Assembly: GCF_003334385.1 (NCBI RefSeq)
Contig: NZ_QOWN01000025.1
Length of the DNA stretch: 64,000 nt
Strand: one strand, 5' to 3'
Source: Escherichia coli
GTDB taxonomy: Bacteria; Pseudomonadota; Gammaproteobacteria; Enterobacterales; Enterobacteriaceae
Notes under the pieces: generated by a model
What the model was told of the DNA's origin: nothing
The model's database searches: none
The model's input: only the letters and a program-made list of their open reading frames with translations
In this document: positions 1-64,000 of the stretch, piece by piece
How positions within the stretch are numbered: position 1 is the first letter of the stretch
How the letters are laid out: each line of letters opens with the position of its first letter
Made by a program: the position numbers and the translations under genes

Positions 1-626
1 ATCCGGCTCGTCAGCGGGAAGGCACAGGGCGGCAACTTATTGCTGGTGCTTTGCAATATACGCAAGACCTCGACTATCTTTCGGTGAGTTTTGGTTACAC
101 CGGGGAGTTATGGCGTTTCTGGCAACGCTGCGGTTTTGTGCTGGTGCGGATGGGTAATCATCGGGAAGCCAGCAGCGGTTGCTATACGGCGATGGCGCTG
201 TTACCGATGAGTGATGCGGGTAAACAGCTGGCTGAACGTGAGCATTACCGTTTACGTCGCGATGCGCAAGCTCTCGCGCAGTGGAATGGCGAAACGCTTC
301 CTGTTGATCCACTAAACGATGCCGTCCTTTCTGACGACGACTGGCTTGAACTGGCCGGTTTTGCTTTCGCTCATCGTCCGCTATTAACGTCGTTAGGTTG
401 CTTATTGCGTCTGTTACAAACCAGTGAACTGGCATTACCGGCGCTGCGTGGGCGTTTACAGAAAAACGCCAGTGATGCGCAGTTATGTACCACACTTAAA
501 CTTTCAGGCCGCAAGATGTTACTGGTCCGTCAGCGGGAAGAGGCCGCGCAGGCGCTGTTCGCACTTAATGATGTTCGCACTGAGCGTCTGCGCGATCGCA
601 TAACGCAATGGCAATTATTTCACTGA
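1..626 (+). CDS. tmcA: tRNA(Met) cytidine acetyltransferase TmcA, C-terminal part (5' end outside window)
   Basis: Open frame from position 3 to the stop at 626; translation matches the TmcA C-terminus; position upstream of ypfH as in E. coli. Confidence 0.85.
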   Translation, partial: PARQREGTGRQLIAGALQYTQDLDYLSVSFGYTGELWRFWQRCGFVLVRMGNHREASSGCYTAMALLPMSDAGKQLAEREHYRLRRDAQALAQWNGETLPVDPLNDAVLSDDDWLELAGFAFAHRPLLTSLGCLLRLLQTSELALPALRGRLQKNASDAQLCTTLKLSGRKMLLVRQREEAAQALFALNDVRTERLRDRITQWQLFH

Positions 627-699
627 CTCCTTCAATTTTATCTCATGGTCATTGTGAGTCAGCGGCGTAAAATTAATGACATCAGTTAAGGAGTTCGCC

Positions 700-1398
700 A
701 TGAAACATGACCATTTTGTTGTTCAAAGCCCGGATAAACCTGCGCAACAGTTGTTACTGCTTTTCCACGGTGTCGGGGATAACCCGGTGGCAATGGGGGA
801 AATAGGCAACTGGTTTGCACCGCTGTTTCCTGATGCGCTGGTGGTGAGTGTCGGTGGCGCGGAGCCGAGCGGTAATCCGGCGGGGCGTCAGTGGTTTTCG
901 GTGCAGGGTATTACGGAAGATAATCGCCAGGCGCGTGTGGATGCGATCATGCCGACGTTTATTGAAACGGTGCGCTACTGGCAGAAACAGAGCGGAGTAG
1001 GGGCTAACGCCACGGCGCTCATCGGTTTCTCTCAAGGCGCGATTATGGTGCTGGAGAGCATTAAAGCCGAACCGGGCCTTGCTTCACGCGTCATTGCTTT
1101 TAACGGACGCTATGCGAGCCTGCCGGAAACTGCGTCTACAGCCACGACAATTCACCTGATTCATGGCGGTGAAGATCCGGTTATCGATCTGGCGCATGCG
1201 GTTGCGGCGCAGGAAGCGTTAATCAGTGCCGGTGGTGACGTGACGCTGGATATCGTGGAGGATTTAGGCCATGCGATCGACAATCGCAGTATGCAATTTG
1301 CCCTGGATCACTTGCGTTATACCATTCCGAAACATTATTTCGACGAAGCGCTAAGTGGCGGTAAGCCTGGCGATGATGATGTGATTGAAATGATGTAA
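700..1398 (+). CDS. ypfH: esterase YpfH
   Basis: ORF 676..1398; internal Met giving 232 aa (MKHDHFVVQSPDK...) matches YpfH; alpha/beta hydrolase GFSQG motif. Confidence 0.9.
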   Translation: MKHDHFVVQSPDKPAQQLLLLFHGVGDNPVAMGEIGNWFAPLFPDALVVSVGGAEPSGNPAGRQWFSVQGITEDNRQARVDAIMPTFIETVRYWQKQSGVGANATALIGFSQGAIMVLESIKAEPGLASRVIAFNGRYASLPETASTATTIHLIHGGEDPVIDLAHAVAAQEALISAGGDVTLDIVEDLGHAIDNRSMQFALDHLRYTIPKHYFDEALSGGKPGDDDVIEMM

Positions 1399-1413
1399 AA
1401 GACAGATTACCTG

Positions 1414-1492
1414 GCCTGATAAGACGCGTGAGCGTCGCATCAGGCATCGTTCACCATTGCCGGATGCGGCGTTAACGCCTTATCCGGCCTAC
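1414..1492. repeat. REP elements (BIME) between ypfH and ypfN
   Basis: Imperfect palindromes gcctgataagacgcg...cgcatcaggc and gccggatgcggcg...ccttatccggcctac typical of E. coli REP. Confidence 0.8.
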
Positions 1493-1507
1493 GGTTGAGC
1501 ACTCAGC

Positions 1508-1708
1508 TTACTTCTTCGGTTGATCCTTTTTCGGCCAGTCGTCGTCATCGTCCCACTTATCGTTGAAATCACGATGCGGGGGAAGCTCCGGCTTGTTGGC
1601 GAGAAATTTCTTATGGTCGACGCGCTTGAGATCTTTAATCACGTTCAGCAGGACGCCTACCAAAAAGACAATCACCAGAATCCACCAATATTTAGCCAGC
1701 CAGTCCAT
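1508..1708 (-). CDS. ypfN: small membrane protein YpfN (66 aa)
   Basis: ORF 1508..1732; [21 protein letters not shown]... matches YpfN; single TM helix. Confidence 0.85.
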
Positions 1709-1735
1709 GCTTATTTCCTCTTGCAGAACCACTCA

Positions 1736-2863
1736 TCAGGCGACGAGCTGTTCCATGATACGTTGATACATACGGGCAAGTAGCTGCAGGTCGGCAGCGT
1801 TCACACATTCATTAATTTTATGAATAGTGGCATTGACCGGCCCGAGTTCCACCACCTGCGCCCCCATGCGGGCAATAAAGCGCCCGTCGGACGTTCCGCC
1901 TGTGGTCAGTAGCTGCGGTTTAATTTCATTATAGTGCTCAACCGCGTTAACGACCGCATCCACCAGTTTACCGCGCGCGGTCAAAAATGGCTGCCCGGAA
2001 AGCCACCAATCCACCGTATAGCGCAGTTGATGTTTTTCAAGCAGGGCAAGCACCTGCGCTTTGATCATCTCATCAGTCAGTTCGGTGCTGAAGCGGAAGT
2101 TAAACTGCACAAACAGTTCACCCGGAATAACGTTGTTACTGCCCGTTCCCGCCTGAATATTGGCAATCTGCATACTGGTCGCCGGGAAGAATTCATTGCC
2201 CTGATCCCACTCAATAGCCACTAATTCATTAAGGAAAGGTGCTGCGCGATGTACCGGATTGTCAGCCAGATGTGGGTAGGCAACATGCCCCTGAACGCCA
2301 TGAATGGTAAGGTTGCAGGTTAATGATCCGCGACGACCATTTTTCACCACATCACCTACCACTTCGATACTCGACGGTTCGCCAACCAGGCAGTAATCGA
2401 GACGCTCATTACGTGCCATTAACGCTTCGACGACTTTTACCGTACCGTTGTGGGCACTGGCTTCTTCATCAGAGGTGATCAGAAATGCCAGTCGCCCCGT
2501 ATGGTTGGGATGTTGTGCGACAAAACGTTCTGCCGCCACCACCATCGCCGCCAGCGAGCCTTTCATATCTGCCGCACCGCGCCCGAATAACATGCCGTCA
2601 CGAATGGTGGGTTCAAACGGGGGATTGATCCAACGATCGGCGTCGCCAGGCGGCACCACGTCGGTATGCCCGGCAAAGGCTAACGTTTCACCCTGCCCAC
2701 GCCATGCCCAAAAATTCTGCGTATCGGCAAAGTCCATGCGTTCAACGGTAAAACCGATCGCCTGCAAACGTTCAATCAACAAAGCCTGGCATCCTGCATC
2801 ATCAGGACTCAGGGAAGGGCGGCGAATAAGCTGTTGTGTCAGCTCAATAACCGGGCACGACAT
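1736..2863 (-). CDS. dapE: succinyl-diaminopimelate desuccinylase
   Basis: 375 aa; M20 peptidase motifs; matches E. coli DapE. Confidence 0.95.
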
Positions 2864-2866
2864 AGA

Positions 2867-3241
<375 letters not shown>

Positions 3242-3603
3242 TTATGAGAATAAATACTCATTTAAGGGTGAAAACATTTTGCCTGCAAATGATTATCAGG
3301 AAATATAACATTATCGAAGTATTCAAATTAACAACTATTAAATAATATTAAACATTTTTAACGTAAACATTAAGAATATTCATCTTGTTATCTGTCTGTA
3401 TTTTAACCAGAATTAAATCAGTATTAGATGCCGTATGAATATCTCGAAATGTTGCTGTGTATCACATACAAATCATCACCGCAGGACCATAGTATTTACA
3501 TAAGATTTGTCCCCCGGAGGTAGTCATCGCAGCAATCGAGTAAATTAGCTTCACCACGGTATATTGTTTCCGTAGAATACCCATAATTATAAGAGAGGTT
3601 GTT

Positions 3604-3663
3604 ATGATTGAACGTGAACTGGGGAACTGGAAAGACTTTATCGAAGTTATGCTTCGTAAGTAA
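3604..3663 (+). CDS. ypfM: small protein YpfM (19 aa)
   Basis: atg...taa encoding MIERELGNWKDFIEVMLRK between yffB and acrD; matches the known K-12 small protein. Confidence 0.75.
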   Translation: MIERELGNWKDFIEVMLRK

Positions 3664-3723
3664 TTCCTGAGACAAAGTACAAACAGCAAGAACCCGCTGA
3701 GCAGGTTCTTAATCGGAAAGTTG

Positions 3724-3756
3724 AAAAAGGCGACACATTGGCATGTCGCCTTTTTT
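3724..3756. terminator. bidirectional rho-independent terminator (ypfM / acrD)
   Basis: aaaaaggcgacacattggcatgtcgcctttttt: GC stem flanked by A and T tracts, directly after the acrD stop. Confidence 0.75.
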
Positions 3757-3761
3757 ATTGC

Positions 3762-6700
3762 TTATTCCGGGCGCGGCTTCAGCGGGAAGCGGCGGCGCAC
3801 CAGCACAAAGAACAGCGGCACGAAGTAAATAGCCAGAATAGTGGCCGAAATCATCCCGCCCATTACGCCAGTACCCACCGCATGCTGACCACCGGAACCG
3901 GCACCCGTGCTGGTTGCCATTGGCAATACGCCGAAGATAAATGCCAGCGAGGTCATCAGAATCGGGCGTAAACGCTGACGGCAGGCGTGGAGCGTCGCTT
4001 CAAACAGGTCGTGGCCTTTTTGGTTCATCTCGTTAGCAAACTCGACGATCAGGATGGCGTTTTTCGCCGATAAACCAATGACCGTTAACAGGCCCACCTG
4101 GAAGTAAACGTCGTTTTCCAGCCCGCGCATCCAGGTTGCCAGCAGCGCGCCGATTACCCCCAGCGGCACGACCAGCATTACCGAGAACGGCACCGACCAG
4201 CTTTCATACAACGCAGCCAGACACAGGAATACCACCAGCAAGGAAATGGCGTACAGCGCCGGAGCCTGCGCGCCGGAAAGCCGCTCCTGATACGACATCG
4301 CCGTCCACTCCAGACCAAAGCCGTTTGGCAGCTGCTTCACTAACGATTCCATAATATCCATCGCCGTACCGGTACTGACCCCCGGTGCGGCTTCCCCAAC
4401 AATCTCAACCGCAGAATAACCGTTATAGCGTTCCAGACGCGGCGAGCCTGTTTCCCAGCGTGAGGTCGCGAAAGCAGAGAAGGGCACCATGCCGCCATCT
4501 TTATTTCGGACATACCAGAGATTGATGTCATCTGGCAGCATGCGATACGGCGCAGCTGCCTGCACATAGACTTTCTTCACGCGACCGCGATCCATAAAGT
4601 CATTCACATAGCTCGAACCCCAGGCGGTTTGCAGTGTGTCGTTAATATCGTCGATAGCAACGCCCAGCGCCTGAGCTTTACGCTGGTCGATATCAATCTG
4701 CAACTGCGGACTGTCGTCGAGGCCGTTATGGCGCACACGGGTTAGCTCCGGGTTTTCCGCCGCCAGCGCCAGCAACTGATTACGTGCTGCCATCAGCGCA
4801 TCGTGACCCGCTCCAGCGTGGTCCTGCAACTCCATATCAAAACCTGCAGAACTACCAAGACCGCTAATTGCTGGCGGGCTGCTGGCGATAACGCGAGCTT
4901 CTTTAATTTGGTTAAACGCCTTCGTTGCACGCTCGATAATGGCAAACGAGGTGCCGGTCTTACTGTCGCGTTCGCTCCAGTCTTTCAGGCGGATAAACAT
5001 TCGCGCCACGTTTTGCCCGTTACCCCCAGGGCCAGAACCAACGGTGGCAAACACCGACATGATGTTGTCTTTTTCATGGGTGAAGTAGTATTTCTCGATT
5101 TGCTCAACGACTTTCAGGGTCTGTTGTTGCGTTGAACCGCTGGGCAACTGTACCGAGGTAGTAAACATGCCACGGTCTTCCAGCGGTAAGAACGACGTCG
5201 GCAAACGCAGGAACAGGAACACCATGCCGCCAAGCAGCAGGACATAAATCACAATCCAGCGCAGGCTACGGTGGAGAATTTTCGCCACCCCTTTTTCGTA
5301 GCGTTCGGCGTTGCGGTTAAACATCTGGTTAAACCAGGCAAAAAAGCCTTTTTGCCCATGATGCTCACCTTTTTTCAGTGGCTTAAGTAGTGTGGCACAC
5401 AGAGCCGGAGTGAGGATCATCGCTACCAGTACTGACAGCACCATCGCCGCAACAATGGTAATAGAGAACTGGCGATAGATGGCACCGGTGGTGCCGCCGA
5501 AGAAGGCCATTGGTACAAATACCGCCGAAAGAACCATCGCAATCCCGACCAGTGCCCCCTGGATCTGCCCCATCGATTTACGTGTGGCTTCGCGAGGAGT
5601 GAGTCCTTCCTCACTCATAATACGTTCGACGTTTTCCACCACCACGATGGCGTCATCCACCAGCAGACCGATCGCCAGCACCATCGCGAACATGGTTAAG
5701 GTGTTGACGCTGTAACCGAAGGCGTAAAGTACGGAGAAGGTTCCCATCAACACCACCGGCACGGCGATAGTGGGTATCAGCGTGGCGCGGAAGTTTTGCA
5801 GGAACAGATACATAACGAGGAAAACCAGAGCGATAGCTTCCAGCAGCGTTTTCACCACGTCTTCAATGGAGGCTTTAACAAACGAGGTGGTTTCATACGC
5901 CACCTTGTATTCCAGTCCATGCGGGAAATACTGCGCCAGCTCGTCGAGACGATTGAGCACCAGCTCCGCTGTCGCCATTTCGTTAGCGCCGGAGGCCAGT
6001 TTTACCCCCAGCCCGGAGGCTGGCTTACCATTGAAGCGGCTAAGATAATCGTATTTCTCCGCCCCCATTTCGACGGTGGCGACATCGCCCAGCCTTACCT
6101 CTGAGCCGTCCTGATTGACCCGCAAGGTGATATCGCGGAACTGTTCTGGTGTTTGCAGCAGTGACTGGGCGTTAATGGTGGCGTTGAGCGCCTGCTTATC
6201 GACGGAAGGTGTACCACCAAGTTGCCCAACCGCAATCTGCGCGTTCTGTGACTCAATGGCATCAGTGACATCTTTAGCCGTCATCTGGAAACTGTTGAGT
6301 TTCGCCGGGTCCAGCCAGATACGCATGGAATATTGCGAACCATAGGCATCGATATCCCCGACGCCATTCACGCGGCTTAACGGGTCCTGAATATTACTGG
6401 CAACATAATCAGCAATATCCTGTTTATCCATCGAACCATCGGTAGAGACGAAGGCAATGGTCAGAATGTTGGTATCGCCGGTTTTACGCACCGTCACGCC
6501 CTGATTTTGCACCGCCTGCGGTAACTTTCGCATGGCTGATTGCAGCTGGTTTTGTACTTGCTGCACGGCTTCGTCCGGATCGGTGCCTGCTTTAAAACTT
6601 AAAGTGACAGATGCCTGACCGGTGCCACTGCTCTGAGATGACATATACATGAGATTATCGAGGCCGGTCATATTTTGCTCGATAACCTGGGTCACGGTGT

Positions 6701-6875
6701 TTTCCAGCGTCTGGGCCGATGCGCCGGGATAGTTAGCGGTCACTCGCACATTCGGTGGCGCGAGATCGGGGTATTGTTCAACGGGCAATGAAAAAATCGC
6801 CAGGGTACCTGTCAGACACAACAGGATTGCCAGCACCCAGGCAAAAATGGGGCGATCAATAAAGAAATTCGCCAT
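3762..6875 (-). CDS. acrD: RND aminoglycoside efflux pump AcrD
   Basis: 1037 aa; 12-TM RND transporter; sequence matches AcrD. Confidence 0.95.
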
Positions 6876-6945
6876 TAAAAGAGGACCTCGTGTTTCTGCG
6901 TATCGTTGTAGGCTTGACTTGCTTCACTGTAGCGGCAAGGTACGA

Positions 6946-6963
6946 GCCAATCGTGGAGAAAAA
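6946..6963 (-). promoter_or_regulatory. candidate BaeR box upstream of acrD
   Basis: Reverse complement reads tttttctccacgattggc, matching the remembered BaeR consensus TTTTTCTCCATDATTGGC; about 70 bp upstream of the acrD start. Confidence 0.5.
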
Positions 6964-7038
6964 AAGGAGTTAATGTAAATTATCATGCCCTTTTATACTG
7001 AACCTTAAGTGCAAGTATTCTTTGGTCAGTAGGAGGCA

Positions 7039-8739
7039 TTACATTAACTGACTTTCCTCACCCTCCGCAGAGCGAAAGCTAATACTCACTAACGTGCCGC
7101 CGCCGGAAGGTTGTGAAAAAGTCAGCGTCCCACCTAGCCGTTCCGCGCGTTCGCGCATGATATTCAGACCATAATGACCTTCGGGTTCTTTCGGTTCACC
7201 GATACCAATCCCGTTATCACGGATATAAACCGTGTGATTGCCGTCCGGCGCGGTGACGCAACTGACGGCGATTTCGCTGGCGTTGGCGTGCTTCATCGCA
7301 TTCAGCACCGCTTCGCGAATAATTTGCAACAAATGCACCTGCATTTGCGCATCCAGTGCCAGGGTTGGCAGACGGCAGTCGAGGGTCAGTTTGGCGCTGG
7401 TTTGATTTTGTAACGTATCCAGCATTTCCCTCAATGCGGAGGGGAGATCCGCCTGCTGCAGCGTCAGGCGGAAAGTAGTCAACAGCTCGCGTAACTGCCG
7501 ATAAGCATCATTCAACGCCTGGGAAAAATCGGCCATGATACTTTGTGCGGTGGCGTTATCTTCCGGTATCGAACGCTTCAGTAACGTCAACTGGATACGT
7601 AAGTAAGAAAGTACCTGAGCCAGCGAGTCGTGCAATTCGCGGGCGATGGTCGCACGTTCTTCCATCAACAATAATTGCTGAAAATGCTTCTGCGCCTGAT
7701 TAAAGTACAAACCGCGTCCCAGCATCGACGAAACGCTGTTAAGCAGCGGTTCTGATGATGAAACGTGACTATTTTGCCAGTGCAGTTCGCCGTAAACCGT
7801 CTCTTGCATTGTCACCGGTAAAATCTGCATCGGCAATTCCGGGTTTGGTTGCCCTTCGCTAATCCGCCAGTTTTCACCGACATTTAACTCCAGATATTCA
7901 GCCGCTTCATTGTCGCGAACAATCTGCAAAATATGGCGGAAACAATGCACATCAATCTGGCTAGTGTTCAGCGCCTGCGAACACTGATACAACACCTCCA
8001 GACGACGCTTGGCCTCGTGGAGATCGCGGGTCTTTTCTTCTACTGACGCTTCCAGCGAACGGTACAATTTATGCAGCTCGCTCGACATCTGGTTAAAGGT
8101 TTTTGCAAGCAGACCAAGCTCATTCGGCAGGTTGGTATCCAGCGGCGGCGAGTCGAACTGCCCGTGTTCAATACGCTGACTGGCGGTAACCAGCTGATTC
8201 AGCGGGGCAACCACCTGATGGCGTATGCGGCGCAAAGTAAAAAAGACCAGCGTGAAAATACCGATGCCGCCAGCCAGGGAAATCGCCACCACCAGCAGCA
8301 TTTTGCGTTCAGCGTAGTGCTGTAAAGCCAGTACGAACAGGTCTATCTGATTAACATAATTATTAATATTGGCCTGATACCACGGCAAATCGCCCTTGCT
8401 GAGCCGATTATTCATCTCCAGCCAGTTGGCATTCAGATGCGCATAGCGAGTTTTTACTGCTTCTGGCACATACCAGACGTTGAGGTTGGTTAATACCGGT
8501 GAATGCAGTGCCTGCTGAAATAACTGGCGATGTGCATTGAGTTGTGGACTGCCACTTTGCAAGTCGTAGCCCAGGCGGTAACTCTGCATACGCAGCGATC
8601 CGGCAATATTGATAGCCTCAGCGTCGCGCAAACTGCTCGCCAGAGTTAGCAGAGCGATACCCGTGGAAAGAATCGACAGCAGCACAATGTAAAAAAAGGC
8701 CCGGGCCAGACTGGCCGAGACGGGTCGTTTAACAATCAC
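7039..8739 (-). CDS. narQ: nitrate/nitrite sensor histidine kinase NarQ
   Basis: ORF 7039..8754; GTG start gives 566 aa (MIVKRPVSASL...); HAMP plus HisKA_3 plus HATPase. Confidence 0.92.
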   Translation of the reverse strand: MIVKRPVSASLARAFFYIVLLSILSTGIALLTLASSLRDAEAINIAGSLRMQSYRLGYDLQSGSPQLNAHRQLFQQALHSPVLTNLNVWYVPEAVKTRYAHLNANWLEMNNRLSKGDLPWYQANINNYVNQIDLFVLALQHYAERKMLLVVAISLAGGIGIFTLVFFTLRRIRHQVVAPLNQLVTASQRIEHGQFDSPPLDTNLPNELGLLAKTFNQMSSELHKLYRSLEASVEEKTRDLHEAKRRLEVLYQCSQALNTSQIDVHCFRHILQIVRDNEAAEYLELNVGENWRISEGQPNPELPMQILPVTMQETVYGELHWQNSHVSSSEPLLNSVSSMLGRGLYFNQAQKHFQQLLLMEERATIARELHDSLAQVLSYLRIQLTLLKRSIPEDNATAQSIMADFSQALNDAYRQLRELLTTFRLTLQQADLPSALREMLDTLQNQTSAKLTLDCRLPTLALDAQMQVHLLQIIREAVLNAMKHANASEIAVSCVTAPDGNHTVYIRDNGIGIGEPKEPEGHYGLNIMRERAERLGGTLTFSQPSGGGTLVSISFRSAEGEESQLM

Positions 8740-8944
8740 ACGCGTCTTCTCCACAAAAAATCATTAATGTTCCAGTTCGCTGAAACGCAATTTAGTCAGT
8801 GATGGGATTATTTGATCTGCCACAGTTTATAGCGAAATAGTTACTTATTCTGGGCACATGAACATTGCCGATTCCCCTGTAAGTCGGGTAATAACAACAC
8901 TCATATAAAGAATAAGGTTTTTACAACCAAAAAAGAAGGTCGTT

Positions 8945-10924
8945 ATGAATCGTTTTATTATGGCCAACAGTCAGCAATGTCTGGGTTGTCATGCTTGTGA
9001 AATCGCCTGTGTCATGGCTCACAATGATGAGCAACATGTCCTGAGCCAACACCATTTTCATCCCCGAATTACGGTTATCAAACATCAACAGCAACGTAGT
9101 GCAGTGACCTGTCACCATTGTGAAGATGCGCCCTGCGCCCGTAGCTGCCCTAATGGCGCAATCAGCCACGTTGATGACAGCATTCAGGTCAATCAGCAAA
9201 AGTGTATTGGCTGTAAATCCTGCGTGGTGGCCTGTCCTTTTGGTACGATGCAAATCGTCCTGACACCCGTCGCGGCAGGAAAAGTAAAAGCCACGGCGCA
9301 TAAATGCGACCTTTGTGCGGGGCGCGAAAACGGTCCTGCCTGTGTTGAGAATTGCCCGGCGGACGCGCTGCAACTGGTCACTGACGTCGCACTCTCCGGC
9401 ATGGCGAAATCCCGCCGCTTGCGCACCGCGCGTCAGGAACATCAACCGTGGCATGCCAGTACCGCGGCGCAAGAAATGCCGGTAATGAGTAAAGTCGAAC
9501 AAATGCAGGCAACGCCCGCGCGTGGCGAGCCGGATAAACTGGCGATTGAAGCGCGCAAAACCGGTTTTGATGAAATTTATCTGCCATTTCGCGCCGACCA
9601 GGCACAACGGGAAGCCTCGCGCTGCCTTAAGTGCGGCGAGCACAGCGTTTGTGAATGGACCTGCCCGCTGCATAACCATATACCGCAGTGGATTGAACTG
9701 GTGAAAGCCGGAAACATCGACGCCGCCGTCGAGCTTTCTCACCAGACCAACACCCTGCCGGAAATTACCGGACGCGTTTGTCCGCAAGACCGTTTGTGTG
9801 AAGGTGCCTGTACTATTCGCGATGAGCACGGCGCGGTAACTATCGGCAACATTGAACGCTACATTTCAGATCAGGCGTTGGCGAAAGGTTGGCGTCCTGA
9901 CTTAAGCCATGTCACCAAAGTGGACAAGCGGGTGGCGATTATCGGTGCAGGTCCGGCAGGGCTGGCCTGTGCGGATGTTCTGACCCGCAATGGCGTGGGG
10001 GTGACGGTGTACGATCGCCATCCAGAAATCGGTGGCTTGCTCACTTTCGGCATTCCTTCTTTCAAACTGGATAAATCCCTGCTGGCACGCCGTCGGGAAA
10101 TCTTCAGCGCGATGGGGATTCACTTCGAACTCAATTGTGAAGTGGGTAAAGATGTCTCTTTGGATTCGCTTTTGGAACAATACGACGCGGTCTTCGTTGG
10201 CGTAGGCACTTACCGTTCCATGAAAGCGGGTTTACCCAATGAAGATGCGCCGGGCGTTTATGACGCGCTGCCGTTCCTCATTGCCAACACTAAACAGGTG
10301 ATGGGGCTCGAAGAGCTACCGGAAGAGCCGTTTATCAATACCGCCGGACTTAACGTCGTGGTACTGGGCGGCGGCGACACCGCGATGGACTGTGTGCGTA
10401 CCGCACTGCGCCACGGCGCGAGTAACGTCACCTGCGCTTATCGTCGTGATGAAGCTAACATGCCAGGCTCGAAGAAAGAAGTGAAGAACGCCCGCGAAGA
10501 GGGGGCCAACTTCGAATTTAACGTCCAGCCGGTGGCGCTTGAGCTGAATGAACAAGGTCACGTCTGCGGGATTCGTTTCCTGCGCACGCGTCTTGGAGAG
10601 CCGGATGCCCAGGGGCGTCGGCGTCCAGTGCCGGTGGAAGGCAGTGAATTTGTCATGCCAGCCGACGCGGTGATTATGGCGTTTGGCTTCAATCCGCACG
10701 GGATGCCGTGGCTGGAGTCGCACGGTGTAACGGTAGACAAATGGGGCCGCATCATCGCGGATGTGGAAAGCCAGTACCGTTACCAGACCACCAATCCGAA
10801 AATCTTCGCTGGTGGTGACGCCGTGCGTGGTGCGGATCTGGTGGTTACCGCAATGGCAGAAGGACGTCATGCGGCACAGGGGATTATTGACTGGCTGGGG
10901 GTAAAATCAGTCAAATCTCACTGA
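8945..10924 (+). CDS. aegA: anaerobically expressed Fe-S / FAD oxidoreductase AegA
   Basis: 659 aa; N-terminal 4Fe-4S ferredoxin Cys clusters plus GltD-like NAD(P)/FAD domain; matches AegA. Confidence 0.92.
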   Translation: MNRFIMANSQQCLGCHACEIACVMAHNDEQHVLSQHHFHPRITVIKHQQQRSAVTCHHCEDAPCARSCPNGAISHVDDSIQVNQQKCIGCKSCVVACPFGTMQIVLTPVAAGKVKATAHKCDLCAGRENGPACVENCPADALQLVTDVALSGMAKSRRLRTARQEHQPWHASTAAQEMPVMSKVEQMQATPARGEPDKLAIEARKTGFDEIYLPFRADQAQREASRCLKCGEHSVCEWTCPLHNHIPQWIELVKAGNIDAAVELSHQTNTLPEITGRVCPQDRLCEGACTIRDEHGAVTIGNIERYISDQALAKGWRPDLSHVTKVDKRVAIIGAGPAGLACADVLTRNGVGVTVYDRHPEIGGLLTFGIPSFKLDKSLLARRREIFSAMGIHFELNCEVGKDVSLDSLLEQYDAVFVGVGTYRSMKAGLPNEDAPGVYDALPFLIANTKQVMGLEELPEEPFINTAGLNVVVLGGGDTAMDCVRTALRHGASNVTCAYRRDEANMPGSKKEVKNAREEGANFEFNVQPVALELNEQGHVCGIRFLRTRLGEPDAQGRRRPVPVEGSEFVMPADAVIMAFGFNPHGMPWLESHGVTVDKWGRIIADVESQYRYQTTNPKIFAGGDAVRGADLVVTAMAEGRHAAQGIIDWLGVKSVKSH

Positions 10925-10991
10925 TAGCCTGCGCAGACAAACCCGACTTCACAGCGTAAGATAATTGTTCATTTCGCGCTGTGGAGTCGGT

Positions 10992-11567
10992 ATGACGCAA
11001 CAAATCACCCTCATTAAAGACAAAATTCTCTCCGATAACTATTTCACCCTGCACAACATTACTTACGATCTCACGCGCAAAGACGGCGAAGTTATCCGCC
11101 ATAAACGTGAAGTGTACGATCGCGGCAATGGTGCGACGATCCTCCTGTACAACACGAAGAAAAAGACCGTGGTTCTGATTCGTCAGTTCCGTGTCGCTAC
11201 CTGGGTTAATGGCAATGAAAGCGGGCAGCTGATTGAAAGCTGCGCCGGGCTGCTGGATAACGACGAACCGGAAGTGTGTATTCGCAAAGAAGCGATTGAA
11301 GAGACGGGCTATGAAGTGGGTGAAGTGCGCAAATTATTTGAACTGTATATGTCGCCAGGCGGTGTGACTGAGCTAATCCACTTTTTTATCGCCGAATACA
11401 GTGACAATCAGCGCGCTAACGCCGGTGGCGGTGTCGAAGATGAAGATATTGAAGTGCTCGAGCTGCCGTTCAGCCAGGCGCTGGAGATGATCAAAACCGG
11501 CGAGATACGTGACGGTAAGACGGTGTTATTGCTTAACTATTTGCAAACGTCACATTTAATGGACTGA
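10992..11567 (+). CDS. nudK: GDP-mannose pyrophosphatase NudK
   Basis: ORF 10965..11567; Met at 10992 gives 191 aa; Nudix box present. Confidence 0.9.
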
Positions 11568-11692
11568 AAAATAACAATAATATTTCGTTGTTTATTATTG
11601 GCTCAATCCGACAAATCCGATTGAGCCGCGCTACCTGCGCAACGAAGATACGACTTGTGCTGTTTGTTTGAACTTCTGGGGTCGTACCGTCC

Positions 11693-12736
11693 ATGCGCTA
11701 TCGCATTTTCCTTCTCTTTTTTTTCGCTTTGTTGCCGACGTCTTTGGTGTGGGCGGCACCAGCGCAACGGGCGTTTTCCGACTGGCAGGTCACCTGTAAT
11801 AACCAAAATTTCTGCGTGGCGCGTAATACGGGCGATCATAATGGACTGGTGATGACCCTGAGCCGCAGCGCCGGGGCGCATACCGATGCCGTTTTACGTA
11901 TTGAGCGCGGCGGATTGAAGTCGCCGGAGGCGTCAGAAGGGGAGATAGCGCCACGGCTGCTGTTAGATGGCGAGCCGTTGGCGTTAAGTGGTGACAAGTG
12001 GCGGATTTCACCATGGTTATTAGTAACCGATGATACGGCAACCATCACCGCGTTTTTGCAGATGATTCAGGAAGGGAAGGCAATCACCTTACGCGATGGC
12101 GATCAGACCATTTCTCTGAGTGGCTTAAAAGCAGCGTTGTTGTTTATTGATGCTCAGCAAAAGCGCGTTGGCAGTGAAACCGCGTGGATCAAGAAAGGGG
12201 ACGAACCGCCGCTCAGCGTACCGCCCGCGCCTGCGCTGAAAGAGGTCGCGGTGGTTAACCCAACGCCGACGCCACTCTCACTCGAAGAACGCAACGATTT
12301 GCTGGATTATGGAAACTGGCGGATGAATGGTCTGCGCTGCTCGCTTGATCCATTGCGTCGTGAGGTGAATGTCACTGCGCTGACTGATGATAAAGCGCTG
12401 ATGATGATTAGCTGTGAGGCAGGGGCCTATAACACCATTGATTTGGCATGGATTGTGTCGCGTAAAAAGCCACTAGCTTCGCGCCCGGTTCGGTTGCGTT
12501 TGCCGTTCAACAACGGTCAGGAGACGAATGAACTGGAACTGATGAACGCAACATTTGATGAGAAATCGCGTGAACTGGTGACCTTAGCGAAAGGGCGCGG
12601 ATTAAGCGATTGTGGCATTCAGGCGCGCTGGCGCTTTGACGGTCAGCGTTTTCGCCTGGTGCGTTACGCCGCAGAACCCACCTGCGATAACTGGCATGGG
12701 CCAGACGCCTGGCCCACGTTGTGGATCACCCGTTAA
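11693..12736 (+). CDS. ypfG: DUF1176 periplasmic protein YpfG
   Basis: 347 aa with signal peptide; matches YpfG. Confidence 0.88.
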   Translation: MRYRIFLLFFFALLPTSLVWAAPAQRAFSDWQVTCNNQNFCVARNTGDHNGLVMTLSRSAGAHTDAVLRIERGGLKSPEASEGEIAPRLLLDGEPLALSGDKWRISPWLLVTDDTATITAFLQMIQEGKAITLRDGDQTISLSGLKAALLFIDAQQKRVGSETAWIKKGDEPPLSVPPAPALKEVAVVNPTPTPLSLEERNDLLDYGNWRMNGLRCSLDPLRREVNVTALTDDKALMMISCEAGAYNTIDLAWIVSRKKPLASRPVRLRLPFNNGQETNELELMNATFDEKSRELVTLAKGRGLSDCGIQARWRFDGQRFRLVRYAAEPTCDNWHGPDAWPTLWITR

Positions 12737-12751
12737 ACAAAATGGCGGGAC

Positions 12752-12822
12752 ATGTAGGCCGGATAAGACGCTGTAGGCCGGATAAGACGCGTCAGCGTCG
12801 CATCCGGCAATCAGCATCCGGC
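12752..12822. repeat. REP elements between ypfG and tktB
   Basis: taggccggataagacg repeated plus cgtcagcgtcgcatccggca palindromes. Confidence 0.8.
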
Positions 12823-12830
12823 AATCACCA

Positions 12831-14834
12831 TCAGGCACCTTTCACTCCCAGCACCTTATGCGCTTTTGCCACAATATTCTCGGCGGTAAAGCCAAAGAAC
12901 GGGAACAGCTTATCCGCCGGAGCAGATTCCCCGTAACCCGTCATCCCGACAATTGCCCCTTTCAGACCAACATACTTGTACCAGTAATCGGCAATACCTG
13001 CTTCCACCGCCACGCGAGCCGCAACGTTAGAAGGCAACACCGACTCCCGATATTCCTCATCCTGGGCGTCGAAAATATCGGTCGAGGGCAGGGAAACTAC
13101 GCGTACATTGCGACCTTCTCCTGCTAATTTCTCTGCCGCTTGCAGGGTAATTTCCATCTCTGAACCGGTGGCAATCAGAATAATATCTGGCTTACCGCCG
13201 CTGTCTTTCAGCACATAACCGCCACGAGCAATCTCTTTAACCTGATCCGGCGTACGTTCCACCTGGGCCAGATTCTGCCTTGAGAGGATCAGTGCCGTCG
13301 GTCCGTTGTGGCGCTCAACCGCCAGCTTCCAGCCCACCGCCGCTTCCACCTGATCGCACGGTCGCCAGGTGCTGAAATTTGGCGTTAAGCGCAGGCTGGC
13401 CAGTTGCTCAACAGCCTGGTGCGTCGGACCATCTTCGCCCAGGCCAATTGAGTCGTGGGTATAAACCATAATCTGCCGCGCTTTCATCAGTGCCGCCATC
13501 CGCGCGGCGTTACGGGCGTATTCAACAAACATCAGGAACGTCGCGGTATACGGCACAAAGCCGCCGTGGTGCGCGATGCCGTTGGCGATAGCGGTCATGC
13601 CAAATTCACGCACCCCGTAGTGAATGTAGTTGCCCGCTGGATCTTCCTTCAGCGAAACAGAACCTTTCCAGATGGTCAGGTTGCTGGGAGCCAGATCCGC
13701 CGAACCGCCGAGCAACTCAGGCAGCATCGGCCCGTAAGCGTTAAGCGTATTTTGCGAAGCCTTACGGGTAGCGATTTTCGCCGGATTTGCCTGTAACTCA
13801 TTGATATATTTCTGAGTCGTTTTCTCCCAGTCCTTCGGTAAACCACCGCTCATCCGTCGGGTAAACTCTTCTGCCAGTTGCGGATGAGCCTTTTTATAGG
13901 CGGCAAACTTCTCATTCCAGCTCTGCTGCGCTTTTTCGCCTTTTTCACGGGCATCCCAGGCGTGATAAATCTCTTTAGGGATCTCAAATGGCGGATGGTG
14001 CCAGCCCAGTTTTTGCCGTGCCAGCGCCACTTCTTCTTCCCCCAGTGGTGCGCCGTGCGCCTCTTCCTTACCTGCTTTATTCGGCGAACCAAAGCCAATC
14101 ACCGTACGGCAGATAATCAGCGACGGCTTATCTTTCACGCTTTGCGCTTCAAGGATCGCTTCCTTCACCGCCTGCGGATCGTGACCGTCGATTTCATGGA
14201 TCACATGCCAGTGATAGGCTTCAAAACGTTTTGCCGTATCGTCGGTAAACCAGCCTTCTGTTTCACCGTCGATGGAAATACCGTTGTGATCGTAAAAACC
14301 AATCAGCTTGCCCAGTCCCAGCGTGCCTGCCAGCGAACAGACTTCGTGGGAAATACCTTCCATCAGGCAGCCGTCGCCCATAAACACATAGGTGAAGTGA
14401 TCGACGATCTCATGGTCTGGCTGGTTAAACTGCGCCGCCAGTGTACGCTCTGCTATCGCCAGCCCGACGGCGTTCGCCAAACCTTGTCCAAGCGGGCCGG
14501 TGGTGGTTTCAACGCCTGGCGTATAGCCAATCTCCGGGTGGCCTGGGGTTTTCGAATGCAACTGACGGAAGTTCTTCAGTTCTTCCAGCGGCAGGTCGTA
14601 ACCGGTCAGATGTAGCAAACTGTAGAGCAGCATCGACGCGTGACCGTTGGAAAGAATAAAGCGGTCGCGATCATACCAGGTTGGGTCGGTAGGGTTATGT
14701 TTAAGAAAATCGTTCCACAGCACTTCGGCAATATCAGCCATGCCCATCGGCGCGCCGGGATGACCAGAGTTGGCTTTTTGTACCGCATCCATACTGAGTG
14801 CGCGAATCGCATTGGCAAGGTCTTTTCGGGACAT
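12831..14834 (-). CDS. tktB: transketolase 2
   Basis: ORF 12831..14897; Met at 14834 gives 667 aa ([21 protein letters not shown]...); TPP-binding motifs. Confidence 0.95.
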
Positions 14835-14853
14835 ATAACACTCCGTGGCTGGT

Positions 14854-15804
14854 TTATAGTTTGGCGGCAAGAAGATCTTCCAGTTTGCGTTGATCAACGG
14901 CGAACAGACGAATGCCTTCAGACAGTTTTTCTACCGCCATCGCATCCTGATTGTGCTCCCAACGGAACTCCGCTTCGCTCATGGGAGCTGGGCGTGGGAA
15001 CGTCTGAGAAGGTGGGATTAATTTACGTACCACTGGCGAAACTTTTTCCTGCAGCTCCTTCAGTAAATTCGGTGCGATAGTCAGTCGATCGCAGCCGGTT
15101 AAGGCGAGGATTTGTTCGGTGCGACGGAAGCTCGCGCCCATCACAATGGTTTCATAGTGGTGTTGCTTATAGTAGTCGTAGATATTGCGCACCGATTTAA
15201 CGCCCGGATCTTCTTCCACCACATACGGGTCCATCGGCTTGCGTGCCTGATACCAGTCATAAATACGCCCGACAAACGGCGAAATCAGAAAAACGCCTGC
15301 TTCCGCACAGGCCCGTGCCTGTGCAAAAGAAAACAGCAGCGTCAGGTTGCAGTTAATACCTTCTTTTTCCAGCTCTTCTGCCGCGCGAATTCCTTCCCAG
15401 GTCGAAGCCAGCTTGATCAGAATGCGTGATTTCTCAACGCCTTGTTGCTGATACAAGTCCACCAGATGGCGCGCCTTCTCAATACTCTTTTCTTTATCAA
15501 AAGAGAGGCGTGCATCAACTTCTGTTGACACGCGACCGGGTACGATTTTGAGGATTTCAGCACCGAAATTGACCGCCAGTTTGTCACACGCTGCGACCAC
15601 CTGTTGTTCCTGGGTCTTGCCATTTTTTTTACCCCAGGCGATAGCATCGTCTATTAAATGCTCATATTGTGATAATCCGGCAGCTTTGAGTAACAGCGAA
15701 GGATTGGTGGTGGCATCCTGGGGATGATAATGGCGAATGGACTCAATATCGCCGCTGTCTGCCACGACAGTGGTGAACTGTTTGATGCCGTCTAACTCGT
15801 TCAT
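14854..15804 (-). CDS. talA: transaldolase A
   Basis: 316 aa; matches TalA; immediately upstream of tktB (talA-tktB operon). Confidence 0.95.
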
Positions 15805-16092
15805 AGGAAATACTCCTTGAAAAGTAAAGTGTTAGATGAGTGCGTTAATTCACACTTCTGAGAAATTTCGCTAAACGCATCAAAAAAGCATAGCAGACAG
15901 GCATGGTATTGCTGGATTAAGCAGGTAACATCAGTGTTATAGGATTATTACCAAAACATTATATTAATGGTGAGAGTTTGGACTTGCTCAAAGTCTGTAG
16001 ACTCCGGCAGGGTAATAATGTGCGCCACGTTGTGGGCAGGGGCTGTTGCCCACACACTTTATTTGTGAACGTTACGTGAAAGGAACAACCAA

Positions 16093-18372
16093 ATGGATGA
16101 CCAGTTAAAACAAAGTGCACTTGATTTCCATGAATTTCCAGTTCCAGGGAAAATCCAGGTTTCTCCAACCAAGCCTCTGGCAACACAGCGCGATCTGGCG
16201 CTGGCCTACTCACCAGGCGTTGCCGCACCTTGTCTTGAAATCGAAAAAGACCCGTTAAAAGCCTACAAATATACCGCCCGCGGTAACCTGGTGGCGGTGA
16301 TCTCTAACGGTACGGCGGTGCTGGGGTTAGGCAACATTGGCGCGCTGGCAGGCAAACCGGTGATGGAAGGCAAGGGCGTTCTGTTTAAGAAATTCGCCGG
16401 GATTGATGTATTTGACATTGAAGTTGACGAACTCGACCCGGACAAATTTATTGAAGTTGTCGCCGCGCTCGAACCAACCTTCGGCGGCATCAACCTCGAA
16501 GACATTAAAGCGCCAGAATGTTTCTATATTGAACAGAAACTGCGCGAGCGGATGAATATTCCGGTATTCCACGACGATCAGCACGGCACGGCAATTATCA
16601 GCACTGCCGCCATCCTCAACGGCTTGCGCGTGGTGGAGAAAAACATCTCCGACGTGCGGATGGTGGTTTCCGGCGCGGGTGCCGCAGCAATCGCCTGTAT
16701 GAACCTGCTGGTAGCGCTGGGTCTGCAAAAACATAACATCGTGGTTTGCGATTCAAAAGGCGTTATCTATCAGGGCCGTGAGCCAAACATGGCGGAAACC
16801 AAAGCCGCATATGCGGTGGTGGATGACGGCAAACGTACCCTCGATGATGTGATTGAAGGCGCGGATATTTTCCTGGGCTGTTCCGGCCCGAAAGTGCTGA
16901 CCCAGGAAATGGTGAAGAAAATGGCTCGTGCGCCAATGATCCTGGCGCTGGCGAACCCGGAACCGGAAATTCTGCCGCCGCTGGCGAAAGAAGTGCGTCC
17001 GGATGCCATCATTTGCACCGGTCGTTCTGACTATCCGAACCAGGTGAACAACGTCCTGTGCTTCCCGTTCATCTTCCGTGGCGCGCTGGACGTTGGCGCA
17101 ACCGCCATCAACGAAGAGATGAAACTGGCGGCGGTACGTGCGATTGCAGAACTCGCCCATGCGGAACAGAGCGAAGTGGTGGCTTCAGCGTATGGCGATC
17201 AGGATCTGAGCTTTGGTCCGGAATACATCATTCCAAAACCGTTTGATCCGCGCTTGATCGTTAAGATCGCTCCTGCGGTCGCTAAAGCCGCGATGGAGTC
17301 GGGCGTGGCGACTCGTCCGATTGCTGATTTCGACGTCTACATCGACAAGCTGACTGAGTTCGTTTACAAAACCAACCTGTTTATGAAGCCGATTTTCTCC
17401 CAGGCTCGCAAAGCGCCGAAGCGCGTTGTTCTGCCGGAAGGGGAAGAGGCGCGCGTTCTGCATGCCACTCAGGAACTGGTAACGCTGGGACTGGCGAAAC
17501 CGATCCTTATCGGTCGTCCGAACGTGATCGAAATGCGCATTCAGAAACTGGGCTTGCAGATCAAAGCGGGCGTTGATTTTGAGATCGTCAATAACGAATC
17601 CGATCCGCGCTTTAAAGAGTACTGGACCGAATACTTCCAGATCATGAAGCGTCGCGGCGTCACTCAGGAACAGGCGCAGCGGGCGCTGATCAGTAACCCG
17701 ACAGTGATCGGCGCGATCATGGTTCAGCGTGGGGAAGCCGATGCAATGATTTGCGGTACGGTGGGTGATTATCATGAACATTTTAGCGTGGTGAAAAATG
17801 TCTTTGGTTATCGCGATGGCGTTCACACCGCAGGTGCCATGAACGCGCTGCTGCTGCCGAGTGGTAACACCTTTATTGCCGATACATATGTTAATGATGA
17901 ACCGGATGCAGAAGAGCTGGCGGAGATCACCTTGATGGCGGCAGAAACTGTCCGTCGTTTTGGTATTGAGCCGCGCGTTGCTTTGTTGTCGCACTCCAAC
18001 TTTGGTTCTTCTGACTGCCCGTCGTCGAGCAAAATGCGTCAGGCGCTGGAACTGGTCAGGGAACGTGCACCAGAACTGATGATTGATGGTGAAATGCACG
18101 GCGATGCAGCGCTGGTGGAAGCGATTCGCAACGACCGTATGCCGGACAGCTCTTTGAAAGGTTCCGCCAATATTCTGGTGATGCCGAACATGGAAGCTGC
18201 CCGCATTAGTTACAACTTACTGCGTGTTTCCAGCTCGGAAGGTGTGACTGTCGGCCCGGTGCTGATGGGTGTGGCGAAACCGGTTCACGTGTTAACGCCG
18301 ATCGCATCGGTGCGTCGTATCGTCAACATGGTGGCGCTGGCCGTGGTAGAAGCGCAAACCCAACCGCTGTAA
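16093..18372 (+). CDS. maeB: NADP-dependent malic enzyme
   Basis: 759 aa; malic enzyme domain plus C-terminal PTA-like domain. Confidence 0.95.
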
Positions 18373-18419
18373 TTTTTTTTAACTCTCACGCTTACCCTGA
18401 ATATTCAGGGTAAGCAGTT

Positions 18420-18664
18420 TAGCTGCAATATATTAGTAAAGCTTATTACTGAGTTTGCGAATAATAAAAAAAAGCAGTCTATATAATATCTCGATATTAT
18501 TTTATTTATATTCATGCGTTGCATATGAAAGTTTATGCACCACAGCGAATATCTCTCCATTCTTAGTGATCTACCTCACCTTTTAAACGCGCTTGCCGAA
18601 TTTTGTTATTTACTCTGACGAAAAATTGTCACGATACACGAAAGTTTTTCACAGGCGGCGACTC
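18420..18664 (+). promoter_or_regulatory. AT-rich eut operon upstream region (main promoter expected here)
   Basis: About 245 bp AT-rich intergenic stretch immediately upstream of eutS; promoter location inferred from operon organisation. Confidence 0.4.
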
Positions 18665-19000
18665 ATGGATAAAGAACGCATCATTCAGGAATTTGTGCCC
18701 GGCAAACAGGTCACACTGGCGCATCTCATCGCGCATCCCGGTGAGGAACTGGCGAAGAAAATCGGCGTTCCGGATGCGGGCGCAATTGGCATTATGACGC
18801 TAACTCCCGGCGAAACGGCGATGATCGCCGGTGATTTAGCGCTGAAAGCCGCTGATGTGCATATCGGTTTTCTCGACCGATTCAGCGGTGCATTGGTGAT
18901 TTATGGCTCGGTGGGCGCAGTAGAAGAAGCGTTATCACAAACCGTCAGCGGTTTAGGTCGCTTATTAAATTATACGCTTTGTGAAATGACCAAAAGTTAA
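18665..19000 (+). CDS. eutS: BMC shell protein EutS
   Basis: 111 aa from [10 protein letters not shown]...; PduU/EutS-type BMC domain. Confidence 0.9.
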
Positions 19001-19012
19001 TACGAGGCATTC

Positions 19013-19492
19013 ATGAAACGAATTGCGTTTGTGGGTAGCGTCGGGGCAGGAAAAACAACGTTATTTAATGCGTTGCAGGGGAATTATACCCTCGCCAGAA
19101 AAACACAGGCCGTGGAATTTAATGATAAGGGCGATATTGATACGCCGGGTGAATATTTTAACCATCCCCGCTGGTATCACGCCTTAATTACCACGCTACA
19201 GGATGTAGACATGCTGATCTATGTCCATGGCGCAAATGACCCGGAAAGTCGGTTGCCTGCCGGGTTGCTGGATATTGGCGTCAGCAAACGGCAAATCGCC
19301 GTCATCAGTAAAACGGACATGCCAGATGCTGACGTCGCCGCAACGCGAAAGTTATTGCTTGAGACGGGTTTCGAAGAGCCGATTTTCGAGCTAAACAGCC
19401 ACGACCCGCAAAGCGTGCAGCAACTGGTGGATTATCTGGCATCTCTCACCAAACAGGAGGAAGCAGGTGAAAAAACTCATCACAGCGAATGA
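19013..19492 (+). CDS. eutP: ethanolamine utilization GTPase/kinase-like protein EutP
   Basis: 159 aa; P-loop GSVGAGKTT. Confidence 0.9.
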   Translation: MKRIAFVGSVGAGKTTLFNALQGNYTLARKTQAVEFNDKGDIDTPGEYFNHPRWYHALITTLQDVDMLIYVHGANDPESRLPAGLLDIGVSKRQIAVISKTDMPDADVAATRKLLLETGFEEPIFELNSHDPQSVQQLVDYLASLTKQEEAGEKTHHSE

Positions 19493-20168
19493 TATTCGTG
19501 AAGCACACGCGCGCGGCGAACAGGCAATGTCCGTGGTTCTGCGCGCCAGCATTATTACCCCGGAAGCCCGTGAAGTGGCGGATCTACTGGGTTTTACCAT
19601 CACCGAATGTGATGAATCGATCCCGGTAACGGCGTCCGTGCCCGCCAGCGTGCCAGCCGACAAAACCGAAAGCCAGCGCATCCGCGAAACCATCATTGCC
19701 CAGCTGCCGGAAGGCCAGTTTACCGAAAGCCTGGTCGCACAGCTGATGGAAAAAGTGATGAAGGAAAAACAGTCGCTGGAGCAGGGCGCAATGCAGCCGA
19801 GCTTCAAATCGGTGACCGGCAAAGGCGGCATCAAAGTGATTGATGGCAGTAGCGTCAAGTTTGGTCGTTTCGACGGCGCAGAGCCGCATTGCGTGGGCTT
19901 GACTGATCTTGTGACCGGAGACGACGGCAGCAGCATGGCCGCCGGTTTTATGCAGTGGGAGAACGCATTCTTCCCGTGGACCCTGAACTACGACGAAATC
20001 GACATGGTGCTGGAAGGGGAGCTGCATGTTCGCCACGAAGGCCAAACCATGATCGCCAAAGCAGGCGACGTGATGTTTATCCCGAAAGGCTCCAGCATCG
20101 AATTTGGTACGACATCCAGCGTGAAATTCCTGTATGTCGCCTGGCCGGCTAACTGGCAATCCCTATGA
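19467..20168 (+). CDS. eutQ: ethanolamine utilization cupin protein EutQ
   Basis: 233 aa; matches EutQ. Confidence 0.9.
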   Translation: MKKLITANDIREAHARGEQAMSVVLRASIITPEAREVADLLGFTITECDESIPVTASVPASVPADKTESQRIRETIIAQLPEGQFTESLVAQLMEKVMKEKQSLEQGAMQPSFKSVTGKGGIKVIDGSSVKFGRFDGAEPHCVGLTDLVTGDDGSSMAAGFMQWENAFFPWTLNYDEIDMVLEGELHVRHEGQTMIAKAGDVMFIPKGSSIEFGTTSSVKFLYVAWPANWQSL

Positions 20169-20968
20169 AAGATTTCATCACCGAAGCATGGCTAAGAGCG
20201 AACCATACGCTCAGCGAAGGCGCAGAGATCCATCTCCCTGCGGACAGTCGCCTGACGCCCTCTGCCCGGGAGTTGCTGGAAAGCCGCCATCTGCGCATCA
20301 AGTTTATTGACGAGCAGGGCCGCCTGTTTGTTGACGATGAACAGCAGCAGCCGCAGCCCGTTCATGGGCTGACCAGTAGCGATGAACATCCGCAGGCGTG
20401 CTGCGAACTGTGTCGCCAGCCGGTGGCAAAAAAGCCGGATACGCTGACTCACCTGTCGGCGGAAAAAATGGTCGCCAAAAGCGATCCGCGTCTGGGTTTT
20501 CGCGCGGTTCTCGACAGCACCATTGCGCTGGCAGTGTGGCTGCAAATTGAACTGGCGGAACCGTGGCAGCCGTGGCTGGCGGATATCCGTTCGCGTCTTG
20601 GCAACATTATGCGCGCCGATGCGCTGGGGGAACCGCTGGGCTGCCAGGCGATTGTCGGGCTTTCTGACGAAGATCTGCATCGGCTTTCTCATCAGCCGCT
20701 GCGCTATCTCGACCACGATCATCTGGTGCCGGAAGCCAGCCACGGGCGCGATGCTGCGTTGCTCAATCTGCTACGCACCAAAGTGCGGGAAACCGAAACC
20801 GTAGCGGCGCAGGTCTTTATCACCCGCAGCTTTGAAGTATTACGCCCGGACATTTTGCAGGCGCTGAACCGCCTTTCGAGCACGGTCTACGTGATGATGA
20901 TCCTGAGCGTAACGAAGCAGCCGCTAACGGTGAAGCAGATCCAACAACGACTGGGGGAAACGCAATGA
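20165..20968 (+). CDS. eutT: cob(I)alamin adenosyltransferase EutT
   Basis: 267 aa; ATGA overlap with eutQ; matches EutT. Confidence 0.9.
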
Positions 20969-21981
20969 TTATTGAACGTTGTCGTGAACTGGCGTTGCGA
21001 GCGCCCGCCAGAGTGGTTTTTCCGGATGCGTTAGACCAACGTGTGCTGAAAGCCGCGCAATATTTACATCAACAAGGTCTGGCAACGCCCATTCTGGTCG
21101 CCAATCCGTTTGAACTTCGTCAGTTTGCGCTCAGTCACGGCGTGGCGATGGACGGGCTACAGGTGATTGATCCGCATGGCAACCTCGCAATGCGGGAAGA
21201 ATTTGCTCATCGCTGGCTGGCCCGCGCGGGCGAAAAAACGCCGCCGGATGCGCTGGAAAAACTTACCGACCCTCTGATGTTCGCCGCAGCAATGGTCAGC
21301 GCCGGTAAAGCGGATGTCTGTATCGCGGGCAACCTCTCTTCCACGGCAAATGTGCTGCGTGCCGGATTACGCATTATCGGCTTGCAGCCAGGCTGTAAAA
21401 CGCTCTCTTCCATTTTCCTGATGTTGCCACAGTACAGCGGCCCGGCGTTGGGCTTTGCCGATTGCAGCGTGGTGCCACAGCCGACGGCGGCGCAGCTGGC
21501 GGATATCGCGCTTGCCAGTGCCGAAACCTGGCGCGCCATCACCGGAGAAGAGCCGCGCGTGGCGATGCTGTCGTTTTCCAGCAATGGTAGCGCCCGTCAC
21601 CCCTGTGTTGCTAACGTCCAGCAGGCGACAGAAATCGTCCGTGAGCGCGCACCAAAGCTGGTGGTGGATGGCGAGTTACAGTTTGACGCCGCCTTCGTGC
21701 CGGAAGTGGCGGCGCAAAAAGCGCCTGCCAGCCCGCTACAGGGCAAGGCCAATGTGATGGTTTTTCCGTCGCTGGAAGCCGGAAATATTGGTTACAAAAT
21801 CGCACAACGACTCGGCGGATATCGTGCCGTCGGGCCACTGATACAAGGACTTGCCGCGCCGATGCACGATCTCTCTCGTGGTTGTAGCGTGCAGGAAATT
21901 ATCGAGCTGGCGCTGGTGGCAGCTGTGCCGCGTCAGACAGAAGTGAACCGCGAAAGCAGTTTACAAACACTGGTTGAATGA
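20965..21981 (+). CDS. eutD: phosphotransacetylase EutD
   Basis: 338 aa; PTA family. Confidence 0.92.
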
Positions 21982-22019
21982 ACGGTCCCGTTCTGGACCC
22001 TGATAAAGAGGAAAGCACA

Positions 22020-22313
22020 ATGGAAGCATTAGGAATGATCGAAACCCGGGGCCTGGTTGCACTGATTGAGGCTTCTGACGCGATGGTGAAAGCTGCGCGC
22101 GTCAAGCTGGTTGGTGTTAAGCAGATTGGCGGCGGCCTGTGTACTGCCATGGTTCGTGGTGATGTTGCAGCCTGTAAAGCCGCGACCGATGCAGGTGCCG
22201 CAGCGGCACAGCGTATCGGCGAGCTGGTATCTGTACACGTTATCCCGCGTCCGCACGGCGACCTGGAAGAAGTCTTCCCGATCGGCCTGAAAGGCGATAG
22301 CAGCAACCTGTAA
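22020..22313 (+). CDS. eutM: BMC shell protein EutM
   Basis: 97 aa from [12 protein letters not shown]...; canonical BMC-H. Confidence 0.92.
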
Positions 22314-22419
22314 TCACCCTGTGTGACGTCGATTCGGGCGTCACGCTCTCTCCTTTTTCATTTTACCTTCTGCGGAGGGTAGGGGGAGCTTTTACCTGAA
22401 ATACGCCACGGAGGCGGGT

Positions 22420-22707
22420 ATGAAACTGGCAGTCGTCACTGGACAAATTGTTTGTACCGTACGCCATCACGGACTGGCGCATGACAAATTGCTGATGGTG
22501 GAAATGATTGATCCACAAGGTAATCCTGACGGGCAATGCGCCGTCGCCATCGACAATATTGGCGCGGGAACCGGGGAGTGGGTGTTACTGGTGAGTGGCA
22601 GTTCCGCCCGCCAGGCGCATAAAAGCGAAACGTCACCGGTCGATCTGTGCGTGATTGGCATTGTCGATGAGGTGGTGTCTGGCGGTCAGGTAATTTTCCA
22701 CAAATAA
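22420..22707 (+). CDS. eutN: BMC vertex protein EutN
   Basis: 95 aa; EutN/CcmL family. Confidence 0.92.
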   Translation: MKLAVVTGQIVCTVRHHGLAHDKLLMVEMIDPQGNPDGQCAVAIDNIGAGTGEWVLLVSGSSARQAHKSETSPVDLCVIGIVDEVVSGGQVIFHK

Positions 22708-22718
22708 GGCAGAACATC

Positions 22719-24122
22719 ATGAATCAACAGGATATTGAACAGGTGGTGAAAGCGGTACTGCTGAAAATGCAAAGCAGTGACACGCCGTCCGCCGCCGTTC
22801 ATGAGATGGGCGTTTTCGCGTCCCTGGATGACGCCGTTGCGGCAGCCAAAGTCGCCCAGCAAGGGTTAAAAAGCGTGGCAATGCGCCAGTTAGCCATTGC
22901 TGCCATTCGTGAAGCAGGCGAAAAACACGCCAGAGATTTAGCGGAACTTGCCGTCAGTGAAACCGGCATGGGGCGCGTTGAAGATAAATTTGCAAAAAAC
23001 GTCGCTCAGGCGCGCGGCACACCAGGCGTTGAGTGCCTCTCTCCGCAAGTGCTGACTGGCGACAACGGCCTGACCCTAATTGAAAACGCACCCTGGGGCG
23101 TGGTGGCTTCGGTGACGCCTTCCACTAACCCGGCGGCAACCGTAATTAACAACGCCATCAGCCTGATTGCCGCGGGCAACAGCGTCATTTTTGCCCCGCA
23201 TCCGGCGGCGAAAAAAGTCTCCCAGCGGGCGATTACGCTGCTCAACCAGGCGATTGTTGCCGCAGGTGGGCCGGAAAACTTACTGGTTACTGTGGCAAAT
23301 CCGGATATCGAAACCGCGCAACGCTTGTTCAAGTTTCCGGGTATCGGCCTGCTGGTGGTAACCGGCGGCGAAGCGGTAGTAGAAGCGGCGCGTAAACACA
23401 CCAATAAACGTCTGATTGCCGCAGGCGCTGGCAACCCGCCGGTAGTGGTGGATGAAACCGCCGACCTCGCCCGTGCCGCTCAGTCCATCGTCAAAGGCGC
23501 TTCTTTCGATAACAACATCATTTGTGCCGACGAAAAGGTACTGATTGTTGTTGATAGCGTAGCCGATGAACTGATGCGTCTGATGGAAGGCCAGCACGCG
23601 GTGAAACTGACCGCAGAACAGGCGCAGCAGCTGCAACCGGTGTTGCTGAAAAATATCGACGAGCGCGGAAAAGGCACCGTCAGCCGTGACTGGGTTGGTC
23701 GCGACGCAGGCAAAATCGCGGCGGCAATCGGCCTTAAAGTTCCGCAAGAAACGCGCCTGCTGTTTGTGGAAACCACCGCAGAACATCCGTTTGCCGTGAC
23801 TGAACTGATGATGCCGGTGTTGCCCGTCGTGCGCGTCGCCAACGTGGCGGATGCCATTGCGCTAGCGGTGAAACTGGAAGGCGGTTGCCACCACACGGCG
23901 GCAATGCACTCGCGCAACATCGAAAACATGAACCAGATGGCGAATGCTATTGATACCAGCATTTTCGTTAAGAACGGACCGTGCATTGCCGGGCTGGGGC
24001 TGGGCGGGGAAGGCTGGACCACCATGACCATCACCACGCCAACCGGTGAAGGGGTAACCAGCGCGCGTACGTTTGTCCGTCTGCGTCGCTGTGTATTAGT
24101 CGATGCGTTTCGCATTGTTTAA
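22719..24122 (+). CDS. eutE: acetaldehyde dehydrogenase (CoA-acylating) EutE
   Basis: 467 aa; aldehyde dehydrogenase family. Confidence 0.93.
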   Translation: MNQQDIEQVVKAVLLKMQSSDTPSAAVHEMGVFASLDDAVAAAKVAQQGLKSVAMRQLAIAAIREAGEKHARDLAELAVSETGMGRVEDKFAKNVAQARGTPGVECLSPQVLTGDNGLTLIENAPWGVVASVTPSTNPAATVINNAISLIAAGNSVIFAPHPAAKKVSQRAITLLNQAIVAAGGPENLLVTVANPDIETAQRLFKFPGIGLLVVTGGEAVVEAARKHTNKRLIAAGAGNPPVVVDETADLARAAQSIVKGASFDNNIICADEKVLIVVDSVADELMRLMEGQHAVKLTAEQAQQLQPVLLKNIDERGKGTVSRDWVGRDAGKIAAAIGLKVPQETRLLFVETTAEHPFAVTELMMPVLPVVRVANVADAIALAVKLEGGCHHTAAMHSRNIENMNQMANAIDTSIFVKNGPCIAGLGLGGEGWTTMTITTPTGEGVTSARTFVRLRRCVLVDAFRIV

Positions 24123-24132
24123 GGAGTAACAG

Positions 24133-24969
24133 ATGGCGCACGACGAACAATGGCTCACCCCACGTCTGCAAACGGCGGCAACGCTGTGTAACCAGACGCC
24201 CGCCGCGACGGAATCTCCGCTGTGGCTGGGGGTGGATCTGGGCACCTGCGATGTGGTGTCGATGGTTGTCGACCGCGACGGTCAGCCAGTGGCGGTATGC
24301 CTCGACTGGGCCGATGTGGTTCGCGACGGCATCGTCTGGGATTTCTTCGGCGCTGTCACCATTGTTCGTCGCCATCTCGACACGCTCGAGCAGCAATTCG
24401 GTCGTCGTTTTAGCCATGCGGCGACTTCATTTCCTCCAGGTACGGACCCGCGTATTTCCATCAACGTGCTGGAATCTGCCGGACTGGAAGTGAGCCATGT
24501 GCTGGATGAGCCAACCGCAGTTGCGGATCTGCTGCAACTGGACAACGCCGGTGTAGTGGATATCGGCGGCGGCACTACCGGCATTGCCATCGTGAAAAAG
24601 GGCAAGGTGACGTACTCGGCGGATGAAGCCACCGGCGGACATCACATCTCTCTGACTCTCGCCGGAAATCGCCGTATTTCGCTGGAAGAGGCGGAGCAGT
24701 ACAAGCGCGGTCACGGTGAAGAGATTTGGCCTGCGGTGAAACCGGTGTACGAAAAAATGGCGGACATTGTCGCCCGGCATATTGAAGGGCAGGGCATTAC
24801 TGATTTATGGCTGGCGGGCGGCTCTTGTATGCAACCGGGCGTGGCGGAACTGTTTCGCAAACAATTCCCGGCGTTACAGGTGCATTTACCGCAGCACAGT
24901 TTGTTTATGACCCCGCTGGCGATCGCCAGTAGTGGGCGAGAGAAAGCGGAGGGGCTATATGCAAAATGA
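24133..24969 (+). CDS. eutJ: chaperonin-like protein EutJ
   Basis: 278 aa; DnaK/actin-like ATPase fold. Confidence 0.9.
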   Translation: MAHDEQWLTPRLQTAATLCNQTPAATESPLWLGVDLGTCDVVSMVVDRDGQPVAVCLDWADVVRDGIVWDFFGAVTIVRRHLDTLEQQFGRRFSHAATSFPPGTDPRISINVLESAGLEVSHVLDEPTAVADLLQLDNAGVVDIGGGTTGIAIVKKGKVTYSADEATGGHHISLTLAGNRRISLEEAEQYKRGHGEEIWPAVKPVYEKMADIVARHIEGQGITDLWLAGGSCMQPGVAELFRKQFPALQVHLPQHSLFMTPLAIASSGREKAEGLYAK

Positions 24970-26146
24970 ATTGCAGACCGCGCTCTTTCAGGCGTTCGAT
25001 ACCCTGAATCTGCAACGGGTAAAAACATTTAGCGTTCCACCGGTGACGCTTTGCGGTCCGGGCTCGGTGAGCAGTTGCGGACAGCAAGCGCAAACGCGTG
25101 GGCTGAAACATCTGTTCGTGATGGCAGACAGCTTTTTGCATCAGGCAGGGATGACCGCCGGGCTGACGCGTAGCCTGACCGTTAAAGGTATCGCCATGAC
25201 GCTCTGGCCATGTCCGGTGGGCGAACCGTGCATTACCGACGTGTGTGCAGCCGTGGCGCAGTTGCGTGAGTCAGGCTGTGATGGGGTGATCGCGTTTGGC
25301 GGCGGCTCGGTGCTGGATGCGGCGAAAGCCGTGACGTTGCTGGTGACGAACCCGGATAGCACGCTGGCAGAGATGTCAGAAACCAGCGTTCTGCAACCGC
25401 GCTTGCCGCTGATTGCCATTCCAACTACCGCCGGAACCGGCTCTGAAACCACCAATGTAACGGTGATTATCGACGCGGTGAGCGGGCGCAAGCAGGTGTT
25501 AGCCCATGCCTCGCTGATGCCGGATGTGGCGATCCTCGACGCCGCATTGACCGAAGGTGTGCCGTCGCATGTCACGGCGATGACCGGCATTGATGCGTTA
25601 ACCCATGCCATTGAAGCATACAGCGCCCTGAACGCTACACCGTTTACCGACAGTCTGGCGATTGGTGCCATTGCGATGATTGGCAAATCGCTGCCGAAAG
25701 CGGTGGGCTACGGTCACGACCTTGCCGCGCGCGAGAGCATGTTGCTGGCTTCATGTATGGCGGGAATGGCGTTTTCCAGTGCGGGTCTTGGGTTGTGCCA
25801 CGCGATGGCGCATCAGCCGGGCGCGGCGCTGCATATTCCGCACGGTCTCGCGAACGCCATGTTGCTGCCAACGGTGATGGAATTTAACCGGATGGTTTGT
25901 CGTGAACGCTTTAGTCAGATTGGTCGGGCACTGCGAACTAAAAAATCCGACGATCGTGACGCTATTAACGCGGTAAGTGAGCTGATTGCGGAAGTTGGGA
26001 TTGGTAAACGACTGGGCGATGTTGGTGCGACATCTGCGCATTACGGCGCATGGGCGCAGGCCGCGCTGGAAGATATTTGTCTGCGCAGTAACCCGCGTAC
26101 CGCCAGCCTGGAGCAGATTGTCGGCCTGTACGCAGCGGCGCAATAA
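24959..26146 (+). CDS. eutG: iron-containing alcohol dehydrogenase EutG
   Basis: ORF 24932..26146; Met at 24959 gives 395 aa; Fe-ADH motifs. Confidence 0.9.
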   Translation: MQNELQTALFQAFDTLNLQRVKTFSVPPVTLCGPGSVSSCGQQAQTRGLKHLFVMADSFLHQAGMTAGLTRSLTVKGIAMTLWPCPVGEPCITDVCAAVAQLRESGCDGVIAFGGGSVLDAAKAVTLLVTNPDSTLAEMSETSVLQPRLPLIAIPTTAGTGSETTNVTVIIDAVSGRKQVLAHASLMPDVAILDAALTEGVPSHVTAMTGIDALTHAIEAYSALNATPFTDSLAIGAIAMIGKSLPKAVGYGHDLAARESMLLASCMAGMAFSSAGLGLCHAMAHQPGAALHIPHGLANAMLLPTVMEFNRMVCRERFSQIGRALRTKKSDDRDAINAVSELIAEVGIGKRLGDVGATSAHYGAWAQAALEDICLRSNPRTASLEQIVGLYAAAQ

Positions 26147-26148
26147 AT

Positions 26149-26335
<187 letters not shown>

Positions 26336-26362
26336 AATAACAACTAACAGGGAGTAAAGGCG

Positions 26363-27589
26363 ATGGGAATTAACGAAATCATCATGTACATCATGATGTT
26401 CTTTATGCTGATAGCTGCCGTAGACAGGATCCTGTCGCAGTTCGGCGGTTCTGCTCGTTTCCTCGGTAAGTTCGGTAAAAGTATCGAAGGATCAGGCGGT
26501 CAGTTCGAAGAAGGCTTTATGGCAATGGGCGCACTGGGCCTGGCGATGGTCGGTATGACCGCGCTGGCACCGGTACTGGCTCACGTTCTCGGGCCGGTAA
26601 TTATTCCGGTTTACGAAATGCTCGGCGCTAACCCATCGATGTTCGCCGGAACACTGCTGGCGTGCGATATGGGCGGCTTCTTCCTCGCCAAAGAGCTGGC
26701 GGGCGGCGACGTAGCCGCGTGGCTATACTCTGGGTTAATTCTCGGGTCGATGATGGGGCCAACGATTGTGTTTTCCATTCCGGTGGCGCTCGGCATTATC
26801 GAACCTTCTGACCGTCGTTATCTGGCGCTCGGCGTGCTGGCGGGCATTGTGACCATTCCGATTGGTTGTATCGCTGGTGGTCTGGTTGCTATGTACTCCG
26901 GTGTGCAGATCAACGGCCAGCCGGTGGAATTCACTTTCGCCCTGATCCTGATGAACATGATCCCGGTGATCATTGTTGCGATTCTGGTGGCGCTGGGGCT
27001 GAAATTCATCCCGGAAAAAATGATCAACGGCTTCCAGATCTTCGCCAAATTCCTCGTTGCATTGATCACCCTCGGTCTTGCCGCTGCGGTAGTGAAATTC
27101 CTGCTTGGCTGGGAACTGATCCCCGGTCTGGATCCTATCTTTATGGCCCCTGGCGATAAACCCGGTGAGGTGATGCGCGCCATTGAAGTTATCGGTTCTA
27201 TCTCCTGCGTTCTGTTAGGGGCGTATCCGATGGTGCTGCTGCTGACTCGCTGGTTTGAAAAACCGCTGATGAGCGTCGGTAAAGTACTGAATATGAACAA
27301 CATCGCGGCAGCCGGCATGGTGGCAACGCTTGCCAACAACATCCCGATGTTCGGCATGATGAAGCAGATGGATACCCGCGGCAAAGTCATCAACTGCGCC
27401 TTCGCCGTTTCCGCTGCTTTCGCCCTGGGCGACCACTTAGGCTTCGCCGCTGCCAACATGAACGCCATGATCTTCCCGATGATTGTCGGCAAGTTGATCG
27501 GCGGCGTAACGGCGATTGGCGTGGCGATGATGCTGGTGCCAAAAGAAGACGCGACCGCGACTAAAACCGAAGCGGAGGCACAATCGTGA
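26363..27589 (+). CDS. eutH: ethanolamine permease EutH
   Basis: 408 aa polytopic membrane protein; matches EutH. Confidence 0.92.
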   Translation: MGINEIIMYIMMFFMLIAAVDRILSQFGGSARFLGKFGKSIEGSGGQFEEGFMAMGALGLAMVGMTALAPVLAHVLGPVIIPVYEMLGANPSMFAGTLLACDMGGFFLAKELAGGDVAAWLYSGLILGSMMGPTIVFSIPVALGIIEPSDRRYLALGVLAGIVTIPIGCIAGGLVAMYSGVQINGQPVEFTFALILMNMIPVIIVAILVALGLKFIPEKMINGFQIFAKFLVALITLGLAAAVVKFLLGWELIPGLDPIFMAPGDKPGEVMRAIEVIGSISCVLLGAYPMVLLLTRWFEKPLMSVGKVLNMNNIAAAGMVATLANNIPMFGMMKQMDTRGKVINCAFAVSAAFALGDHLGFAAANMNAMIFPMIVGKLIGGVTAIGVAMMLVPKEDATATKTEAEAQS

Positions 27590-28989
27590 ACACTCGCCAG
27601 CTATTGAGCGTCGGTATCGATATCGGCACCACCACCACCCAGGTGATTTTCTCCCGGCTGGAGCTGGTTAACCGTGCGGCGGTGTCGCAGGTGCCGCGCT
27701 ACGAATTCATTAAACGCGAAATTAGCTGGCAAAGTCCGGTGTTCTTTACCCCTGTCGATAAACAGGGCGGTTTAAAAGAAGCGGAACTGAAAACCTTAAT
27801 ACTCGAGCAATATCATGCTGCGGGTATTGAGCCGGAAAGCGTTGATTCTGGTGCCATCATCATCACCGGTGAAAGCGCGAAAACCCGCAATGCTCGCCCG
27901 GCGGTGATGGCGCTCTCTCAGTCGCTGGGCGATTTTGTCGTTGCCAGCGCCGGGCCGCACCTCGAATCCGTGATCGCCGGTCACGGAGCCGGGGCACAAA
28001 CCCTTTCTGAACAACGGCTGTGTCGGGTACTGAATATCGACATCGGCGGTGGCACCGCGAACTACGCCCTGTTCGATGCCGGAAAAATCAGCGGCACTGC
28101 CTGCCTCAACGTCGGTGGTCGCCTGCTGGAAACCGACAGCCACGGGCGCGTGGTTTACGCTCATAAACCGGGGCAGATGATTGTGGATGAGTGCTTCGGT
28201 GCAGGCACCGACGCCCGTTCGCTGACCGGCGCGCAGCTGGTGCAGGTGACCCGGCGGATGGCAGAACTGATTGTCGAAGTGATTGACGGAACGCTCTCAC
28301 CGCTCGCGCAGGCATTGATGCAAACCGGTTTGCTGCCCGCAGGTGTTACGCCCGAAATCATTACGCTTTCTGGCGGCGTGGGCGAATGTTATCGCCACCA
28401 GCCCGCCGACCCGTTCTGTTTTGCCGATATTGGCCCGCTGCTGGCAACTGCGCTGCATGACCATCCGCGCCTGCGTGAGATGAACGTACAGTTTCCGGCG
28501 CAAACCGTGCGCGCCACGGTGATTGGCGCGGGCGCGCATACCCTTTCGCTCTCTGGCAGCACAATCTGGCTTGAGGGCGTACAACTGCCGCTGCGCAATT
28601 TGCCGGTGGCGATCCCGATTGATGAAACGGATCTGGTGGGGGCCTGGCAACAGGCGCTGATTCAGCTGGATCTTGATCCCAAAACTGACGCGTACGTGCT
28701 GGCGCTTCCCGCCTCGCTGCCTGTGCGTTACGCCGCGGTACTGACGGTCATCAACGCGTTGGTCGATTTCGTCGCGCGTTTTCCGAATCCGCATCCCCTG
28801 CTGGTGGTGGCCGGGCAGGACTTTGGTAAAGCTCTGGGCATGTTGTTGCGCCCACAGCTACAACAACTCCCGTTGGCAGTCATTGACGAAGTGATTGTCC
28901 GCGCGGGGGACTATATCGACATTGGTACGCCTCTTTTTGGCGGATCGGTTGTGCCGGTGACGGTGAAATCACTCGCATTTCCTTCCTGA
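27586..28989 (+). CDS. eutA: ethanolamine ammonia-lyase reactivase EutA
   Basis: 467 aa; matches EutA. Confidence 0.92.
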   Translation: MNTRQLLSVGIDIGTTTTQVIFSRLELVNRAAVSQVPRYEFIKREISWQSPVFFTPVDKQGGLKEAELKTLILEQYHAAGIEPESVDSGAIIITGESAKTRNARPAVMALSQSLGDFVVASAGPHLESVIAGHGAGAQTLSEQRLCRVLNIDIGGGTANYALFDAGKISGTACLNVGGRLLETDSHGRVVYAHKPGQMIVDECFGAGTDARSLTGAQLVQVTRRMAELIVEVIDGTLSPLAQALMQTGLLPAGVTPEIITLSGGVGECYRHQPADPFCFADIGPLLATALHDHPRLREMNVQFPAQTVRATVIGAGAHTLSLSGSTIWLEGVQLPLRNLPVAIPIDETDLVGAWQQALIQLDLDPKTDAYVLALPASLPVRYAAVLTVINALVDFVARFPNPHPLLVVAGQDFGKALGMLLRPQLQQLPLAVIDEVIVRAGDYIDIGTPLFGGSVVPVTVKSLAFPS

Positions 28990-29000
28990 GGGAACGACTT

Positions 29001-30363
29001 ATGAAACTAAAGACCACATTGTTCGGCAATGTATATCAGTTTAAGGATGTAAAAGAGGTGCTGGCTAAAGCCAACGAACTGCGTTCGGGGGATGTGCTGG
29101 CGGGCGTCGCAGCGGCAAGCTCACAGGAGCGCGTGGCGGCAAAGCAGGTGTTGTCGGAAATGACCGTAGCGGACATCCGCAATAATCCGGTGATTGCCTA
29201 TGAAGATGACTGCGTGACGCGGCTGATTCAGGACGATGTTAACGAAACGGCCTACAACCAGATTAAAAACTGGAGCATCAGCGAACTGCGTGAGTATGTG
29301 CTGAGCGATGAAACCAGCGTGGACGACATTGCCTTTACCCGCAAAGGGCTGACCTCGGAAGTGGTCGCGGCGGTAGCGAAGATTTGCTCCAACGCGGACC
29401 TGATCTACGGCGCGAAGAAAATGCCGGTAATCAAAAAGGCCAATACCACCATCGGTATTCCGGGCACCTTTAGCGCCCGTTTGCAGCCAAATGACACCCG
29501 TGACGACGTGCAAAGTATCGCCGCGCAAATCTACGAAGGGCTTTCCTTCGGGGTGGGCGATGCGGTGATCGGCGTTAACCCGGTGACTGACGACGTGGAA
29601 AACTTAAGCCGCGTGTTGGATACCATCTATGGCGTGATCGACAAATTCAACATCCCAACTCAGGGCTGTGTACTGGCGCACGTCACCACCCAGATCGAAG
29701 CGATCCGTCGTGGCGCACCGGGCGGGCTGATTTTCCAGAGTATCTGTGGCAGCGAAAAAGGGCTGAAAGAGTTTGGCGTGGAGCTGGCGATGCTCGACGA
29801 AGCGCGCGCAGTGGGCGCGGAGTTCAACCGTATCGCCGGGGGAAAACTGCCTCTACTTCGAAACCGGACAAGGCTCTGCGCTATCCGCTGGCGCTAACTT
29901 CGGCGCAGACCAGGTAACGATGGAAGCACGTAACTACGGGCTGGCGCGTCATTACGATCCGTTTATCGTCAACACCGTGGTCGGCTTTATTGGGCCGGAG
30001 TATCTCTACAACGACCGCCAGATTATCCGTGCTGGCTTAGAAGATCACTTTATGGGCAAGCTGAGCGGCATCTCTATGGGCTGTGACTGCTGTTATACCA
30101 ACCACGCTGACGCTGACCAGAACCTCAACGAAAACCTGATGATCCTGCTCGCCACCGCAGGCTGCAACTACATCATGGGGATGCCGCTGGGTGATGACAT
30201 CATGCTCAACTACCAGACCACCGCATTCCACGATACCGCCACTGTGCGTCAGTTACTCAACCTGCGCCCGTCACCGGAGTTTGAACGCTGGCTGGAAAGC
30301 ATGGGCATTATGGCAAACGGTCGCCTGACCAAACGGGCGGGCGATCCGTCACTGTTCTTCTGA
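29001..30363 (+). pseudogene. eutB: ethanolamine ammonia-lyase heavy chain EutB, interrupted by +1 frameshift (or homopolymer sequencing error)
   Basis: ORF 29001..29897 matches EutB residues 1 to about 281, then diverges after ...EFNRIAG; ORF 29773..30363 in the +1 frame matches the EutB C-terminus from ENCLYFETGQGS... to the end; the shift coincides with the G5 run at 29838..29842 where gcc ggg gaa aac is expected. Confidence 0.8.
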
Positions 30364-30383
30364 TGACGCGGAGATAACATATC

Positions 30384-31271
30384 ATGGATCAAAAACAGAT
30401 TGAAGAAATTGTACGCAGCGTGATGGCGTCAATGGGACAAGCGGCCCCCGCGCCGTCAGAAGCAAAGTGCGCCACCACCAACTGTGCGGCACCGGTGACC
30501 TCGGAAAGCTGTGCGCTGGATTTAGGTTCCGCTGAAGCAAAAGCGTGGATTGGTGTTGAAAATCCGCATCGCGCAGACGTATTAACAGAACTGCGCCGCA
30601 GCACCGTGGCCCGCGTTTGTACCGGTCGTGCCGGTCCGCGTCCACGTACGCAGGCGCTGCTGCGTTTCCTGGCCGATCACTCTCGTTCGAAAGATACCGT
30701 ACTGAAAGAAGTGCCGGAAGAGTGGGTGAAAGCGCAGGGCTTGCTGGAAGTACGCTCTGAAATTAGCGACAAAAATCTCTACCTGACTCGCCCGGATATG
30801 GGCCGCCGCCTGTGTGCAGAAGCTGTTGAAGCGCTGAAAGCGCAGTGTGTTGCCAATCCGGACGTACAGGTCGTTATTTCTGATGGCCTGTCAACTGATG
30901 CGATCACCGTGAACTACGAAGAGATCCTGCCACCGCTGATGGCGGGCCTGAAACAGGCCGGGCTGAAAGTCGGTACACCATTCTTTGTTCGTTATGGTCG
31001 CGTGAAGATTGAAGATCAGATCGGTGAGATCCTCGGCGCGAAAGTAGTGATCCTGCTGGTGGGCGAACGTCCGGGGTTGGGTCAGTCAGAAAGCCTCTCC
31101 TGCTACGCCGTTTACTCGCCGCGTATGGCGACCACCGTTGAGGCCGATCGCACCTGTATCTCTAACATTCACCAGGGCGGCACGCCGCCGGTTGAAGCCG
31201 CAGCCGTCATTGTGGATTTGGCGAAACGTATGCTGGAGCAGAAAGCATCCGGCATCAACATGACCCGATAA
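30384..31271 (+). CDS. eutC: ethanolamine ammonia-lyase light chain EutC
   Basis: 295 aa; matches EutC. Confidence 0.92.
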
Positions 31272-31280
31272 GGAGGCATC

Positions 31281-31940
31281 ATGCCAGCTTTAGATTTGAT
31301 TCGACCGTCTGTCACCGCTATGCGGGTGATTGCCTCCGTTAACGCCGATTTTGCGCGTGAACTGAAATTGCCGCCGCATATTCGTAGCCTCGGTCTGATT
31401 TCTGCCGACTCCGATGACGTCACCTACATTGCCGCTGATGAAGCGACCAAGCAGGCGATGGTGGAAGTGGTGTATGGCCGCTCGCTATATGCGGGCGCTG
31501 CACACGGCCCGTCACCGACTGCCGGTGAAGTGCTGATTATGCTTGGTGGGCCAAACCCGGCGGAAGTGCGTGCAGGTCTGGATGCGATGATTGCGCATAT
31601 TGAAAATGGCGCAGCTTTCCAGTGGGCTAATGACGCGCAAGATACGGCATTCCTGGCACATGTAGTTTCGCGTACCGGTTCTTATCTCTCATCAACCGCC
31701 GGGATCACGCTTGGCGATCCGATGGCGTATCTGGTGGCACCGCCGCTGGAAGCGACCTATGGCATTGATGCAGCCCTGAAGTCTGCCGACGTACAGCTGG
31801 CGACCTATGTCCCGCCACCGTCTGAAACCAACTACTCGGCAGCATTTTTAACCGGTAGCCAGGCAGCGTGTAAAGCAGCCTGTAACGCCTTTACCGATGC
31901 AGTGCTGGAAATCGCGCGTAATCCAATCCAGCGTGCGTAA
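31281..31940 (+). CDS. eutL: BMC shell protein EutL (tandem BMC domain)
   Basis: 219 aa; matches EutL. Confidence 0.92.
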
Positions 31941-31952
31941 CGGAGGTTGCCG

Positions 31953-32453
31953 ATGATCAATGCACTGGGATTGCTGGAAGTGGACGGCATGGTCGCCGCG
32001 ATAGATGCAGCGGATGCCATGCTCAAAGCAGCTAACGTTCGTCTGCTCAGTCACGAAGTGCTTGACCCTGGTCGCTTAACGCTGGTGGTGGAAGGCGATC
32101 TGGCGGCGTGTCGTGCGGCGCTGGACGCAGGTTGTGCTGCCGCGATGCGTACCGGGCGTGTCATCAGCCGCAAGGAGATCGGTCGGCCAGACGATGACAC
32201 CCAGTGGCTGGTTACTGGCTTTAACCGCCAGCCGAAGCAACCCGTAAGGGAACCCGACGCGCCAGTTATCGTCGCGGAATCTGCTGACGAGTTGTTGGCG
32301 CTGTTAACATCAGTACGTCAGGGAATGACGGCAGGAGAAGTGGCTGCCCACTTTGGCTGGCCGCTGGAAAAAGCCAGAAATGCGCTCGAACAGCTCTTTT
32401 CTGCCGGGACGTTACGTAAACGCAGTAGTCGTTATCGTCTCAAGCCCCATTAA
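31953..32453 (+). CDS. eutK: BMC shell protein EutK
   Basis: 166 aa from MINALGLLEV...; BMC domain plus C-terminal extension. Confidence 0.9.
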   Translation: MINALGLLEVDGMVAAIDAADAMLKAANVRLLSHEVLDPGRLTLVVEGDLAACRAALDAGCAAAMRTGRVISRKEIGRPDDDTQWLVTGFNRQPKQPVREPDAPVIVAESADELLALLTSVRQGMTAGEVAAHFGWPLEKARNALEQLFSAGTLRKRSSRYRLKPH

Positions 32454-32498
32454 CCTGTCGGAGGTGCCGGGTGTCCTACAACACCCGGCATTAACATC

Positions 32499-33551
32499 AT
32501 GAAAAAGACCCGTACAGCCAATTTGCACCATCTTTATCATGAACCCTTACCCGAAAACCTGAAGCTCACGCCGAAGGTCGAAGTGGATAATGTTCATCAA
32601 CGACAGACAACGGATGTCTATGAACATGCTTTAACGATTACCGCCTGGCAGCAGATTTACGATCAGCTGCATCCGGGCAAGTTTCATGGTGAATTTACGG
32701 AAATTCTACTCGATGATATTCAGGTTTTTCGTGAATACACCGGTCTGGCGCTGCGTCAGTCGTGCCTGGTCTGGCCGAACTCGTTCTGGTTTGGCATTCC
32801 GGCGACGCGCGGTGAGCAGGGATTTATCGGTTCGCAATGTCTGGGAAGCGCGGAAATCGCCACCCGCCCTGGTGGCACTGAATTTGAACTGAGCACGCCG
32901 GATGATTACACGATCCTGGGCGTGGTGCTTTCTGAAGATGTCATCACCCGGCAGGCTAACTTTTTGCATAACCCGGATCGGGTATTACATATGTTGCGTA
33001 ACCAGTCGGCGCTGGAAGTGAAAGAGCAGCATAAAGCCGCGCTGTGGGGCTTTGTCCAACAGGCGCTGGCGACGTTTTGCGAGAATCCGGAAAATCTCCA
33101 TCAGCCTGCAGTGCGAAAAGTGCTGGGGGATAATTTGCTAATGGCGATGGGGGCCATGCTGGAAGAAGCGCAACCAATGGTGACGGCGGAAAGCATCAGT
33201 CATCAGAGTTACCGTCGATTGCTTTCCCGCGCCCGTGAATATGTGCTGGAAAACATGTCCGAACCGGTGACGGTGCTGGATTTGTGTAATCAACTGCATG
33301 TCAGCCGCCGCACGCTACAAAACGCGTTTCACGCTATTTTAGGCATTGGCCCGAACGCGTGGCTGAAACGCATTCGCCTGAACGCCGTACGCCGCGAACT
33401 GATAAGTCCGTGGTCGCAAAGTATGACGGTAAAAGACGCCGCCATGCAGTGGGGATTCTGGCATCTGGGGCAATTTGCCACGGATTACCAGCAGCTGTTT
33501 TCCGAGAAGCCGTCACTGACGCTGCATCAGCGGATGCGGGAGTGGGGGTGA
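32499..33551 (+). CDS. eutR: AraC-family activator of the eut operon EutR
   Basis: 350 aa; C-terminal AraC HTH. Confidence 0.92.
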
Positions 33552-33556
33552 GGGAG

Positions 33557-34459
<903 letters not shown>

Positions 34460-35329
34460 TTATCGCTTTTTCGAATGTGCTTTCTGGTTGTCGAACCAGT
34501 GGAAATAACTGATCACGCCTTCAGCAATCGCTGTGGCGATTTTCTGACGAAACGCCGCCGTGCCTAACAGCCGTTCTTCTTCCGGGTTGGTGATAAACGA
34601 GGTTTCCACCAGCACCGAAGGAACCGACGGTGATTTCAACACCACAAATGCCGCTTGTTCGGTGTTGCGGCTGTGCAGTTTATGCACCGGCTTAATCTTC
34701 TTCAGAATATGCGAGCCGAGCGTCAGACTATTTTTAATGGTATCTGTTTGCACCAGATCAAACAGCACTTGTTGCAATAGGTGATCCTTGTCAGTCGCCT
34801 TTTTACCGGCAACTTCATCGGCGCGGTTTTCGCGTTCAGACAGGTATTTCGCCATTGCGCTACTTGCCCCACGGTTAGAGAGGGCAAATACCGAAGCACC
34901 GGCAGCTTTCGGGTTGGTAAAGCCATCGGCATGAATTGACATAAACAGATCTGCGCCATGTTTATGGGCGATTTCAACGCGATCGTAAAGTGGGATAAAC
35001 GTATCGCCAGAACGCGTTAAACGCGCATCAATCCCATGATTACGCAAAATGGAACGGACGTTTTTAGCAATCGCCAGCACCACATGTTTTTCTTTCGAAC
35101 CGTTGCGTCCGATCGCTCCGGTATCAATTCCGCCGTGACCTGGATCGAGAACAACGACACGTTTGCCGCCAGATTTTTTGGCTTTCGGCTTGCTGTGTCC
35201 GTTGCTGGTTTTTAAAAGTTCGTCTTTGGCGATGGCTTGCGACATTCCTGACAACGTCAGGGCAGCCAAACCGGCTTTCAGCACCTGGCGGCGCGAAGTG
35301 AGTGTTTTTAGTGGTTTAAAAGTGCTCAT
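34460..35329 (-). CDS. amiA: N-acetylmuramoyl-L-alanine amidase AmiA
   Basis: 289 aa; twin-arginine signal TSRRQVLKAG; Amidase_3 domain. Confidence 0.93.
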   Translation of the reverse strand: MSTFKPLKTLTSRRQVLKAGLAALTLSGMSQAIAKDELLKTSNGHSKPKAKKSGGKRVVVLDPGHGGIDTGAIGRNGSKEKHVVLAIAKNVRSILRNHGIDARLTRSGDTFIPLYDRVEIAHKHGADLFMSIHADGFTNPKAAGASVFALSNRGASSAMAKYLSERENRADEVAGKKATDKDHLLQQVLFDLVQTDTIKNSLTLGSHILKKIKPVHKLHSRNTEQAAFVVLKSPSVPSVLVETSFITNPEEERLLGTAAFRQKIATAIAEGVISYFHWFDNQKAHSKKR

Positions 35330-35542
35330 ACGGCCTGAGTTGTAATAATAAAGTTCCAGATGTTATATCGTATCGCGTAATCCGTTACGACGGTTTGCTG
35401 TTGAGAATTGTTTTACTTTTCATTTCAATAGTTGACAACTCCCCATTATGCCACTTTTTCAACCGATTTTCGTCAGATATTGGCTAATTCGACCGTTCAC
35501 GCCATAATCAGCCTTTTAACCCGCAAAAAGGTAACGAATACC

Positions 35543-35968
35543 ATGGAGATACGCGTATTTCGCCAGGAAGATTTCGAAGAGGTCATCACCCTTTGGGAGC
35601 GTTGCGACTTGCTGCGTCCGTGGAACGATCCGGAAATGGACATCGAGCGTAAGATGAACCATGACGTCAGTTTGTTTTTGGTCGCTGAGGTAAACGGTGA
35701 CGTGGTCGGAACGGTGATGGGCGGTTATGACGGGCATCGCGGGTCTGCTTATTATCTTGGCGTGCATCCAGAGTTTCGTGGGCGTGGGATTGCCAATGCG
35801 TTGCTTAATCGGCTGGAGAAAAAGCTGATTGCTCGTGGCTGCCCGAAAATTCAGATCAATGTGCCGGAAGATAACGACATGGTGCTCGGAATGTATGAAC
35901 GCCTGGGATATGAACACGCCGACGTGCTGAGTCTGGGTAAGCGTTTGATTGAAGATGAAGAGTACTGA
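35543..35968 (+). CDS. ypeA: GNAT acetyltransferase YpeA
   Basis: ORF 35432..35968; Met at 35543 gives 141 aa ([14 protein letters not shown]...). Confidence 0.88.
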
Positions 35969-36404
35969 GTTTCATCCTGTCCATTATGATGCGCACGGTC
36001 GCCTGCGTTTACCCTTGCTCTTCTGGCTTGTGCTATTGCTTCAGGCGCGAACCTGGGTGCTGTTTGTCATTGCCGGTGCGTCGCGCGAGCAGGGTACTGC
36101 GCTGCTAAATCTGTTTTATCCCGATCACGATAATTTCTGGCTGGGGCTGATTCCTGGCATTCCGGCGGTGCTGGCGTTTTTGTTGAGCGGTCGGCGGGCT
36201 ACGTTTCCTCGCACCTGGCGTGTACTCTATTTTCTGTTGCTGTTGGCGCAGGTGGTTTTACTTTGCTGGCAACCGTGGCTGTGGCTGAACGGTGAATCCG
36301 TTAGCGGTATCGGTCTGGCGCTGGTAGTGGCGGATATTGTGGCGTTAATCTGGCTGCTGACCAATCGACGTTTACGCGCTTGTTTTAATGAAGTAAAAGA
36401 ATAA
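35955..36404 (+). CDS. yfeZ: inner membrane protein YfeZ
   Basis: About 149 aa hydrophobic protein; overlaps the ypeA 3' end. Confidence 0.85.
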
Positions 36405-36464
36405 CGGCACTTTTTGGTGAATTTGCACTCCAAGCAACGTTATTGAATAACCAAAGGAAGTGAC

Positions 36465-37040
36465 ATGAAATCGCTGCGTTTAATGTTATGCGCTATGCCA
36501 TTGATGCTGACCGGCTGTTCCACGATGTCGTCAGTTAACTGGTCTGCCGCTAACCCGTGGAACTGGTTTGGGTCGTCCACCAAAGTGAGCGAGCAGGGCG
36601 TGGGTGAATTAACGGCGTCCACACCACTGCAAGAACAAGCCATTGCCGATGCGCTTGATGGCGATTATCGCCTGCGCAGCGGAATGAAAACCGCGAACGG
36701 CAACGTGGTGCGCTTTTTTGAAGTGATGAAGGGCGACAACGTGGCGATGGTGATTAACGGCGATCAAGGCACGATCAGTCGCATTGACGTGCTGGATAGC
36801 GATATTCCTGCTGACACCGGTGTTAAAATCGGTACACCGTTTAGCGACCTTTACAGCAAAGCATTTGGCAATTGCCAAAAAGCTGATGGTGATGATAATC
36901 GTGCCGTCGAATGTAAAGCCGAAGGCAGTCAACATATTAGCTACCAGTTCAGCGGGGAATGGCGTGGTCCTGAAGGGTTAATGCCTTCGGACGATACCCT
37001 GAAAAACTGGAAAGTCAGTAAAATTATCTGGCGGCGTTAA
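36465..37040 (+). CDS. yfeY: lipoprotein YfeY
   Basis: 191 aa; lipobox LTGCS. Confidence 0.88.
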   Translation: MKSLRLMLCAMPLMLTGCSTMSSVNWSAANPWNWFGSSTKVSEQGVGELTASTPLQEQAIADALDGDYRLRSGMKTANGNVVRFFEVMKGDNVAMVINGDQGTISRIDVLDSDIPADTGVKIGTPFSDLYSKAFGNCQKADGDDNRAVECKAEGSQHISYQFSGEWRGPEGLMPSDDTLKNWKVSKIIWRR

Positions 37041-37051
37041 TTTGCGTCTGA

Positions 37052-38035
<984 letters not shown>

Positions 38036-38116
38036 GCGTTTCTGATTCATTGATTAAAGGCCAGGCAGTAACATTACTGACTGGCCTCAGATTGTTGACC
38101 AAGTGCGCGTTGTACA

Positions 38117-38216
38117 CGCCGGATGCGGCGTGAACGCCTTATCCGGCCTACGAAATCGTGCTAATTCAATATATTGTGGGCTCCACGTAGGCCTGATAAG
38201 CGTAGCGCATCAGGCA
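38117..38216. repeat. REP/BIME between yfeX and yfeW
   Basis: gccggatgcggcgtgaacgccttatccggcctac and ggcctgataagcgtagcgcatcaggc palindromes. Confidence 0.8.
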
Positions 38217-38274
38217 GTTTTGCGTTTGTCAGCACTCTCAGACCAGCCAGTAACATTACTGACTGGCCTTTTTA

Positions 38275-39576
38275 TTACTTCTGCTTTAACGCCGCATACA
38301 CCTGATCAACTACCCAACCATAAGTTGCAATCGGCAACTGACCGCTTTCGAACATATTGGGATTCTTTTGCGGATCGGCAACCGGCGAATGTGGCTTGTT
38401 GCTTAACATCACAATCGTCATATGATTCACCGGATCGATAACGGTCACCGTTCCGGTCCAGCCAGTGTGACCGTAGGTTTGCGGGCTTGCCAGCGTGCCA
38501 AACGTCGGCGTCATGGTGGCATTACCATTCACGCGCCAGCCGAGGCCAAAAGTGGCATCTTCCTTAGAGCTGGTGGTGAACATCTTCACCGTTTCCGCAT
38601 TGAACAGCTGCACATCACCATAGCCCCCGCCGTTCAGCATCGTTTGCATTAACACCGCAATATCGCCGGTATTGGAAAACAAACCTGCGTGCCCGGAAAC
38701 GCCGCCCATCGAATAAAAGGCTTTTTCATCGTGCACCTGACCCCAGAGAGTGGAGGTGCGGATATTCGGGAAATGGATCACGCCATCGCGGGTATTGCCG
38801 TTCAATTCCGTGGCGGCAATTTGTTGCGGTTTAAAGCCTTTCAGCAGCGGGTTAAATACCGTATGTGTCAGGCCGAGCGGGCGATAAATCGACTCTTCAA
38901 CATAGCGGTCAAGCGGCTGACCGGTAACCGACTCGACGATAAATCCAAGCAGCATATAATCGACATCGCTGTAGATATGTTTGCTGCCGGGCTGATATTC
39001 CAGCGGCGTGCGCTTGATCATCTCCAGCGTCTGGCCTTTATCCTGGGAATATAACGCGCCCGCGACCGCTTTATTCGGGTATTGCGGATCTGCCGGGAAA
39101 CCGCCGCTGTGATGCAGCAGGTCAGAAATCCGCAGGGTGTTTTTGCCTTTAATGGTGTCATTTGGACTATCGGCAAACCCCGGAATATATTTCGCAATCC
39201 GATCGTCAGGATGCAGTTTGCCTTCGCTCATCAGCTTTTGCAGGGCGAAGTTCGTGGCGTACATTTTGGTGTTTGAGGCCAGGTCATACAGCGTCCCGGT
39301 GGTGGCTTTGACAGGCTGTTCCATCAACACGCTGCCATCGTACTTTTTCGCCGCTCCCCAGGCTTTGCGATACACAATCTGATTATCTTTAATGATCAGC
39401 AGGTTTACGCTGGGATAACCGACATCAACTTGCTGGCTAATCCAGCGATCCATCTGGTTAAGCCGTTCGACGTTAAACCCTGCTTTCTCTGGCGAGCTTT
39501 CTGTCAGAACAGGGTATTTTGCGGCGCTGACGCTACAACTAACAGCCAGCAGAGAAAGATAGAGCATTGTCCGTTT
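38275..39576 (-). CDS. yfeW: penicillin-binding protein 4B (beta-lactamase-fold DD-peptidase) YfeW
   Basis: ORF 38275..39666; Met at 39576 gives about 433 aa with signal peptide; SxxK-type motif SNTK. Confidence 0.88.
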   Translation of the reverse strand, partial: KRTMLYLSLLAVSCSVSAAKYPVLTESSPEKAGFNVERLNQMDRWISQQVDVGYPSVNLLIIKDNQIVYRKAWGAAKKYDGSVLMEQPVKATTGTLYDLASNTKMYATNFALQKLMSEGKLHPDDRIAKYIPGFADSPNDTIKGKNTLRISDLLHHSGGFPADPQYPNKAVAGALYSQDKGQTLEMIKRTPLEYQPGSKHIYSDVDYMLLGFIVESVTGQPLDRYVEESIYRPLGLTHTVFNPLLKGFKPQQIAATELNGNTRDGVIHFPNIRTSTLWGQVHDEKAFYSMGGVSGHAGLFSNTGDIAVLMQTMLNGGGYGDVQLFNAETVKMFTTSSKEDATFGLGWRVNGNATMTPTFGTLASPQTYGHTGWTGTVTVIDPVNHMTIVMLSNKPHSPVADPQKNPNMFESGQLPIATYGWVVDQVYAALKQK

Positions 39577-39583
39577 CATGATA

Positions 39584-41008
<1,425 letters not shown>

Positions 41009-41011
41009 GGG

Positions 41012-41908
41012 TTATTCCTTGTCTAAAACCTGACGAATAAAGCCGCCGTGTTGATCCAGGCGTTTTTTAGCTTCTGCGGCATCGAGATTTTTCAGCACCA
41101 TCACAATGGCCGTTTTACAGTTGCGCTCGCAAGCAATTAACGCCGCTTCCGCTTGCTCTGCGCTACATCCGGTGGCGTTTTTAACAATATTGACCTGTCG
41201 CACATGCAGTTTTTCGTTGGTGGCGACCACATCGACCATCAGGTTGCCGAACACTTTGCCGGATTTAATCATCAGCCCGGTGGAAAGCATATTGAGCACC
41301 AGTTTCTGCGCTGTACCTGCTTTCATCCGCGAAGAACCGGTAACAACTTCGGCACCTACAATCGGTGTAATGGCAAACTCAGCGGTGGTTGAAACGGCGC
41401 TCCCCGGATTACAGGAAATTCCCACTGTGCGGCAGCCGAGCTGGCGTGCGTATTCCAGTCCGGCAATCACATACGGCGTGCGACCGCTGGCAGCAATGCC
41501 AACCACCACATCCTGTGCCGTTAAATTAATATTTTTCAGATCATTAACACCGCCTTCCCGGCTATCTTCCGCGCCTTCCACCGCGTGCTGAATGGCATAT
41601 TCGCCGCCAGCAATCAAACCAACCACCAGACCCGGTTTCACGCCGTAGGTGGGCGGACATTCGCTGGCATCCAGAATCCCCAGACGACCGGATGTTCCCG
41701 CACCGAGGTAAATCAGACGCCCGCCGCCGCTTACCTGGGCGTGGATAACATCGATCGCCGCGGCGATATCCGGCAGTACGCGCTCAACGGCAAGCGGTAC
41801 GGTTTTATCTTCATCGTTGATAATCCGGCACATTTCCAGCGTCGATACGCGGTCAATTTCAGCCGAGGCGGTGTTCGAGCCTTCAGTAATCATCTTTTCA
41901 AATTGCAT
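41012..41908 (-). CDS. murQ: N-acetylmuramic acid 6-phosphate etherase
   Basis: 298 aa; SIS domain. Confidence 0.93.
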
Positions 41909-42071
41909 CGGTGGTGACCTTACTATTTACGATCAAATAATTGCAGATGTATGGAATCATATATCCCGAATTGACAGGCTTAAAGGAATCATTGAGTCTA
42001 CACTCGCAGAGTGTGAAGAGCGTCATAAGAACTTAAGCGGAATTTATGCTGCCAGCCCAGGAGAGTGGAAG
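41909..42071. promoter_or_regulatory. murQ / murR divergent promoter-operator region
   Basis: 163-bp intergenic region between divergent murQ and murR; function inferred from gene arrangement only. Confidence 0.4.
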
Positions 42072-42929
42072 ATGTTGTACCTGACGAAAATAAGCAATGC
42101 GGGGAGTGAATTCACCGAAAACGAGCAAAAAATCGCTGACTTTCTGCAGGCCAACGTGAGTGAGCTGCAATCCGTTTCTTCACGGCAGATGGCGAAACAG
42201 CTCGGCATTAGCCAGTCGAGCATAGTGAAATTTGCCCAAAAACTCGGCGCGCAAGGATTTACTGAATTGCGTATGGCGTTAATAGGCGAATACAGTGCCA
42301 GCCGGGAGAAAACGAATGCCACGGCACTGCACCTGCACAGTTCGATTACCAGTGATGATTCGCTGGAAGTGATCGCGCGCAAACTGAATCGCGAAAAAGA
42401 GCTGGCGCTGGAGCAAACCTGCGCGTTGCTCGATTACGCGCGGCTGCAAAAAATCATTGAGGTCATCAGTAAAGCACCGTTTATCCAGATAACGGGCCTG
42501 GGCGGATCGGCGCTGGTGGGGCGCGATCTGTCGTTCAAACTGATGAAAATTGGCTATCGCGTGGCCTGCGAAGCCGACACGCACGTACAAGCCACCGTTT
42601 CCCAGGCGTTGAAAAAAGGCGATGTACAAATCGCTATCTCTTACAGCGGCAGTAAAAAAGAGATTGTCTTGTGCGCAGAAGCGGCACGAAAGCAGGGGGC
42701 AACGGTGATTGCCATTACTTCTCTGACTGACTCTCCGCTGCGGCGGCTGGCGCATTTCACCCTCGATACCGTTTCCGGAGAAACCGAATGGCGTAGCTCG
42801 TCGATGTCTACCCGCACGGCGCAAAATTCTGTTACCGATTTACTGTTTGTTGGCCTTGTGCAACTCAATGATGTGGAGTCATTGAAAATGATTCAGCGCA
42901 GCAGTGAGCTAACACAACGCCTGAAATGA
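42072..42929 (+). CDS. murR: RpiR-family repressor MurR
   Basis: ORF 41817..42929; Met at 42072 gives 285 aa; HTH plus SIS. Confidence 0.9.
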
Positions 42930-43057
42930 TGCATAAAGCAGCGACTGGATTGAGATTTTCCTGAATTAGTGAGCTGATCCGCAGCAATATTTTGTTTATC
43001 CTGTATTTTCAGAGGGAATGGAGTGTAACGCTCTGTATTAACAAGGAGAGCATTAAA

Positions 43058-43849
43058 ATGGGTAAACTCACGGGCAAGACAGCACTGATTACGGGCGCAT
43101 TGCAGGGAATTGGCGAAGGAATTGCCAGAACTTTTGCACGTCATGGCGCGAACCTAATCTTGCTGGATATCTCCCCTGAGATCGAAAAGCTGGCGGACGA
43201 ACTGTGTGGTCGTGGTCATCGCTGTACGGCGGTTGTCGCCGATGTGCGTGACCCGGCGTCGGTAGCCGCAGCTATCAAACGCGCGAAGGAAAAAGAAGGG
43301 CGCATTGATATCCTGGTGAATAACGCAGGCGTTTGTCGTCTGGGCAGTTTCCTCGATATGAGCGATGACGATCGCGATTTCCATATTGACATCAATATTA
43401 AAGGCGTATGGAACGTCACGAAGGCGGTGCTGCCGGAGATGATTGCCCGCAAAGATGGTCGCATTGTGATGATGTCTTCAGTCACTGGTGATATGGTGGC
43501 CGATCCTGGCGAAACGGCGTACGCCTTAACGAAAGCGGCGATTGTTGGCCTGACAAAATCGCTGGCGGTGGAGTACGCGCAGTCTGGTATTCGCGTTAAC
43601 GCCATTTGCCCGGGATACGTGCGCACACCAATGGCGGAAAGCATTGCCCGCCAGTCGAACCCGGAAGATCCAGAGTCGGTGCTGACTGAAATGGCGAAAG
43701 CAATCCCGATGCGTCGCCTCGCCGATCCGCTGGAAGTCGGCGAACTGGCGGCCTTCCTCGCATCGGATGAATCCAGCTATTTAACCGGTACACAGAATGT
43801 GATTGATGGCGGCAGCACACTGCCGGAGACGGTTAGCGTCGGTATCTGA
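43058..43849 (+). CDS. ucpA: short-chain dehydrogenase/reductase UcpA
   Basis: ORF 42992..43849; Met at 43058 gives 263 aa; TGALQGIG Rossmann motif. Confidence 0.9.
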   Translation: MGKLTGKTALITGALQGIGEGIARTFARHGANLILLDISPEIEKLADELCGRGHRCTAVVADVRDPASVAAAIKRAKEKEGRIDILVNNAGVCRLGSFLDMSDDDRDFHIDINIKGVWNVTKAVLPEMIARKDGRIVMMSSVTGDMVADPGETAYALTKAAIVGLTKSLAVEYAQSGIRVNAICPGYVRTPMAESIARQSNPEDPESVLTEMAKAIPMRRLADPLEVGELAAFLASDESSYLTGTQNVIDGGSTLPETVSVGI

Positions 43850-44152
43850 TTCACCTCTGTTTCCTCCCTGCATTTGTGGGGAGGATTTCGTCTTGAACTA
43901 AGTTCACCAGGCTATTTTATTTGTCATTTTGGCCCCGGGCAGTGCTCGAAATCCTCACGTACTATGTGTACGCTCCGGTTTCTCCGCGCTGTTCGTGTCC
44001 AAACTGACTGCAACAATTACGCCTGTTGAACCAAGTTCTTATTCCCTTTTCAACTTCCAAATCACCAAACGGTATATAAAACCGTTACTCCTTTCACGTC
44101 CGTTATAAATATGATGGCTATTAGAAAGTCATTAAATTTATAAGGGTGCGCA
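43850..44152 (+). promoter_or_regulatory. cysP promoter region (CysB-activated in E. coli)
   Basis: 303-bp untranslated region upstream of the cysPUWAM operon; assignment from established E. coli knowledge, not motif-verified. Confidence 0.4.
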
Positions 44153-45169
44153 ATGGCCGTTAACTTACTGAAAAAGAACTCACTCGCGCTGGTCGCTTCT
44201 CTGCTGCTGGCGGGCCATGTACAGGCAACGGAACTGCTGAACAGTTCTTATGACGTCTCCCGCGAGCTGTTTGCCGCCCTGAATCCGCCGTTTGAGCAAC
44301 AATGGGCAAAAGATAACGGCGGCGACAAACTGACGATAAAACAATCTCATGCCGGGTCATCAAAACAGGCGCTGGCGATTTTACAGGGCTTAAAAGCCGA
44401 CGTTGTCACTTATAACCAGGTGACCGACGTACAAATCCTGCACGATAAAGGCAAGCTGATCCCGGCCGACTGGCAGTCGCGCCTGCCGAATAATAGCTCG
44501 CCGTTCTACTCCACCATGGGCTTCCTGGTGCGTAAGGGTAACCCGAAGAATATCCACGATTGGAACGACCTGGTGCGCTCCGACGTGAAGCTGATTTTCC
44601 CGAACCCGAAAACGTCGGGTAACGCGCGTTATACCTATCTGGCGGCATGGGGCGCAGCGGATAAAGCTGACGGTGGTGACAAAGGCAAAACCGAACAGTT
44701 TATGACCCAGTTCCTGAAAAACGTTGAAGTGTTCGATACTGGCGGTCGTGGCGCGACCACCACTTTTGCCGAGCGCGGCCTGGGCGATGTGCTGATTAGC
44801 TTCGAATCGGAAGTGAACAACATCCGTAAACAGTATGAAGCGCAGGGCTTTGAAGTGGTGATTCCGAAAACCAACATTCTGGCGGAATTCCCGGTGGCGT
44901 GGGTTGATAAAAACGTGCAGGCCAACGGTACGGAAAAAGCCGCCAAAGCCTATCTGAACTGGCTCTATAGCCCGCAGGCGCAAACCATCATCACCGACTA
45001 TTACTACCGCGTGAATAACCCGGAGGTGATGGACAAACTGAAAGACAAATTCCCGCAGACCGAGCTGTTCCGCGTGGAAGACAAATTTGGCTCCTGGCCG
45101 GAAGTGATGAAAACCCACTTCACCAGCGGCGGCGAGTTAGACAAGCTGTTAGCGGCGGGGCGTAACTGA
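44153..45169 (+). CDS. cysP: thiosulfate/sulfate-binding protein CysP
   Basis: 338 aa with signal peptide. Confidence 0.95.
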
Positions 45170-46002
45170 TGTTTGCTGTCTCCTCCAGACGCGTGCTGCC
45201 GGGCTTTACCTTAAGCCTCGGCACCAGTCTGCTGTTTGTGTGCCTGATTTTGCTGCTGCCGCTCTCCGCGCTGGTGATGCAACTGGCCCAGATGAGCTGG
45301 GCGCAGTACTGGGAGGTGATCACCAACCCGCAGGTGGTCGCGGCCTACAAAGTAACGCTGCTGTCGGCGTTTGTGGCATCGATTTTTAACGGCGTTTTCG
45401 GTCTGCTGATGGCGTGGATCCTAACCCGCTATCGCTTCCCAGGCCGCACGCTGCTTGATGCGCTGATGGATTTACCCTTTGCGCTGCCAACGGCTGTCGC
45501 CGGTTTAACGCTGGCCTCGCTCTTTTCCGTAAACGGTTTTTACGGTGAATGGCTGGCGAAGTTTGATATCAAAGTCACCTATACATGGCTGGGGATTGCG
45601 GTGGCTATGGCCTTTACCAGCATTCCGTTTGTGGTGCGTACCGTGCAGCCGGTGCTGGAAGAGTTAGGCCCGGAATATGAAGAAGCGGCGGAAACGCTTG
45701 GTGCAACGCGCTGGCAGAGTTTCTGCAAAGTGGTGCTGCCGGAGCTTTCTCCGGCGCTGGTGGCGGGCGTGGCGCTGTCGTTTACCCGTAGTCTTGGTGA
45801 ATTTGGCGCGGTGATTTTTATCGCCGGAAATATCGCGTGGAAGACGGAAGTGACGTCGCTGATGATTTTTGTGCGCTTACAGGAGTTTGATTACCCGGCA
45901 GCGAGCGCGATTGCTTCGGTGATCCTCGCGGCATCTCTGCTGCTGCTGTTCTCAATTAACACTCTGCAAAGTCGCTTTGGTCGGCGTGTGGTAGGTCATT
46001 AA
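45169..46002 (+). CDS. cysU: sulfate/thiosulfate ABC permease CysU (CysT)
   Basis: 277 aa; ABC permease. Confidence 0.95.
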   Translation: MFAVSSRRVLPGFTLSLGTSLLFVCLILLLPLSALVMQLAQMSWAQYWEVITNPQVVAAYKVTLLSAFVASIFNGVFGLLMAWILTRYRFPGRTLLDALMDLPFALPTAVAGLTLASLFSVNGFYGEWLAKFDIKVTYTWLGIAVAMAFTSIPFVVRTVQPVLEELGPEYEEAAETLGATRWQSFCKVVLPELSPALVAGVALSFTRSLGEFGAVIFIAGNIAWKTEVTSLMIFVRLQEFDYPAASAIASVILAASLLLLFSINTLQSRFGRRVVGH

Positions 46003-46877
46003 TGGCGGAAGTTACCCAATTGAAGCGTTATGACGCGCGCCCGATTAACTGGGGCAAATGGTTTCTGATTGGCATCGGGATGCTGGTTTCGGCGTTCATC
46101 CTGCTGGTGCCGATGATTTACATCTTCGTGCAGGCATTCAGCAAGGGGCTGATGCCGGTTTTACAGAATCTGGCCGATCCGGACATGCTGCACGCCATCT
46201 GGCTGACGGTGATGATCGCGCTGATTGCCGTACCGGTAAACCTGGTGTTCGGCATTCTGCTGGCCTGGCTGGTGACGCGCTTTAACTTCCCTGGACGCCA
46301 GTTACTGCTGACGCTACTGGACATTCCGTTTGCCGTATCGCCGGTGGTTGCCGGTCTGGTGTATTTGCTGTTCTACGGCTCTAACGGCCCGCTCGGCGGT
46401 TGGCTCGACGAGCATAACCTGCAAATTATGTTCTCCTGGCCGGGAATGGTGCTGGTCACCATCTTCGTGACGTGTCCGTTTGTGGTGCGCGAACTGGTGC
46501 CGGTGATGTTAAGCCAGGGCAGCCAGGAAGACGAAGCGGCGATTTTGCTTGGCGCGTCCGGCTGGCAGATGTTCCGTCGCGTCACATTACCGAACATCCG
46601 CTGGGCGCTGCTTTATGGCGTGGTGTTGACCAACGCCCGCGCAATTGGCGAGTTTGGCGCGGTGTCGGTGGTTTCCGGCTCGATTCGCGGCGAAACCCTG
46701 TCGCTGCCGTTACAGATTGAATTGCTGGAGCAGGACTACAACACCGTCGGCTCCTTTACCGCTGCGGCGCTGTTAACGCTGATGGCGATTATCACCCTGT
46801 TTTTAAAAAGTATGTTGCAGTGGCGCCTGGAGAATCAGGAAAAACGCGCACAGCAGGAGGAACATCATGAGCATTGA
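46002..46877 (+). CDS. cysW: sulfate/thiosulfate ABC permease CysW
   Basis: 291 aa. Confidence 0.95.
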
Positions 46878-47964
46878 GATTGCCAATATTAAGAAGTCGT
46901 TTGGTCGCACCCAGGTGCTGAACGATATCTCACTGGATATTCCTTCAGGTCAGATGGTCGCGTTGCTGGGGCCGTCCGGTTCCGGGAAAACCACGCTGCT
47001 GCGCATTATCGCCGGGCTGGAGCATCAAACCAGCGGGCATATTCGCTTCCACGGCACCGACGTGAGCCGCCTGCACGCACGTGATCGTAAAGTCGGTTTC
47101 GTGTTCCAGCATTACGCGCTGTTCCGCCATATGACGGTGTTCGACAATATCGCTTTTGGCCTGACGGTGCTGCCGCGTCGCGAGCGCCCGAATGCCGCAG
47201 CCATCAAAGCGAAAGTGACAAAATTGCTGGAAATGGTCCAGCTTGCCCATCTGGCGGATCGTTATCCGGCGCAGCTTTCCGGCGGCCAGAAACAGCGCGT
47301 GGCGCTGGCGCGCGCGCTGGCTGTGGAACCGCAAATTCTGCTGCTTGATGAACCGTTTGGCGCGCTGGATGCGCAGGTGCGTAAAGAGCTGCGTCGCTGG
47401 CTGCGTCAACTCCATGAAGAACTAAAATTCACCAGCGTTTTTGTGACCCACGATCAGGAAGAAGCGACCGAAGTAGCTGATCGTGTAGTTGTGATGAGCC
47501 AGGGCAATATTGAACAGGCTGACGCGCCGGATCAGGTATGGCGCGAACCGGCGACCCGTTTTGTGCTCGAATTTATGGGCGAAGTGAACCGCCTGCAGGG
47601 AACCATTCGCGGCGGGCAGTTCCATGTTGGCGCGCATCGCTGGCCGCTGGGCTACACACCTGCGTATCAGGGGCCGGTGGATCTCTTCCTGCGCCCTTGG
47701 GAAGTGGATATCAGCCGCCGTACCAGCCTCGATTCGCCGCTGCCGGTACAGGTACTGGAAGCCAGCCCGAAAGGTCACTACACCCAATTAGTGGTGCAGC
47801 CGCTGGGGTGGTACAACGAACCGCTGACGGTCGTGATGCATGGCGACGATGCCCCGCAGCGTGGCGAGCGTTTATTCGTTGGTCTGCAACATGCGCGGCT
47901 GTATAACGGCGACGAGCGTATCGAAACCCGCGATGAGGAACTTGCTCTCGCACAAAGCGCCTGA
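46867..47964 (+). CDS. cysA: sulfate/thiosulfate ABC ATPase CysA
   Basis: 365 aa; Walker [10 protein letters not shown], signature LSGGQKQR. Confidence 0.95.
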
Positions 47965-48036
47965 TAGGTTGAGTGAATGTTAAACGCCCGGAGGCGCTTC
48001 CCGCGATCCGGGCTTTTTAATGGCAAGGTTTGTAAC

Positions 48037-48075
48037 CTGTAGACCTGATAAGACGCGCAAGCGTCGCATCAGGCA
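48037..48075. repeat. REP element (cysA-cysM)
   Basis: cctgataagacgcgcaagcgtcgcatcagg palindrome. Confidence 0.75.
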
Positions 48076-48097
48076 ACACCACGTATGGATAGAGATC

Positions 48098-49009
48098 GTG
48101 AGTACATTAGAACAAACAATAGGCAATACGCCTCTGGTGAAGTTGCAGCGAATGGGGCCGGATAACGGCAGTGAAGTGTGGTTAAAACTGGAAGGCAATA
48201 ACCCGGCAGGTTCGGTGAAAGATCGTGCGGCACTTTCGATGATCGTCGAGGCGGAAAAGCGCGGGGAAATTAAACCGGGTGATGTCTTAATCGAAGCCAC
48301 CAGTGGTAACACCGGCATTGCGCTGGCAATGATTGCCGCGCTGAAAGGCTATCGCATGAAATTGCTGATGCCCGACAACATGAGCCAGGAACGCCGTGCG
48401 GCGATGCGTGCTTATGGTGCGGAACTGATTCTTGTCACCAAAGAGCAGGGCATGGAAGGTGCGCGCGATCTGGCGCTGGAGATGGCGAATCGTGGCGAAG
48501 GAAAGCTGCTCGATCAGTTCAATAATCCCGATAACCCTTATGCGCATTACACCACCACTGGGCCGGAAATCTGGCAGCAAACCGGCGGGCGCATCACTCA
48601 TTTTGTCTCCAGCATGGGGACGACCGGCACTATCACCGGCGTCTCACGCTTTATGCGCGAACAATCCAAACCGGTGACCATTGTCGGCCTGCAACCGGAA
48701 GAGGGCAGCAGCATTCCCGGCATTCGCCGCTGGCCTACGGAATATCTGCCGGGGATTTTCAACGCTTCTCTGGTGGATGAGGTGCTGGATATTCATCAGC
48801 GCGATGCGGAAAACACCATGCGCGAACTGGCGGTGCGGGAAGGAATATTCTGTGGCGTCAGCTCCGGCGGCGCGGTTGCCGGAGCACTGCGGGTGGCAAA
48901 AGCTAACCCTGACGCGGTGGTGGTGGCGATCATCTGCGATCGTGGCGATCGCTACCTTTCTACCGGGGTGTTTGGGGAAGAGCATTTTAGCCAGGGGGCG
49001 GGGATTTAA
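48098..49009 (+). CDS. cysM: cysteine synthase B
   Basis: ORF 48020..49009; GTG at 48098 gives 303 aa (MSTLEQTIGNTPLVKL...). Confidence 0.93.
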   Translation: MSTLEQTIGNTPLVKLQRMGPDNGSEVWLKLEGNNPAGSVKDRAALSMIVEAEKRGEIKPGDVLIEATSGNTGIALAMIAALKGYRMKLLMPDNMSQERRAAMRAYGAELILVTKEQGMEGARDLALEMANRGEGKLLDQFNNPDNPYAHYTTTGPEIWQQTGGRITHFVSSMGTTGTITGVSRFMREQSKPVTIVGLQPEEGSSIPGIRRWPTEYLPGIFNASLVDEVLDIHQRDAENTMRELAVREGIFCGVSSGGAVAGALRVAKANPDAVVVAIICDRGDRYLSTGVFGEEHFSQGAGI

Positions 49010-49048
49010 GGATTAATAGCATCGGAGACTGATGACAAACGCAAAACT

Positions 49049-49150
<102 letters not shown>

Positions 49151-49197
49151 ACAAAGCGCACTTTTTTAACAGTTGTTGCTGCCGACAAATGCAGTAT

Positions 49198-49932
49198 TTA
49201 ATTTTCGTGAGGAAACGCCGTAAGGTCATCAATCATTTTTTGAAGTATTGGTGAGTCCTGACCGTCACCCCATTGAAGAATTTTTGCGGTAAGCTGATGA
49301 CGCGCTAGTGCATTGAGTCCCATCTTTTTAAGTTTATGGGAGATTTTACCCATGACTTTAATCTGACCGAATGCAGTTGCGTAGGTAATCATATTGCTCT
49401 GGATAGTGCTCATTTCATCGACTAGTAATTGCGCACGAACATCCTCTTCAAGAATACTGTCCATAGCGATGTATTTCATACCCCACATAGTTTCAATTAA
49501 CATTTGAGGGAAATCAGCACAGTCCAGATCCGGCTCTTTACGGAGGCTATTTTCAAGAACGTTTAGAGCATCAGCACCTTCATCGCTGCCAAAAGGAGAT
49601 TCTTCATCCCAGCAACACATATAAAGTGGATCAGTAAAATGGCACTGGAAGTTTGGGTGTGACGTTTTAACATGTAACCCAATTTCTTCATCATCAAAAT
49701 AGTAGCGATCCATGAAGTTAAACTTTGGATCTTCTTGATAGCCTTTCTTCATTTTTGCGGCAATCAATTTACTGGCTTCTTTCAGACACTGTTCTTCATT
49801 ATCGAACTCTTTTGTCTGGAATTTACCAATACTACCTACCTTGCCATAGTTGACAGCTAAACTATCCCCTTCGTAATCTATCCACCAAAATTTATTCGAT
49901 TTTTCATCGTGATAAATAAAGCGTTTTTTCAT
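49198..49932 (-). CDS. yfeS: WGR-domain protein YfeS
   Basis: 244 aa; N-terminal WGR-like motif (FWWIDYEG...NYGKVGSIG); AT-rich. Confidence 0.85.
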   Translation of the reverse strand: MKKRFIYHDEKSNKFWWIDYEGDSLAVNYGKVGSIGKFQTKEFDNEEQCLKEASKLIAAKMKKGYQEDPKFNFMDRYYFDDEEIGLHVKTSHPNFQCHFTDPLYMCCWDEESPFGSDEGADALNVLENSLRKEPDLDCADFPQMLIETMWGMKYIAMDSILEEDVRAQLLVDEMSTIQSNMITYATAFGQIKVMGKISHKLKKMGLNALARHQLTAKILQWGDGQDSPILQKMIDDLTAFPHEN

Positions 49933-49964
49933 GTTACCTCCTGTAAATGCCTTCCCAAAGCGGA

Positions 49965-50339
49965 TTAATTTCCTTCCGCAGGCACCGTTTTATCCGTCTG
50001 CGCAATTAACGCATGTAAAAAAGGCTGTGCGTTCTCATCGCTCTTACCGGGGATCTTCACAATATACGGCTTCCCAGTAATCGATGACGACGAAGCAACC
50101 TTATCAATAAACTGCTCGGCAGTGTCAATGCGGTTACGGGTATTGCCGAGCTTCAGACGCAGATGAGAAACCGCTTCATAGCAGGTATGTTCATCACCGT
50201 TGCGCACAAATATCAAATCCTTTTTCTGTGCTAATCCCTCCAGCATGGCGTTGATGCGGGCTTCTTCATGGGCAGTTAACTTCGCGTAAACGGGGAGTGT
50301 CATTAGTAGTGTAATGACCAGACAAATGATTTTCTTCAT
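49965..50339 (-). CDS. yfeK: secreted protein YfeK
   Basis: 124 aa with signal peptide [19 protein letters not shown]. Confidence 0.85.
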
Positions 50340-50364
50340 TGAATTACCTTATCCTTGTTTTGTG

Positions 50365-50407
<43 letters not shown>

Positions 50408-50443
50408 TTACGATGAGGATCATCGGCAAGGAGAAAAAATTAA

Positions 50444-51295
50444 ATGAGTAGTTTGTTGTTGTTTAACGATAAGAGTAGGGCACTGCAGGCGGATATCGTC
50501 GCCGTGCAGTCGCAGGTGGTTTACGGCAGCGTGGGCAACAGCATTGCCGTGCCTGCTATCAAACAGAACGGCCTGAATGTCTTTGCCGTGCCGACGGTAT
50601 TGCTGAGCAATACGCCGCATTATGACACTTTCTACGGTGGTGCGATTCCGGACGAATGGTTTAGCGGCTATTTGCGTGCGCTTCAGGAGCGTGATGCGCT
50701 GCGCCAACTTCGTGCTGTAACCACGGGCTATATGGGAACGGCATCGCAAATCAAAATCCTTGCCGAGTGGCTGACTGCGCTACGCAAAGACCATCCTGAC
50801 CTATTGATCATGGTCGATCCGGTGATTGGCGATATTGATAGCGGAATTTATGTCAAACCTGACCTTCCCGAAGCGTATCGACAATATTTACTGCCGCTGG
50901 CGCAGGGAATTACCCCCAATATCTTTGAGTTGGAAATCCTGACCGGTAAAAATTGCCGCGATCTCGACAGTGCCATTGCTGCCGCAAAAAGTCTGCTTTC
51001 AGACACATTAAAATGGGTGGTGGTTACCAGCGCCTCCGGTAATGAAGAAAATCAGGAGATGCAGGTTGTGGTGGTCACTGCCGACAGCGTGAATGTCATT
51101 TCCCATTCACGGGTAAAAACCGACCTGAAAGGGACTGGCGACCTGTTTTGTGCTCAGCTCATCAGTGGCTTGCTGAAAGGGAAGGCGTTAACCGATGCAG
51201 TGCACCGAGCGGGGTTGCGCGTACTGGAAGTGATGCGCTACACCCAGCAGCATGAGAGCGATGAATTGATTTTGCCGCCGCTGGCGGAAGCATAA
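50444..51295 (+). CDS. pdxK: pyridoxal/pyridoxine/pyridoxamine kinase
   Basis: 283 aa; ribokinase-like fold. Confidence 0.93.
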
Positions 51296-51325
51296 AAAAA
51301 TGGCGCCGATGGGCGCCATTTTTCA
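51295..51325. terminator. bidirectional rho-independent terminator (pdxK / crr)
   Basis: aaaaaaatggcgccgatgggcgccattttt: perfect GC stem flanked by A and T tracts between convergent genes. Confidence 0.85.
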
Positions 51326-51337
51326 CTGCGGCAAGAA

Positions 51338-51847
51338 TTACTTCTTGATGCGGATAACCGGGGTTTCACCCACGGTTACGCTACCGGACAGTTTGATCAG
51401 TTCTTTGATTTCGTCCATGTTGGAGATAACAACCGGAGTCAGGGTAGACTTGGCTTTCTCTTCCAGCAGCGGCAGATCAAATTCAATGACAGTATCGCCA
51501 ACTTTCACGCGCTGACCTTCTTCAGCAATACGCTTGAAGCCTTCGCCTTTCAGTTCAACGGTGTCGATACCGAAGTGGACGAACAGTTCAACGCCGCTAT
51601 CAGATTCGATAGAGAATGCGTGGTTGGTTTCAAAGATTTTACCAATGGTGCCGTCTACTGGCGCGACCATTTTGTTACCCGTTGGTTTGATAGCAATACC
51701 ATCACCAACGATTTTTTCCGCAAAAACGACATCCGGCACGTCTTCGATATTGACGATCTCGCCAGAGAGCGGAGCAATGATCTCAATAGTTCCGGTATCC
51801 TTCTTGTCGTCGGAAACCAGAGATTTCAGTTTATCGAACAAACCCAT
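51338..51847 (-). CDS. crr: PTS glucose-specific EIIA (EIIA-Glc)
   Basis: 169 aa; matches Crr. Confidence 0.97.
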
Positions 51848-51887
51848 GATCTTCTCCTAAGCAGTAAATTGGGCCGCATCTCGTGGA

Positions 51888-53615
51888 TTAGCAGATTGTT
51901 TTTTCTTCAATGAACTTGTTAACCAGCGTCATTAACTCGTCCGTTGTCGGTTGAGCAAGAGCCTGCTCTGCTAACACCTTCGCATCTTCGAAGTTCGTGT
52001 TACGGATAATCTTCTTAATGCGCGGGATAGAAATGGCGCTCATAGAGAATTCGTCCAGACCCATCCCCAGCAACAGAAGTGTAGCACGTTCATCGCCAGC
52101 AAGCTCACCACACATGCCAGTCCATTTGCCTTCAGCATGAGAAGCATCAATAACTTGCTTGATCAAGTTCAGCACGGACGGTGACATTGGCTGGTAAAGG
52201 TGTGAAATCATATCATTACCACGGTCAACTGCCAGAGTGTACTGCGTTAAATCATTGGTGCCGATACTAAAGAAATCAACTTCTTTGGCTAAATGACGTG
52301 CAATTGTTGCGGCAGCCGGTGTTTCCACCATTACGCCGATTTCAATTGACTCGTCAAACGCTTTACCTTCGTCGCGCAGTTCCTGTTTGTAGATTTCGAT
52401 CTCTTTGCGCAGTGCACGCACTTCTTCAACAGAGATGATCATCGGGAACATAATGCGCAATTTACCGAAAGCCGAGGCACGCAGGATAGCGCGGAGCTGA
52501 TCGCGCAGGATCTCTCTACGATCCATCGCGATACGGATAGCGCGCCAGCCGAGGAACGGGTTCTCTTCTTTCGGGAAGTTCATGTATGGCAGCTCTTTGT
52601 CGCCGCCGATGTCCATGGTACGAACGATAACCGCTTGCGAGCCACACGCTTCAGCCACTGCTTTGTAAGCAGCAAACTGTTCTTCTTCAGTGGGCAGTGC
52701 GTCGCGGTCCATGAACAGGAACTCAGTACGATACAGACCAACGCCTTCAGCGCCGTTACGCTCTGCACCTTCAACGTCACGAACCGTACCAATGTTAGCG
52801 CATACTTCTACCTGGTGACCGTCCAGCGTAATAGCTGGCAGATCTTTCAGTTTAGCAAGCTCTGCTTTTTCAGAAGCCACTTGCTCCTGAACAGCGCGCA
52901 TTTTATCAATAACTTCGTTGGTTGGATTGACGTAAACCTGATTATTTACGGCATCCAGAATCAGATAGTCGTCATTTTTCACCTGAGAGGTGACGCTACC
53001 GGTACCCACGATAGCAGGTAGTTCCAGAGAACGCGCCATGATAGAGGTGTGGGAAGTACGGCCACCCGCGTCGGTGATGAAACCCAGCACCTTCTTCAGG
53101 TTCAGCTGTGCGGTTTCGGACGGCGTCAGGTCAGCGGCAACCAGAATGACTTCATCCTGAATGGCGCTCAGGTCGATAATCTTCAGGCCCAGGATGTTGC
53201 GCAGCAGGCGCTTACCGATATCACGTACGTCAGCCGCACGTTCTTTCAGGTATTCATCATCCAGCTCTTCCAGGGCAGAAGCCTGACCTTCGATAACTTC
53301 ATGAGCAGCTGCGTCAGCTGTCATGTGCTTATCTTTAATCAGGGCTATGATTTCCTGCTCCAGCTCCTCATCTTCGAGCAGCATAATATGCCCTTCAAAG
53401 ATGGCTTCTTTTTCTTCACCGAACGTTTCACCAGCTTTCGTTTTGATCGTTTCCAGCTGGGCTGATGCCTTGGCACGACCGCTCAGAAAACGTTCAACTT
53501 CCTGATCAACCTGGTCGGCAGAAATTTTTTTCCGGTCAATGACAATTTCGTCTTCTTTCAGAAGCAGAGCTTTACCGAAAGCGATACCCGGGGATGCTAA
53601 AATGCCTGAAATCAT
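51888..53615 (-). CDS. ptsI: PTS enzyme I
   Basis: 575 aa; matches PtsI. Confidence 0.97.
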
Positions 53616-53659
53616 AACCCTACCTTACTTGTGACTGATTTTTAAAAGAACCCGGGAAA

Positions 53660-53917
53660 TTACTCGAGTTCCGCCATCAGTTTAACCAGATGTTCAACCG
53701 CTTTCTGCTCGTCTTCGCCTTCTGCGGAGATAGTCACAACGGTACCTTGAGTCAGGCCCAGAGTCTGCAGTTTAAACAGGCTTTTCGCGCTGGCGCTTTT
53801 GCCGTTGGAAGTCACAGTAATTTCAGAAGTGAAGCCCTTAGCTTCTTTTACAAACTGGGCAGCAGGGCGGGTGTGCAGACCGTTCGGAGCGGTAATGGTA
53901 ACTTCTTGCTGGAACAT
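53660..53917 (-). CDS. ptsH: phosphocarrier protein HPr
   Basis: 85 aa [23 protein letters not shown]... Confidence 0.97.
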
Positions 53918-54250
53918 TGTATTTCCCCAACTTATAGGTTTAGTGTTGTGGAACTAAAGTCTAGCCTGGCGGTTCGACTTTAGCCTGTATTGTTAGCGCC
54001 AGTTTTTAACAGACGCGACGCACGAAGAGCGCAATACAGTCCATTGCTGGCGGGTGTTGACCGCTGACGTTTCGTACGTCATTAAACATTATGCCGCTAA
54101 AGGAAGAATTGAACCAAATCATAAAATCGATTCAGCTTTGGCTTTTCCTGTAACGATTAATTTCGCGCATCAAAATAATTAGTCTGGTTAAATACCAGTT
54201 CCGACAGGCTGAATCAATGCCAGGAGGGGCGAAAGTTTGAAGCAGGCCAC
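53918..54250 (-). promoter_or_regulatory. ptsHI-crr promoter region (CRP/Mlc-regulated in E. coli)
   Basis: 333-bp untranslated region upstream of ptsH; assignment from established knowledge, individual sites not resolved. Confidence 0.4.
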
Positions 54251-54279
54251 AAAAAAGCACCTAAAAAGGTGCTTTTTTA
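54251..54279. terminator. rho-independent terminator downstream of cysK
   Basis: aaaaaagcacctaaaaaggtgctttttt hairpin adjacent to the cysK stop. Confidence 0.8.
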
Positions 54280-54300
54280 CGCATTTTTAACAAGCTGGCA

Positions 54301-55272
54301 TTACTGTTGCAATTCTTTCTCAGTGAAGAGATCGGCAAACAATGCGGTGCTTAAATAACGCTCACCCGATGATGGTAGAATAACCACAATATTCTTGTTG
54401 GTAAAGCTTTCATCTTCTTGTAGTTTCAACGCCGCGGCAACAGCTGCTCCAGAAGAGATACCTGCAAGAATACCTTCTTCTTCCATCAGACGACGCGCGG
54501 TAGAAATCGCTTCTTCATTGGTGATGCCAATGACTTTATCGACCAGCTTGAGATCGAGGTTAGCCGGGATAAAACCAGCGCCAATACCCTGAATTTTATG
54601 CGGGCCAGGTTTAATCTCTTCACCTGCCAGCGCCTGGGCGATAACTGGAGAATCGGTTGGCTCAACGGCGACAGAGATAAGATCGGTCTTGCCTTTGGTG
54701 CCTTTAATGTAGCGGCTGACGCCAGTCAGCGTACCGCCAGTCCCAACGCCAGCAATAAATACATCAACCTGACCGTCGGTATCTTCCCATATCTCCAGAC
54801 CGGTGGTCTTTTCGTGAATTTCAGGGTTTGCCGGATTGCTGAATTGTTGCAGCAGCAGGTATTTCTCTGGATTGCTGGCGACAATTTCTTCTGCTTTTTG
54901 GATTGCGCCTTTCATGCCTTTAGCACCTTCCGTCAGCACCAGGTTTGCACCTAACGCTTTCAGCAGCTTGCGGCGTTCAATACTCATGGTTTCTGGCATG
55001 GTCAGGGTGAGTTTGTAACCGCGAGCGGCAGCTACATAGGCCAGTGCAATCCCGGTATTACCGCTGGTCGGTTCAACCAGTTCAACGCCTGGTTTCAGCA
55101 CGCCGCGCTTTTCGGCATCCCAAATCATGTTGGCACCGATACGGCACTTAACGCTGAAGCTGGGGTTACGAGATTCCACCTTCGCCAGAATGCGTCCGTT
55201 ACCGATGCGATTCAGGCGAACCAGCGGCGTGTGACCGATAGTCAGCGAGTTATCTTCAAAAATCTTACTCAT
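54301..55272 (-). CDS. cysK: cysteine synthase A (O-acetylserine sulfhydrylase A)
   Basis: 323 aa; PLP-dependent; matches CysK. Confidence 0.97.
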
Positions 55273-55456
55273 GGCCTGTCCTTAACTGTATGAAATTGGG
55301 ATACAACAGGTAGCATACCCGCTCAGAGAATATGCGGAAGTAAGGATTTAGCATATCTATATACAGAAGGGAAATAATGACATGCAAGATGGAATAAGGG
55401 GCGGCATAAGCCACCCCTGTTTCACACAAACGGTTTACAAAATAACCGGTAGATTG

Positions 55457-56218
55457 TTACCGCCACATCGCGTGTTTATCGCGATAGCAATCGACCCACA
55501 TCGCCGTCGCGCCACAAACGGCAACGGGCATGATGAACAGATTAAGCAGCGGGATCATCGTAAACAGGCTGGTTAAAGCACCAAACTGCATATTGGTGAT
55601 TTTGCGTGTGCGCAGGGCGGTGCGCATCTCTTTAAACGGCACTTTGTGGTTATCGAAGGGGTAATCGCAATACTGGATGGCTAACATCCAGGCGCTAAAC
55701 AGGAACCACAGTACCGGCGCGACGGTTTGCCCAATACCAGGGATGAAGTAAAGAATTAGTAATACAATTGCGCGCGGCAGATACCAGGCAAATTTTTGCC
55801 ATTCGCGTTTCATGATTCGCGGCACATCTTTCATGATACCGAAAATCCCGGTATCTGGCGGTGTAGCGCCAGTCAATCGTGCTTCCAGTTGTTCAGCCAA
55901 TAAACCGTTAAACGGAGCGGCAATCCAGTTAGCAATCGTGGAGAAGAAATAGCCAAACACTAACAGCACAGAGATGACAGCCAGAGGCCACAACAGATAA
56001 CTCAGCCATTGTAGCCAGTCCGGAACGTAACTCATGAGAGTCGGGATCCAGACATCGAGCTGTGTAAAGAGCCACCAGAATGCGCCCCCCATCAACAAAA
56101 TATTGACCAGCAGCGGTAAAATAACGAAACGCCGAATCCCAGGTTGCGAGACGAGCTTCCAGCCTTGCGCAAAATAGTAAAAACCGCTGCGTGGGGCAGA
56201 TGTGAATGATGAAACCAT
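55457..56218 (-). CDS. cysZ: sulfate transporter CysZ
   Basis: 253 aa membrane protein. Confidence 0.93.
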
Positions 56219-56447
56219 AATCAGGATGAGCTCCTTTTGACCAATCCCAGGAAAATTCTGCGTATTTTACCGGGTAATTGCGCAATGGACAGTTAGGATA
56301 TGTTCGAAAAAACAGCAAAAAGCACGATTTCATCTATCTTTGTGCTGTGAAAGTTAATAGTGCACTTGCACTTGAGGTAATCGGCAAATACTCTTAGTGA
56401 GTAAATGTTTGCCGTGGTGGCAAGGTGTTAGAACAACAGAGAATATA

Positions 56448-57434
56448 ATGATGCAGGATTTGCGTCTGATATTAATCATTGTTGGCGCGATCGCCATAAT
56501 CGCTTTACTGGTACATGGTTTCTGGACCAGCCGTAAAGAACGATCTTCTATGTTCCGCGATCGGCCATTAAAACGAATGAAGTCAAAACGTGACGACGAT
56601 TCTTATGACGAGGATGTCGAAGATGATGAGGGCGTTGGTGAGGTTCGTGTTCACCGCGTGAATCATGCCCCGGCTAACGCTCAGGAGCATGAGGCTGCTC
56701 GTCCGTCGCCGCAACACCAGTACCAACCGCCTTATGCGTCTGCGCAGCCGCGTCAACCGGTCCAGCAGCCGCCTGAAGCGCAGGTACCGCCGCAACATGC
56801 TCCGCATCCAGCGCAGCCGGTGCAGCAGCCTGCCTATCAGCCGCAGCCTGAACAGCCGTTGCAGCAGCCAGTTTCGCCACAGGTCGCGCCAGCGCCGCAG
56901 CCTGTGCATTCAGCACCGCAACCGGCACAACAGGCTTTCCAGCCTGCAGAACCCGTAGCGGCACCACAGCCTGAGCCTGTAGCGGAACCTGCTCCAGTTA
57001 TGGATAAACCGAAGCGCAAAGAAGCGGTGATTATCATGAACGTCGCGGCGCATCACGGTAGCGAGCTAAACGGTGAACTGCTTCTTAACAGCATTCAACA
57101 AGCGGGCTTCATTTTTGGCGATATGAATATTTACCATCGTCATCTTAGCCCGGATGGCAGCGGCCCGGCGTTATTCAGCCTGGCGAATATGGTGAAACCG
57201 GGAACCTTTGATCCTGAAATGAAGGATTTCACTACTCCGGGTGTCACTATCTTTATGCAGGTACCGTCTTACGGTGACGAGCTGCAGAACTTCAAGCTGA
57301 TGCTGCAATCTGCGCAGCATATTGCCGATGAAGTGGGCGGTGTCGTGCTTGACGATCAGCGCCGTATGATGACTCCGCAGAAATTGCGCGAGTACCAGGA
57401 CATCATCCGCGAAGTCAAAGACGCCAACGCCTGA
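56448..57434 (+). CDS. zipA: cell division protein ZipA
   Basis: ORF 56397..57434; Met at 56448 gives 328 aa; N-terminal TM, P/Q-rich linker, C-terminal FtsZ-binding domain. Confidence 0.93.
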
Positions 57435-57465
57435 TACACTTAAGGCAAATTAACTCCTCTTCGAA

Positions 57466-57487
57466 CCCCCGCTTGTCGGGGGTTTTT
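57466..57487 (+). terminator. possible attenuator/terminator hairpin between zipA and ligA
   Basis: cccccgcttgtcgggggttttt. Confidence 0.45.
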
Positions 57488-57495
57488 AGCATTGA

Positions 57496-59520
<2,025 letters not shown>

Positions 59521-59521
59521 G

Positions 59522-59740
59522 ATGGAAAAAGAGCAGCTGATTGAAATAGCCAATACGATAATGCCGTTTGGCAAATACAAAGGGCGTCGCTTAATCGACC
59601 TGCCGGAGGAGTATCTGCTGTGGTTTGCCCGCAAAGATGAGTTCCCGGCAGGGAAGCTCGGTGAGCTAATGCAAATCACGCTGCTGATTAAAACCGAGGG
59701 GCTGACGCAACTGGTCCAGCCCCTGAAGCGTCCGCTTTAA
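59522..59740 (+). CDS. ypeB: DUF3820 small protein YpeB
   Basis: ORF 59429..59740; Met at 59522 gives 72 aa (MEKEQLIEIANTIMPFGKYKGRRL...). Confidence 0.85.
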   Translation: MEKEQLIEIANTIMPFGKYKGRRLIDLPEEYLLWFARKDEFPAGKLGELMQITLLIKTEGLTQLVQPLKRPL

Positions 59741-60735
59741 GCTTTATCGGCGCTGCTTTCCTGCTGCGCCTGTAACTGTTCGGTCTGGCGTTTGTATCGA
59801 CGCGCCAGCACCGCACAGACCATCAATTGGATCTGATGGAAAATCATCAGGGGCAGCACCATCATACCGATCACCGATGTGGGGAACAGAATGTTTGCCA
59901 TCGGGATGCCATTTGCCAGACTCTTTTTCGAACCACAAAAGACGATAGTAATTTCATCTGCCTTATTGAAGCTCAGTCGGCGTGCCATAAAGACGTTAAC
60001 TACAATCACGATAGCCAGAAGAACGCAGCTGACCACCACGATAAACAGCAATGATCCCCAGCCAACTTTATGCCAGATACCATTAACGACGGCTTCGCTG
60101 AACGCTGTATAAACCACCAACAGAATGGACGTCTGGTCAGTTTTCGCAATCCATTTTTTATTGCGCGACACCCAGTCACCAATCCACGGCCGGGAAAGAT
60201 GCCCCAACACAAACGGCAGCAGCAGTTGCAGCATAATTTTACCGACCTGCTCAAGGCTGCCCCCTGCACCGTGAACATTCATCACCAGACCAACCAGCAA
60301 TGGTGAAAGGAAAATCCCCAGCAGGCTGGATGCCGACGCAGAACAAACCGCTGCCGCGACGTTACCGCCCGCCATTGACGTGAAGGCGATTGCAGACTGC
60401 ACGGTAGCCGGGAGAATGCACAAGTAGAGAAAACCGGAGTAGAGCATCGGGTCGACATTTACCGGTTTCCACCAGGCAAACAGTACACCCAGAATCGGAA
60501 ACAGCACGAAGGTGCTGCACATTACCCACAAATGCAGTCGCCAGTGACCACCGCCAGCAATAATCGCCTCACGCGACAACTTCGCGCCGTGCATAAAGAA
60601 CAGCAGGGCAATAGCTGCGGTGGTCAGATTTTCAAAGAAGGGGACGAAATCGCCTCTGGCCGGAAAGAAAGAGGCCAGCAACACCACCGTGATCAGGGTT
60701 AAGGTGAAAGGATCGAGGATACGAAAAAGTTTCAT
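59737..60735 (-). CDS. yfeH: bile acid:sodium symporter-family membrane protein YfeH
   Basis: 332 aa polytopic membrane protein. Confidence 0.9.
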   Translation of the reverse strand: MKLFRILDPFTLTLITVVLLASFFPARGDFVPFFENLTTAAIALLFFMHGAKLSREAIIAGGGHWRLHLWVMCSTFVLFPILGVLFAWWKPVNVDPMLYSGFLYLCILPATVQSAIAFTSMAGGNVAAAVCSASASSLLGIFLSPLLVGLVMNVHGAGGSLEQVGKIMLQLLLPFVLGHLSRPWIGDWVSRNKKWIAKTDQTSILLVVYTAFSEAVVNGIWHKVGWGSLLFIVVVSCVLLAIVIVVNVFMARRLSFNKADEITIVFCGSKKSLANGIPMANILFPTSVIGMMVLPLMIFHQIQLMVCAVLARRYKRQTEQLQAQQESSADKA

Positions 60736-60824
60736 AAAGACTCCAGATGATCGATGGTTCTATTGTGCTTCTTCCAGTTTGAGAAATAAAATTGATTTAT
60801 TGCATCCATTCATGAAGAAAACAG

Positions 60825-61100
60825 ATGACTTATTCTTTAAAACAATTAAAGGTTTTCGTCACAGTAGCGCAGGAGAAAAGTTTTAGTCGTGCAGGAGAGC
60901 GTATCGGCCTGAGCCAGTCGGCAGTGAGTCACAGTGTGAAGGAACTGGAAAATCATACTGGTGTTCGCCTGCTGGACAGAACCACGCGTGAAGTGGTGCT
61001 TACAGATGCAGGGCAGCAGCTGGCTTTGCGTCTTGAGCGACTGCTGGATGAACTGAACAGCACGTTGCGCGATACCGGGCGTATGGGGCAACGATTATGA
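60825..61100 (+). pseudogene. yfeR: LysR-family regulator YfeR, truncated to the N-terminal HTH domain (about 91 codons)
   Basis: [42 protein letters not shown]... is a LysR HTH; the ORF stops at a TGA overlapping the xapB ATG; no co-inducer-binding domain follows. Confidence 0.8.
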
Positions 61101-62353
61101 GCATCGCGATGCGCTTAAAGGTAATGTCCTTTTTGCAATATTTTATCTGGGGGAGCTGGCTGGTTACCCTCGGCTCTTACATGATTAATACTCTTCATTT
61201 CACCGGCGCTAATGTTGGCATGGTTTACAGTTCCAAAGGGATCGCCGCGATTATTATGCCTGGTATAATGGGGATCATCGCAGACAAATGGCTGCGCGCA
61301 GAACGTGCATACATGCTGTGTCACCTGGTGTGTGCGGGCGTACTTTTTTATGCGGCATCCGTAACTGATCCGGATATGATGTTTTGGGTGATGTTAGTCA
61401 ATGCGATGGCGTTTATGCCGACTATTGCGTTATCGAACAGCGTCTCTTATTCCTGTCTTGCCCAGGCAGGGCTTGACCCGGTGACCGCTTTCCCGCCCAT
61501 TCGCGTTTTTGGTACGGTGGGGTTCATTGTCGCGATGTGGGCAGTAAGCCTGCTGCATCTGGAATTGAGTAGTCTGCAGCTGTATATCGCGTCCGGTGCG
61601 TCATTGCTGCTGTCGGCTTATGCGCTGACTTTGCCGAAGATTCCGGTTGCGGAGAAAAAAGCGACCACATCGCTTGCCAGCAAGCTGGGTCTGGATGCCT
61701 TCGTGCTGTTTAAAAATCCACGCATGGCCATCTTTTTCCTCTTTGCCATGATGCTGGGTGCGGTACTGCAAATTACCAACGTTTTTGGTAATCCGTTCCT
61801 ACATGATTTCGCCCGTAACCCGGAGTTTGCTGACAGTTTTGTGGTGAAATATCCCTCCATTTTACTGTCAGTTTCACAGATGGCAGAAGTGGGCTTTATA
61901 CTGACTATCCCATTCTTTTTAAAGCGATTTGGCATTAAAACCGTCATGCTGATGAGTATGGTGGCCTGGACGCTGCGCTTTGGCTTCTTCGCCTATGGCG
62001 ATCCGTCAACAACCGGATTTATTTTGCTGCTGCTGTCGATGATTGTTTATGGCTGTGCATTCGATTTCTTCAATATTTCTGGTTCGGTATTTGTCGAACA
62101 GGAAGTTGATTCCAGCATTCGTGCCAGCGCGCAGGGGCTCTTTATGACCATGGTAAATGGTGTCGGCGCATGGGTTGGCTCGATTCTGAGTGGCATGGCA
62201 GTAGATTACTTTTCGGTGGATGGCGTAAAAGACTGGCAAACTATCTGGCTGGTGTTTGCAGGATATGCTCTTTTTCTCGCAGTGATATTTTTCTTTGGGT
62301 TTAAATATAATCATGACCCTGAAAAGATAAAGCATCGAGCGGTGACTCATTAA
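61097..62353 (+). CDS. xapB: xanthosine permease (NupG-family nucleoside:H+ symporter)
   Basis: 418 aa; NupG-like sequence immediately upstream of xapR. Confidence 0.88.
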
Positions 62354-62405
62354 AAGGATTCGCGGCTCTGCTCTTCAGAGCTGCTTTTATGATAAAGGTT
62401 AATTA

Positions 62406-62564
62406 GTGAAAGATATTTTATTTTCTTCCGGCGTTGGTTTTGGTATTGGTGCTTTGTTTACAATCGTGCGCTTGCCTATTCCTGTACCAAATGTATTACC
62501 GGGTATATTATCCATTGTGTTTATGTATGTCGGATATCTGGTGGTGAAATACTTTATGCCATGA
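62406..62564 (+). CDS. candidate small hydrophobic protein (52 aa, GTG start) between xapB and xapR
   Basis: gtg...tga encoding VKDILFSSGVGFGIGALFTIVRLPIPVPNVLPGILSIVFMYVGYLVVKYFMP; weak SD aaagg 7 nt upstream; too short for the supplied ORF track. Confidence 0.35.
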   Translation: MKDILFSSGVGFGIGALFTIVRLPIPVPNVLPGILSIVFMYVGYLVVKYFMP

Positions 62565-62604
62565 TAATTTAATACGATGTATTTATTATATGGAGCACTT
62601 AATT

Positions 62605-63489
62605 ATGGAACGCGTATACAGAACAGATCTTAAGTTGCTCCGTTATTTTCTTGCCGTAGCGGAAGAGTTGCATTTTGGCCGCGCAGCAGCGCGTTTAAAT
62701 ATGTCTCAGCCTCCGCTCAGCATTCATATTAAAGAGCTGGAAAATCAACTCGGCACGCAGCTTTTTATTCGCCATTCGCGCAGCGTCGTACTGACACACG
62801 CGGGCAAAATCTTGATGGAAGAATCGCGTCGATTGCTGGTGAATGCTAATAATGTATTGGCTCGGATTGAACAAATAGGTCGGGGAGAAGCAGGGCGGAT
62901 TGAACTCGGCGTAGTGGGAACGGCAATGTGGGGACGGATGCGCCCGGTTATGCGGCGATTCCTCAGGGAAAATCCTAACGTTGACGTTCTTTTTCGCGAA
63001 AAGATGCCCGCGATGCAAATGGCCTTGCTGGAACGCCGCGAACTTGATGCCGGGATCTGGCGAATGGCGACAGAACCACCGACTGGTTTTACCAGCTTAC
63101 GGTTGCATGAATCGGCGTTTCTGGTGGCGATGCCTGAAGAGCATCATCTCTCATCATTTTCCACCGTCCCGCTGGAAGCGCTACGTGACGAGTATTTTGT
63201 TACAATGCCGCCCGTTTACACTGACTGGGATTTTTTGCAGCGAGTTTGCCAGCAGGTGGGATTTTCACCGGTTGTTATTCGCGAAGTTAATGAACCGCAA
63301 ACGGTACTCGCTATGGTCAGTATGGGCATTGGTATCACATTGATAGCGGACAGCTACGCACAAATGAACTGGCCAGGTGTCATTTTCCGTCCGCTCAAAC
63401 AGCGCATCCCTGCAGATTTATATATTGTTTATGAAACACAGCAGGTGACGCCCGCGATGGTTAAGCTGTTGGCTGCATTGACACAGTAG
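62605..63489 (+). CDS. xapR: LysR-family xanthosine-responsive activator XapR
   Basis: ORF 62590..63489; Met at 62605 gives 294 aa (MERVYRTDLKLLRYFLAVAEELHFGRAA...). Confidence 0.9.
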   Translation: MERVYRTDLKLLRYFLAVAEELHFGRAAARLNMSQPPLSIHIKELENQLGTQLFIRHSRSVVLTHAGKILMEESRRLLVNANNVLARIEQIGRGEAGRIELGVVGTAMWGRMRPVMRRFLRENPNVDVLFREKMPAMQMALLERRELDAGIWRMATEPPTGFTSLRLHESAFLVAMPEEHHLSSFSTVPLEALRDEYFVTMPPVYTDWDFLQRVCQQVGFSPVVIREVNEPQTVLAMVSMGIGITLIADSYAQMNWPGVIFRPLKQRIPADLYIVYETQQVTPAMVKLLAALTQ

Positions 63490-63565
63490 GTGAGGAGACA
63501 GGAATTGCCGGAAATAGTAGTCTGCTAAGTGAAGCGCATCAGGCAATTTCGCAAATCGCAGATAG

Positions 63566-63594
63566 CAAAAAAGCGCCTTTAGGGCGCTTTTTTA
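63566..63594. terminator. rho-independent terminator hairpin, copy 1
   Basis: aaaaaagcgcctttagggcgctttttt; sits in the duplicated 60-bp unit. Confidence 0.7.
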
Positions 63595-63722
63595 CATTGG
63601 TGGGTCGTGCAGGATGACTCGCTTCGCTCGCCCTTCGGGCCGTCGCCGCGAGCGGCTCCGTTGTTTCGCTGCGCTCAACTCAAACCTGCTGCAGGTTCGA
63701 ATCTTTGAGTATCGCAGATAGT

Positions 63723-63750
63723 AAAAAAGCGCCTTTAGGGCGCTTTTTTA
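63723..63750. terminator. rho-independent terminator of the val-lys tRNA operon, copy 2
   Basis: aaaaaagcgcctttagggcgctttttt immediately 3' of lysV on the minus strand. Confidence 0.8.
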
Positions 63751-63753
63751 CAT

Positions 63754-63829
63754 TGGTGGGTCGTGCAGGATTCGAACCTGCGACCAATTGATTAAAAGTC
63801 AACTGCTCTACCAACTGAGCTAACGACCC
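63754..63829 (-). tRNA. lysV: tRNA-Lys (anticodon UUU)
   Basis: Reverse complement reads GGGTCGTTAGCTCAGTTGGTAGAGCAGTTGACTTTTAATCAATTGGTCGCAGGTTCGAATCCTGCACGACCCACCA. Confidence 0.95.
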
Positions 63830-63832
63830 GAG

Positions 63833-63908
63833 TGGTGGGTGATGACGGGATCGAACCGCCGACCCCCTCCTTGTAAGGGAGGTGCTCTCCCAGCTGAGCT
63901 AATCACCC
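63833..63908 (-). tRNA. valY: tRNA-Val (anticodon UAC)
   Basis: Reverse complement reads GGGTGATTAGCTCAGCTGGGAGAGCACCTCCCTTACAAGGAGGGGGTCGGCGGTTCGATCCCGTCATCACCCACCA; 3-nt spacer to lysV. Confidence 0.95.
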
Positions 63909-63954
63909 ACTTCGGTACTTCACATTTTTACAAGAAATTTAGCTGGCGAGAAAG

Positions 63955-64000
63955 TGGTGGGTGATGACGGGATCGAACCGCCGACCCCCTCCTTGTAAGG
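63955..64000 (-). tRNA. valX: tRNA-Val (UAC), 3' portion only (truncated by window end)
   Basis: Same 3' sequence as valY, 46-nt spacer, runs off the window. Confidence 0.85.

Follow-up and report, generated by a model that had tools for sequence, protein, structure and literature searches.

The window, a 64,000-nucleotide stretch of Escherichia coli DNA (assembly GCF_003334385.1, contig NZ_QOWN01000025.1), is K-12-like and runs on the strand opposite to that of NC_000913.3 at ~2.52 Mb. Genes occur in the order yfeH, a truncated yfeR, xapB, xapX, xapR, RtT and the lysV/valY tRNA genes on the minus strand. The xanthosine/H+ symporter gene xapB occupies positions 61097 to 62353 on the plus strand, according to the ORF listing and the RefSeq annotation of the identical K-12 sequence. 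RefSeq places xapR, which encodes a LysR-type activator of 294 amino acids, at 62605 to 63489 on the same strand. Between the two genes lies the subject of this analysis, xapX (62406 to 62564, plus strand), a frame of 52 codons with a GTG start and a TGA stop that encodes a small membrane protein of the XapX-domain/DUF1427 family.

The initial annotation had proposed this GTG-initiated frame, preceded by a Shine-Dalgarno (SD)-like aaagg 7 nucleotides upstream. Both elements are present: the frame is found in the sequence and in the ORF listing, and AAAGG can be read directly at 62394 to 62398 on the plus strand, 7 nucleotides before the GTG. In NC_000913.3 this GTG corresponds to position 2522676 on the minus strand. 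The translation also agrees with the peptide given at that time, with the initiator read as methionine. In RefSeq, xapR begins 40 nucleotides after the xapX stop. The mechanical ORF list instead starts xapR at an ATG at 62590 (299 amino acids), 15 nucleotides earlier than the RefSeq ATG at 62605 (294 amino acids), and the gap between xapX and xapR is therefore 25 or 40 nucleotides depending on the start chosen. GGAG occurs 9 nucleotides upstream of the ATG at 62605.

A terminator scan located a 9-bp GC-rich hairpin (62362 to 62384) followed by a TTTTAT run, spanning 62362 to 62390 together (plus strand), between the xapB stop and the SD-like sequence of xapX. The predicted fold of this region includes the hairpin, and the region overall is not exceptional (z = -1.6). 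Most other genera carry a GC-rich stretch of different sequence at the same position, which looks hairpin-like by eye, and the changes between K-12 and the B2 strain UM146 also appear, by eye, to keep the pairing. The hairpin could be a terminator-like or attenuating element acting on read-through from xapAB to xapX. With such an element between xapB and xapX, expression of xapX from the xapA promoter may be low.

Matches resembling sigma-70 promoters are no commoner in the spacer than in shuffled sequence. A gSELEX study placed a peak of RpoN (sigma-54) holoenzyme in the xapB-xapR spacer and assigned it to xapR (PMC8743547); since the spacer comprises positions 62354 to 62604, this peak would fall on or beside xapX. 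A scan of the spacer with the sigma-54 consensus gave no enrichment and no convincing -24/-12 motif. An Rfam search over 62200 to 63800 found nothing on xapX, and returned only RtT and tRNA downstream. RtT (63598 to 63723), downstream of xapR, is flanked by two copies of a terminator-like segment, aaaaagcgcctttagggcgctttttt, together with a tRNA 3' end. The copies lie at 63567 to 63597 and 63723 to 63753 on the minus strand, and each has the same weak, sub-threshold Rfam hit. RtT with two flanking terminator-like copies is a known K-12 arrangement.

A precise deletion of ~2.6 kb distinguishes the window from K-12, with its junction at 61090 to 61092 and a 3-nucleotide microhomology (AAC). The deletion takes yfeR from about codon 90 on, yfeN, the xapA promoter region, xapA and the SD sequence of xapB. 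What is left of yfeR is a remnant of 91 codons (60825 to 61100), whose TGA overlaps the xapB ATG (ATTATGA). The xanthosine operon here thus lacks both xapA, its enzyme gene, and the promoter region that belonged to it; xapB-xapX-xapR remain identical to K-12. This junction is spanned by none of 5426 complete E. coli genomes.

The length of the xapX frame says little about whether it is a gene. When the 251-nucleotide spacer (35% GC) was shuffled with preservation of dinucleotides, a plus-strand ORF of at least 52 codons appeared in 538 of 5000 shuffles (11%). We therefore rejected ORF length as evidence, and the case for a gene comes from conservation.

Scanning a single genome for each species, we retrieved seven loci from Enterobacterales with the order xapA-xapB-xapX-xapR, in Escherichia sp., Pseudocitrobacter, Entomohabitans, Phytobacter, two Chimaeribacter species and Pragia. 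Salmonella has the same gene order at the same chromosomal site, with xapX called at 52 amino acids. Across eight Enterobacterales genera, xapX is exactly 52 codons long and free of insertions or deletions, and in the window and the seven loci the position of its start codon, GTG or ATG, does not shift. Upstream of the start, all eight orthologues have a purine-rich SD-like motif (AAGG, AAGGAGG, GGAG or similar), at a spacing, judged by eye, of ~5-8 nucleotides. In the seven loci, identity to the window protein is 71-98% for XapX, 63-96% for XapR and 77-98% for XapB, and XapX identity is equal to or above that of XapR.

The pattern of substitutions is that of a coding sequence. Among Enterobacterales orthologues, pairwise dN/dS ranges from 0 to 0.15, with dS saturated, and variable alignment columns number 19, 10 and 45 at codon positions 1, 2 and 3. 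Within E. coli, seven of the 159 positions of xapX distinguish K-12 from UM146. These differences are all at third positions and all synonymous, with no non-synonymous change, so both genes encode WP_000651752.1. The same two strains differ by 70 nucleotides and 6 amino acids in xapB and by 32 nucleotides and 5 amino acids in xapR. Purifying selection on the xapX frame is therefore apparent both across species and within E. coli. The initial annotation had called for an analysis of conservation and synonymous substitution, and the outcome is codon-level conservation with no frame-disrupting insertions or deletions. The listed rows of a Ribo-seq table, which are an excerpt, hold no entry at 25224xx-25227xx, where xapX is located. 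We consider it nearly certain that xapX is a real protein-coding gene of the XapX family.

The gene is already known. The initial annotation had called it unannotated, which is correct for the curated K-12 record NC_000913.3, where no feature stands between xapB (b2406) and xapR (b2405). The description does not apply to RefSeq, in which PGAP calls the frame as a "DUF1427 family protein", WP_000651752.1, and does so for another MG1655 record too. Of 5426 complete E. coli genomes, 4079 (~75%) contain the spacer, and the number of extra matches suggests that xapB is present in about as many. When 40 spacer matches were sampled across the range of identities, 39 carried the annotation "DUF1427 family protein", and the fortieth genome lacks the whole yfeN-xapABXR block. 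The identical sequence is found in public protein collections, where at least 1000 contigs carry it. It is also entered as "xapX domain protein, TRANSMEMBRANE" in the supplement of a census of intergenic small ORFs from enterobacteria published in 2024 (PMC11188072). Because the family is named and the gene is in RefSeq, xapX is not a discovery.

Family membership is clear from the NCBIfam model TIGR03510, "XapX domain", on which the peptide scores 64.2 bits (E = 5.8e-18; profile positions 2-48 of 49), with a curated cut-off of 27.8 bits. The name of the model fits the xap locus, and xapX sits between xapB and xapR as that name implies. A Pfam-A scan of the 52-amino-acid protein returned no family even at E <= 10, and thus no match to PF07235 (DUF1427). 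However, relatives at 35-52% identity carry precomputed PF07235 hits, and RefSeq applies the DUF1427 name to XapX itself. The enteric branch therefore appears, from these sequence comparisons, to be beyond the reach of the Pfam model yet within the family. A 2005 domain census noted a plant-associated distribution of the DUF1427/XapX family (PMC554113), which is not borne out by members in enterics, Bacillota and viruses. That census is all that our search of the literature on XapX and DUF1427 returned; it found no functional study, and no citation of WP_000651752.

The family is large. A profile search of 1.84 billion representative sequences found 77 relatives at E <= 1e-3, and a search seeded with an alignment extended the family to at least 1766 sequence clusters. 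Among the best 120 of the 1766 clusters, relatives are about 49-108 amino acids long and include no domain fusions.

XapX is strongly hydrophobic (GRAVY 1.31), with hydrophobic stretches at residues 4-21 and 30-47 (mean Kyte-Doolittle values of 2.0 and 2.2). The initial annotation had pointed to GxxxG spacing and to one or two transmembrane segments. The glycine motifs are indeed present, and two helices are predicted by AlphaFold and by hydropathy. Given an alignment of relatives, AlphaFold models XapX as a helical hairpin (pLDDT 93.2) with helices at residues 2-20 and 31-50. The first predicted transmembrane helix (codons 2-20, 62409 to 62465, plus strand; pLDDT ~92-95; hydropathy 2.0) presents a face formed by the run G9-x-G11-x-G13-x-G15, within which the small-xxx-small motifs are S7xxxG11, G9xxxG13 and G11xxxG15. 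The turn (codons 21-30, 62466 to 62495, plus strand) is non-helical in the model and contains the family signature [K/R]-L-P-x-P-x-P. The second predicted helix (codons 31-50, 62496 to 62555, plus strand; hydropathy 2.2) carries the conserved residues G33, I37 and G43. Across 35 diverse relatives, P28 and G43 never vary, and conservation reaches 90% or more at G11, G15, L23, P24, P26 and I37. XapX is thus predicted to be a two-helix membrane hairpin with an LPxPxP turn and helix faces of Gly, Ser and Ala.

A Foldseek search of the PDB with the hairpin model returned no matches, and a profile search of PDB sequences returned only filamentous-phage coat proteins at chance level (E > 1). A search of PHROGs gave no hits. 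As a crude test of self-association as a homodimer, two linker-joined copies of XapX were modelled by AlphaFold with 51 sequences, giving a low-confidence result (pLDDT 60.8, pTM 0.39).

The genes that accompany XapX-domain proteins differ among lineages. In Pragia fontium, deoC begins 20 nucleotides after the xapX stop, giving the order xapA-xapB-xapX-deoC-xapR (locus L013, 6180-6950). Its product, a deoxyribose-phosphate aldolase, scores 220 bits on TIGR00126. The position of deoC between xapX and xapR places xapX inside a catabolic operon rather than in a regulatory spacer.

A second nucleoside cluster is found in an Enterobacterales lineage known from metagenome-assembled genomes (MAGs). 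It consists of nupC, yjdM, an xapX-like gene, an adenosine-deaminase-like gene, deoB and deoD (loci L042-L046; L035, 5782-6171; L042, 5001-5237). The nupC gene belongs to the CNT family, and the XapX-domain gene is single-copy, 45% identical, and scores 59 bits on TIGR03510. The adenosine-deaminase-like protein, of 336 amino acids, is encoded 24 nucleotides downstream of the xapX-like gene; its assignment comes from a weak match of 43 bits, and a Pfam-A scan of it gave no hits. Three Bacillus genomes with differing upstream genes have yjdM, which encodes a PhnA-type zinc-ribbon protein, ~116 nucleotides after an XapX-domain gene (loci L050-L052, 3501-4111). The adjacency of XapX-domain and yjdM genes also occurs in the Enterobacterales MAG lineage, in the reverse order.

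Outside Enterobacterales, we found 20 loci in which two XapX-domain genes, one encoding a long and one a short form, occur in tandem ~230-260 nucleotides apart. They come from Pandoraea, Oxalicibacterium, Afipia, Ancylobacter, a Xanthobacteraceae MAG, Geminicoccaceae, an Actinomycetota MAG, Sulfobacillus, two Bacillota MAGs, Syntrophorhabdaceae and Candidimonas. Three of the paired proteins, from two loci, were checked and all pass TIGR03510. A formamidase-related gene directly adjoins the pair in 19 loci, and in the remaining one the contig begins at the pair. Because this neighbour scores below the FmdA cut-off, we describe it as acetamidase/formamidase-type. The 19 loci span Beta- and Alphaproteobacteria, Actinomycetota, Bacillota and Syntrophorhabdaceae, and so at least five major lineages. 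Beside the pair and its formamidase-related neighbour there is often a gene for an AraC- or GntR-type regulator. Within 5 kb, eight of the 20 loci encode no polytopic membrane protein at all, and where one occurs in the remaining loci its position is not conserved, which suggests that the tandem pair is the only membrane component of an acetamidase/formamidase-type module. The loci were retrieved with one peptide pattern derived from a narrower alignment, which biases the sample, and they include close relatives such as six from Pandoraea; the counts are therefore indicative rather than a census.

Other contexts are more varied. An XapX-domain gene follows an RND pump in Endozoicomonas, and another relative follows an FMN reductase gene. 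In phage-like metagenomic contigs, a large branch of XapX-domain proteins, each 51 amino acids long, is encoded between recA and a gene for a PD-(D/E)XK nuclease, and XapX-domain genes in such contigs are near DNA polymerase III alpha. By tblastn, we also detected a copy in Haloarcula californiae tailed virus 1 (HCTV-1; KC292029.1, 46369-46518; hypothetical protein 83) and an unannotated copy in Geobacillus virus E3 (KP144388.1, 75919-76077). Coupling to a transporter is strict in Enterobacterales, with xapB in the xap locus and nupC nearby in the MAG lineage, and is seen in the one RND-pump case, but the tandem-pair loci, Bacillus and viral contigs show no such coupling.

The explanation that best accounts for these observations is that xapX is the conserved fourth gene of the enterobacterial xanthosine locus, and encodes a two-helix XapX-domain protein that is an accessory of the module. 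We give this reading a probability of roughly 0.6. The protein would insert into the inner membrane and would act there as a small accessory component of a nucleoside-catabolic module. Its transcription would occur by read-through of the hairpin from the xapA promoter, which is activated by xanthosine and XapR, or together with xapR, or in both ways. Strict linkage to xapB and the occurrence of a second nucleoside cluster favour a role in nucleoside uptake or catabolism, for which XapB is the obvious candidate partner. XapB would be the most likely partner of XapX, and self-association is an alternative.

That XapX serves XapB and the xanthosine module in particular is a more tentative proposition, which we regard as possible. 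The initial annotation had noted that a position between a transporter and its activator is typical of small membrane proteins that modulate transporters. A function of XapX as a modulator of XapB is thus putative, as it is drawn from the position of the gene. Relatives encoded with no transporter nearby suggest that transporter modulation is not the general role of the XapX family.

The same relatives suggest that XapX-domain proteins can operate without a dedicated transporter, which keeps alive a different kind of explanation. XapX-domain proteins might be autonomous membrane devices, such as oligomeric glycine-zipper pores or minimal channels for small nitrogenous solutes, or membrane tethers for soluble catabolic enzymes. 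E. coli XapX would then function on its own rather than through XapB, and might, for instance, deal with a substrate or product of nucleoside catabolism. Such autonomy would suit the tandem pairs, 19 of 20 of which are beside an acetamidase/formamidase-type gene and eight of which have no polytopic membrane protein within 5 kb, as well as the conservation of the glycine-rich helix faces. However, these loci derive from a single peptide pattern and many are closely related (six from Pandoraea), no pore or transport activity is known for any XapX-domain member, and the tandem-fusion model is of low confidence. Moreover, enteric XapX is single-copy and strictly linked to xapB. On balance we judge autonomous function to be somewhat unlikely for E. 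coli XapX.

A broader proposal is more speculative still, and we consider it doubtful. XapX-domain proteins may be an unrecognised, very widespread class of minimal two-helix oligomers, distributed over bacteria, phages and an archaeal virus, that serve modules for the catabolism of small nitrogenous compounds, either as a channel or permease or as a dock for enzymes. They would form homo-oligomers, or hetero-oligomers from the long and short members of pairs, and the modules would include acetamidase/formamidase-type clusters, purine-nucleoside clusters and the E. coli xap operon.

It is improbable that xapX matters mainly for xapR, whether as an upstream ORF that sets xapR expression or through a product that modulates XapR at the membrane. 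The proximity of the genes invites this idea, since a separate xapR promoter would hardly fit into a gap of 40 nucleotides. The end of xapX is overlapped by a weak promoter-like match (62561 to 62589), the RpoN-holoenzyme peak is in the spacer (PMC8743547), and LysR-, AraC- or GntR-type regulators are encoded near many family members. Promoter-like matches are, however, no commoner here than in shuffled sequence, and the same peptide fold occurs in contexts with no downstream regulator. The distance from xapX to xapR varies from ~40 to ~890 nucleotides, with deoC intervening in Pragia, and selection acts on the amino acid sequence of XapX, not on its translation alone. This selection and the variable distance make a purely regulatory upstream ORF unlikely.

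Less probable again is a toxin- or holin-like peptide that perturbs membranes, carried along by a xap island that moves horizontally. Only ~75% of E. coli genomes have the xap block, and phage-like contigs, HCTV-1 and Geobacillus virus E3 all contain XapX-domain ORFs. But the viral copies are in replication modules rather than lysis modules, PHROGs returned no hit, no antitoxin or antisense partner was seen (Rfam finds nothing over xapX), and synteny in the catabolic operon is stable and vertical across genera. A chance ORF in an AT-rich spacer, whose true content would be only a xapB terminator and a xapR promoter, is compatible with the 11% of shuffled spacers that hold an ORF this long and with the omission of xapX from the curated K-12 annotation, but is refuted by the conservation data, namely an exact length with no insertions or deletions across eight genera, dN/dS of at most 0.15 with only synonymous change within E. 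coli, and a family of at least 1766 sequence clusters.

The absence of xapX from NC_000913.3 leaves a conserved membrane-protein gene unlisted inside a classic small regulon of K-12, which is a curation gap. Gene lists and screens that rely on this record are therefore likely to overlook it. Its length of 52 amino acids also falls between the cut-off of small-protein surveys (50 amino acids or fewer) and the usual cut-off for ORFs (60 amino acids or more). Bistable switching driven by transport has been modelled with the xapABR circuit as a minimal system (PMC7205307), and a membrane component beside XapB that is unaccounted for could affect models of this switch. Constructs designated ΔxapAB and ΔxapABR may or may not remove xapX. 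The tandem pairs, the second nucleoside cluster and the viral copies provide concrete hypotheses for a domain of unknown function. If XapX-domain proteins do prove to be oligomers that serve catabolic modules, E. coli xapX would offer a tractable model for the whole family, and the quantitative models of the xapABR switch would lack a component.

Three known groups of membrane proteins offer comparisons. AmiS and UreI are six-helix channels for amides or urea, and are encoded in amidase or urease operons. No sequence relationship to XapX-domain proteins was detected, and the resemblance is one of genomic context that concerns the paired relatives, not E. coli XapX directly: tandem XapX pairs adjoin acetamidase/formamidase-type genes, and so provide a membrane component beside an amide-hydrolysing enzyme.

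A second group comprises small inner-membrane proteins that bind and tune transporters, as AcrZ does with AcrB, KdpF with KdpABC, MgtS with MgtA and PitA, and SgrT with PtsG. These proteins mostly have a single helix, occur in narrow lineages, and each have a demonstrated physical partner. XapX resembles this ~30-50-amino-acid class in being hydrophobic and encoded beside or within a transporter operon. It differs in that it is predicted to be a two-helix hairpin, in that its family spans several phyla and viruses, and in that many members have no transporter nearby; XapB is only a candidate partner. The closest comparison is with the XapX domain itself (TIGR03510, corresponding to DUF1427 of PF07235). 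E. coli XapX is a direct member of this family, with the same two helices joined by an LPxPxP turn, and nothing structural sets it apart.

Follow-up and report, generated by a model that had tools for sequence, protein, structure and literature searches.

What is the short duplication that separates lysV from xapR in Escherichia coli? In the window, by which we mean the whole stretch of 64,000 nucleotides analysed here, the 3′ end of a tRNA-Lys gene and the terminator of its operon occur twice, on either side of a GC-rich segment. The initial annotation suggested three readings of this arrangement: a scar left by a tRNA-targeting integrative element, a miniature element, or a structured small RNA. 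We propose that the block is a 156-bp unit of the tRNA-linked repeat (TLR) or RtT family that is subject to tandem-repeat turnover, has lost the outer helix of its family, and is dispensable and largely silent in E. coli. We put the probability of this explanation as a whole at roughly 85%. The features of the region are as follows.

62605 to 63489, + strand: xapR, convergent with the tRNA operon and given for context (open reading frame list; RefSeq annotation of identical DNA).
63555 to 63615: distal copy of the direct repeat (repeat search).
63565 to 63595, − strand: T2, the second copy of the terminator hairpin, bidirectional (folding, −19.1 kcal/mol).
63598 to 63615, − strand: orphan tRNA-Lys 3′ end, the last 18 nt (exact match).
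63598 to 63723, − strand: tRNA-linked repeat unit, or RtT-family element (Rfam RF00391; RefSeq ‘RtT sRNA’).
63628 to 63647, − strand: most conserved core, GGCGACGGCCCGAAGGGCGA, which includes hairpin 3 (CG-CCC GAA GGG-CG) (cross-family alignment).
63645 to 63656, − strand: internal hairpin 2 (GCCGC-UC-GCGGC), with a compensatory change of CG to UA in five sequences (RNAalifold).
63663 to 63679, − strand: internal hairpin 1 (GUU..GC/GC..AAC), with compensatory changes at three pairs (RNAalifold).
63680 to 63689, − strand: 5′ strand of the T-stem and first half of the T-loop, GCAGGTTTGA, with CCUGC in the 3′ copy as its predicted partner (RNAalifold).
63691 to 63703, − strand: inverted copy of the tRNA-Lys T-arm, GATTCGAACCTGC on this strand (13/13 complementarity; longer inverted copies in other genera).
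63711 to 63771: proximal copy of the direct repeat, made up of the last 18 nt of lysV, ATGT, terminator T1 and 12 nt (repeat search).
63721 to 63751, − strand: T1, the intrinsic terminator of the valU operon, with a 13-bp stem, the loop CUAAA and U6 (folding, −19.1 kcal/mol, z −5.7).
63754 to 63829, − strand: lysV, tRNA-Lys(UUU) (ARAGORN; Rfam tRNA, 79.2 bits).
63833 to 63908, − strand: valY, tRNA-Val(UAC), given for context (ARAGORN).

A repeat search of the window returned a 61-nt direct repeat whose two copies start 156 nt apart and agree at 60 of 61 positions, the sole mismatch being C/T at 63566/63722. The duplicated lysV end and terminator described in the initial annotation are thus real, with corrections of a single base each: the repeat measures 61 nt rather than 60, its tRNA part 18 nt rather than 17, and the unique GC-rich segment between the copies (63616 to 63710) 95 nt rather than 96. 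The tRNA part, TGGTGGGTCGTGCAGGAT, is identical at all 18 positions in its copies at 63598–63615 and 63754–63771, and this 18-mer is found exactly twice in the window, against 0.01 occurrences expected by chance. No further copy of the tRNA end or of the terminator palindrome is present in the window. The ARAGORN placement of tRNA-Lys bears out the earlier statement that one copy continues into an intact gene and the other is an orphan: the proximal copy runs into lysV, and the distal copy carries the 18-mer on its own.

The repeat reaches 43 nt past the end of the tRNA gene and includes the terminator. On folding, each copy forms the same 13-bp hairpin ending in U6, and an A-tract makes T1 bidirectional. 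A simple terminator scan flagged neither T1 nor T2, because the U-tract is absorbed into an A/U-extended stem, and direct folding was used for both. T2 is the first terminator met by the convergent xapR transcript.

Within the insert, the inverted copy of the tRNA-Lys T-arm that had been noticed earlier is exact: gcaggttcgaatc (63691–63703) is complementary at 13 of 13 positions to 63769–63781 in lysV. We interpret it as a remnant of the 5′ arm of the RtT family. The orphan 18 nt correspond to tRNA positions 59–76, that is, the second half of the T-loop, the 3′ strands of the T-stem and of the acceptor stem, and ACCA. Read along the minus strand, lysV is followed by AUGU, T1 (63751–63721), 12 nt, GATTCGAACCTGC and GCAGGTTTGA, and then by a core of about 65 nt, ATCCTGCACGACCCACCA (tRNA positions 59–76), AUGU and T2 (63595–63565). 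In effect, this unit, like the others of its family, is a T-arm split in its loop by the conserved core and placed after an inverted copy of the same host-gene end. A putative, Arg-rich open reading frame of 28 aa with a TTG start also lies inside the unit.

The Rfam search proposed for the insert in the initial annotation gave a match to RF00391 (RtT RNA) at 63598–63723 on the minus strand, which spans the full length of the model (1–130/130) with 47.3 bits and an E value of 5e-8, just above the gathering score of 45 bits. RefSeq annotates an ‘RtT sRNA’ at the same interval in E. coli genomes with identical DNA. A K-12-like genome has the identical lysV block under this annotation, together with other RtT features, of which one follows lysQ, another separates tyrT from tyrV and three lie behind tyrV. 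According to the account in PMC8144298, Egan and Landy first noticed tRNA-linked repeats in 1978, and the catalogue of Rudd (1999) lists 22 copies at 10 K-12 loci. By definition, the last 18–19 bp of such a repeat match the 3′ end of the stable-RNA gene upstream of it without a difference (PMC8144298).

The lysV unit resembles these repeats in most respects. It begins right after lysV and T1 on the same (−) strand, its last 18 nt are identical (18/18) to the end of the upstream lysV, and its core aligns with those of tyrT, lysQ, rrnB, Ser-linked and tmRNA-linked units. Its RtT score exceeds the Rfam threshold and the internal hairpins of the core are present; in the outer helix, cmscan marks non-canonical pairs. 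The Rfam match, the RefSeq annotation and the TLR literature together identify the block as a known and annotated family member, and we classify it as one 156-bp tRNA-linked repeat unit of the Rfam RtT family. A literature search on lysV together with xapR found nothing. No function has been accepted for tRNA-linked repeats since 1978, and the single claim of a function for a tRNA-linked unit has since been retracted (PMC8144298).

Relatives of the unit are widespread. A scan of species-representative genomes with the 20-nt core found 120 loci. For 95 core matches a tRNA lies on the same strand no more than 700 nt upstream, and 78 of these 95 finish with 17 nt or more that are identical to it, species-specific tRNA variants included (Tyr 45/53, Lys 32/37, Ser 1/1). 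The core GGCGACGGCCCGAAGGGCGA is common to these 78 units and to the aligned Lys-, Tyr-, Ser-, tmRNA- and 5S-linked units; in the rrnB T1–T2 spacer, for example, the same core is followed by the last 18 nt of 5S rRNA. Rfam RtT units also follow tRNA-Ser in Thioalkalivibrio and tRNA genes in Marinobacterium and Amphritea, and one lies directly after the tmRNA gene in an Oceanospirillaceae genome. The unit occurs behind Val-Val-Val-Lys in Citrobacter, Leclercia, Enterobacter, Klebsiella indica, Atlantibacter, Acerihabitans and others, and in the tRNA-Lys version of the Enterobacteriaceae the repeat unit includes the intrinsic terminator of the operon. From these distributions, the tRNA-linked repeat appears to be an old, Gammaproteobacteria-wide module that lies behind stable-RNA genes and ends in the last 18–19 nt of the host gene.

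This distribution bears directly on the proposal of an integration or excision scar, in which a tRNA-targeting element would have used the lysV 3′ end and the repeats would be attL and attR around a remnant. Such elements are indeed marked by direct repeats of a tRNA 3′ end, strains differ at the site, and the copied tRNA segment begins inside the T-loop, at position 59. One class of integrases crosses over inside the T-loop. Against this reading, the repeats enclose no more than 95 nt, neither an integrase nor cargo is present, and the repeat runs on through 43 nt of downstream DNA and duplicates the terminator. The same core stands behind Tyr, Ser, tmRNA and 5S genes, each time with the 3′ end of that gene, and since each host gene has its own end copied, the family is unlike the product of a site-specific integrase. 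Tandem arrays of two or three units occur, and the unit is found at the orthologous site in many genera. No larger insert was seen at the site among the genomes listed or inspected, and the inspected alleles differ by exactly 156 bp. We found no carriage of the unit by phages; plasmid matches were mostly chromosome-sized, non-mobilizable records, and no genuine plasmid carries the unit. We rejected the scar on the absence of cargo, the 43-nt trailer within the repeat and the range of host genes, and regard the chance that it is correct as negligible.

A comparison of the xapR–lysV spacer across E. coli genomes, which had been suggested as a check on the block, shows that it varies. The 156-bp block is present in some strains and absent from others, rather than being the invariant arrangement that would have pointed to an ancient fixed duplication. 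A query consisting of the xapR flank, the unit and the second repeat was covered to at least 80% in 1912 of 5,426 complete genomes, and a query consisting of the unit, lysV and valY in 2310 of 5,426, a few joined lysT-operon matches included. The queries were chosen so that only filled alleles pass 80% coverage, and the counts are approximate, as BLAST pieces were joined and a few lysT-operon matches reach that coverage. The unit is thus present at lysV in roughly 35–43% of the complete genomes and absent from roughly 57–65%. In an evenly spaced sample of 40 genomes, an RtT feature lies beside lysV in 15.

Empty alleles have exactly one repeat copy and are short by exactly 156 bp, and T2 is the only terminator copy left in them. 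Three flank haplotypes, carrying a K-12-type xapR, a divergent xapR, or a FlxA-like gene in place of yfeN-xapABR, were each found both filled and empty, always 156 bp apart; strains 5FA and Z1323PEC0011, for example, form a natural pair whose flanks are identical. At least three independent events are therefore needed. The number of units also rises above one: E. coli strain JNE23-011 has two units after lysQ, and two or three units occur in Citrobacter, Entomohabitans, Erwinia and Pantoea, with three in Pantoea. Alleles at lysV have zero or one unit, and those after lysQ have one or two. As DNA, the unit shows the behaviour of a tandem repeat. Units are probably gained and lost through slippage or unequal homologous recombination, with the 61-bp repeats as the sites of exchange.

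Copies at the two Lys loci are 95–99% identical in four comparisons, three of them within one genome and the E. coli pair being the window against K-12 lysQ, whereas copies at the orthologous locus of different genera are 83–92% identical. This likeness of the lysV and lysQ copies has the signature of gene conversion, which would homogenise the two loci. Because the unit lies behind Val-Val-Val-Lys in many genera, the empty alleles of E. coli are most simply explained as losses. Presence would then be ancestral, and the strains that have no lysV unit have most likely lost it.

The same observations can be set against a miniature mobile element, of the MITE type or of a kind specific to stable-RNA genes, inserted downstream of lysV. 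In its favour, a single conserved core recurs behind many different stable-RNA genes and across orders, strains differ in whether they have the unit, and Alcanivorax genomes contain dispersed copies of a related core that are not linked to tRNA genes. The dispersed repeat family implied by the earlier suggestion of a miniature element therefore exists, but the signs of mobility are missing. The unit has no terminal inverted repeats (the ends of 63616–63710, GACTCGC and TTTGAGT, share four complementary bases), and in place of a short target duplication there would be one of 61 nt, far above the length made by any transposase. Recombination between the repeats fully explains the filled and empty alleles, and gene conversion suffices for the Lys loci, since these share homologous flanks in the form of an identical tRNA and terminator. 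We know of no transposase or other partner for the unit. Insertion of a mobile element at lysV is in our judgement very unlikely.

Tandem-repeat turnover of a tRNA-linked repeat unit would account for the alleles at lysV; it does not explain the spread of the family to different stable-RNA genes, which leaves room for a more exotic origin. It is conceivable, if distinctly improbable, that the core of about 80 nt is, or descends from, a so far unrecognised kind of selfish module that specifically colonises the 3′ ends of stable-RNA genes (tRNA, tmRNA, 5S rRNA) across the Gammaproteobacteria. Such a module would each time rebuild inverted and direct copies of the last 18–19 nt of its host gene, by a process such as template switching or one mediated by RNA, and would mature through the host's tRNA-end processing. 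The lysV unit would then be a decaying fossil, and the Alcanivorax repeats a free-living relative.

For the RNA structure, we aligned 32 distinct Lys-type units from many genera and analysed them with RNAalifold. The predicted structure consists of a split T-stem (GCAGG with CCUGC), a UCG/CGA extension and three internal hairpins. Standard pairs are formed in 98% of the cells of the alignment, and compensatory changes occur at five pairs, in 22 cells in all. The observed covariation score was reached by none of 500 shuffles, and in controls with slid partners pairing fell to 28–48%. These compensatory changes support the three internal hairpins. The split T-stem (columns 49–53 with 136–140) is paired in 99% of cells and invariant in sequence. 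It remains a prediction that the 32-unit set neither supports nor contradicts, because the T-stem never varies. In Tyr-type units, the equivalent of hairpin 2 is CGUUGCC/GGCAACG.

The nested GC hairpins noted in the initial annotation, which had also proposed folding the insert, were upheld in part. The cgctcgc/gcgagcg and gccc..gggc stems can both be found in the insert, and the small hairpin reads GCCC-GAA-GGGC on the transcribed (−) strand. The minimum free energy fold of the single sequence (−46.3 kcal/mol, z −2.7) contains a long GCUCGC/GCGAGU hairpin that corresponds to the GC stem noticed earlier. We rejected this stem on comparison with other genera, which do not keep it and which support the GCCGC-UC-GCGGC pairing; the internal hairpins stand.

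The outer helix joins the 5′ inverted copy to the tRNA-derived 3′ end. Its duplex energy is −8.8 kcal/mol in the lysV unit, against a median of −19.7 kcal/mol in Tyr-type units. It is −17 to −18 kcal/mol in the Lys-type units of Erwinia, Rosenbergiella and some Enterobacter, and decayed in Lys units of the E. coli, Citrobacter, Leclercia and Atlantibacter type. This decay agrees with the non-canonical pairs marked by cmscan and with the marginal Rfam score of the lysV unit. Conservation of the hairpins with compensatory changes across the Enterobacteriaceae suggests some selection, which is at odds with a purely silent relic.

Is the unit transcribed? No sigma-70-like site was found in 63300–64000. 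In K-12, Agrawal, Mohanty and Kushner observed a full-length valU transcript of about 438 nt on Northern blots, which is the length expected for an end at T1, and a terminator probe detected no species beyond this transcript and the large species of the lysT cluster (PMC4176162). RNase P, and inefficiently RNase E, remove the terminator by cutting 2–3 nt after the lysV CCA (PMC4176162). The rrnB unit, which has an equivalent architecture, is transcribed when T1 is read through; it begins at an RNase E site 3 nt behind 5S and stops 3 nt beyond the repeated 18 nt (PMC8144298).

Since no promoter-like site is present and an effective terminator lies upstream, the lysV unit would be transcribed only upon read-through of T1. 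Such a transcript would fold into the split T-stem and three hairpins, and would be cut 2–3 nt after the tRNA-like CCA by the RNase P/RNase E activity that trims lysV. By analogy with rrnB and tyrT, a read-through lysV transcript would be cleaved behind each of the two CCA copies and terminate at T2, which may serve both as a back-up terminator and as the terminator of xapR. In its layout, the locus runs from lysV through T1, the structured core and the second lysV 3′ end to T2. Given the Northern blots, the lysV unit is likely to be at most a minor read-through product in K-12. The terminator-probe result argues against an abundant product and is compatible with one that is minor or made only under certain conditions.

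A functional, trans-acting small RNA would be such a product. Read-through of T1 would yield an RNA of about 125–156 nt, freed after the tRNA-like CCA, that acts as a regulator or sponge in the manner of the rrnB-linked RrB, which binds Hfq and CsrA, or of the 3′ trailer of glyW-cysT-leuZ. The internal hairpins, kept with compensatory changes across many genera, would fit such a role, as would the perfect complementarity of 63691–63703 to the tRNA-Lys T-arm. The 5S-linked relatives are read-through transcribed, processed, and bind Hfq and CsrA in vitro (PMC8144298), and RtT-annotated RNAs were differentially expressed in Klebsiella RNA-seq data (PMC4147364). Set against these points, the unit is missing at lysV from well over half of the complete E. 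coli genomes, with losses on three or more backgrounds, stands behind an effective terminator whose probe revealed no extra valU species (PMC4176162), has no promoter-like site of its own, and has a decayed version of the family's outer helix. The retraction mentioned above also weighs against it, as do the scores of 19 tRNA-linked units as CsrA binders, which were below 0.01 (PMC8144298). We consider a functional small RNA unlikely at this locus. Among the three readings first suggested, a structured small RNA comes closest, in that the block belongs to the RtT family and has conserved hairpins, but expression of this copy is doubtful. The E. coli lysV copy is probably a largely silent, decaying member of its family rather than an active regulator.

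It would be a mistake to present the lysV block as a new integration site or a new small RNA, and scans that use direct repeats of tRNA ends as markers of genomic islands should mask the TLR family. What the present analysis adds is modest: the polymorphism among strains, the concerted evolution of the Lys loci, the reading of the unit as a split T-arm, and the tmRNA-linked relatives. The family extends to tmRNA and tRNA-Ser genes outside the enteric bacteria. The presence/absence polymorphism at lysV, lost or gained on at least three flank backgrounds, provides matched natural knock-outs for tests of function.

A close counterpart of the lysV unit is the lysQ-linked repeat, which lies in the lysT operon and upstream of nadA. 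Its 156-bp unit is the same one, with 99% identity over the unit and the same flanking terminator, and the lysV and lysQ terminators have been described as identical (PMC4176162). It differs in lying at another chromosomal locus, in a distal repeat that is about 6 nt shorter, and in the occurrence of two units in some strains.

The RtT repeats of tyrT–tyrV (Egan & Landy 1978; Bosl & Kersten 1991; RF00391) have a homologous core with about two-thirds identity. Like the lysV unit, they lie directly after a same-strand tRNA, end in its last 18–19 nt and can be repeated in tandem. The arms of the tyrT unit match tRNA-Tyr, whereas those of the lysV unit match tRNA-Lys. The tyrT unit is 178 bp long, is present in 3.14 copies and has no intrinsic terminator; the lysV unit is 156 bp long, is present in 1.39 copies and includes one. 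The outer helix, in which the 5′ inverted copy pairs with the 3′ end, still measures 10 bp in Tyr units (about −20 kcal/mol) and is decayed in the lysV unit.

The elements rrA, rrB and rrF, between T1 and T2 of rrnA, rrnB and rrnD (PMC8144298), share their whole architecture with the lysV unit: a stable-RNA gene, T1, a structured spacer, an 18-nt copy of the gene's 3′ end, and T2. Their repeat spacing is 150 bp, against 156 bp at lysV, and their core is homologous to that of lysV (AACGTTGC..GCAACGGCCCGgAGGGTG). Unlike the lysV unit, they are linked to 5S rRNA, carry GGA motifs and are unmatched by RF00391; they are transcribed by read-through and bind Hfq and CsrA (PMC8144298). The 3′ETS-leuZ RNA, the trailer of the glyW-cysT-leuZ operon (cited in PMC8144298), likewise comes from the 3′ end of a tRNA operon transcript. 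Compared by description, it lies upstream of the terminator and is a base-pairing sponge released by RNase E, whereas the lysV unit lies beyond the terminator. Attachment sites in tRNA genes resemble the locus in having a direct repeat of the tRNA 3′ end, one copy of which belongs to an intact gene while the second is an orphan. The lysV repeats differ from them in enclosing no element, in including 43 nt of downstream DNA, and in belonging to a family that spans many genes.

The 156-bp unit behind lysV is not confined to that gene. It also occurs between lysQ and nadA (1347-1545 in L004 and 1380-1706 in L003, two comparison loci spanning this intergenic region), in one copy in K-12 and in two copies in strain JNE23-011, and the lysQ unit is 99% identical to that at lysV. 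The spacer between lysV and valY is 3 nt long in the window (63829/63833), as opposed to 4 nt, CUUC, in K-12-like genomes (1840/1845 in the K-12-like locus L001; PMC4176162).

Related units also lie behind genes for other stable RNAs. In a metagenome-assembled genome of Oceanospirillaceae (L118, 8832-9562), the tmRNA gene is followed directly by two RtT-family units, with scores of 58.7 and 48.3 bits, and the family therefore occurs directly behind tmRNA genes as well. The 3′ ends of both of these units (AATCCCGCCACCTCC) resemble a tRNA-like 3′ end in general. A unit with a homologous core was also seen in the T1-T2 region of rrnB (L130, a K-12-like rrnB 3′ end, 6760-6960), and this unit includes an 18-nt copy of the 5S rRNA 3′ end. 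The rrnB T1-T2 region is a terminator cassette in wide use in cloning vectors.

The core AACGTTGC..GGCGACGGCCCGAAGGGTGA is common to dispersed and tandem repeats in Alcanivorax sp. 24 and Alloalcanivorax xenomutans (L023-L027 and L046), where the tandem period is 74 nt. The repeats at these six loci have neither a tRNA 3′ end nor an upstream tRNA, and no RtT match was found in the four loci scanned (L023, L024, L026 and L046). These repeats may represent a free relative of the core that is not tRNA-linked.

Next to the unit, the xap region varies among strains. In O157:H7, BL21 and strain VG12A2 (L006, L007 and L008), a single FlxA-like gene stands in place of yfeN-xapA-xapB-xapR. The replaced stretch corresponds to 61093-63543 of the window, and homology resumes at 63544, 11 nt ahead of the repeat. 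Replacement and unit are uncoupled, with the unit present or absent at lysV independently of the FlxA-like gene. In the window's own strain about 2.6 kb is deleted, with a junction at approximately 61087-61092, within 60825-61100. What is left of yfeR is a truncated ORF of 91 aa, which abuts a position 10 nt ahead of where xapB starts (61097). The 3′ part of yfeR, yfeN and xapA are missing; K-12-like and ECCHD184 genomes have all three.

Further matches in the window, and an ORF inside the unit, are as follows (naRNA4 is an Rfam family of REP-derived nucleoid-associated RNA).

1413-1489, 26201-26282 and 49070-49112: Rfam matches at the gathering level, to naRNA4 in two places and to ES036 (CssrF) in one
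63592-63678, minus strand: arginine-rich ORF of 28 aa with a TTG start, MSAAKQRSRSRRRPEGRAKRVILHDPPM, inside the tRNA-linked unit

For this ORF, neither a ribosome-binding site nor translation is indicated. The tpr gene of the tyrT operon sits within the repeats of that operon. The arginine-rich ORF of the lysV unit is reminiscent of this ‘protamine-like’ gene, which is named in a preprint.
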